Positions 1 through 64,000 of a stretch of DNA of 64,000 nucleotides are shown here, in pieces; within the stretch, counting starts at the first letter, position 1; each line of letters begins with the position of its first letter. Made by a program: the position numbers and the translations under genes. The notes under the pieces are model-generated. The model worked only from the letters and a program-made list of their open reading frames with translations, was not told the origin of the DNA and ran no database searches. Origin of the DNA: Podarcis cretensis (taxonomy: Eukaryota); the NCBI GenBank assembly GCA_951804945.1, contig OX638155.1, positions 60,264,001 to 60,328,000 on the forward strand, in the 5' to 3' direction.

Positions 1-530
1 AATCAACACCTTGAAGTTGGCCAAGTAGTAGATTGGCTGCCAGTGTAAATCCTGAAAGCAGCTTCCAGACTAACCTCAAGGGTTGCACCAGCAGAGATCA
101 TTGCAGTAATCAAACTGTAAGGTTCCCAATACATGCACAACCGTGGTCAAGCCAATCTTGATTCAAGAATGTCCATAGCTGTCTTACCAATTAAAATTGG
201 TAAAAGGCATTCCTAGCCATTGAGGACACCTGCACCCCCAGTGACAGAGCTGGATCCAGGAACATCCTGAAACTATATAGGCGCCTGCTTCTTCAGTGAG
301 AGCACAACCTCATCTAGGACAGGCAATGTATCAACTTCTCTGACCTGGGAGTCACTCACCCACCAAGGTTCCATCTTCCCAGGATTCATGACAGTCCAGG
401 AGGAACAGCAACAACATCACACTCCTCCTGTCCCTCTCCTGAGAAAGGTCATCCAGTAGGGTGACCAAGGAATGCCCAGTTCTGAACCTGGGTCTGAAGA
501 CAGATTGTAATGGGTCAACCCTCTCAAGTT
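1..530 (-). mobile_element. Degraded L2/CR1-group LINE reverse transcriptase fragment
   Basis: Minus ORF 352-612 contains DPLQSVFRPRFRTGHSLVTLLDDLSQERDRRSVMLLLFLLD, a decayed match to the L2-type RT motif LDPFQSGFRPGxGTETALVxLxDDLxxxxDRGxxxLLxLLD. Boundaries approximate. Confidence 0.7.
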
Positions 531-1755
531 TCTTGTCCAAACAGGGTATTAACAACTGGGTAGTAGTTGTAAAATACCACTGGGTGGTCCCCCCCCATGT
601 ATGGCCACACAATCACCTCCACAGTGGCTAGCACCACCCTATCATGAAGCTGCATACATCACACACTGAACCCACCCAACCATGTTTCCCTAGTTTGCTT
701 CAATCAGGCTGCAAAAACTGAAACTGCTCCCACTAAACATGGCTTGATGGAGTATTGGCATCTCACATGCTATGGAGACAAATGGCATTGTCCTCAGGCA
801 GGTCACAAAGGGTCTCTGAGGTACCCTGGACTCCATCCACCAATATGGGTGTCAATAGCCTATGAACCACATATTCACTAGTTCCGCTTGCTGACTTTTA
901 GAGAACCCAGTGGAATTAATGATGTAGGTCTTCTTTGTTGTTTTCACCCCCATGCAGTAAGCACAATAGGGTGCTCTCACATGTTTGGTCATCTTTGCAG
1001 TGGGACTTACACCACCTGCACTCTAGCCATCGCCTGGTCTTTTTCGTCACATGCAGCTCCCCAGTATACCAGGGAGCTGAATATGCTCCACAGTGTTGGA
1101 GAGAATGCTCAAGATCTATCATATCTACAACCTTCTGCATCTTGTCATTCCATAACAAAATAACAGAACTGCAGGATTGCCAGTTCTATTCACCAGAAAA
1201 TTTCACAGGAATCCTTTGTGGTCCACAAGTCTCTGGGGACAGACCATAATAATGGGTCCCACACCCCTACAGGGGCAGTTGGTACTATTAGCCCAAACTG
1301 CACCAGGTTGGAAGGACGAGCAGTTCAAAAAGCAACCATGACAAAGTTCATACCTAGCCAGGTATTATAGCTGGCAGACTATTTTATTTCATTTGGTTAC
1401 AAATAGTACAAAAATCCCAAAGCCAACTTGAAAACACTTTTAATTATCACTATACCACACTAGCACCTCTCCTCAACCAATATCCAAAGAGGTTTTCCTA
1501 ATTTAAAGCTTCCCTTGTGGGTAAAAGTTTGTGTTTCTATTGGCTGAGTGTGTTATGCAATGCTAGTGAGAACTGAGAAAACCAGGCCAATGAGGATAAT
1601 AATTTAAACCTTCAACTTTATGCCACACATTATATGATCCCAGCCCTTTAGACCTGAAGCATCTGTGATACATTAACCCACTCACATCACCTGTTAACTG
1701 GATATTTCTGACACGGTGGAGTGGGAAAGGTCTGAGACTTCAAATCATGCATTTT

Positions 1756-1891
1756 CAGTGTTTCCCAAGCTTGGATCTCCAGCTGTTTTTGGACTTCAGT
1801 TCCCATCATCCTTGATCCCTGGTCCTGATAGTTTGGGATGATAGGAGTTGTAGTCCAAAAACAGCTGGAGACCCACGTTTGGGAAACACTG
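1756..1891. mobile_element. hAT-like palindromic MITE (~136 bp)
   Basis: Ends CAGTGTTTCCCAA...TTGGGAAACACTG with long internal inverted arms (TCTCCAGCTGTTTTTGGACT / AGTCCAAAAACAGCTGGAGA). Same family as 37807-37942. No clear TSD. Confidence 0.8.
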
Positions 1892-2757
1892 CACGACTAC
1901 TGGGAATGACACTAGAAGTTTGCACACTAGAGTCTGCAAAGATGAAATTGGGTTTTCATACGGTCAGTTCGTCCTAATTTTTTCATAAGGCCTGATGAGC
2001 AAAAGACCACCAAGGCCATCAGGAAGAAAATAGCACTCAGCAGGGCATACACAGCAGCTATGCTGTAAGGGCTTCACCTTCTCAGATTGCTCCATACTCA
2101 CACATTATATTAAAACATTGCCAAAGTGCAGATAAGCAATTCTGCATTGTAACCTATTGCAGGTGTAAGAGTTTTGGAGGATCCCCAAAATCTGGCAGTA
2201 AAATACACTCCCGAAGGAGCTCCAAGCTTAAAAACAAATAGATATTTTAAGTGTGGAAAAGAAGAGTTTTGACATACACCCTCTTTTCTGAAACAAATGC
2301 CTCAGAATGCAGTGAATGTGCTTAAAGCCACTTCTACCACATTTTAGAAACCACACTGTCCAAGTAAGCTGAAACTCTACTCAAGCAATGCTGGAATTCG
2401 GTCCAGCCTTGAATACATTTTTCCTGTACTGCCAATTGTTTCTTCTTCCAAAACCATATTTATATTCTGATACTTCTCTGAAGAATTTCCCCCTGCTCTT
2501 GGCCCTATGAGTTCCATCCCGTCCTTCCTACAGCAGTTAGTATATCACTCATATTTTGTGTGCTGTTGACACACTACTATAGGTCAAAGCTTTGGGAAGA
2601 AAAGTACAAATTCAAACTTCAAAATGCATTAGCCATATAGCTGATCTTTACAATAAACCCCAAAATTGATTACTGAAAGACTACTACGACAAAATTGACC
2701 TAATTTTAAATGACAGGTAAATAACATTTAACATATGTTTCTTTTCTAGGTAACAAT

Positions 2758-2818
2758 TGTTGTTGTTTAGTTGTTTAGTCGTGCCCGACTCTTCATGACC
2801 CCATGGACCAGAGCATGC
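2758..2818 (-). mobile_element. Bov-B (RTE) extreme 3' end, ~60 bp
   Basis: TGTTGTTGTTTAGTTGTTTAGTCGTGCCCGACTCTTCATGACCCCATGGACCAGAGCA matches the 3' terminus and (CAA)n tail of the copies at 7750-7810 and 63082-63140. Confidence 0.85.
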
Positions 2819-5346
2819 TCCTATTATATTCCTATAATCTTAATCACCCATTAGATTCACTCATAAAATGCAGAACTATTACAGCTTCTGATAACAAAGT
2901 GTGTCCTCTATTTTCCACTGGAATACAATTTGCAGAACTGCGGGAAAAGCATGGCCATGATGAGACTGAGATGTGCAGATGTCTTTAGAGTTCCAATGCT
3001 CAGGTAAATTACTATACTGAGCATCTCATTATTTATTTATTTTTATTTCGCTATACTGCTTAATCGCAGTTGTCACAAAGGTTGAAAATTCCCTACCCTG
3101 ATCCATGGAAAGTGCAGGTAGGAAAGACTTCGGGTGGGATGAGGAGGTTCCTCTAAATTTATGGAGCATGAAAAGAAGCCTAGCAGGTGGAGATTATCTA
3201 TTTTACTTTCACTAATATAGCCAATCAAGAAGTCCCTGGAGCACGTATGGGTGTAGGCGTACCCATTTAAAGCATATTCTGCCTGCCTGGCACTCAACTC
3301 CTAATTCCTGAAAGAAGGCAAAGCTGGGATGCGTTGTTGGGCTACAGCGACCATCATCCTTGACCCTTAACTTTTCTGGGTGGGGCTTACGGAATTGGAA
3401 TTCATCTTGTGAAAGGTCAGAGGTTCTACATCCATAACATGAAGAATCAAAGGATACTATTACTTAAGTAATACTGTTATCTAAGAGAGTAATTCCCCAT
3501 AATCTTTAAGTGAACATTACTTTCTTAATAATAATTAAATATTCATACTACAGAAGGCTGGAAAATACAAAGTTAAAGTCACATTACATTTGGTTCTTCA
3601 ATAGGGATGGCAATGAAATGCTCAATACCTGGTTTCATAAACTGACTTGCTCAGCCTGTAATGCTTGACTGTGTTACAAATTGTATATCATATCCCTGAA
3701 AAGTTAACTCAGAATGTTAAACTATATTGTGCATGCTCAGTTAGCATTCAACAGACCAGGTACCCCAACCCAGCTGTGCTTTGTGGGTGAATTTGTATAG
3801 GTTATTTTTAGAGCTGTGAAATTACATGACTGCATACTCTGCTACTTGGTAACTGCATCTGCAGAAGTCCCCCCCCCCTTCAGTTAGCCATTGACATCTG
3901 ATGAATCTCACAGGTTGCTGTGAAACACATGGTCAGATTAACCCTTTGATGCACATCTTCTCTACCAATTCAACCAATTATCCTTATTGTTTAATGGAAA
4001 TATTTTATGCTTGTTTGTTGTGCCCCATCCAGATTCAAAACACTTTTTGCTCTCAAATGTGTTCGCTTACAGGAGGATCTCTCTGCCATGGATGGTGCTG
4101 TGGGGTTGAGTCACGCCAGGTTTAACCAAACTATAGTTCTCAGGGGTTGATACAATATTCCACATGTATACAGTGTCCTAGTGTTCATGCCCATTAGCAT
4201 GAAAAAGGAGTTCTCCAGCCACCGTATGCTCTGAAGTTAAGCATTTAGGAACACTGAAGACAACAAGGTGCTTCAGTTTCAAAAGAATGACATGCAAGTT
4301 CTGCTACATACAATGACACTTCAAGGAAAACACATTGGACCACCCCAAATCATTTGCCCATGTATGTGAACAGAAAATAGTAGATTTAGCTGAAAGGCAT
4401 GACATGGAGCACATCAGCATTGATCGTTGCAGTGTAACCATCTGAGCAAGCAGACTTGTTTTAAATGGAAAATAGCTTGCCAATTCTTTTTAGTGATCTA
4501 GCTGCAGTAAAAACCTTCAAAGCAGCTCAAGCTGTGCACATGCTTTCTCTCCATTCATGAATATGGCCCATGTGCATACATCCATAATTAGGTTTTCAGA
4601 AATAACATCTGAACTTGGTTCTTAGCAGATATTAGGACCAAATTAGATGACTAAAGGCTATACACATCATTAGCACACATCCTTAAGGAAAAAAACCAAC
4701 AACCTTAAACAGCGGGTGTGTATATTATTTTCATCACAGCAGCTGTGCATGGGGAGATAAGGGTTAACCTTTTCTTCCTGCTGTGAAACCAATGAAAATT
4801 TCCCCTTGACAATGGGAACTTTCCTTCCTAAGAGCAGCTTAGATAGCATTTTTGGCCAAATTGCACTCCACCACACACTGTGGTCCCAATGAAAACTGGG
4901 CCCACATGTACCTATTAACTTAAACACACAAGCACACACATAATTGCTAATGACACATCTAGTACCATGTCTCATTTGGCCCTCGGTTATCCAAAAGCAC
5001 TACGAATTAAAATAGATTCTCATGGTTCATGTTGACAAAGAAGCCTGATTATACTTCCTTTTGAAAGAAGGGTAGAGGCTAGTGAGTGGAGCTGGGGCAG
5101 TGGGGAAGAGAGAAGTGAAAATATGGGAATATAGGACGAGAAATACACACATCCTTCTTCCTGCTGTGTACCATTGCATCTGAGGAAAGTGCGCAGAAAA
5201 GGAGACCAAGGCTATGGTACACCAGCCATGAGAAAGGGTTGCAAGTGTGTCAAATTCTAGATACCTCTTCCAATCCACCTTCCATGAGAAAAACAACCAC
5301 CCAGGACCCCTCCAGATGTCCTTTTTATCACGCATCATGATAAGCC

Positions 5347-5503
5347 ATGCTCATGATGCTATTGGGGCAGTTACACCCAAGCCTGATTCCAGTACTAACT
5401 TCCTACTGGAATCCTTTAACTTTATGCTCATGATGCTATTGGGGCAGTTACACCCAAGCCTGATTCCAGTACTAACTTCCTACTGGAATCCTTTAACTTT
5501 ATG
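5347..5503. repeat. Perfect 77-bp tandem duplication with an internal hairpin
   Basis: 5347-5423 equals 5424-5500, followed by ATG microhomology. Each unit contains GATTCCAGTA-9nt-TACTGGAATC. Confidence 0.95.
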
Positions 5504-5804
5504 TACCACAAATGTTTTTCGTTATTTCTGTCCCACTTTTTTGTGCTATAGCCACTCCGAAGAGCAATAATATGATAGCATTGTGAAAGCACCTCAAAAG
5601 AAACTAAAGTGGAATAAATTCACCACTATTATTGTGCCAAGAACACATTGAAGAATGCTGCACACCCACAATAAAACAGGAACACCCATGAGATAGCCAT
5701 TTCAAATGATATTGAGACCAATACCTTCAGCTGACTTATACAGTATATACCGGTAAGTTGCTGCTTTTTACAAAGTCAGGCCATTGACTTTGTACGGTCT
5801 ACAA

Positions 5805-5910
5805 TGACTGGCATAACCTCTCTGGGGGCGTTGACAAGAGTCTTTTCCAGCCCTATCTGGAGATGCCAGTCCTACAATGGTTCTGCATACAAAGTCTGTG
5901 CTGTATCACA
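5805..5910 (-). mobile_element. Squam3-like tRNA-derived SINE remnant
   Basis: TTTTCCAGCCCTATCTGGAGATGCCAG...TTCTGCATACAAAG is a decayed reverse complement of the SINE at 37676-37985. Confidence 0.55.
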
Positions 5911-6651
5911 TAATTATATTTCCATCCCCCCAAACCTTTAAAAAATAAACCTTCCCCACCAGCTCAGCAGATAGGTCCCCTTGTAAGAATAGTTTCATTG
6001 TTTCTATTCTATCAATTTTTCTATTTTGTATATCTACAAAGTATAAATAAACATGATGCAAATGTTCATAGAGAAAGGAGGAAGAGAACATCTGAAAAGG
6101 CAAGCTTTTTGGCAGAAATAATATGTCCCCCCATCATTTCAGAGAGCATTGTACAACAATAGTTATAACATGTACTTGTGAAATGTGTATTGCAGTATTG
6201 TTGTATTGCCCTTAACAGCCTACACTTTTTTTTGCTGTTCAATGATAAATTAAATTATATGCAATTTCTTTTCACCGGACAATCACCATGACTGATAAGT
6301 GGGGTTGAAGAGAGGGAGAGAATGAATTTATCCGATCAGAGGATGGGAGGGAGAAAGAATCCATGAGAGAGAGGAGAGTTTCAGGGAGGGAGGCCGGCTT
6401 ATTTCTGAAATCAGATTAGATCAGACATAAGCTATTTCCTAATTTTTCACCTATTTTTGAGCCAACCTGACATGATCTGGTGGTGGGGGAAGAAGTCATT
6501 CATCTCTATTCAGACACAGCCTTATAAATGCTGTAAGTCGCTTGCAGATATCCAGGGAACAAGCAACGAACAACAAAAATAATAACGTGTTCTTGCTCAG
6601 TATCCTTGTATTTTACTGCAAATGGAAGTGTCATGACTAGCAGTTTTAGAT

Positions 6652-7810
6652 GTTCCTAGTAAAATGGGAGTGCCTGATCACCTCATCTGTCTCCTGAGAA
6701 ATCTCTATGTGGGACAAGAAGCTACAGATAGAACTGGATAAAGAACAACTGTTTGGTTCAAAATTGGGAAAGGAGTACGGCAAGACTGTATATTGTCTCC
6801 CTGCTTATTTAACTTATATGCAGAATTCATCATCCGAAAGGCTGGAATGGATGAATCCCAAGCCAGAATTAAAACTGCAGGAAGAAGTATCAACAACCTC
6901 AGACATGCTGATGGCACAACTTTGATGGCAGAAAGTGAGGAGGAATTAAAAAACCTTTTAATGAGGGTGAAAGAGGAGAGCACACAATAGGGCCTGAAGC
7001 TCAACATCAAAAAAACTAAGATTATGGCTACTGGTCCCATCACCTCCTGGCAAATAGAAGGGAAAAAATGGAGGCAGTGAGAGATTTTACTTTCTTCGGC
7101 TCCATGATCACTGCAGATGGTAACAGCAGTCACGAAATTAAAAGATGCCTGCTTCTTGGGAGAAAAGCAATGACAAACCTAGACAGCATCTTAAAAAGCA
7201 GAGACATCACCTTGCCGGCAAAGGTCCATAAAGTTAAAGCTATGGTTTTCCCAGTAGTGATGTATGGAAGTGAGAGCTGGACTATAAAAAAGGCTGATCA
7301 CTGAAGAATTGATGCTTTTGAATTATGGTATTGGAGGAGGCTCTTGAGAGTCCCATGGACTGCAAGAAAATCAAATTATTATTATTTATTTGATGCTATA
7401 TTGTTTTTAATATTCAGTTGGAAGCCGCCCAGAGTGGCTGGGGAAAACCAGCCAGATGGGTGGGGTATAAATAATAAATTATTATTATTATTATTATTTT
7501 ATCATCCATTCTGAAGGAAATCAGCCCTGAGTGCTCACTGGAAGGACAGATCCTGAAGCTGAGGCTCCAATACTTTGGCCACCTCATGAGAAGAGAAGAC
7601 TCCCTGGAAAAGACCCTGATGTTGGGAGAGATTGAGGGCACAAGGAGAAGGGGACTACAGAGGACGAGATGGTTGGACAGTGTTCTCGAAGCTACCAACA
7701 TGAGTTTGACCAAACTGTGGCAGGCAGTGGAAGACAGGTGTGCCTGGCGTACTCTGGTCCATGGGGTCATGAAGAGTCAGACATGACTAAACGACTAAAC
7801 AACAACAACA
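6652..7810 (+). mobile_element. 5'-truncated, inactivated Bov-B LINE (RTE clade)
   Basis: Frameshifted RT pieces: SPCLFNLYAEFIIRKAG, INNLRHADGTTLMAESEEEL (YADD decayed to HADG), KAMVFPVVMYGSESWTIKKA, MRREDSLEKTLMLG. Stop at 6988-6990. 3' tail GACTAAACGACTAAAC(AAC)n. Confidence 0.95.
7376..7503 (+). mobile_element. L2-type LINE 3' end with (TTA)n tail nested in Bov-B
   Basis: GGAAGCCGCCCAGAGTGGCTGGGGAAAACCAGCCAGATGGG...AAATAATAAATTATTATT interrupts the Bov-B TCAAA|CCT|ATCCATT site, which is uninterrupted in the 63 kb copy. Same family at 43093-43252. Confidence 0.8.
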
Positions 7811-7989
7811 GTAGTAAGATAAAACACACAGTAACCCATAGGCTGCAAGCAGCTCTTGGCTGTTCTCTGTACAGCCTGCCAAGTTCCCGGGGAGCCCCAT
7901 TAACTCCCTCCAGCTCATTGAGCACGAACTGGATGGCAAAGAAAAACAATCACTCTCCATACTGCTAATAAGCATTAGTATGGTGATTT

Positions 7990-8262
7990 AAGCTTCTTGA
8001 TTGTAATAAAACCTCGAAGCAGTTTACAAAACAAATCATTTAAAATATCAACAAAAAGACAGTTAAAAAAGGTATTAAAAAATTCAAACACTGATTATAA
8101 TCAACAATCAGCTAAAAACAGATTAAAACATAAGTACCTTCTGCGTGTCTAGATTAGCTTGCCTAAACAAAACGGTTTTAAGCAGGCACCTGCCATATGT
8201 CTACAGGCGGGGAGTTCCTCTATACAGACAGGGAACCACACTAAAAGATTGATTTCCTACAA
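7990..8262 (-). mobile_element. Old L2-like remnant acting as target of the L1 (continues ~13049-13135)
   Basis: A-rich reversed 3' end followed by GCTTGCCTAAACAAAACGGTTTTAAGCAGGCACC...GGGGAGTTCC...ACCACACTAAAAG, resembling reversed squamate L2 3' coding sequence. Confidence 0.5.
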
Positions 8263-8570
8263 AGATAATTATATAATTCCCGTCTATATTCAACCTCTTT
8301 TCTCTATTCCTCTGAAGAATCCTATTTCTCATTTCTTTATCCTTAAATGTAATCAGGCAATCGCCTGTAAGCTTTCTTACTTTTGTTGTGTTAACGCGCA
8401 TTCTAAATGCGTTCTGTATGTTATTGGCCATTTCCTCCGGTGGAATACCCAGCCATTCCGCAAGCTCCTTTATCAATTTCTCTTTAATGTTTTCATTTTG
8501 TGTCTCTGGCACAGCTCTAAACCTCAGATTAATCTCCCTCTGCCTCAGTTCATTCATCGCTATAACATCC
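8261..8570 (-). pseudogene. Inverted middle part of L1 ORF1 (end of coiled coil plus RRM)
   Basis: Minus translation DVIAMNELRQREINLRFRAVPETQNENIKEKL...GDCLITFKDKEMRNRILQRNREKRLNIDGNYIIIF fits the L1 ORF1p pattern R..NLRx.GxPE and RRM. Confidence 0.9.
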
Positions 8571-8905
8571 TTATCTTTAAAGATGTCCCAATCAGATTAC
8601 TTAAACGAAGAGACTCTTACAAATCTCTGGTGCAGGCATTGAAGAAAAATAAGATCGAGTTTAGATGGGAATTCCCGGAAGGGGTTTCATTTATGTATAG
8701 AGGTAAGAGACATAGGTTATTAAGCCAGGAAGAAACCGGGAAGTTCCTTAGGAAATATAAGGAACTGAGAACGGAAGCAAATGGAACCGGGGATGCAGAG
8801 GGAGGACTACCAGGAGAATCAGGAGTGGGGGAGGAAGAGGAGGGGGGAGAAAGCGGATCAGACGAAGAGGCAGAGGAGGAAAAAGAGGATTCAGGGCACC
8901 TATAA
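8571..8905 (+). pseudogene. L1 ORF1 C-terminal domain plus acidic tail (no start codon in this copy)
   Basis: IFKDVPIRLLKRRDSYKSLVQALKKNKIEFRWEFPEGVSFMYRGKRHRL fits the ORF1p CTD pattern, followed by an E/G/D-rich tail and TAA 44 bp before ORF2. Confidence 0.9.
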
Positions 8906-8949
8906 AGGAAAGGATAACGTAAAGAAAAGTTAAGTGAAAGCTCAGCACT

Positions 8950-11900
8950 ATGGGATTAAAAATTTGGAATTGGAATATTAACGGGATGAACGATAAAAAA
9001 TGGAGAAATAAAATTGAGCAATATCTGAAAAGGAAGAATCTGGACATTATTTGTCTTCAGGAAACGCATGTAGCCAGAAGGCATAGAAAAGTGCTAATTA
9101 ACAAAAAATTGGGAAATGAATTTGAATCCTCAGATAAAGAAAAGAAAAGAGGGGTGGTATTGTATATTAAAAACAAGATGGAAGCTAGAACACTATTCAA
9201 AGATGAAGAGGGGAGGGTGATAGGGGTTAGCATTAACTGGCAAGGAGAAAAACTGGTGGTAGTAGGGGTATATGCCCCAAATGGTAGTAAAACTGAATTC
9301 TTTAAAAAATTAGAAGAGAAGCTATGGGAATATATGGACCAAAAAATAATTCTAATGGGTGACATGAATGGCGTCGTCTCGCTAGAAGCGGATAGACTTA
9401 GGGATGGAGTAAACAAAGAAGGAAAATTACCAAAATCCTTCTTTTCAATGGTAGAGAACTGCAACTTGACGGACATCTGGCGCCTCAGGCATCCATTGGA
9501 TAAACAATTTACTTATCATTCTGAGCCTAACCAATCGCTGTCACGTATAGATCAGATATGGCTTTCAAGTGAATTATGCCCAAGAACTAAATTAATAGAA
9601 ATAAGACCGAAAGTAATTTCGGACCACAGTCCGATAGAGTTGGAATTGGAAAGCTTAGAGACAAGAACTTTTAGATGGAGACTCAAAGACTATCTTTTAG
9701 ATGACCAGAAAATTGTCGAAAATGCAAGGAAAAAACTGTCAGATTACTTTGCGGACAACTGTGATAAAGGAACAAAGATTAATGTAGTATGGGACGCAAG
9801 TAAGGCGGTAATAAGAGGATACTTTATCCAACAGAACGCAATTAAAAACAGGAATAGAGAGAAAAATAAAGAGGAAATTCTAAAACAAATAATGGTAAAC
9901 GAACAAAAACTATCTCAAAAACCTAACTGTCAAAAGGCAAAAGAAAGAATAAAAATGCTACAAGCTCAGTTTGCTACTATAATAAACAGAGAGGTGGAGT
10001 GGAACATCAAAAAACTGAGACAAAAAAATTTTGAATTTTTAAACAAACCAGGTAAATGGCTTGCCTGGCAAATCAAAAAAAGGAAGGAACAAGGTACAAT
10101 AAACAAAATAATAGTGGGGGGGGGGGGAGAAAGAACAGATCCCACAGATCCCAAAGAAATTAGGAGTGAGTTTGTCAACTATTATAGAAGTCTGTATAAG
10201 GATAAAGAGAGAGTTGGCCTAAGGAGAATAGAAAGATTTCTGAAGGATAAAAAGGTGCAGAAAATTTCAACAGAGGATAAGCAAAGATTGAATATACCAA
10301 TTGGAAATGAGGAGATAGAAGAAACAATCAAAGATTTAAAGAGGGGCAAAGCACCAGGTCCTGACAGATTTACTGCTGGTTATTATAAAGAGATGAATTC
10401 TATCTTAGTGGGACCACTGAAGGAGACTATGAATAACATCTTAAAGAAAGGAGAAATCCCTGGGACATGGAAAGAAGCATATATTGCGTTTATCCCTAAA
10501 CAAGATGCAGATCCAACTCAAGTCAAAAATTATAGACCAATTTCATTGCTAAATACAGACTACAAAATATTTGCAGGAATCCTAGCAAGAAGGTTGAAAA
10601 AGTTGTTATCAGAAATCATTCATAAAGATCAGGCGGGATTTCTGCCAGGGCGGCAGATGAGAGACAACACAAGAATCATAATTAATATGTTAGAATATTT
10701 ATCTGTTAGGATTGACAAACAAGTTATTATGATGTTCGTGGATGCCGAGAAGGCATTCGATAATGTGATATGGGACTTTATGCTGAAAATTTTAGAACAT
10801 ATGGATGTGGGCAATGATTTCTTTAATGGGGTAAAAGCAACATATACAGAACAGAAGGCCAAACTGATTATAAATAGCATGGTGACAGAAGAGATAAAGA
10901 TACAGAAGGGTACAAGACAGGGCTGCCCACTCTCCCCGCTACTATTTATAATAGTTTTAGAAGTACTCTTGAATTCAATAAGACAAAATGGAAAAATAAA
11001 TGGAGTATCACTAGGACAGAATGTGTACAAGACTAAAGCTTTTGCTGATGACGTAGTAATAATGACAGAAGAACCAACAACTGCAATAGAAGAAATATTA
11101 AAGGAAATAGAAGAATTTGGAGAAATAGCAGGCTTTAAATTAAACAAGACAAAAACGAAAATGATAGGTAAAAATGTGGACCTAAAAACAATAGAAATCA
11201 TCCAACAGCATTCACAGATAGAGATAGTCAAAAAAGTCAAATACCTTGGTATTTGGTTAACATCTAAAAATATAGACTTATTCAAAAACAACTACGAGCC
11301 GATGTGGAAGGACATAAGGAAAGATCTGGAAAAATGGGGAGGGCTGAAACTGTCATTCTGGGGAAGGATTAATACAATCAAGATGAATGTCTTATCAAGA
11401 CTTATGTTCCTATTCCAAACCATCCCTATAATTAAGGGGAGCCGAATCTTTAAAGACTGGCAAAGAATACTCTCAAGATACATATGGCAGGGCAAAAAAC
11501 CTAGAATTCAGTTCAAATTATTGACAGATATAAAGGAAAGGGGGGGCTTTGCCCTGCCAGATTTAAAGCTGTACTACGAGGCTTCATGCCTTTGCTGGAT
11601 AAAGGATTGGGTAAAGTTGGTGAACACGAAGCTACTCGATTTAGAGGGCTTCGACAATAGATTCGGCTGGCATGCCTATTTATGGAAGAACAAAAGGAAA
11701 GTACATAAGGGATTTGAAAATCATACTTTTAGAGGCCCGTTAATTGAAATATGGGAAAAATACAAAAATCTGTTAGAGCCGAAAACACCACATTGGCTAT
11801 CACCTCTTGAAGTAATGAGCATAAAGGCTATTAATATGAGAAGCAACTGGGCAACATATAGCCAGTTGCTAACCAAGGTTGATGGGAAATGGAAGCTAAA

Positions 11901-12723
11901 ACCGTATGAACAAATAAAGGAGTATGTCTATGACTGGCTACACCATATCCAGGTAAATCAGATGTATAGTAAGGATATTAAAGAAAGAGGCTATGCAGAA
12001 AAAGATTCCAAATTCCAAACAGAGATAATAAATAATGAAGTGAAAATTATATCTAAGATGTATAGGATGCTGCTAGACTGGAACTTAGGCGATGAGGAAG
12101 TCAAATCAGTGATGATCCGCTGGGCAAGGGATGTAGGTCATAGCATACAATTTGAAGACTGGGAAGAGCTTTGGAAGGAGGGGCTAAACTTTACAGCGTG
12201 TATAACGATAAAGGAAAATGTCATGAAGATGTTTTATAGGTGGTATTTAACACCGATGAAATTATCAAAAATGTACAAGATGGATAAAAAGTGTTGGAAA
12301 TGTAAAGATGAGGAGGGCTCCTTCTACCACATGTGGTGGGAGTGTGGAAGAGTGAAGCAGTTCTGGGAGAAAATATATATTGAATTAAAGAAGATTTTAA
12401 AATATACGTTCAGAAAGAAATCAGAAATTTTCCTGCTAGGGATATTAGGGCAAGAGATAAAAAAAGAAGACCGTAGAATAGTATATTATGCAGTGACAGC
12501 AGCAAGGGTAGTATTAGCCCAAAAGTGGAAACAGCAGGAAATACCAACGGTGGAGGAGTGGAGACCTAAGCTGTTGGACTACGCGGAGTTGGATAAATTA
12601 ACAGGAAAAATTAGGTATGCAAGAGACCAAGTGTTCATCAAGGATTGGGGAAAGTACGTGGATTATCTGGAATGTATTAGTGAGGGACAAACAACGCTAA
12701 AGGGATTCAGAGACGCACTGTGA
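8950..12723 (+). CDS. L1 ORF2p: APE endonuclease, reverse transcriptase, CCHC zinc knuckle (1257 aa)
   Basis: EN motifs WNINGMN, ICLQETH, GDMN, SRIDQIW, SDHSP. RT motifs YRPISLLNTDYKIF, DAEKAFD, GTRQGCPLSPLLF, FADD, YLG. C-terminal CWKC-x8-HMWWEC. No stops or frameshifts. Confidence 0.97.
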   Translation: MGLKIWNWNINGMNDKKWRNKIEQYLKRKNLDIICLQETHVARRHRKVLINKKLGNEFESSDKEKKRGVVLYIKNKMEARTLFKDEEGRVIGVSINWQGEKLVVVGVYAPNGSKTEFFKKLEEKLWEYMDQKIILMGDMNGVVSLEADRLRDGVNKEGKLPKSFFSMVENCNLTDIWRLRHPLDKQFTYHSEPNQSLSRIDQIWLSSELCPRTKLIEIRPKVISDHSPIELELESLETRTFRWRLKDYLLDDQKIVENARKKLSDYFADNCDKGTKINVVWDASKAVIRGYFIQQNAIKNRNREKNKEEILKQIMVNEQKLSQKPNCQKAKERIKMLQAQFATIINREVEWNIKKLRQKNFEFLNKPGKWLAWQIKKRKEQGTINKIIVGGGGERTDPTDPKEIRSEFVNYYRSLYKDKERVGLRRIERFLKDKKVQKISTEDKQRLNIPIGNEEIEETIKDLKRGKAPGPDRFTAGYYKEMNSILVGPLKETMNNILKKGEIPGTWKEAYIAFIPKQDADPTQVKNYRPISLLNTDYKIFAGILARRLKKLLSEIIHKDQAGFLPGRQMRDNTRIIINMLEYLSVRIDKQVIMMFVDAEKAFDNVIWDFMLKILEHMDVGNDFFNGVKATYTEQKAKLIINSMVTEEIKIQKGTRQGCPLSPLLFIIVLEVLLNSIRQNGKINGVSLGQNVYKTKAFADDVVIMTEEPTTAIEEILKEIEEFGEIAGFKLNKTKTKMIGKNVDLKTIEIIQQHSQIEIVKKVKYLGIWLTSKNIDLFKNNYEPMWKDIRKDLEKWGGLKLSFWGRINTIKMNVLSRLMFLFQTIPIIKGSRIFKDWQRILSRYIWQGKKPRIQFKLLTDIKERGGFALPDLKLYYEASCLCWIKDWVKLVNTKLLDLEGFDNRFGWHAYLWKNKRKVHKGFENHTFRGPLIEIWEKYKNLLEPKTPHWLSPLEVMSIKAINMRSNWATYSQLLTKVDGKWKLKPYEQIKEYVYDWLHHIQVNQMYSKDIKERGYAEKDSKFQTEIINNEVKIISKMYRMLLDWNLGDEEVKSVMIRWARDVGHSIQFEDWEELWKEGLNFTACITIKENVMKMFYRWYLTPMKLSKMYKMDKKCWKCKDEEGSFYHMWWECGRVKQFWEKIYIELKKILKYTFRKKSEIFLLGILGQEIKKEDRRIVYYAVTAARVVLAQKWKQQEIPTVEEWRPKLLDYAELDKLTGKIRYARDQVFIKDWGKYVDYLECISEGQTTLKGFRDAL

Positions 12724-13283
12724 AAGACTATGAGTTATTGTTTAAAGCAAATAGGAGACAGAGATAGGCACAATGACAATATAAGCAGAGAAACGCGTGA
12801 CTCTGATTATTGCTTCGAATGATTTATGGATAAGCTGAAGGAAGTCTTGAAAGGGATGGCTATGTAATAATGTCAATGAAAAAATTATAAGTTTGTGTAT
12901 TTTTCACTTATCTTTTTTCTGTAACTCTTCTTTTTCTCTATTCTCTGTATTCTGATTTTTTTTTATATATGTGTTAGTTTTTTATTTTCTTTTATGGAAT
13001 CAATCAATAAAAAGAATGATGAAAAAAAAAAAGATTGATTTCCTACAATTGAAGAACAAGCATTATATGGCACCTGTAACAATGCTAGTCCCACAGACTG
13101 GAGTGGGTGAGTGGGAATATATAAAGGAGATCCCAGTGATCAAAAGATTACTGTCCCCATGCTACTAATGCAAAATTGCAGGGTAGTGTACCTCCCTCCA
13201 GAAATCCCAGAACAGTCCATGCCACTGTTTTCATTTTGCTTTTGCCATTGCAGACAGTTATCTTGGCTGCATCAGGATCATTA

Positions 13284-13655
13284 AAGGTAAAGGTAAAGGT
13301 AAAGGTACCCCTGCCCGTACGGGCCAGTCTTGACAGACTCTGGGGTTGTGCGCCCATCTCACTTAAGAGGCCAGGGGCCAGCGCTGTCCGGAGACACTTC
13401 CGGGTCACGTGGCCAGCGTGACATCGCTGCTCTGGCGAGCCAGAGCCGCACACGGAAACGCCGTTTACCTTCCCGCTGGTAAGCGGTCCCTATTTATCTA
13501 CTTGCACCCGGAGGTGCTTTCGAACTGCTAGGTTGGCAGGCGCTGGGACCGAGCAGCGGGAGCGCACCCCGCCGCAGGGATTCGAACCGCCGACCTTTCG
13601 ATCGGCAAGTCCTAGGCACTGAGGCTTTAACCCACAGCGCCACCTGCGTCCCACA
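13284..13655 (-). mobile_element. Sauria SINE (Squam1), full length, young
   Basis: Minus strand starts GGGACGCAGGTGGCGCTGTGGG (A box), has GGTTCGAATCC (B box) and ends in (ACCTTT)n. TSD ATCATTA at 13277-13283 and 13656-13662. CpG-rich. Confidence 0.95.
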
Positions 13656-13832
13656 ATCATTAGAAGGCCTTAAAGCCTCCACTCCCCAGTGATCCAACTA
13701 AATATGCCAACTAAATGTGTTTTGTTTCATCAGCCATTTACTATAAGCTCTTGTTCAGAAAATACAAGAGTAACTTACTGAACAACTTGATTTAAGTAAA
13801 TTATTAAATAATTTATTTTGTTTATTTAAAGA

Positions 13833-13915
13833 TGTCATTCTATACCTGCTTACCCGGGAGTAATCCATATTGGATTCAATAGGACTTACTTCTGAGTGGC
13901 ATGTATAGGATTTCA
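13833..13915. repeat. ~85-bp hairpin repeat (old non-autonomous DNA element)
   Basis: CATTCTATAC...CTTACCCGGGAGTAA...ATTG/CAAT...GACTTACTTCTGAGT...TATAGGATT. Same family recurs at 30977, 34655, 50452 and elsewhere. Confidence 0.6.
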
Positions 13916-14639
13916 TAGTAATCCCTCTTGTTTTAAATCAGTGCAACTTGAAGGCTAGTGAGTACTGATGAGATGTTCCTAATGCTAGCTCTCAGTTGGA
14001 AATAATTTAAGATAAAGCAAGACCTCTGCCTTCACTATATATAACAGCTCCACATAGATTGCTGGTGAAAATGCTTAGGTGTCTGATGGAGGCTGCATGC
14101 ATCATCCATTAGTATGACATGACAAGGTTACTCAAAATAAATGAGTTAAGGTTTCTAAATGCATATCAACCCAAACACTTATTATGTAGTACTATGTCTA
14201 ACCACAACGGGACCACTCAGCATGAAAGGCTTGTGGATTACAAACATAGCCTATGATGATCCCATTCTTCCTACAGCTTTATACAGGCACAAGTGGGGTT
14301 TTTTTCTGCTTCAGAATACATTGCTGCATTACTCCCTTATTATTCTCATTACAGTAATGCTGAACTAACAGTGGCTGATGCAGCAGTAAATTGGCTGCAT
14401 GTACGACCACACAAATCTGAGGAGACCCACAGACCATTGAAGTACTACAATATCTGACAGCACAAATGCATTGTAGTCCTATGCACAATGAACAGTTTAT
14501 GCAGATAGATCTTTGCATTCATGGAGATTACTACTAAAAGAAATACAATTGCAGACCTAAATCTCATATTTATTGTCTTTATTCAATTTTCCAAATAGAT
14601 TTACTATTGATGATATTCACTGAAAATAAACTTCAGGAA

Positions 14640-14765
14640 CAGCTATGTTAGTTGTCTGTATCAAAAATAGCAAGAACTTTTGTGGTACTATTAAGCCTAA
14701 TGAATTCAGATACAATGAAAAGGATTCTGACCCGCAAACATTTAGCCACAATAAAATTGTTGGGC
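14640..14765. mobile_element. Degenerate Penelope-like terminal fragments
   Basis: AGCTATGTTAGT...CAAAAATAGCAAGAACTTTTGTGGTACTATTAAGCCTAA resembles the element end at 39990-40060. It is followed by a decayed opposite-orientation piece ending GCCACAATAAAATTGTT. Confidence 0.35.
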
Positions 14766-14850
14766 TGGTATCCAACATTAGTCATACTCAGTGGGCCAGT
14801 TATTGATTTACTGAGTCTACTCTGAGTATGACTAACACTGGACACAACCC
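14765..14850. repeat. Short hairpin repeat
   Basis: TTAGTCATACTCAG ... CTGAGTATGACTAA perfect 14-bp inverted arms. Related copy near 32800-32880. Confidence 0.7.
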
Positions 14851-17657
14851 TTAGTCTTTTGCTGTTGTTTTACTAAAAATAAATACATTAATTGTTAAAT
14901 CTGTTTGACTTATTGAAGTTTAAGCAAAAAATATATTGAAAAATTGGAATATGTTTTTGTCACCAATCACAATTAAGCATCTTCCTTTTGCATGCCCTGT
15001 TGCATTCTCCCCGTTGCATGCAGTGACAGTACGTCAGAGCAGGCTCAGCCTCCGAACAGCACTAAGTATCCCTAAATTTCATCTGAAATTTCTTCCTGTC
15101 CATGAATACTCCATAATTTCCCATTCCTTCTTATACTGTAAGGTTTGATAATGGACAACTTTGCACTAGAATATCTTAAAATAATAATAATACTGAGCCA
15201 GAATGTGTGTATATGTGATATTCAGTGAACATATTATTTTTCTTGGACATTCATAGCACTCTTAATTTATTTATTAGAATTTTCAATTACCTCATTCAAT
15301 TGCCCCATGTTAGATAACACTTTAAAAGTCCACATAAAACCATTGCAATAAGCATATATTAAAGTATGTGGGTGGAATTCAACAGAGCAATGAAGAAATT
15401 GTTCTGTCATTTCTGCTTGCTTGATGAAATGACTTCCCCTCTGTCCCTTGTACCTTGGTAGAGGTGGGGAAGTCTTCTGACCTCTTAGAGTGGATTTTTT
15501 GGGGGGGTGAGAGTCATAGGGGGGAAGAACAGAAAGCCCCTTTACACTAGCAGGGGCCCTCGAGCTGGCTTCTACTAATGGAACAGGGTAGCTGAATCCA
15601 GCCTTATATTTTATTATTATTCTATTTTCAATATTTATAGCCCACTCAGATGTGAGAATGGACCAAGTTATAGGGACAGATAGGACCTTTAGTAGGCGCT
15701 GCCTTTCTTCCTCTCTAGGACCTGGCAAGGACCCTTATTGATCAACACTGGATTTGTGAGGTGACAGCACCTTCCTCACGATCCCATTGTGATTTGAAAA
15801 TGAGGGTTCTGATATTTGAACATACAGCATCTCCTGTTAAATTGCTGCACATGTTACTAGGAGTGGAACAAGAGGTACAAAATCTCATTCTAGCCTTTCC
15901 ATAATGACAGTGCTGTGACTGCATGCAAAGGTGTCTGTATGCTCATCTGCATAAAATATTATTTATGTAGAGTGCGGGCTCCAAAAGAAGAGTAAGTTTT
16001 GAAGTCAGAGCCCAAGCTGAAAATGCTTGAGTAACTTTGCCATAAAGGTTTGTATGCACATTGTTTATATATGCACACGCTCTGAGAAAGCAGAAATTAA
16101 TTCCACAAATTAAGAATTTAAGGGTTCTTAAACTATTTGTCTAACCAATTTTCAAGGGGTATGGTATCAAGAACTTTGGTATCAATGAACAGTGGCAACA
16201 CATATAACTTTTCCTTGATCCATTCTGAGAAAAAAATGTATCTCTTCCTAAAATGCCTTAGGTTTTAAAGGAGGTAACAATTCTGATCCCCCCATTTATA
16301 TCTCTGTATCTTTTCCAGATATTATATAGCAACAGGTATTCTTTTTTATGAATTCCTGTATAAAATGTCATGACAGTGTAAAAATACAATAAAATAGATG
16401 CACCTTCACAAGTAATGCTTTCAAAGAACAAGATATTGCTATATGATTTAACTGTGGACAGTTTGTGCAAACACTGCACTGGATTGCTCTTTCAATTAGA
16501 AAAAGGGGAAAGAAAGATGTATCATACACATGTTTAATAAGCTGTTTTATTGTTTTTAAAACAATATTACAAAAAGTCTAATTCCTGCAATAAAAACAAA
16601 TGCTATCCTTCCTCTTTCCGTAAGATACACAGTAGAATCTAACACCTTGCACCTTCAGTCCAATAAATGAAACATAAAACTTGAGATATGTCTTGCCTAT
16701 AAAATGACTCATTCAGAAAATGCAAACCATATTCCTTTCAGATCTAAAGAACAACTTTCCCACATGTATTGCCAGAATTTGTTGCAAAAATGGCTTTTAG
16801 GTCAGCTGTCCCAATGTGGGATGTGAAAAGATATAAAAATCAAATTCTTCTTGTCTCCTCTTCCAAGCACATATTGCATCAGAGGCCACCCCAAAAAGTC
16901 CCTGACTTCCGTAAAAAGTGTTTTCGGTATCATAAACTGATTCAATAGGCAGGTAAACTCAGAAGCTGCAACTTAGAATGCATAGAAACTGCCCCCATAG
17001 CTCTTGGGTTTCACCCACTGCATTTATTGCCAGGGTGTTAGTATTCTACCACCTAAAATACATTAATTCTTATAAAGCACCCACCTACACACAGCCACTC
17101 CCCAAAAGATCTGCTGGCATCAGAATAATATATTGTGTGCGTTAGGTTCTAAAGTTCAGTGGGTTATCAAGTCCAAGCTGCCTGCCCTACAGCAGGATCC
17201 CTTTCACAAAATGGATTCATCTTGCGAGCTGTACCTATTGCTCAAGGAGATATTGGGCTAAGGAGTACAGTGTACCTTTCCTGTAAAAGGTATCTATGTC
17301 CAATACAACATTGCACAATATTTCTCACAATAACACTACATAAGCAGGCATACAATAAAAGAAGTAATTGCAATGAAGCAGTACACATGTAAATATAAAT
17401 CACATACTCAACACATTCCATAACAGCACATACAACAGCCACATACAGTTATCCATTTTCTATTAAAACAAGCCAAACAGTACTTTTAATATCAGCTAGT
17501 CTACCACAGTATTAAAACCAACTGACAACTTTAGCACAGTATATATATGCAAAAGAATATATATATTCTGTAGCAGGTGTAGCAGACCAGGTGCACTGCA
17601 GACATTATGGACTACAACACCCATCATTCAGTGAGGTTGTTCTTCCTAATTGTGTTT

Positions 17658-17779
17658 CATAGAATTATAGAATAGCAGAGTTGGAAGGGACCACGAAGGT
17701 CGTCTAGCGCAACCCCCTGCAATGACGGAATCTCAGCTAAAGCATCCATAACAGATGGCCATCCAACCTCTGCTTAAAC
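17658..17779 (-). mobile_element. CR1 LINE 3' end
   Basis: CATAGAATTATAGAAT (reversed octamer tail) followed by AGAGTTGGAAGGGACC...GTCTAG..CAACCCCCTGC...CCATCCAACCTCTGCTTAAA. Confidence 0.85.
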
Positions 17780-20700
17780 ATCATATTTGCTTAAGTCACA
17801 TTTCAAATTTCAAGTCACACTTGCACATTGCTGTACACACCAGAGAGGAGGCCCGGATATTTTCAACCAATGTGCATTACCTGCTTTGTTTCCATGCATC
17901 TCCACCCTCCTAAATCCTATTCATGAAACTCTCGTCTATGCATATGCAACTCCTGTCTTAAATGTACACACCTCAGCTTAACTGCGAAGTGAATGTAGCA
18001 TACATTTTTTTGATCAGATAGAAGCTGGTAAGGGCTGATGGGCATTGTAGTCCAACATGTATTGAGTGTACTATGTTTGCTAGCCGTGGTCTAGAAAGCA
18101 ATTGAGGAAATGGTTCTCCTTTCTTATTCTGAGAATCATGGCTACTTACATCCTAAAATGGCACTTCATGCCATTAGCAGTTTGATTTAGACTCAAATTT
18201 GCTTATTCCCTTCAGTATTCACATCTTGCACTAGGTAGTTCTATATTGATAGACTGTTGCCGGAATGCCCACTATCTGGTTGAACAATCAAGGCTTTTTG
18301 TGCCAATCATGACATCCCATCTTGTATTGGTAAATTCTGTTCACATTCATTATCCACAAAAGTTATTTCTTGGGAAGCACTTATGCAGTTCCACCAACTA
18401 CCAATTATTATTTCCCCCCGTATCAGGTATAAGCTACTGTTTTCCAACTTGGCTCAGAGCAAGGCTTGAGAGAGATGAAAACTAAAATTTCGTATATTCC
18501 TAACATGAATTTATGGCCCATTAGATGTGGCATACAACTATTTCTATAACTGATGTATTGCAAGAATGGCTAAGTCTCTGTTAAACAACTAAATGAATAA
18601 ACTTCAGTCGCAACTATGCTTAATGCTGATGTAAATACTTTCACATCCTGATGCCCTTCTGCAGAAATATGTTGAGGATCATGTTAAGAAAGTAACATTT
18701 TCCACATACTGCAACAAGGAGTTTCTATAATTTAGTTCATTCTTGAACTAATGCTGCAGGAATCAGCACTAAACTTTGATTATACCAGACCACTGGCACC
18801 CATCTACATCCCAATTTCTTGCCGTAAAAGGTTAACCACTAAGTGTGAAGTGAAAAATATTAGCTACTAACAGATAGATATCTATCAACCACATCCTCCT
18901 GCAGCACATTTGAAAGAAATTAAAGAATATGGGGTTTGGACAGAGCTGTTTTATTTAGTACATTTAAAAAAAAAAATCAGTGAAAGCAGCTTGACCTGTC
19001 TATAATGACATAAACCTTAACTTTACTTCAGAATTAATTTAAAACACATACTGTAACAGGATTAAGATTGCCATAGGAGTGACATCAGAGTTCACATTAG
19101 AATCTGATCCATTCTACCATCAGACGTTGACCACCTGACTATTCAGTGACATCTTTCTATCTCACATGCAGCAAACAAGCAGATTACACATTATGTACAT
19201 TAATTTCAAGAGAAGCACATGGAAACCAAACACTAACAGTATCTCCATCAATCCTATGATTTTTCAAAATACTTTTATTTAAAGTAAGATTTCCTTTTAA
19301 TAGTTTATACTCTCTTGCCCGCCTCCAAGTTACTATTACTATCCAAATGTCTGTCCTAGACCATTATTATCCTCTACCCCCAACAGATAAACAAAAGGAA
19401 AACAAATAGGGACAAGGGTAAGTAATACACCCCAACACACAAAACATCAAATTCATTTTAAGGAGATAAAACAGTTCTCGGTGTATTCCTTAGTTACTAT
19501 ATAAGTAATTGTGAAGCAAAGTCCTATCCCGCCTCACAGCAACCGATTTAAAAATTGGCTTTTGTGCTAACATTTTGCTTGAAAACTATATTTATACCCT
19601 AACCCTATGCATGCCAAATTGGAAGCTGCAGTGTTCAAGGGAGTTTACCTATGGAAATCATATAAAGGGTTATGACTTTGCTTATTTATCAATGAGGGCA
19701 AACCACAGCATTTCCAGTTTTAATTAGATACAATCAGTCAGAACCTTTTAATATTTTTGCAAACCTTAAAACGCATGCTAATAACTGTGCATTCACCGTT
19801 ACTACACAAACCTGCAGTGGTCTGTGTATTAGTATTTAACAACCAGTCTGCAGTGCTGAGCAGAGTCATGTCACCTAAAGGAAAATTGCAAAGAAAATGA
19901 AAAAGCTAGTACCTTTTCCACACATGTCCCAAAAGAATACGTACAAAAATGTACAGAAGTTTTCCATTTCTTTTTAAAATTGTTAACTAATTAATTAAAG
20001 GGCAGTGCTTCAGACTGTGTTCCTGCAGTCTACAATCTCTAAAATATAACCTTGATTCAACATCCAGACTAATTTTTGTACTCCTTTTTATTTTTCCTCA
20101 TTTCCTCATGCACCCACTATCCCTTGCTCTGGGGGATACCTTGCCTGATAAAGACTTCTGGGGAAATCACAATTTCATAACATATTGGTTGGTCCTATTA
20201 AAGGAGTTCTTTTTCTCCTTACCAGTGCACCATTTTTCTCTTTACTTGGAGCCATCACATTAAAACTTAACTTCGATGTAAGTGTGTTTATCAACAGGAA
20301 AAGTTTTCTGGATTTTGTTAAGATAAAACAGTATGCTTACATTCCAATTTTAAAATCAGAAGTCAGTAGTGTATGCACACACAAAAAAAGATAAACAGCA
20401 CAGTCCTCTGCATGTCTAGAATCAAGTCTCTGTGTTTAAAGATCTTTATTCACAGGTAAGTATGCTATGACTACATCCTAAATCAGATGTCTTTATCCAA
20501 AAGGCAGTGGTCAGTCATTAGTATTGACTAAGGTTGCAATCCTAAAGATACAAATTTGCATTATTTTAATTTAGAGAAAAGGGACAAAAATGGTCTATCT
20601 GACAAAATACAATGCAGCTCCATTAGATTTAGAGGGAATGGAGGCTAAAAGTATAATCTGATAACCCAAATAGTCTTCAGTTAGAACTCAGACCAAAAAA

Positions 20701-21151
20701 ATGTTTTGGGTAAAGGGCATGGGAATGGTGGGTAAATGGATAACTCATTTGATAGATGTTTCATATCACTGTCATTGCTATAGTCAAACTTCAGTAAGTG
20801 CCCATGAATAACCATTGGAATCTTATCTAGTTATACAGTATTTCATATCTAATAGAAAGGCAAGGCCTGGCAATCTGAGGTAGTAAACTAGTGTGTAAAG
20901 GCTCTACCATTTCAGTTTCCAGATGGGAGCTCCTCCATCCAAAATAATAGTAAAATCCACCAGATAGAAAGCTAGCTGACAGGAAGCAGAAGGATACTTT
21001 CCCTGACATGCTGCTTTGTCTATGTGCAGAAGACTGTTGTTGTATGAAGGAGTATTCTGTCATGAAAGCCCCCACCTTTAGTCCGAAGTGGCATAATCCA
21101 GACACACATTTACCATCTCAGTGAAAACTGAGGTCTAAAGTAATCCCATCA

Positions 21152-21397
<246 letters not shown>

Positions 21398-24300
21398 TCA
21401 TATACTTTATTACTTCCTTAGTTTGCCTTACATTTTTGAGTCGTTTCATACACTCATTTCATATTGGCTCTGTATAATACACAATCCTTAACAGATTTAA
21501 AATACATTTATACCTGCTTGTCTACACATTTTTATAAAGCACAAAATTAGAGACAAAAATTAAAATGCATTGAAAAGCACATCCCAAGTGCAATACAGTC
21601 ACACTGTTCGCTTGCATATAATTTACCACCCAATTACGATTTAATGGGCCTCCAAACCAAATAAAACACTTGAAGCAATAGTTGAACCTACGCTCAACTG
21701 ACAAGGAATGAGATATTCCTGATGTATGTGTTTACTCTGGCAAACTACTTAATTGTTCTTCTGTTTCCGTTGAAACAAATGCAGCATTAAAACATTATTA
21801 TGTCTGCTCTCTTGTTTGCTTTGTGGATTACATAAAGCGTGCCCAATTGAAAAGGGATAGGGCCAATATACAGTGAATCCATACAGGCATTAGTATGCCT
21901 TAGCACTTTGCAGTACTTGAACTGTCACTTAAAGTGAAACAAGAACAGAATCAGTGCAAATTGTCAATATTTTATAGAATATATTGCCTCTGTGCTTACG
22001 ATTCCTGATCATAATAGCTTTTATAATACTCAACTTCCATTAGATTTATACTGAATAGAAGATCTGCATAATATAGTTAAGGGGCAATGTTCAAATCATG
22101 TACTCTAGAATAAGGGCCCTTCGGCATGAAGAAAGTTTTGGAACACTTGATACATTTCTATGTAATGAAGTATCAGTTTGCATTAAGCCCAAAGTTTACA
22201 ATATGCTAACAAATTTTGCTTTTGTAATATTTTTGGATTAAATATTATCAGGAAAAGTTTGCACAATATACTTGAAGTCCACCAAATCAGTTTAACTTTG
22301 GTTGCAAAGCTGTGAACCTCCTTAAGAGTAAACCCCACTCAACTCAGTGGAATTTACTACCATGGAAGCATAAACAGAATTCCATTGCACATTTTCTAAC
22401 ATAAATATGTATTTTACTTTTCACAGTTATATTGCTTTCACACTACAAATTTTCTCACTAATAATGCTCCATTTAAAAATTACCAGTTGGAGTCCTTTTA
22501 AATGCTAGACTACTGGTGTTACTTTCATGACCAAATCCAAACAATTTTAAAATACACAGAAGTGTATACACGAATTATAAAACATTTTAGTGCTGAGCAG
22601 AACCTTTATTTAAAAGTGCATATTTAAATTACTTCTCAAAGCAGTGAAACAATATTCTCCAGTTTAAAATGAACAACAATCAAATATCATTCATATGTCT
22701 TTCACATGGAGTAAAATAATTTCATTCTAAGTAGTTTCCCCCCCCCCCTACAGATAGGCCACTTTGATCTTATCCTTACCTGCAAATGGATGAAACAGCA
22801 ACATCTGAACTGGTTTGGGATTTTTGCACCTGCAAACCAGGGACACAAATAGAAGCCTCTGTTATTCTACGTTCATGTCAGGTCTTAATCTAACTAAACA
22901 AAGAAATCTTCCTGGGGATGGTAATGCTCTCTTTTAACCAAAAGAGAAGGAGGGGGTTACTGCTGCAGTGAAAGACATATTGTCTTTAAATTGAAGCCTC
23001 AACTGTTGTTTCCTCCAGCAGGTCTATCCCCCCCCCCCCCCGCCCCTGCCCATGTCATGGGGAAGGCAGCCAAATGACGGGATAGTGATTCATCACTGGC
23101 CTATGACAGCTGCACACTGGATTTCCCCTCCCCCAATCAACATGCAAAGCAGTCTTGCTAAGGTAGTTTAGGAAGAGGTGCCTGGGTAAGGTAGCTATTA
23201 ACAGAGAAAATATATCTAGCAAAGGGAAGAAGCTCCCTAATGCTCTCCCCCAGCATCCTCTGAAGATCTTTCAGTTTTTGTTATCACTGGCTGAAACACA
23301 TCACCCTCCCACTCCTTTAACTCTTGACAGTCTCTTATCCTTATCATGTTAGTTTTCATCCCTCCCTCCTCCTTCCACTCTGTCATTTAAGTTTGCAAGT
23401 CCAGTTTCCAGCCAACTTTGAAGACTGCAAACCAACACTGAAGGATTTAAAGTCAAATGCAATGCTAGGCTCCTATAATTTGACTGAAAGTTCCTGAATG
23501 TTTATGTTTATCTAGGCCAGAAATTCCCCTTCCTCTTATCTGCACCTCTCCCCACAATCAAGTTAAACTAAAAAAGAAGAGCATACACTTCAGAATGAAT
23601 GAATACGAGCAGTACGCAAAAATATATTTCTAAAATGAACTCTGTGGTCATGAATTGCTCTTTTGCATTCTCTGTGAATGTACACTCTTTGGACTAGGGT
23701 GGGTGAGAGATTCAATAATGTTTGAAATCTAGACCCTCACTGGTTTAGTGCAGTGCTGCTGCATCTTATTAAAAAATGTGTAAGGTTGTGTTTAAATGAA
23801 TAGCCTTTGATACCAGTTTCCACACTCACACACACCCACACACCAGCCAAAAAAGCCACTAACAACTGCCAGCAGGTGATAAAGCCCAGGTGAAGACTGG
23901 CTGCTGGCTTGAAAGCACAAAACTTCCCCAGCAAGGACATACATTGTCTAAATGTCTGAATTCAGAATTCCACCCAACCTGAACTGACATCTCTTACATG
24001 ATCACAGAACAAAGACAAGCAAGATGAGGCATTTTAAGTGCCATAAAAGTCATCCAGGAAAATCTCACTTGTGTGCCTCTAGTTTTTGTTATTTTTAATC
24101 ACAGACAGAATTACTACTTCAGCAGGAGTACACCACTCGTATAAGCAGCCAGACAACATATAATGTTACACACAATAGCAAAAAGCATGTACTAACACAG
24201 ATAGGAAAACTGTAACTCTCCCCCCACCAAAGGTATTTAAAATGCTGCATAGTGTGCTTTTTAATAGACCATAGCAAACCAAACCAAACTGGAGTATGAA

Positions 24301-37675: not shown

Positions 37676-37985
37676 GGAGAGGAGCTGTGTGTCAGTGGTA
37701 GAGCTCTGTATGCAAAATGTTGCAGGTTCAATCCCTGTCATCTCCAGGTAGGATTGGGCATGTCTCCACCTGAAATCCTGGAGACCCACAGCAAGTCAGT
37801 TTAGGCCAGGCACTCCCAAACTTGGCCCTCCAGCTGTTTTTGGACTACAGTTCCCATCATCCCTGATCACTGGTCCTGTTAGCTAGGGATGATGGGAGTT
37901 GTAGTCCCAAAACAGCAGGAGGGCCAAGTTTGGGGGTGCCTGGTTTAGGCAATACTGAATTAGAGGGACCAATGATCTGATTTGC
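37676..37985 (+). mobile_element. Squam3-like tRNA-derived SINE, interrupted by a MITE
   Basis: TCAGTGGTAGAGC (A box), GGTTCAATCCC (B box), CATCTCCAGGTAGG...CCTGAAATCCTGGAGA...AGTCAGT[MITE]...CAATACTGAATTAGAGGGACCAATGATCTGA. Confidence 0.75.
37807..37942. mobile_element. hAT MITE with 8-bp TSD
   Basis: TIR CAGGCACTCCCAAACTTGGCCCTCC / GGAGGGCCAAGTTTGGGGGTGCCTG. TSD GTTTAGGC at 37799-37806 and 37943-37950. Confidence 0.92.
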
Positions 37986-38004
37986 TATCCAGTGTTCTTG
38001 TGTA

Positions 38005-38339
38005 AAGGTAAAGGGACCCCTGACCATTAGGTCCAGTCATGGCCAACTGGGGTTGCGGCGCTCATCTCACTTTATTGGCTGAGGGATCCGGCATACAGCT
38101 TCCAGGTCATGTGGCCAGCTTCTGGTGAACCAGAGCAGCGCATGGAAACGCCGTTTACCTTCCCACCGGAGCGGTACCTAATTATCTACTTGCCCTTTGA
38201 CGTGCTTTCGAACTGCTAGGTTGGCAGGAGCAGGGACCGAGCAATGGGAGCTCACCTTGTTGCGGGGATTCGAACTGCCAGCCTTCTGATTGGCAAGTCC
38301 TAGGCTCTGTGGTTTAACCCACAGCACCACCCACGGCCC
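38005..38339 (-). mobile_element. Sauria SINE (Squam1), second and older subfamily
   Basis: (ACCTTT) tail, shared core GGAAACGCCGTTTACCTTCCC...TGCTTTCGAACTGCTAGGTTGGCAGG. TSD TGTTCTTGTGTA at 37993-38004 and 38340-38351. Confidence 0.93.
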
Positions 38340-39981
38340 TGTTCTTGTGTACTCTGCAGTAATAATTGTTCTACTCACGCCTACCCCACTTAGCACTGCA
38401 ATGAATTCCACCCACAAGTTTAATGAGGCTACTATATGTGTGTGTACACACATACTTCTTTGGACTGAGAGGATTAGGTAAATCTAACTAGTACTACATT
38501 AACATGCACACACAAGAAGCAAACAAATACACAAGGCATAGGAGAAAGATGGGTGAGTAACAAGTGGTCTGTGTAAGGCAATGGTGTGTTTTTTAAAAGA
38601 ATGGGCTGCTCAGAGAGCAGTCACCAATGCTGATGTGTGGAGTGCTGGTGATCAGCTCTTTGTCAGGCTGATGGTGAGCCCGAACTCCATGCAGGCTTGG
38701 GCACGAGTCTCTGTAGAGCTTCCTTGGAGTGCGCTGTCAAGGCTGTGTCATCTGCAAACATCATCTCTCAGATAAGAACCCACCACACTTTTGTCTCTGA
38801 GTGGGGATGTGCCAGGTTGAACAGACCCCTGTTGCTCTTTGAATGGAAGCATATACCATATTCAGTCAAGCTGAGGGCATAGGACAGCAACAGGGAGAAG
38901 GGAGAAGAATAAGCCAAAGAGAGTTGACACCGCTCTTTATAAGAAAGGTGTGGGACATCAACATTCTACATATCTGGATAGACTTGGCAAAACAAAATCG
39001 TTTTTAGTAGGTGCAAAAAGGAACTACAGTGATGCCTGATAACAAGGAGCAAAGATTTCTGCTTCAGCAAGCCAGGATCCAGAGATGCAGCAACTGAGAA
39101 GGAGTCCTTAAAAGGACTCTTGACCACCAACAAGGACTACCAACAAGTAGGGATCCAGGCAGGCAGAAAACTGGAGGTAGTTGAGGAAAAGCTGCGGAAG
39201 AGAATGGAATCAGTCCCCTAGTTCCATGCTGAAATAAAGTGATTTCAGTATGAGTGGTTTCAAGCAGCAAACTGAAGAATTTGGCTGTGAAGCCTGGTGT
39301 TTATATACTGCCCTAAACAAAATCTCTGAAGCAAATTCCCAACTTGATTTGCTATAGGGAGGTGTAATTCCTGGGCAGCCTTTCTTGCAGCACGGTGTAA
39401 CTATGCACTTTTTGGCAGGATGGGGTCCCCACCCTGCAGAGTTTTCTTTTGTGGAGGCCAATAGTGTTATGCACTCTTTAGTTAGCATGATTAAATTAAA
39501 TTTAGACCGGCCTCCTCTCTGGAGCAATGCCTTATTGTAATACTGGCTTGACAGGGTTTCATTGCCTGAGGTCCTATGCATGTGAATTGCAACATCATCT
39601 CAGTCGAGGTGACCAATTTCCACCAGGCAGGCATCCAGCAGCCTCCTTGCTTTTATTGCAAAATAAACCATAGTCAATACTGGAGCGAAATGCCTCCCAG
39701 GCTCTTGCAGCTAGCAGCCTGCCAACACTTCCCTTTTACCTTTAAAGAAAGACAAAAACAGTTTCTGCAATGATTTCTTTAATGGTGAAAAGACTCCACT
39801 CCCAACAACAGCACTAACAGAGGGCCATCTGAAACACAGGTAGACAGGCTCCCTGGCTTCCCATGCTTACAGGAAAGCCCAGCAGTGGACGTCATGAGGT
39901 TTTCAGGAAGCATAGGCTACTGGGAAGGCTGCAGAATGAAAACCTCACCTCTTCGCTATTTTCAAATACAGTATTTTTGGA

Positions 39982-40115
39982 TACAGATAGGTAGCCGTGT
40001 TGGTCTGCCATAGTCAAAACAAAAAAATTCCTTCCAGTAGCACCTTAAAGACCAACTAAGTCAGTTCTTGGTATGAGCTTTCGTGTGCATGCACACTTCT
40101 TCAGATACACTTCTT
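39982..40115 (-). mobile_element. Short Penelope-like element end with 13-bp TSD
   Basis: GTAGCCGTGTTGGTCTG...CCAGTAGCACCTTAAAGACCAAC...ATGAGCTTTCGTG resembles vertebrate Penelope terminal repeats. TSD CAGTATTTTTGGA at 39969-39981 and 40116-40128. Confidence 0.8.
40071..40108 (-). ncRNA. Minimal type I hammerhead ribozyme motif
   Basis: Minus RNA: GUAU CUGAAGA A GUGUG-CAUG-CACAC GAAA GC UC^AUAC. It has CUGANGA and GAAA boxes, stem I GUAU/AUAC, stem II, and palindromic AGCU in place of stem III. Confidence 0.85.
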
Positions 40116-40600
40116 CAGTATTTTTGGAGATAGGTTAAAAAAAAATGCAACCTATCAATTCAACATGGTTAACTTTTGTATTTGATTTTATGTATGTATG
40201 AGTGTATGTGTGTAAAAAAACCAAAACAATAAGAATTTTTGAATTATTGGGGAAATGTCACTGGGCTCTTAATGAAATCCATGAGTCTGACCATCTGATA
40301 TCCCCAGCTTTAGCCAAATCACCTCCCACTTTGTCCCTGTTAAAAGCAGCTGCTAGGACAGGTATCACAAAATAAAATTGGGGCCTTCCTTCCTTCACCC
40401 CCCTTCCCATAATTCAACAGCAGCAGTTACACCCCACTTACTTAAATAAGAAGCCAGTGCAGGGCTTCCACCCAATGCAAATAGCAGCAGCAGTGAAGAA
40501 GCACTTGTTGTCAGGACTGCAGTACCTGCTATAATGCTGATAATTATCACCCCACAGCAATTTATATTTGCATTTTTAAAATAAACATGTGCACATTAAA

Positions 40601-40645
40601 TCATAGAATTGTAGAGTTGGGTCATCTAGTCCAACCCCCCTGTGC
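40601..40645 (-). mobile_element. CR1 extreme 3' end
   Basis: TCATAGAATTGTAGAGTTGG..GTCATCTAGTCCAACCCCC. Confidence 0.7.
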
Positions 40646-40744
40646 AAAGACATATTTAACACCAACCTAGTTTGGTCCTCAGTAATAGAGCTCGCAGAAG
40701 GTCACATGCTGAATAACCGGCAACTGCAGGAAGGGTAAGACAGC

Positions 40745-41095
40745 TGTGAGTCGAGGACTCTTCACCCACATAGGGTTATAATAAGGCACACAGACATGTT
40801 ATTTTAGGTTAATGGGCAAAATTAGGCCACAGCTTTTATTGGTTACAGCATGTGAGTAGTATTGGCTTAGGCATTGGATGAAACAGCAATACAAGACTCC
40901 ACCCCACACAGTCGGAGGTCATATCAGGGTTAACAACCAATAGGAGGAGCTTGTTGATGCAAATACAACTGGAAGCAACCCCATGACATCACCGGGGGTC
41001 GTGCCATGGCCCTAGCTGCTAGCAGGGCATCGGACAGGATCCACGACCGCTGGATTCCTTTAACAGAATACCCATAAGAGGAGGGCCCACTCACA
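40745..41095 (-). mobile_element. Putative solo or partial LTR inserted in a Squam3-like SINE
   Basis: Bounded by TGTGAGT...ACTCACA, with minus-strand AATAAA near 40835-40840. SINE-like sequence lies upstream (40680-40744) and resumes at about 41122 (CTGTCTGAAACCCTGGAGA...CAATACTGAGCAAGATGGACCA). No clean TSD. Confidence 0.45.
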
Positions 41096-41299
41096 ACCCC
41101 TCCCCTCTGGGAGGAGGAGAGGCTCTGTCTGAAACCCTGGAGATTGTGTGTCAGTCAGGGTAAACAATACTGAGCAAGATGGACCACTGTTCCAACACTA
41201 TTTGGCAGCTTCCAACATACTTACATTCCTGTTCGGCTGCACTGGTTTTCCACTTTGCCATTAAATGACCTGAACAAGCAAACCTTGAATGTCTTCTGC

Positions 41300-41680
41300 C
41301 GTGTGAGCACTTGAGGTGCTGGCAATCTGCTGGGCAAGACCTTTTTAAGATCAAGCAAAAAGCAAGATTTCTTCCATGATGCTACTGTTGCTTTGAAACT
41401 GTCCCTCCCAGGAGGCCTGCCTAGCCAGCTCACTTATAGCTTTTGGCATGCAATGAACATTTTTATTCCACCACCCTTTTCATATTTTGACTGTGACAGG
41501 TATGGGTTTCTTGGCAGGTGCTGCGTTATCGTTTTGGTCATTTGAGAGTGATGCTTTATATTGTGGTCATATGTCTTGATTTTTATTGTTATTGATTTCA
41601 CGTTATTGTAAACTACCTTGCATAATTTCGGTCAGAATGGTGGTCTAGACATCTTGAAAATAAAGAAATTAAGTAAATAA
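41300..41680 (+). mobile_element. Old L2-like 3' remnant
   Basis: CCCTCCCAGGAGGCCTGCCTAGCC..., a T-rich UTR, TTGTAAACTACCTTG...GAATGGTGGTCTAGA...AAATAAA. Confidence 0.5.
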
Positions 41681-42969
41681 TCCTGAATGTTTGGGATCAT
41701 TGAGTCATCTGCTACATGCCTCTATGCATTAACAGTCAGCATTTTCTGAAAATTATTTCTCCCCATGGACCGATGGGCTCTGATGCAGAGCAAGTGGCAA
41801 TCAGTAGATGAAATCCAATGGTTTTAGATCAGCCGAGTCATCAATTGTTTCATTTTTGGAGCTGAGTTCTAATTTAGTCACACTGAAGACAAACAAAACT
41901 CAGCTGGTTTGATATCAGCATTTCACTTTAACAGAGATTCTCTCGGAAAAACAGTTAAAAGTGATTAAAAGTGGGAACTGGTTAATTATCCAACAAAAAC
42001 TATCTTTTAATAATTGTAGCTAACACAAACATTTTCCTTTTCAACTAGCATATACTCTAAACTTAGAAAGTGTCCAGTGCTACTCTGAGAAAAAAGTTGC
42101 AAGAGGTATACCCTATATACAAACTGTACACTGGTACTCAGTCAAAAGCACAAATGCTTAAATTATCCTGAATTTCTTCAGTCCGTAAAACAAGCAAAAT
42201 TAAGATTATATTTTCACTTATATTGGGCAATTGAGTAATTATTATAATATGCTACTGAAAGAAACCAAGCATAAACAATAGATACTTATGCTTCTACTGT
42301 ATTATTTAGAGATATTTTGAGCAGATCATAAAGCAACAGGATTCATAATTGCGAGCAATACAGAGGTGCTTACATTGATTGTAACTAATGAGGTATTGTT
42401 ATAAAGCCTCGGGCATCTTGCCACTTGTTTTGCATAAATAATGTAAGGAATAAAATTGCATCCTGTTAACGTGGCGCTTTTTTTAACTCATCTGCTGAAA
42501 ACAGAGTGAAGGTGTGGGTGTGTGACAATAGACCCATCACGCATGCACAGAATGCTATACAGATGCTTGTAAAAATTAATCGGTGAAGTATTCATGTGTA
42601 GCTGCTCGCCATAATGGCTTGGCCGTCATCGTCCATTTTGAGTCAAGCAGACAAGCTAAGGGTTGGATCCTGAATTGCCCTTCCATCCACAGCAGGGAAT
42701 GCAATCCAGCACAGACTCCAGCTGAATGAACACAGGAAGGAGCCTATTTCTGCTAATTCCCCTACAGCTAGGGATGGGAGATCCCATTTTCAGCAGACAC
42801 AGCAACCCTAACTGATTTGAAATGTTTCTTTTTCACAGCAACAAGACAATATTTCCTCCCTGTCTTCTTAACTTGTCTATCTATTTTTTTAACTGACCAG
42901 GCAGAGAGCCTGTGAGACCCTGGTGTGATTCAGCACCAGGCATCAAGAAACAGACTGGAAGTTAGATTA

Positions 42970-43090
42970 AGGCTTCCATACATCCTCCACCCCAAATCTT
43001 GGAAACCAATTTGTAAAGGATGCTGGGAGTTGTAGCTCTGTGACGGATGAACTACAGTTGCCAGGATTCTTGGGTGTATGTGTGCTTTAA

Positions 43091-43127
<37 letters not shown>

Positions 43128-43272
43128 TTATTATTTGTACCCCGCCCATCTGGCTGGGTTTCCCCAGCCACTCTGGGCGGCTTCCATAGAAACCAAAAAT
43201 ACAGTAAAATATCACAGATTAAAAACTTCCCTGAACAGGGCTGCCTTAAGATTTTAAATGTATGGTGTGCAT
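42970..43272. mobile_element. Hairpin MITE (family of 45429-45590) interrupted by an L2 tail
   Basis: GGATGCTGGGAGTTGTAGCTCTGTGA..AACTACAGTT.CCAGGA...TTTAAAT[insert]TTTAAATGTATGGTGTG. Confidence 0.6.
43093..43252 (-). mobile_element. L2-type LINE 3' end with (TTA)n tail
   Basis: (AAT)n then TTATTTGTACCCCGCCCATCTGGCTGGGTTTCCCCAGCCACTCTGGGCGGCTTCC. Flanked by TTTAAAT at 43086-43092 and 43253-43259. Confidence 0.8.
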
Positions 43273-45428
43273 AAGATAGTAGCATAGACGGAACTCTCTA
43301 GGACCTAGGAGAGCTCCCAGGCTGAAAGGGATGCTGCTGCTGCCACCACTGGGGGTTATGACTCAATACTGGAGAAGTCCTGCGGACAGCTCAGACCTCT
43401 CACCTTAACTGTGACTTAGCAAAACTTTATAAAGGGGATTCCATCCTGACTTGGAGCATCATACTTCAGCATCTCCAGATAGCCTCCGGATGCACCTTCA
43501 TTGTTCTTTGCAAGACTTTTGCTCATTCCCTTCCCTATGGTGCTCCAAATGCTGCAAAATCAACATTTTTCAGGGACTCTGGGAAATGTCCTGAGCATCA
43601 GAGTCCTTAACATCAAAAATCTGGAGAACAACACATCCCAGGGCTCCTTGTGTCTGGGATCTAACATTTGCCGTATTTACCCATTTGTTCTACTTGTCAT
43701 TTATTTAAGAATGACTAGAAATGGGTCCTATTCGCTTGAGTTTTCCACTAGTCCTGAAATGTTTGCACATCTCAAATGCCCAAACTTCATAGGATCAGTG
43801 TTATTTTCAAAAAGAGAGAGGAGACAGAGAAGCAGACTATGAATCTTTTTCAGGCCGGTCTTCCTGATGCTGAAGAACACATACAGTGTGCTGGCATTGA
43901 GTCAAATCCCAGAGAAGATATGGCTGATGCAATCTTGCACTTTGTAAAATGGCTTCAACAAGGGCATTGTAACTGGGTATGCGCAGCTAGACCCTTCATA
44001 TTAGCACGGGGTGGGGTGGGGGAGAGGAATTAGATCCATGTTATTTATTTTTGTGTGTTGAATCCCAACCAATATGATCTCCTAGTAATAAGTATATTTG
44101 GAATAAATGTAATAATATCCACATGGATATAACCCTCAACACCTATCTATGCTTAAATATACTAGTGCATGTTATTGATAAATTGATATTTTACATGGTA
44201 TATAAAACCGAGGTACCCTCAAATTTCCCAATCATTTTTAGAACACCTATTTGGGATCATAGCACCTGATAGCTACCTTTTTCTGTGACCAGGAAGCAGT
44301 GAGTGGAGAAAAGCCAAAGGAGGGTAATAAAGTTCCCTCACTGGAAATTATGCACAGAAAAGCTGTTTTCTTTTTAAAGTAAACAATTTAATTTTAAAAA
44401 GCAAAGGGATTAGATACACACAGCATCCAGATGAATAAATGCAAAATGTAAGGCAAAGAATTGCGTTTTGCAGAGACATATCACCTTACTGGTAAGTAGC
44501 TCTCTGAATAGATTTCTAAATGATTGATGCTGTTTTAGCTAATTCTGACACTGTCTTGCTTTTTTTGACCTTGGAATGAAAATTCGGTCAAAATTCTCAA
44601 GAGTAAGTTTGAACCTTTGGCTCCACACCACTCTATCCTGCCATATGAGTCCGTGCCCATTATGTGTGCATACATCTGTGCATATTGCTTCTTAATATGC
44701 ACATTTGAAAGGCTACAGGAAGATACCCTTTGGCCAATGTCAGGGTCAAGCTGCACATTAAGCGCACTTCTTTCTTTTTTTAAAGGATGCTTAACATTAC
44801 CACTTTTCACTTGGAGGAAAAGCAGCCGATCAGCAGCTGTTGCTAGTGAGAAGAGGCAATCAGACAGAAAACAGTAAATAGCCATCCTTTCTCCATTCCC
44901 TTGCCTTACAATGGGGATAGTAAAAAGGGGCTCTCGAACTTTCTACCCACATGGCTCACTTAGCTGAAAATTACATAGGCCCACCAGTCACAAAATGGTG
45001 GCAGATGGAGGCACAGTTTCCAGGCACCAACAGTAATCTATTTGTTTTGAAAATGCTACATTATTTTCCACAGCATTTCCTTGTGACAAGCAGTTCCTAT
45101 ATTCTCTTCCTCTCATAATCTTCCCTTTCTATTTCTGTTATTAATAAATAAAAATTAAATGCTAATCTTTGGATTTGATTTCCCCCCAACATTGCCTCTT
45201 TTTACTTCAGAAAGGGGCAGCCTTCCTTCCCCTACCCTGCCCAACTGCTATGTTTCTCAGACACTTTTACTCAGCATGCAAAGAGTTGCTGGTGCTGGCA
45301 TTGTCCCAACCAAACGACTATGGCACAGCTAGTAGGTAAGGCAGCCAAAGGAGGAGACACTGTGCAGGCTGTGGCACTTGAGACTCACCTGAAAGTGGCC
45401 CATTGGCGGGTCCCAGCTGAGAGTTTGA

Positions 45429-45590
45429 GGCTGCATGCACACCATACATTTAATGCACATGCCCTCCCCCCCCCAAAAAGAATACTGGGAACTGTAGCTT
45501 GTTGAGGGTGCTAGGAATTATAGCTCTGTGAAGAGTAAAGTACAGTTCTCAGGAGGATGTTCCTTAAATGTCTGTGGTGTGTACACAGCC
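45429..45590. mobile_element. PIF/Harbinger-like MITE with 3-bp TSD
   Basis: TIR GGCTGCATGCACACCATACATTTAA / TTAAATGTCTGTGGTGTGTACACAGCC, with TGA on both sides (45426-45428, 45591-45593). Confidence 0.7.
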
Positions 45591-47238
45591 TGAAAAACAC
45601 AGTTGTAAAGGATCCGGGGGGGGGGGACAGTGGGCAAGGGCACTGACAAACAGAAATTCTCCTGGAAGTTCCCCTGTAATTCCTGCTGCAAGTCTTGCCA
45701 TTTCTGGTAGTTGATGAGAGATGTGAGGAAGCAAGAGAAGGTAGCAACAGCTCCTACCTTCACCCACTCTGGGTATCGCACAGTACCACCTTCAGAGAAA
45801 ATGGGCACAGGAGCCTCTGTCCAATTGCTTGCCCTATCTTTCTCTGGGTGCTACAGCTTAGAGGACTGGACATGGACAAATTAGCTCTAGTAGCAACACT
45901 GGATGGGGCCGCACATTTTACCTTTATATAAGAGAGGCATCCAGCCACTTCAGTGGGACTCAGGATGAGCACTGGAATGCAGGTGCAAAGGCACATTCAG
46001 ACACCAAACACAACAACATGAACTCTGCATACATAAGTCTGCTTCCACATGTTCTCTGAAGAAAGCAAGATATCCTTACTGACAAACCAAGACATTTTCA
46101 GAGTTGGAAAAACTGTGCATTGTTTAGCATATTCAAATTCGTTTCTCTAAGACTTCTGTTTGCTATGCCTTTGACTGAGTTTATTTGCAGCATGTATTTT
46201 GTTCATTAATTTTGTTTGCATATGTTGATTTAGAGCGGGTTAAACATAGTGTGGACTTGATGCAACTAACCCTCTCACCCAAGTATTTAAGTAACAAGCT
46301 TTTTTTACTTATGTTTTGTAGCAACATGCATATTGCAACTTTCATTTATACTGTAACTTTCCCTTGTCACGCGCTACTGTTCTCCTGTGCAGAAACCACT
46401 GGCAGAAGCGAAAAAGCAGGTCACCTAATGATGACAATGTATTTTAAGCATTACAAGCTCTCTTGAAATCCTACCTTCAGCAACACAGAACGGCAGCTAA
46501 ATAATTCATTGGGTATTGACAAGGTCCGATAAAAGGGAAGTCTGGATTGCACTGGGACCAATGACTTCTTTTCCGTGTCCACAAGGAAGATGCATTTCTG
46601 CTTCCTTCCCCTTTTGGAAGATTTACATACTTCTCTCTTCACATTATGTTGGGCTCTTAGTGCTAGAGTTCTAGCTGGACAGTGTGAGAACTAACTATAT
46701 CTGCTTTGTCCTGCACATTCATTGAGTGTGACATCATATGCAGCTGATTCCATAGTCATGTAAGACATATTCTCAAATCATAAGGCTTTTCCAACACACT
46801 GAATAAATGCTTCTTCGTTGCAGTTTCTTTTGCAATGTCTAGATTTCCCTTCCCCCTACCATAGACATCTAAACTTAGACTGCAGCCTGTTACAAAGGAG
46901 CTTCGATTGTAATCAACATGGCTGCAATGTACAAAAGTGTGGCCCAAATGGAGTTTTAATTTGCTTGTTGGCCCATTGACGTTGCAGTATATGAAAGGCT
47001 AAAGTTTATTATACAACCCTTTTTTTTAAAAAAAGAGCCCTGCTGCTCTATGATATCATTCATACATGCGTCAGAAAACATTGTAAATATGGGAGAAAAT
47101 TAATCCCCCCCCTCCTATGTAATTTGCTCTAAATTGTACTGCAATGACCTGCATCCTTTTGCTGTATATCTATTGTCATGGTACTTCAAATGCACTTAAT
47201 AAATTGCACCTTCTATGAAAAGAAAAGGTGATGGATTG

Positions 47239-47378
47239 NNNNNNNNNNNNNNNNNNNNNNNNNNNNNNNNNNNNNNNNNNNNNNNNNNNNNNNNNNNNNN
47301 NNNNNNNNNNNNNNNNNNNNNNNNNNNNNNNNNNNNNNNNNNNNNNNNNNNNNNNNNNNNNNNNNNNNNNNNNNNNNN
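47239..47378. other. Assembly gap (140 N)
   Basis: Run of N. Confidence 1.
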
Positions 47379-49452
47379 GGTTGAAAGATGCTGGTGTTGC
47401 TATATTTGGCTAATGGTCTAGGGATGCTAGAGTGAAGAAGGGTAATTCACAGGGGTGCATGCATTATTTAATGAATCCCTCTGAGATAGAAGAAAGGACA
47501 GATCAATGATAAAATGACAAGTTATCATTGCTTACAAAGCACATTTAAACAAACTGAGTAATGTTCAAAGGGGGGGGGGGAGAGACTTTTCAGCTCTCTT
47601 GTAAGATAGCCATATTCTTACTGTCACATGTTCATCCTTCCTTTTTTCAGAGGCATACTTTTGCTACATTATCACATTATTAAATTTTGTCTCCATGTCA
47701 GAGTGAAAATAAAAGCAAAACCTTGCAAGCTACTGGACAGTTAGGTCTAACTGAAAGTTATAATGGATACAGCATGTATATACGATACTAAAAAATTGAT
47801 AGCTCTGTCATGTGGGACCCATTAACAAGCTTTTTCGGCGGGCAGAGTTTGGGGCTTCGTCTCCAGGAGCACTTAGCTACCCTAGGATGCTCAAGCCATG
47901 CAGACTAAGTAGTTATTTTATTTACAGGTGATCAGTTATGAATTAATATGAACGGCAAATTGTGCGTCTGAAGTTGGGGCTAAATGTTCTTCTACGAACA
48001 ACAGTGATCAAGATACAAGACGTTAATAAAAGGAAAAGGAAGTTATTTGGGATAAATTAATTTCTAAGTAGCATGACAGCAGATGCAACCATAAAGTTTC
48101 TAATGAAAACAGTGGTTTATATCTGAAGAATATATAACAAAAATATTATGCTACAGTTAGGGTGTGTTTCAAATAAAGGTTCAAGAGAAGAGACCACAGG
48201 CTAAAGGAACAAATAAAAATAAGTTAATGGCTTTTGCACGAAAACAGCAGTTATAAATAGAGTTTTTGGAAATGTATCTCTTTAATACCCGACAATGAAC
48301 TATAACTGCTGCTCCTTAGCTTTCCTGGAAGATGTTTAGAATTTATGCATCTCTATACATTCTCCTTTATAATACAGAAGGAGCTATCACACATTGGCTT
48401 GGCCATTGTGACCATGTGAGCATGATGCAGGCTCCTGGAGAGGATCTTACAGCTGGTTTGGGACTTGTAGTATAAACCTTGGTTCCACCTCATGGTCAAT
48501 GAGGAGTGAGCTCACTAGGAGCCCTAGTTCAGATGACATGCCAAGACAAAGCTTGGCTTACCTTAGCGTGGTACAGCAGCAAAAAGGACCAGTGAAAAGC
48601 AAGGGGCCTGTGCACTTGTCTGGAAGACCTCACGCTCTCTAGGTCAAGGTTTGGCTTAGCCTATTGAACCAGGCTGGTATGTCATTCTTTTTGCACTCTA
48701 TTTAGACAAATTATGCCAGTTTACTATGAAACTGTTTTAGCAATGTGATCCAAATCTCTGACTGGCTTCATATTTTTCCATTTCCATGCATCTAATTTGC
48801 CAAAGGACACATTTTCTCTGATCCAATGGCAGCTTCAAAATGGACAAAGATCTCATTCATACTCAGGGATATTCTGTCCACTTTAATGCATAGATGGGGT
48901 GGCTTCATAGATAACAAAATATACACATGCAGAACTCTCTATAAAAATTTCCTAATCTGGGAATAATCCCAGTCTCCTCCTTTTGCTCTGTGTAAAATCT
49001 GGACCACTCCCTTCCTCTGAAGTACTTTAAAGCAGGATCATTTAGAAAGCCTCCTTCTGCATGATAAAATTTGGGATGAAGCTTTATTTCATTCACAAGA
49101 CTCTTCAAGAAGGTATACCATACTCCATTCTGGCTCCTGGTCTCAGGGGTCCTCAGAACCCCACGTGATCCCCTGTACTCAGAGCATCCCCTGGTGGAGA
49201 ATTTACTTGAAGGGTTTCATTGCCCCCTCTCATTACAGGACTCCACTCATTTCGTTTTATATAAACTGTGGTCTCTCCTGTTTTCTCTTACATAGTTCTT
49301 CTGACTCTACTTGTACATTTACCTCTCCTGCTAGCTTTTCCAGCTCCCTCTCCTGCTCCCTCTTTCTGGCTCACCACTATAGAGATAACCCTAGACCCCT
49401 TCTGTTCTATTACTCTTCCTCATATGCTCAGGAAGAAATGTGGAAATCTAAG

Positions 49453-49484
49453 GTGTGTGTGTGTGTGTGTGTGTGTGTACACAC

Positions 49485-49528
<44 letters not shown>
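49453..49528. repeat. Compound (GT)n / (GA)n microsatellite
   Basis: Direct reading. Confidence 0.95.
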
Positions 49529-49530
<2 letters not shown>

Positions 49531-50136
49531 TTTTACTGAAAAGGTGGCAATGCTCAGAACCCTTCCAAAAAGAGGCAAAACACTTACACACTCCCATAGA
49601 CAAATTAAATGCAGACCATAAAAGAAGCTACTCAGCAGAAACAAACAACCCCCAAACCTCTATTTCTTAAGGGAGCTCAGGAAGCCTGACTGGGGCACTG
49701 TGGTGTCCATGGGTGCCATATTGGGGACCTTCCGGTTCACTCAACATTGGGGTCTGCCAATCAGAAAAGTGTTTAAATATTTCTAGGTACACCATATCCT
49801 CTGCAGGTGATCTGAGAGCTGATAAAGATGTAATGAAATCCCTAATCTTAGTAATGGTAACTAAGCAAGCATGCAACATGTGTGGGCCAGGCGCTGGTAG
49901 ATATCCATGCATTATAATTAGGGATCTAACTATTTAAAGCAGATGAAACAAGATCCCAAAACTTCTATATAAAATTGTTTGAAATGGCCAATATAATCTT
50001 TGGCTTTTACATTCTCCATTCAACTTTAATGCCCCCGGCTCTTTAGGAACATTGTTGGACCTGATGTAATATCAAACTACCTCTGAAAAAGTATTCCCTA
50101 TGATAACTTGCAGTTTTGCAAGCCATTGTATGTACA

Positions 50137-50362
50137 CAGTTGTACCTCGGGTTACATAAGCTTCAGGTTACAGACTCCGCTAACCCAGAAATAGTACCTC
50201 AGGTTAAGAACTTTGCTTCAGGATAAGAACAGAAATTGTGCTCTGGCGGCGCGGCGGCAGCGGGAGGCCCCATTAGCTAAAGTGGTACTTCAGGTTAAGA
50301 ACAGTTTCAGGTTAAGAACGGACCTCCGGAATGAATTAAGTACTTAACCCAAGGTACCACTG
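50137..50362. mobile_element. Tc1/mariner (Tigger/pogo-like) MITE, copy 1
   Basis: TIR CAGTTGTACCTCGGGTTA / TAACCCAAGGTACCACTG followed by TA, with internal repeats of CAGGTTAAGAAC. Confidence 0.88.
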
Positions 50363-50367
50363 TATGT

Positions 50368-50545
50368 ATAATCAGAAGTAAATCACATGAGATCAGTGGG
50401 GCCTATTCCCATGTAAACAGCATAGGATTTTAAGCTAAATTCCAGGACTAACAGTACAATCCTAACCACATCTAATCAGAAGTAGGTCCCATAGAAATAA
50501 ATGGTGCTTGTTCCCAGGTAAGTGGTGATTTAGGATTCTGGCCTA
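50368..50545. repeat. Two adjacent ~85-bp hairpin repeats
   Basis: AATCAGAAGTAAATC...CCCATGTAAACAGCATAGGATT and ACAATCCTAACCACATCTAATCAGAAGTAGG...CCCAGGTAAGTG...TAGGATT. Confidence 0.6.
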
Positions 50546-51561
50546 AATCAGTGCTAAAGGAATTTGGCATTTGTTTTTAAATGAGCACCTTTCATTTCAC
50601 TCCACTACTTTCATCTCCAGAGGTTTCTTGACTGTGGGGAATCCCTCTCCTAAACTACCATGTGAAAGAACAAACGGCATTGTGGACAAGCATATCTGGA
50701 ACAAGGTATGGCCAATAAAATGGATCATAATTACAACTGGTAACTTTTGTTTTATAACCCACAGTTGCACACATGAAGAGCTAAAAGAAGGAGAATAAAA
50801 GATGTATGAGATAAAAGGAATTGTGGTGTGGGAGGTAAGCACAGAACAAAGAACCTTTCCTGGCAAAATTACCTCTCCTCATGTTTGTATTCACTTTCCT
50901 TTGCATTAATTCCTGCCAGGTCCTTTAAACATTCAGGTTTGGCAGCCAATTAGGCATTTGATCACCTTGATATTTATGCTGCCAGATGGCTGAATGGTGG
51001 TTTGCACATATCTATATAAAAATTACCCCTTTTACCACATCAAATACACATGGCAACTCCTACACCTTACTTTGATTGGTTTCTTTTTATTTCAAAATTA
51101 TAGATTCTCTCCCCCCCCCCGCCCGCTTTATTTTATTATTTTGGTATCTGACTCTTTTGTAAGTGTCATGTAACTAGAATTAATATAGGAATGAAGACAA
51201 AGTAAACCTGGAAGAGTGTGTTGTTGTTGTTTTTACTGCAACAGTTTTTAGGAACCACATATAAAGTCAGTGAATGGGGGGCAATTGGTGTTGTTTTTGT
51301 TTCATTTGCCTGACAAGAGCCAGCTTTTAAAATCACTATTGAGATGAAAATATTAAGATAAGTTACTTAAATAATTTAATTTTAAACCTTAGCATATATC
51401 ATGCTGAGGAAAATATAAATGATTTTAATCCTGAATGTATGGTTTTTATTCTATTTTTTAAGCTGCAATTTTTATAGATTTTAACATTCTGGTTGTATTT
51501 TCATTACTTTATCTGACCATATATCTGCTTTATTTATCTGATACACACACACACACACACA

Positions 51562-51799
51562 CAGTGGTACCTCGGGTTACATACACTTCAGGTTATATAC
51601 GCTTCAGGTTACAGACTCCGCTAACCCAGAAATAGTACCTCTGGTTAAGAACTTTGCTTCAGGATGAGAACAGAAATCGTGCTCTGGCGGCATGACAGCA
51701 GCAGGAGGCCCCATTAGCTAAAGTGGTGCTTCAGGTTAAGAACAGTTTCACGTTAAGAACGGACCTCCGGAACGAATTAAGTACTTAACCCGAGGTACC

Positions 51800-51803
<4 letters not shown>
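51562..51803. mobile_element. Tc1/mariner (Tigger/pogo-like) MITE, copy 2
   Basis: Perfect 18-bp TIR CAGTGGTACCTCGGGTTA / TAACCCGAGGTACCACTG, flanked by (CA)n on the left and (TG)n on the right. Confidence 0.9.
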
Positions 51804-51839
<36 letters not shown>

Positions 51840-52162
51840 TTGCATTTTAGCTTTTTACCTTGTAAATTGCTTAATGGTGTTTTTTTAAAAATATAAAGTG
51901 GTCTATACATGGATTAAATAAATAAAGGGCAGTAACCCACTAAACAGATATGTTAGAGCAACTACTTTTTGCTGCACAATGTAACTTCTATACTCTATCT
52001 TCTCACCACAGGCTTCTCCATGGACCTCCTAAATTTGCTCAGAAAGGTTGAGGGGAGCCTCCAGAGCAGATTTATGGGGCATGTGGGGAGAGAGGAGGGT
52101 ATGGAAGTTACACTGCACACAAAATTTGTTGCTTTAGTGTAACAATTTAGTTGGAGACTGCC

Positions 52163-52180
52163 ATAATAATAATAATAATA

Positions 52181-52211
<31 letters not shown>

Positions 52212-52212
52212 T
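52163..52212. repeat. (AAT)n microsatellite
   Basis: Direct reading, one AGT interruption. Confidence 0.95.
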
Positions 52213-52849
52213 AGCTACCCATCTCTCTTGCCACTCCATGTATCAACTGTCCTGAAATCCCAAGACTGGCTTCTTTTCCATTTCTGGATCATGCACAAAT
52301 ATCAGATATCCCCCAAACCTCTCATTGCCTTACCCGATCTCTTTGCTCTTATCAACACACCCATATCTGACTTTCTCCCATCCAGGTCCATCATCCTCAG
52401 GCCTCCTCCTCTCCGAAATGACTCCACTGCTCTCTCTCTCTCTTGCTGCTCCTAATGCCTAGAAAAGACTTCCATCATGCTTCTGTGTGACCAATTCCCC
52501 TATTTTCTTCCAGCCCATCCAGTGTTGACACTCTCCTTGTCACCAAACTTTACTGTAATATAAGTACACATAATTAAAATGACCCCATACTATTGTTCTT
52601 TCCCCACTTTCTCCTTCCTCTGTTGTTTCTTTTGGGTCTGCTTTTGGATCGTATGCTCCTTGGGGATAGGAGCCTAACCAGTCTGCATAGTAGTACCATG
52701 CGCAAAGATGACAAAATATAAATTATTAGTAGCAAAATTAGTGCCAATTGTATTTTACTTGAAAATGCGAATGCTACAAAAATAAGTAAAGCTGCAGTGT
52801 TTCGTTTAATGGTGTTTTCAGATCCAATGGAATAGAAGTGCAATCAGTC

Positions 52850-53046
52850 AACCTTTTTCTCCAGTGAGCTCAAGGTAGAAGACATGGTTCTTCTTCCCCT
52901 CATTTAATCCCCACAACAGCCCTGTGAGTAGGTTAGGCTGAGAAGCAGTGACTGCCCCAAGGTCACCCAGTATGTTTCAGGACTGAAGAGAGATTTGAAC
53001 CCTGGTGTCCCAAGACATGTTTCCCCACTCTAACCAGTACACTACA
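52850..53046 (-). mobile_element. MIR/CORE-like squamate SINE
   Basis: CATTTAATCCCCACAACAGCCCTGTGAGTAGG...GACTGCCCCAAGGTCACCCAG...GATTTGAACCC...ACTCTAACCAGTACACTAC (CORE plus reversed B and A boxes). Confidence 0.8.
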
Positions 53047-54230
53047 TGGATCATGGGCAATCAATACCTGACATTTCTGGTTCTGAGCAAACACAGGGTG
53101 TGTCAGAAGGAAAATGAACTGGTATTTATTCATATAGAGTATATTAGTAAATTTGTATTACTGTAACATTTCTATATGTATTTTTGTAGTATGTTTAAGT
53201 TGTCTGTTGTTGCTTCAGTTTTCTGTACACTGCTTAGAGATATTTTAACTATATTAAGCAGTATAGAAATTAAATAATCCACCATCCATCCACTTCAAAT
53301 ACAAACACAGCTTTCTTACATGCCAAAACCTTGGCCTATATCGAGGATGAAGACATGGTGTGATGAAGTCATTTGTTTACATGGCTGCAAACTGGAAAGA
53401 TCCCATTTAAAACCAATCCAAAATAGAAGCTTTCTTGTGCACAAGTTCCTCTTGCACAACCACCTATATTGCTCTTATTCTGTATCCTAATAAAAATTAC
53501 CTTAATCTGAGGGAAAGACTAGCCATTAAACTTAACAAAGACCATATGCTTTCCATTTTAGATGCATTCAACTGGTCATGAAAGTTTCCTATGAGTTGCA
53601 GGTATGGCTCTTTTTCACAAGAGTCTCTGCCCTTCTAACATTTTAGCAACATGAGCACATGAATTTAAAACATCTCAGACACCATGATGCATTTTCCCTA
53701 GCAGAAACTATAAAGAAAATTCTCATCAGATTTCCTAACAAATTTTAGAGCCGTTTCCTCTGTACATCTTTTTGTACTTCCTAGGGGTGTTTATTTTCTT
53801 CAATTATTCATGTAGGTTTCAGTGAAGCTGAATACTAATAAATTTAAGAGGTGAAACCAGAGGCCTTCACGGCTGCCTGCAGGAGGGCGAACAAAACTCT
53901 AAGCTTGCTCCAGAGTTATTAGTATTACAGAGCAATACCATACTCACATTACACAGGAACCCAACATGCACTGCTGCTATGCTGGTGGAATGACTGCCAA
54001 TTCCAATGTGAGTGCAGCCCAGGAACGGAAGGGGAAAACACACAAGTAGAAAATACAAACATGGACTGAGACCATGAGAGGCGCCCACAACAACCTTGGA
54101 AATGTCATCAAGGACAACCAATCAGGGCTGTGCTGCTGCCCCACACTCAGAGAGCCCCTCACCCAAGCACACAACCCCACATCTGACATAAATGACAATG
54201 CTTGGTCGTTCCTGCTCCAGCAGCCCTTGT

Positions 54231-55224
54231 TGTTGTTTTTTAATTATTATTATTATTATTCAATTTTCCCAATACAAAATTTATACAATTCATACATCTT
54301 TTTTATATCCGTTCTCTTTTTGACTTCCCTCAACTTGACTGATACTCCTTCCCTTCTTAATTTCTTACACATTTCTAAAACCTTACTTCCATTATTTTTA
54401 TAGATTAAGTCTTATTTTGCTCACATTCTAACATTTCTTCTTACAGAGCTTCATTAAAGCTTACAAGCGTTATTTGATTATCACTTAATTTATGCATATA
54501 CTCTGTAAACTTTTCCCAATCTTCTATAAATCTCTGATCTTGTCGGTTTCGGATCCTTCCCATCAGTCTATCAAGTTCTGCATAGTCTGTCATCTTCATT
54601 CTCCATTCGTCTAGTGTAGGTGGCTCCTCTTGCTTCCATTTCTGTGCCATCAATATTCTTGCTGCAGTCACTGCATATAAAAATAACTTCCTTTCTTTCT
54701 TATTTATCTCGTTCCCTGTAATACCAAGTAAGAACGCTGCTGGTTTCTTAACAAAAGTGTATTTAAACATTTTCTTCAATTCATTATATATCATTTCCCA
54801 AAAGCTTCTTACTTTCTTACATTCCCACCACATATGATAGAATGTACCCTCTTTTTCTTTGCATTTCCAACATTTGTTACATCCTTTGTACATCCTTGCT
54901 AACTTCACTGGTGTTACATACCATCGATACATCATTTTCATCACATTTTCTTTTATTGTTGTGCATGCAGTGAATCTTAAACCTTCTTTCCATAATTTCT
55001 CCCAATCCTCCATCTGTATATTATATTCAAAATCTTTGGCCCAGTCAATCATAACCAATTTTACCTCTTCATCCTTTGTATGCCATTCTAATAATATCTT
55101 ATACATTTTAGCCAAAACTTTAAAATCACTATTTATTATTTCTTTCTGAAATTTCGACTCTTTCTCCTCAAAGCCTCTTAATATCAGATCTTTTTTAAAC
55201 ATTTCATTGATTTGAAAATAATGC
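54231..55224 (-). mobile_element. 5'-truncated L1 of a second family (ORF2 C-terminus plus 3' UTR), 17-bp TSD
   Basis: Open frame HYFQINEMF...CWKCKEKEGTFYHMWWEC...SFNEAL* (stop at 54441) aligns with the C-terminus of ORF2 8950-12723. TSD GCTCCAGCAGCCCTTGT at 54214-54230 and 55225-55241. Confidence 0.95.
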
Positions 55225-57296
55225 GCTCCAGCAGCCCTTGTGGCACAGCCTGCAAAACCCCAAGTATTCCTTCCTGCCATCCAAATTGGTGGCCATCACT
55301 GTATCTACTTGTAGAGAACTCCAAAACTTAACTATGCCCTTTGTGAAGAAATCTTTCCAATTTCTGTCAATTAGCAATAATCACGCCTTTCAGCTTCATG
55401 TGTAGTTGTTTGGCCAGCTAGAGATACACATCTGACTTCAGCGAATATCTTTCGGCTATGTTCCTGTACCCACTCACCAGGGAGCAATCTCTCTTAAGCT
55501 CAGCGGGTCTTCTTTTGAGTAGGATTGCACTGTGAATCTGTTGGCTTTAAATATGGTTTAAGAAGCAATTGAAAAAGAGAATTGCTAATCGGCCAAGGCC
55601 AGTACGAACTTATAAAATGTAGTCCATAGAAATAGCTGCTGCTGGATTCATTGAGGGCTTCATATATAAACAAGCACATAGAAAAGCTATCATTTTCTCC
55701 CCAACCCTTTAAATACTAATCAATCCACATAAAGATCATGCAGATTAATCCACTTATCAAAGGAAGCTGCATTTACTAGTACAGTATGTACTTTATGAAT
55801 AGAAAAAGTGAAAACAAAAATCAGAATAATTTCATGGGCCCCTGTCAGAAAAGTTATATTCAGCACTTGATTTATGTGATCCATTTATAATATGGCACCC
55901 TACTGACTAAACATTGCCATTTACAACAAACGGAGAAATAATTTGTTTAGCTGTATAATCAGAGCAGAGGCCACACACAATAAAAGAAAGCATTCTGGTT
56001 CTAAAATGAATAAAAATTGATTGTGTCCCTATAAAAAGTAAATTGGCAGAGTGTTAATTGCATTTCACATAAACATCTGTAGCAGTCTGACTCGTTACTG
56101 TGCTGTAATGCAATACAGGACACTCAGGAATAAATGCATCCTTCCAGATGAGTTCATAGATATATTCTAAAAGCGCCTGATGAGATTGTAAAAATCTGAT
56201 TAGTCAGAACTGCTAATGACACTTAAAACAAAGGGAAATCTTTAAATAAAGTTATTTTGCTTTCCTTCCCTCCTGACAAATTACATGCAAATCAGCATTG
56301 ATTGAAAAATGTTGCCTTCAAGGTAATTCATACTAATGAAGAAAAAGGCCATCCAACTTCAGTAAAAAATATAATTGGCAAGTTATTCAACAATTAGTAA
56401 AGTCTACTCAGCTTTTCCCTTTGTGGTTTAATGGAATAACTATATGAATGCCTGTTTTCTCTTTGTCCCTAGGTTAAAAGCACATTCTTTTATTTATATG
56501 AATATGTATTATGTGCCACAAACACATACAGAATGATGCAGAATGGGTTCTAGGGTTCAGAAACAAACAATAAGATACAACAACAACCACAAAATAGTTT
56601 CTCCACACCAGATTTTAGGTGCCTCAGTATCACTTTGCAGAAGAACTACATTACACAGAGCTTCCATGGATTGGAGAAGTGGATTCCAAAGCTCTACTAG
56701 AGTCACCACAGAGAAGGCCCTGCAATGTGTCCCACATGTTCTTTCTTCACAGAACAGTGGCATGACTTGTCACTGAATTGTGGGGGGTCAATAGATTGTG
56801 ACTATTCCAAGTTAAATTACTACCTTCAGGCAGCCTTACAAATAATTCTGCAAAGGTTTTCGTCCACAAACATTTGTACTAGCTGCATTGCCCCTTCATA
56901 CCTATATTAGGCTACAATCGAAACCCTGGTTATCACTGAGGAGCTTGCTTGTAATTCCAAGTTTCCAGAAGCTAAACTGTGCTACCTATAGCATGCAGTC
57001 TGCAAATTTACAGATAACAGGCGAGAAATAGTAATATGTAATTATCAAGCAAGCGTTGTAAAAGTCAATGCCTGTCTTTGCACATGACATTACTACTACT
57101 GCAGCAACTACTATATTTCTTACCTGCATATGGATTATTATTATTATTATTAGGGGGACGGGACAACCAAGGACAACTGTTGGTAGAAGAAATGCAGAAA
57201 TGCTTGTTGTTAAAAAAACTTTTAAAAACCTCCCAAATGCCACCCATTCCTCCCAAATGCCCAAAAAAGTATTGCGAGACCAGCCCTATTCTACAG

Positions 57297-57484
57297 TGTG
57301 GGGTCATCCAGTGAAACTAAATGGGAAGAAGTTCAAAACAGACAAAAGGAAGTACCTATTCCCACAGCATACAGTTAAATTATGGATTTTGCTACCACAA
57401 GATGTAATGATAGCTGTCAACTTGAATACTTTTAAAAGTATGTTGAACAATTCTATAGAAGATAATGCTATCAATGGCTATTAG
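57297..57484 (+). mobile_element. CR1 ORF2 C-terminal remnant (possible 3' UTR near 57720-57795)
   Basis: GHPVKLNGKKFKTDKRKYLFPQHTVKLWILLPQDVM...FKSML...INGY* matches the CR1 C-terminal pattern GHxxKL...RKxFFxQRxVxxWNxLP. Confidence 0.8.
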
Positions 57485-60400
57485 AAATTATACTGATTTA
57501 ATTTATGAATCGCCTTCTTCATGTGCCTCAATGCAATTTACAAACATAGCACAAAAAAGAACTAAAGATAGTTTTCAAAACAATACAAAATGAACACCTA
57601 AGGCAGAGACCTTTTAATCCATGTGGGAAAACATGTTGACACCAAAATGTCTTCTTCTTCGCCTGTAGAATCTCAATAGGAATGCTGTTCCACCAACACA
57701 CAGAGACTATATATTTTTTTCAGTATCAGATGTGGTATGCCTCTGAATACCAGTTGCTGGGAACATGAGCAGGAGACTAATATTGTGCTCATGTCATACT
57801 CATATGGCAGCCTCATATGGCAGGGCTGACCATGGAAAGAACACCAAAGAAAAAGATCTGTGTTGAATTTTGAGAGTGACATCATTGTAACCTTGAACTG
57901 AGTTTGAACTTGTATTTTAATTGCATTTTATTTTTTTAACTAATTGGTTTTGCTTTAATTCATTTGTTATGCTGTTCAGCTGACTCACCAGGAGGCATTC
58001 GTGGGGGCAGATGATCCAGGGGCCAGGGAATCTGATGATCAGCAGGTTGAGACAAGCAGGAAGCAGCAAGGAAGAACCAGGAACCACAAACGTTGTTACC
58101 AGCATCTGATTGCTGCTGGAAGCTCTGCTTAAGAAGGCTGAAGCCAGCTGGTTGTCATCAGCGCCTTTTCCTCTGTGTCCTTGAAGACTGGTCAGCTGCA
58201 GGTGGGGTCACTCCGCCTTCTCCCCCTTCAGGCTGCTGTTCAGCAGTCAAAGCTGACTCCTGGCCTATGACTCAAGCTTCTGCGGAACAGGACATAAATA
58301 AGTAAATCAGTTTTATCCTCATAACAAATAGTACAAATTGAGAGTTAAGTGGAGAGATAGGGGTTAGTGTGGGACTATCCAGTGAGCACTTGGAGGGGTC
58401 AAAATATCAAACTGCCATTTCACCAATGTATGTGACAAAAATTAAATAGGATGACGAGTATGACATGCTCGTTTTGCAGTCATTTCATATGCAACTCACT
58501 ATAATGAGATCCAACTGCTCTCAAGAGTAATATCTTATTTATATTGATTTTTTTTTAAAAGTATGAACACAGAACATTAAGCATAGTTTGGTCGTAGATG
58601 AAGAACACACACTCCAAAAAACCTTGGGTGGAATTTAACACTGCATTATTACAATTTTTCCGTCAAGGCAAGCTTTTGCTTTCCAGATGGAACTCTCTTT
58701 TCTCTACTTAACCAGCTTGCTGTTCTGGGGGTTCTCTCCACCTTCCAGGGCAAATGTGCAGGGAGCCATGGTGGCAAGTCCCATTGTGCTAATGGGGTCC
58801 TTGTGCTAGCTTCTGCCAGTGCACTGGGTTTGTTGAATTGAGCCCTTTATTTAGATTTATCCCCCCCCCCCCAAAAAAAATGTTAAAGTAGTGTAGAAAA
58901 CAAAATATGGAATATGAGCAGTGCTCTTTTTTTGATAAAAAATGAAGTGCTGGAACCTTTGTATTGATAAAAGTGCCATGTGTGCCTGAACAGAATGAAT
59001 GTCATGGGCAGCAAAAGAGAGAGAGGGGGAGAGAGAGGTGCCAGTCACAAAAAGCAGCGAGTATAAGGATGTAATTTTATCTTCCTAAGTGTGTGTGTGT
59101 GTGTGTGATAGATGTATAGCATTGTTTGTGCAAATGGAAGGCAGCTTCTGCAACACTCTGGAGCTTGTTGTATCACCCCCCCCCCAAAAAAACCCCCACA
59201 ACCCTGCAAAAAAATAGGGGTCCCTACTGAGCACTCTGGAACTGCACAAGAATTGGGAAACAACCCAAAACTGGACAAAGTAACCTTGCATACAGTGGAG
59301 CTCCACTGGCAGACAATATTTCCACCAAATTTTGGGTGTTTCTCATATCTCACTACACTTCTGTGTGATAAAACCAACGCTGTCCAGATGGGCACCTGAA
59401 GAGACTTTTTTTTGGGGGGGGGGCAGGGGGCTTTAAGTGGAGAGGAGGAGCAGGAAAAGATTGTTTGCACAACTATTGATCACAACCCACAGATTATATC
59501 AGTTCATTTCTATATCCATCTATCTATCCACCTTTTCATCTATCTGCCAATATCCAGTATAGAGAAAGTAGTCATTTTCCATCTACATGTTAGAAATTGT
59601 CTGTAAGAACTGACACAGCACTTTGCCAGGGCAATAAAAGAAAGCCTGACAGCTGCAATTTCCTACAGATATGTAGAAGTCTTGTGTGATCCTCTGGGGA
59701 ATGTTTCCCTTCTATAGCCTGTGTCAGGAAAGCTCATTCACTTCTAGAAATATTGGCCTCCATTCCAGCTGCATCCACTATTTAGTATATCTACAAAACA
59801 GGCTACAGATATTAATAAGCACCAAAATAAAAATGGTATATAAATGCACTGAGTGCTTCCCCCACCTTTCCCTAGTGGTTTAGATAGATTTTCATATTTA
59901 GGTTTGTTCATTTTGTCCATTACATTCAAATTGCTTTGGAGTACAGTGCAGCATAGCGTAAAAGTTGCACGGCTGCTCTTTTACAAACCTGCCTTAAATA
60001 ACAAATTATATTAAGCCAAGCTAAGCATTGCAGTTAAAGTAGCCAGCCACTCCTCTGGGAGCGAGACCCACTGGTGCCTTGTGCTGTCTGCTGATGAGGA
60101 CTAAATATATTATCCGCATTCTCCTCAACATTCCAGTTTGAAACTTGCATGCCAGTCATTGCGCTACAAGTGAATAAACAGCTGCGGTGAGGCAGGCAGT
60201 TTGAAATCTTGAAACATCCATCAGTTCACAAACCTGACCGAAGAAGCAATTATGTATTATATGAGTCTGGTAAAAGAAAAGGAGCTCCTGTCTGCCTGTC
60301 CAATTGGAGGGACTGAGTTGGGGAAGGAGGACACATACAGCAAATAGGAGCACCCACTCTTATTTCTGAAATTATGACACAACTCTGCTAATTGAGGGGT

Positions 60401-60534
60401 TTTTTATGGTTTCTTGCATTTGTTTGGCAGTTGATGCAAAGAAATCTCAGAGAGACAATGGGCAAAACTCAACTATGGTAGTGCAGCAGCCATCTTGCTA
60501 GCGGGAGTCCTGTTCCTAGTGTAGTGCAATGGCA

Positions 60535-60630
60535 AAATCAGGTCTAGGACTTTCCCAGCGCTACCTGAAAATACCAAGAATTGAACGTGGCTGCATGCAA
60601 TGCATGTGCTGTACCACTAAGCTACAGCCC
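60535..60630 (-). mobile_element. Squam3-like SINE 5' remnant
   Basis: TTTCCCAGCGCTACCTG...ATTGAAC...TGCATGCAA...TACCACTAAGCTACAGCCC is a reversed tRNA-like head. Confidence 0.65.
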
Positions 60631-60840
60631 TTCTGCTGTTTCCCAGATAACAGATGTCCTAGAAATAAAATACCTAGTGAATGTACAAATCTATGTAAAT
60701 TGCAAGTCATCAAAAAAATTATTATGCAAAAGTTCCTGTTACTAAAAAAAAAGGGAACTCATCTCGGTCAGACTTGGAGGCACAAATGAAACAAAGAGGT
60801 AAGAGAAATAGAACTTTTAAAAATGGGAGTTTGAAAATTA

Positions 60841-61204
60841 AGGTAAAGGTAAAGGTACCCCTGCCCATACGGGCCAGTCTTGACAGACTCTGGGGTTGTG
60901 CGCCCATCTCACTTAAGAGGCCAGGGGCCAGCGCTGTCCGGAGACACTTCCGGGTCACGTGGCCAGCGTGACATCGCTGCTCTGGCGAGCCAGAGCCGCA
61001 CACGGAAACGCCGTTTACCTTCCCGCTGGTAAGCGGTCCCTATTTATCTACTTGCACCCGGAGGTGCTTTCGAACTGCTAGGTTGGCAGGCGCTGGGACC
61101 GAGCAGCGGGAGCGCACCCCGCCGCAGGGATTCGAACCGCCGACCTTTCGATCGGCAAGTCCTAGGCGCTGAGGCTTTAACCCACAGCGCCACCTGCGTC
61201 CCAT
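60841..61204 (-). mobile_element. Sauria SINE (Squam1), full length, young
   Basis: Nearly identical to 13284-13655. TSD GTTTGAAAATTA at 60829-60840 and 61205-61216. Confidence 0.95.
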
Positions 61205-62037
61205 GTTTGAAAATTAGTGGCAGTCATTTGTGCGCACACCCCTACAGCTATTGGGAGTCACAGTGTGAGAAAAGTCAAGGAAGGAATGCTTTTATGTTGT
61301 GGATAGCAAAAAAAAAAAAAAAAAGGTTCTGAGAAGAATGAGGCAGGAAGACCCCATCCCTGCAGAAATTACAACTGCCCCAGCAACTGGTTTGCAGCTG
61401 TATTCTTTTCAGTCCCTGGGATTGCAGAAAAACCTTGGATGTGTGTAGCCCAGTTCACATGCAAGTCCACCCATGGGAGGGATCATGTGGACACAAGTAG
61501 TTAGTAGAACTACTGGTGCAGGTGCATTCCAAGTGCAGCAACAGATACATAGTACTGCACCCTAATGTTGTGAACATAAATGAATGGAGGGATATGGAAC
61601 AGAACCAAGCAACTGGGGAGCAGCGAGAAATGCCGCTGTGCAGTAGACAGCTAGTTAAATTCATTTAGGTTGGGTGAAATCCTGTATCTTATCTCATTGT
61701 GCTCTCTTGCTGGACAGCTCCCCTCTTGTCCAGATCATCTTGATCTATCTTCCCCCCTGGACAGCTCCTTGGTGTCCTTGGTAAGGGTGGTAGGAGTAAG
61801 AGAAAGTATTGTATTCAACATTTTATCTCCTGGATCATATGCAGGCATAGCTCGTTGATTGTATTGTGCTTCACAGATATTCCTCCTTATGAGGACATGG
61901 GTGCAGCTGTAGACAGCCCAGCAACTTTCATGGGAAGGAAGCCCCCCCACCGCCGCCCCTATTTCTGGCCACAGAAGTGGAGCTGCTAGAGCTGGAGCTG
62001 AGTTTTTCCCCTCCTGCCCATGCAGCCTGGCTTAATA

Positions 62038-62174
62038 NNNNNNNNNNNNNNNNNNNNNNNNNNNNNNNNNNNNNNNNNNNNNNNNNNNNNNNNNNNNNNN
62101 NNNNNNNNNNNNNNNNNNNNNNNNNNNNNNNNNNNNNNNNNNNNNNNNNNNNNNNNNNNNNNNNNNNNNNNNNN
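62038..62174. other. Assembly gap (137 N)
   Basis: Run of N. Confidence 1.
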
Positions 62175-63081
62175 CATTTTTGTTAGCAGAATTTCTCTTT
62201 CCCTTTTGGAAACAGTAAACATTTCCACATTCCAGTTCAAGTTATGCATAAGAACCAGTGCCACTGGATGGAGATATTTGTCCCCATCTGTTTCAAAAAT
62301 TTTAATTTGGAATATTTATAGACTGCTAAACATTATGAAATACCATAGCAGTGTACAACAATAAAAATGCAATTTTAAAAAGCTATCTGAAATCAAACTG
62401 AATATTGCCTGGTTTTATGTTGAGCTTTAGAGTTTGTGGATCAACATCTGCCTTCCATGGGAGCTCTCCCAGGTCCTGAAGATTAAGATTGTGTTGTTCA
62501 CATATTCTTGTTGATGAGGGTTTTTCTTAAAGATGTGCCTCAGAGTTTAGGACAAAAAATGCCAAAGTTATAGATATCAATGCAACTAAAAAGGGCTCAC
62601 GCACCAAATTCTTGAAATGTATTTAATTTCCATCAGTTGCATGCATAGCAGTCACTAAGCTTCTTCTCACAGTTCATTTTCAGATTCATCTAACAACTAT
62701 AAAAAGTTTAAAAATAATTTTGAAGTTAATTTTTAGTCGTACAGATTTATGTGGTCTAGACCAGCTGGATCTCACTAGTATTTGTCATCAGTGTTCAGAA
62801 GGCCACAACTGGGAGATATTTGGCAAAGATCCATATTTTTGTGTATTCTGCTCTGCCTTAACAATGAATAGCAGCCATCATAATTTCACAAGTACAACAG
62901 GCACAAACAACAAATTAGACGGGTTATCAGCCACATGCTTCACGTTTAGTTCAAAGCAAGAAACACATGAAGTTTCCTTTCATTTCTTGCAGGGGGTATA
63001 CAAATCAGAAATAATTATGCCGCCTGACTTTATATATGTTGTTTTAACAAATAATACTTGTTCTCATGGAAGACAGCCCAT

Positions 63082-63503
63082 GTTGTTGTTTAGTCGTTTA
63101 GTCGTGTCCGACTCTTCGTGACCCCATGGACCAGAGCACGCCAGGCACTCCTGTCTTCCACGGCCTCCCGCAGTTTGGTCAAACTCATGCTGGTAGCTTC
63201 GAGAACACTGTCCAACCATCTCGTCCTCTGCTGCCCCCTTCTCCTTGTGCCCTCAGTCTTTCCCAACATTAGGGTCTTTTCCAGGGAGTCTTCTCTTCTC
63301 ATGAGATGGCCAAAGTGAGGAGCCTCAGCTTCAGGATCTGTCCTTCCAGTGAGCACTCAGGGCTGATTTCCTTCAGAATGCATAGGTTTGATCTTCTTGC
63401 AGTCTATGGGACTCTCAAGAGTCTCCTCCAGCACCATAATTCAAAAGCATCTATTCTTCGGCGATCAGCCTTCTTTATGGTCCAGCTCTCACTTCCATAC
63501 ATC
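63082..63503 (-). mobile_element. 5'-truncated Bov-B LINE with 11-bp TSD
   Basis: FGHLMRREDSLEKTLMLGKTEGTRRRGQQRTRWLD...HGVTKSRTRLND*, (CAA)n tail. TSD AGACAGCCCAT at 63071-63081 and 63504-63514. Confidence 0.95.
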
Positions 63504-64000
63504 AGACAGCCCATAAACAGCCTTAATTCCAGCCATTTCACAGGAAGGAGTTTTCAACACTGATCCTACACTTGTAAATATTCAGTTCTAACTTTTCAAA
63601 CGACTTCTACCAACCACACATATGTTCTCTGCAGCTTAAACCTTTTTCTCATAAATCCCTGCCCACCACCATTGCTCCTACCTTTCTATCATTCATATAC
63701 TTGACACATTCTCCTCTTTCTTTTCCTTCAAATCCCAGCTCACATCTGCCATATTTGACCTGTGGTTCAATATATAACAGGGATCTCATCAAACACCCTA
63801 GAATCTAGATGCACCATATAAGCAGAAAGGGCCCAAGCCGGTGGGGGGCATTGGCATCAAGGGCTGGTCTGGTGCACAGTGGGCTTTGTTCACCCTCCAT
63901 GCCCTGCTCCCCCACCAGCATGCACACACGTGTGCCCCGGGCACCACAGACACACGGTCTGACGCTGGCACAGCAGGATATAAAACAGCCCAGTTGTTAA

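Follow-up and report, generated by a model that had tools for sequence, protein, structure and literature searches.

A 5'-inverted L1-clade insertion in a lizard genome and its probable origin by twin priming

The window, a 64,000-nucleotide stretch of the Podarcis cretensis genome, contains an insertion of ~4.8 kb: a 5'-truncated L1 with an intact ORF2 and a poly(A) tail, in which a piece of ORF1 lies inverted ahead of the sense-oriented remainder of the element. We put the probability that this 5' inversion arose during integration by twin priming, a model reportedly due to Ostertag and Kazazian (2001), at roughly 0.7. The insertion is a well-supported example of a known insertion outcome, and represents a known mechanism in a little-documented host group. 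Taken alone, the locus is an ordinary dead insertion; the added value lies in the inversion rate of its family and in a lean toward overlaps at the inversion point. The eight natural inversions, found in two L1 families that are related and non-mammalian, show that mammals are not alone in this outcome and supply a first rate for comparison; one of them is polymorphic and has a recoverable empty site.

The insertion, its junctions, and its empty site

The features of the insertion are collected in the table below. The target site duplication (TSD) occurs only twice in the whole 64-kb window, and the pair encloses 4,766 bp, made up of 308 bp of antisense ORF1 followed by 4,458 bp in sense orientation (8571-13028). 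A single 20-bp TSD around both pieces and a first-strand synthesis of ~4.45 kb, both part of the original prediction, were therefore borne out; the prediction had ended the feature at 8905, whereas the element runs to 13048. The empty site reads T/AAAAG, a nick site of the L1-endonuclease type.

Features of the inverted L1 insertion (window coordinates)
Feature	Position	Strand	Remarks
5' TSD copy	8243..8262	+	20/20 identical to 13029-13048
Outer-junction microhomology	8261..8262	+	TSD-terminal AA, complementary to element TT 1984-1985; putative second priming site
Inverted ORF1 piece	8263..8570	-	Element ~1676-1983 of 6,364; 97.5% identity, reversed, to natural copy L056
Sense ORF1 C-terminal part, through stop codon	8571..8905	+	98.5% to several copies
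Inner-junction microhomology	8571..8572		2 nt (TT); 6 of 7 nt with 1-nt bulge
Four element bases in two copies	8573..8576	+	Reversed copy at 8263-8266
ORF2, intact, 1,257 aa	8950..12723	+	APE endonuclease, reverse transcriptase, C-terminal CCHC-like motif
3' UTR	12724..13021	+	AATAAA at 13006-13011
Poly(A) tail	13022..13028	+	7 A, merging into 4 A of TSD
3' TSD copy	13029..13048	+	Perfect match to 5' copy

From its ORF2 domains and similarity the element is classed as an L1-clade LINE, in a sense that takes in both L1 and Tx1. A Pfam search of ORF2 returned PF03372 (E 2e-15) and PF00078 (E 2e-38), and the match to human LINE-1 ORF2p (E 1e-169 over residues 5-881) far exceeded that to R2 (only E 4e-27). 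For ORF1 of a natural copy, L003, the top three PDB matches were human L1 ORF1p, although weak (E 0.002-0.008), and the Pfam search gave no match to the L1 ORF1 domain. An L1-like unit was confirmed by the poly(A), the variable TSD, the TT/AAAA-like nick site, and the ~6-kb two-ORF layout; full length is 6,364 nt in natural copy L056.

The two ORF1 pieces had been predicted to meet on opposite strands at 8570/8571, and both translations agree: ...RLNIDGNYIII is read from 8263-8570 on the minus strand and IFKDVPIRLLKRR from 8571 on the plus strand, while the last F in ...NYIIIF uses two bases of the TSD. The inverted piece corresponds to approximately residues 119-221 of the 330 in ORF1. Flipping it does give a continuous ORF1 at the inversion point, as proposed, but the accompanying claim that nothing is missing does not hold for the copy as a whole, which lacks the initial ~1.67 kb of the element's 6.36 kb, comprising the 5' UTR and ~118 of 330 ORF1 codons. 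Because the promoter and the ORF1 start are missing, the window copy is predicted to be unable to mobilise itself.

The 8-mer TTATCTTT is located at 8261-8268 (minus strand) and 8571-8578 (plus strand), so its presence in both pieces stands. A full 8-nt duplication does not follow, since two of the shared bases belong to the TSD as its final AA and another two (TT, 8571-8572) fit the upstream breakpoint as well; the unambiguous duplication is ATCT (4 nt), with up to 8 nt possible. The proposed microhomology at the TSD end is seen in the shared AA, and a second, inner microhomology of 2 nt had been missed. At a fixed register each has a chance rate of 6-7%, and thus they are weak evidence singly. 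Measured against L056, the sense piece begins at element position 1978, and the inverted piece extends 309 nt upstream of this start. In copies matching the upstream breakpoint, the sequence is AGATGAAGGA in 22 of 23 and the window's form in none, which places the origin of both junction-repeat arms at the downstream site. A substitution at 8566, private to the window copy (0/29 others), creates a 9-bp hairpin over the inner junction (8564-8585); it may be a plain mutation or the result of templated end processing.

A search of the lizard's own genome was carried out with 8263-8905 as the query, and 40 of 235 candidates were scored. The two pieces match opposite strands of other loci, where they lie adjacent. 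Detailed examination of 15 other loci showed the pieces to be adjacent and colinear and to share the 8-mer once in every case. The colinear relatives that had been anticipated thus exist, and a family that is inverted as a whole is ruled out by these loci together with the family survey described below. The nearest relatives are the same for the inverted and the sense pieces (for example, L040 and L056, with 7/308 and 5/333 differences), and such similar distances to the same relatives suggest that both pieces fit one template.

The locus was also checked in contigs built from public short-read runs, rather than in raw long reads. In X16, X17, and X18, three of four runs from one study, a contig passes from 8242 straight to 13029, and the letters compatible with either side number exactly 20; this is the predicted empty site with a single TSD copy. 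Loose ends past 8262 continue as the empty allele in X2, which comes from another study and carries another organism label, and in X15. The latter run also gave an exact 58-nt contig over 8233-8290, running from the TSD into antisense ORF1, although its 30 and 28 letters on either side of the junction fall below the 31-letter threshold. The depth of this contig was 50.6, compared with 90.4 for the flank, which is heterozygote-like. Since the outer junction and the empty allele occur together in X15, and four runs show the empty site, the insertion is recent and polymorphic. X15 may be the source of the assembly, yet at 7925 the window and the X15 flank contig disagree, and X17, which has the same sample code, shows the empty form only. 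The contigs of X1 and X19 held colinear family sequence only, with no informative allele. The inner junction was not found among the contig pieces listed; 154 more exist, and a gap in such contigs proves nothing.

5' inversions in two lizard L1 families

Copies were gathered through one 3' DNA search and five pattern searches, one of the latter for a sister family. The window's family comprises 79 loci, window included, of which 28 reach the 5' UTR and 51 do not. Five of the 79 carry 5' inversions (6.3%; 95% confidence interval, 2.7-14%): the window copy (308 nt), L032 (75 nt), L050 (55 nt), L080 (280 nt), and L135 (32 nt). Inversion is therefore a regular but minor route in this family. The older sister family was represented by 105 loci out of at least 236 pattern matches (106 were fetched, and L109 was dropped for a missing motif); these come mostly from contigs 1-6, and two pairs resemble segmental duplicates. 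Three of the 105 are inverted, namely, L116 (1.66 kb), L200 (2.04 kb), and L187 (1.03 kb). Short inversions were probably missed in the sister family, because the references are only 75-95% identical.

Six of the eight inversions have a visible TSD of 14-20 bp, and each time the inverted piece begins either right at the TSD or no more than a few bases from it. None was found for L116 or for L200, the 3' end of which is interrupted. At the inversion point, five of the eight show overlaps: 4-8 nt in the window copy, up to 57 in L032, 7-9 in L135 (obtained by direct reading), 4 in L200, and 12-17 in L187. The value is close to zero in L050, which has extra templated bases, and in L080. One copy, L116, has a large deletion (781 nt), and deletions number at most two of eight. 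Two of the inverted copies have an unusual balance of parts, with ~115 nt of sense sequence under the 280-nt inverted part in L080 (G000:C2:33946000-33953100) and ~70 nt plus the tail under 1,030 nt in L187 (G000:C4:18543600-18550600). As their sense parts are far shorter than their inverted parts, both resemble opposite-strand elements.

Several other candidates were set aside. Minus-strand matches in L036, L053, L144, L146, L152, L191/192, L203, and L207, with identities of mostly 64-80%, represent distant, separate older elements or repeats. Those in L104, L141, L156, L162, L166, L184, L189, and L202 are matches to inserts in the references or to A/T-rich ends.

Inverted duplicates of 11-14 nt were found at the 5' end in 3 of 41 other truncated copies, compared with 2 of 943 control windows (p 6e-4), in a test for which the threshold was picked post hoc after four thresholds had been viewed, and from which six loci and three further loci with short flanks were left out. 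In the three copies, L039, L047, and L064, the duplicates sit between the TSD and the truncated element. In L044 and L064, bases of the copy's own TSD also seem to recur in reverse.

Human and chimpanzee L1 insertions are inverted in 639 of 2,068 cases (30.9%; PMC2912911, Table 2), a rate well above the 5/79 of the window's family (Fisher p 2.5e-7) and above the 5/51 obtained when only non-full-length copies are counted (p 2e-5). Human tumour insertions show deletions in 66% and duplications in 17% at the inversion point (bioRxiv 2024.08.27.596794). Compared with these figures, the lizard inversions have more overlaps (5/8; binomial p 0.005) and fewer deletions (p 0.02), a comparison that involves eight copies, differing methods, and somatic rather than germline insertions on the human side.

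In the open-access literature we found no report of a 5' inversion in a reptile L1, which agrees with the original view that the pathway is less documented outside mammals; such inversions outside mammals may already be described in key papers of the subscription era. In the accessible text of the Anolis study PMC5389967, and likewise in that of PMC6007223, twin priming appears in the reference list only, and the accessible text of a second Anolis study (PMC5381506) makes no mention of inversion. According to PMC4245944, inversions were absent among human L1 insertions in chicken DT40 cells, and 5' inversions were seen only for human L1 in human cells, the exception being a single zebrafish Nimb-2 insert in DT40; these chicken-cell assays suggested that 5' inversion requires human L1 together with human host factors. 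Control by the element or by the host is testable in the lizard, because the family is young and has full-length copies and the window ORF2 is intact.

Twin priming and competing explanations

Twin priming is described in PMC2912911, PMC4476161, and PMC2837659, and the anatomy of the window copy is that of the twin-primed L1 portrayed in PMC2912911 and bioRxiv 2024.08.27.596794. Applied to the window copy, the published model would start with an endonuclease nick in the bottom strand at TCTTTT/AG, and reverse transcription would begin at the poly(A) and cover ~4.46 kb. With a second cut, 20 nt away on the top strand, the ...AA-3' end released there would pair with UU at element ~1984 and prime synthesis of another cDNA, ~310 nt long and directed at the element's 5' end. 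The first cDNA would overrun the second priming site by 4-8 nt, and the two cDNA 3' ends would then anneal via TT/AA (6 of 7 nt, bulged), followed by fill-in. These steps, taken from the model, would account for every feature of the window copy.

The likeness to twin-primed L1 of human and chimpanzee is close, with a single TSD (10-20 bp) enclosing antisense-then-sense pieces, a poly(A), a TT/AAAA-type site, outer and inner junctions that both show microhomology, and a short duplication at the inversion point. Human twin priming likewise shows microhomology at both junctions and short duplications (PMC2912911; bioRxiv 2024.08.27.596794), and long TSDs accompany inversion (PMC4245944). The lizard copies differ in their non-mammalian host, their lower frequency, and their overlaps in place of deletions. 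Twin priming is favored by the abutment of all six TSD-bearing inversions on the TSD, by the TSD, poly(A), and nick site of the window copy, by the colinear copies, and by the empty allele; against it stands the dominance of overlaps here, where deletions dominate in human tumours. The proposal that this pathway operates in a squamate L1 is thus supported, as a minority route, with the proviso that a second mechanism gives the same sequence.

That mechanism, which we regard as unlikely although it is the strongest competitor, is snap-back with hairpin opening. The first cDNA would reach element ~1670, the RNA would be lost, and the cDNA would fold on itself via TT/AA (bulged 6-nt), leaving a loop of ~308 nt; after second-strand priming, a nick a few bases into the stem would transfer the loop onto the top strand, there to join the TSD by AA/TT. 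Second priming on RNA would be unnecessary. A simple snap-back copies only existing cDNA, whereas the inverted piece of the window copy reaches 309 nt further upstream than the sense start; it therefore exceeds a simple fold-back, and the hairpin-opening step has to be added. With that addition, the inverted piece is expected to end at the sense start with an overlap of zero or more, and seven of the eight inversions fall within 60 nt of it, five of them overlapping, with loop sizes that would span ~0 to 2 kb.

Snap-back is known for R2 insertions (PMC11371274), as are self-annealing and hairpin cleavage for L1-induced ends (bioRxiv 2024.12.14.628481). Junctions of both kinds resemble that of the window copy in that target DNA meets antisense element with a short microhomology at the turn, and they are matched by the fold-backs of L039, L047, and L064 (R2-protein snap-back junctions in PMC11371274; remodelled L1-induced ends in bioRxiv 2024.12.14.628481), the excess of which over controls also favors this mechanism. 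The overlaps, the three fold-backs, and the hairpin created at 8566 fit a DNA-level snap-back at least as well as twin priming, and the two, having an identical product, are inseparable from sequence alone. However, closing loops of 0.3-2 kb by 2-6 nt of pairing would be demanding, and the deletion in L116 is of the classical kind. In addition, L080 and L187 resemble the very short first strands ascribed to twin priming in primates (PMC2837659), and human cells have yielded a split intermediate of twin priming (bioRxiv 2024.12.14.628481).

A broader proposition, which we find more doubtful again, is that squamate L1 5' inversions, ~five times rarer than those of hominids and mostly with overlaps, form a single graded series, with fold-backs of 11 nt at one extreme and 2-kb flips at the other, produced by cDNA snap-back and host hairpin opening and not by second RNA priming. 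If this snap-back origin were true, efficient twin priming would be a mammalian elaboration of an older DNA-level route.

Compared with twin priming, a later flip, dual priming, and misassembly carry little weight even when taken jointly. A later inversion, by which a segment of an ordinary truncated copy was flipped between short inverted repeats after insertion, is very improbable. The segment borders do form an imperfect 6-nt inverted repeat in natural copies, but a reciprocal flip would retain the extra G of the upstream arm, and it is rejected by the junction sequence, which has the downstream form in both arms. The duplication of 4 nt, the position of all six TSD-bearing inversions next to the TSD, and the young, polymorphic state of the insertion also argue against it. 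We give equally little credence to dual priming, in which two DNA ends copy two different L1 RNAs; it was proposed in primates, where it was inseparable from twin priming (PMC2837659), but here the breakpoints coincide to within 8 nt along an element of 6.4 kb, and the pieces have their nearest relatives in common. An assembly error is the least probable explanation of all: the inner junction is absent among the contig pieces listed, but an exact, independent short-read contig runs on from the TSD into antisense ORF1, the two TSD copies are identical, the empty allele agrees, and seven other inversions have different breakpoints.

Other features of the locus and of related copies

Upstream of the insertion site, window positions 7500-7810 contain what we take to be an RTE/BovB-like fragment. 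A young SINE of ~365 bp, presumably Sauria-SINE-like, lies at ~13290-13652, 240 bp downstream of the element. Copies of this SINE, 95-99.7% identical, interrupt 8 of 10 tested inserts in family members (L045, L046, L054, L060, L070, L071, L074, and L096).

Further rearrangements were seen among the relatives. In L048 the 5' end is joined to the interior of ORF2 by one large internal deletion, from ~140 to ~3525, and L069 has the same arrangement, with an internal deletion from ~1055 to ~3113; both joins may have arisen in a splice-like way or by loss of DNA. L057, a rearranged copy with a full-length start, is surrounded by a direct repeat of 71 bp, far above the usual TSD length. At the 3' end, G runs replace or precede the poly(A) in L043, L052, L060, L061, L066, L067, and L082.
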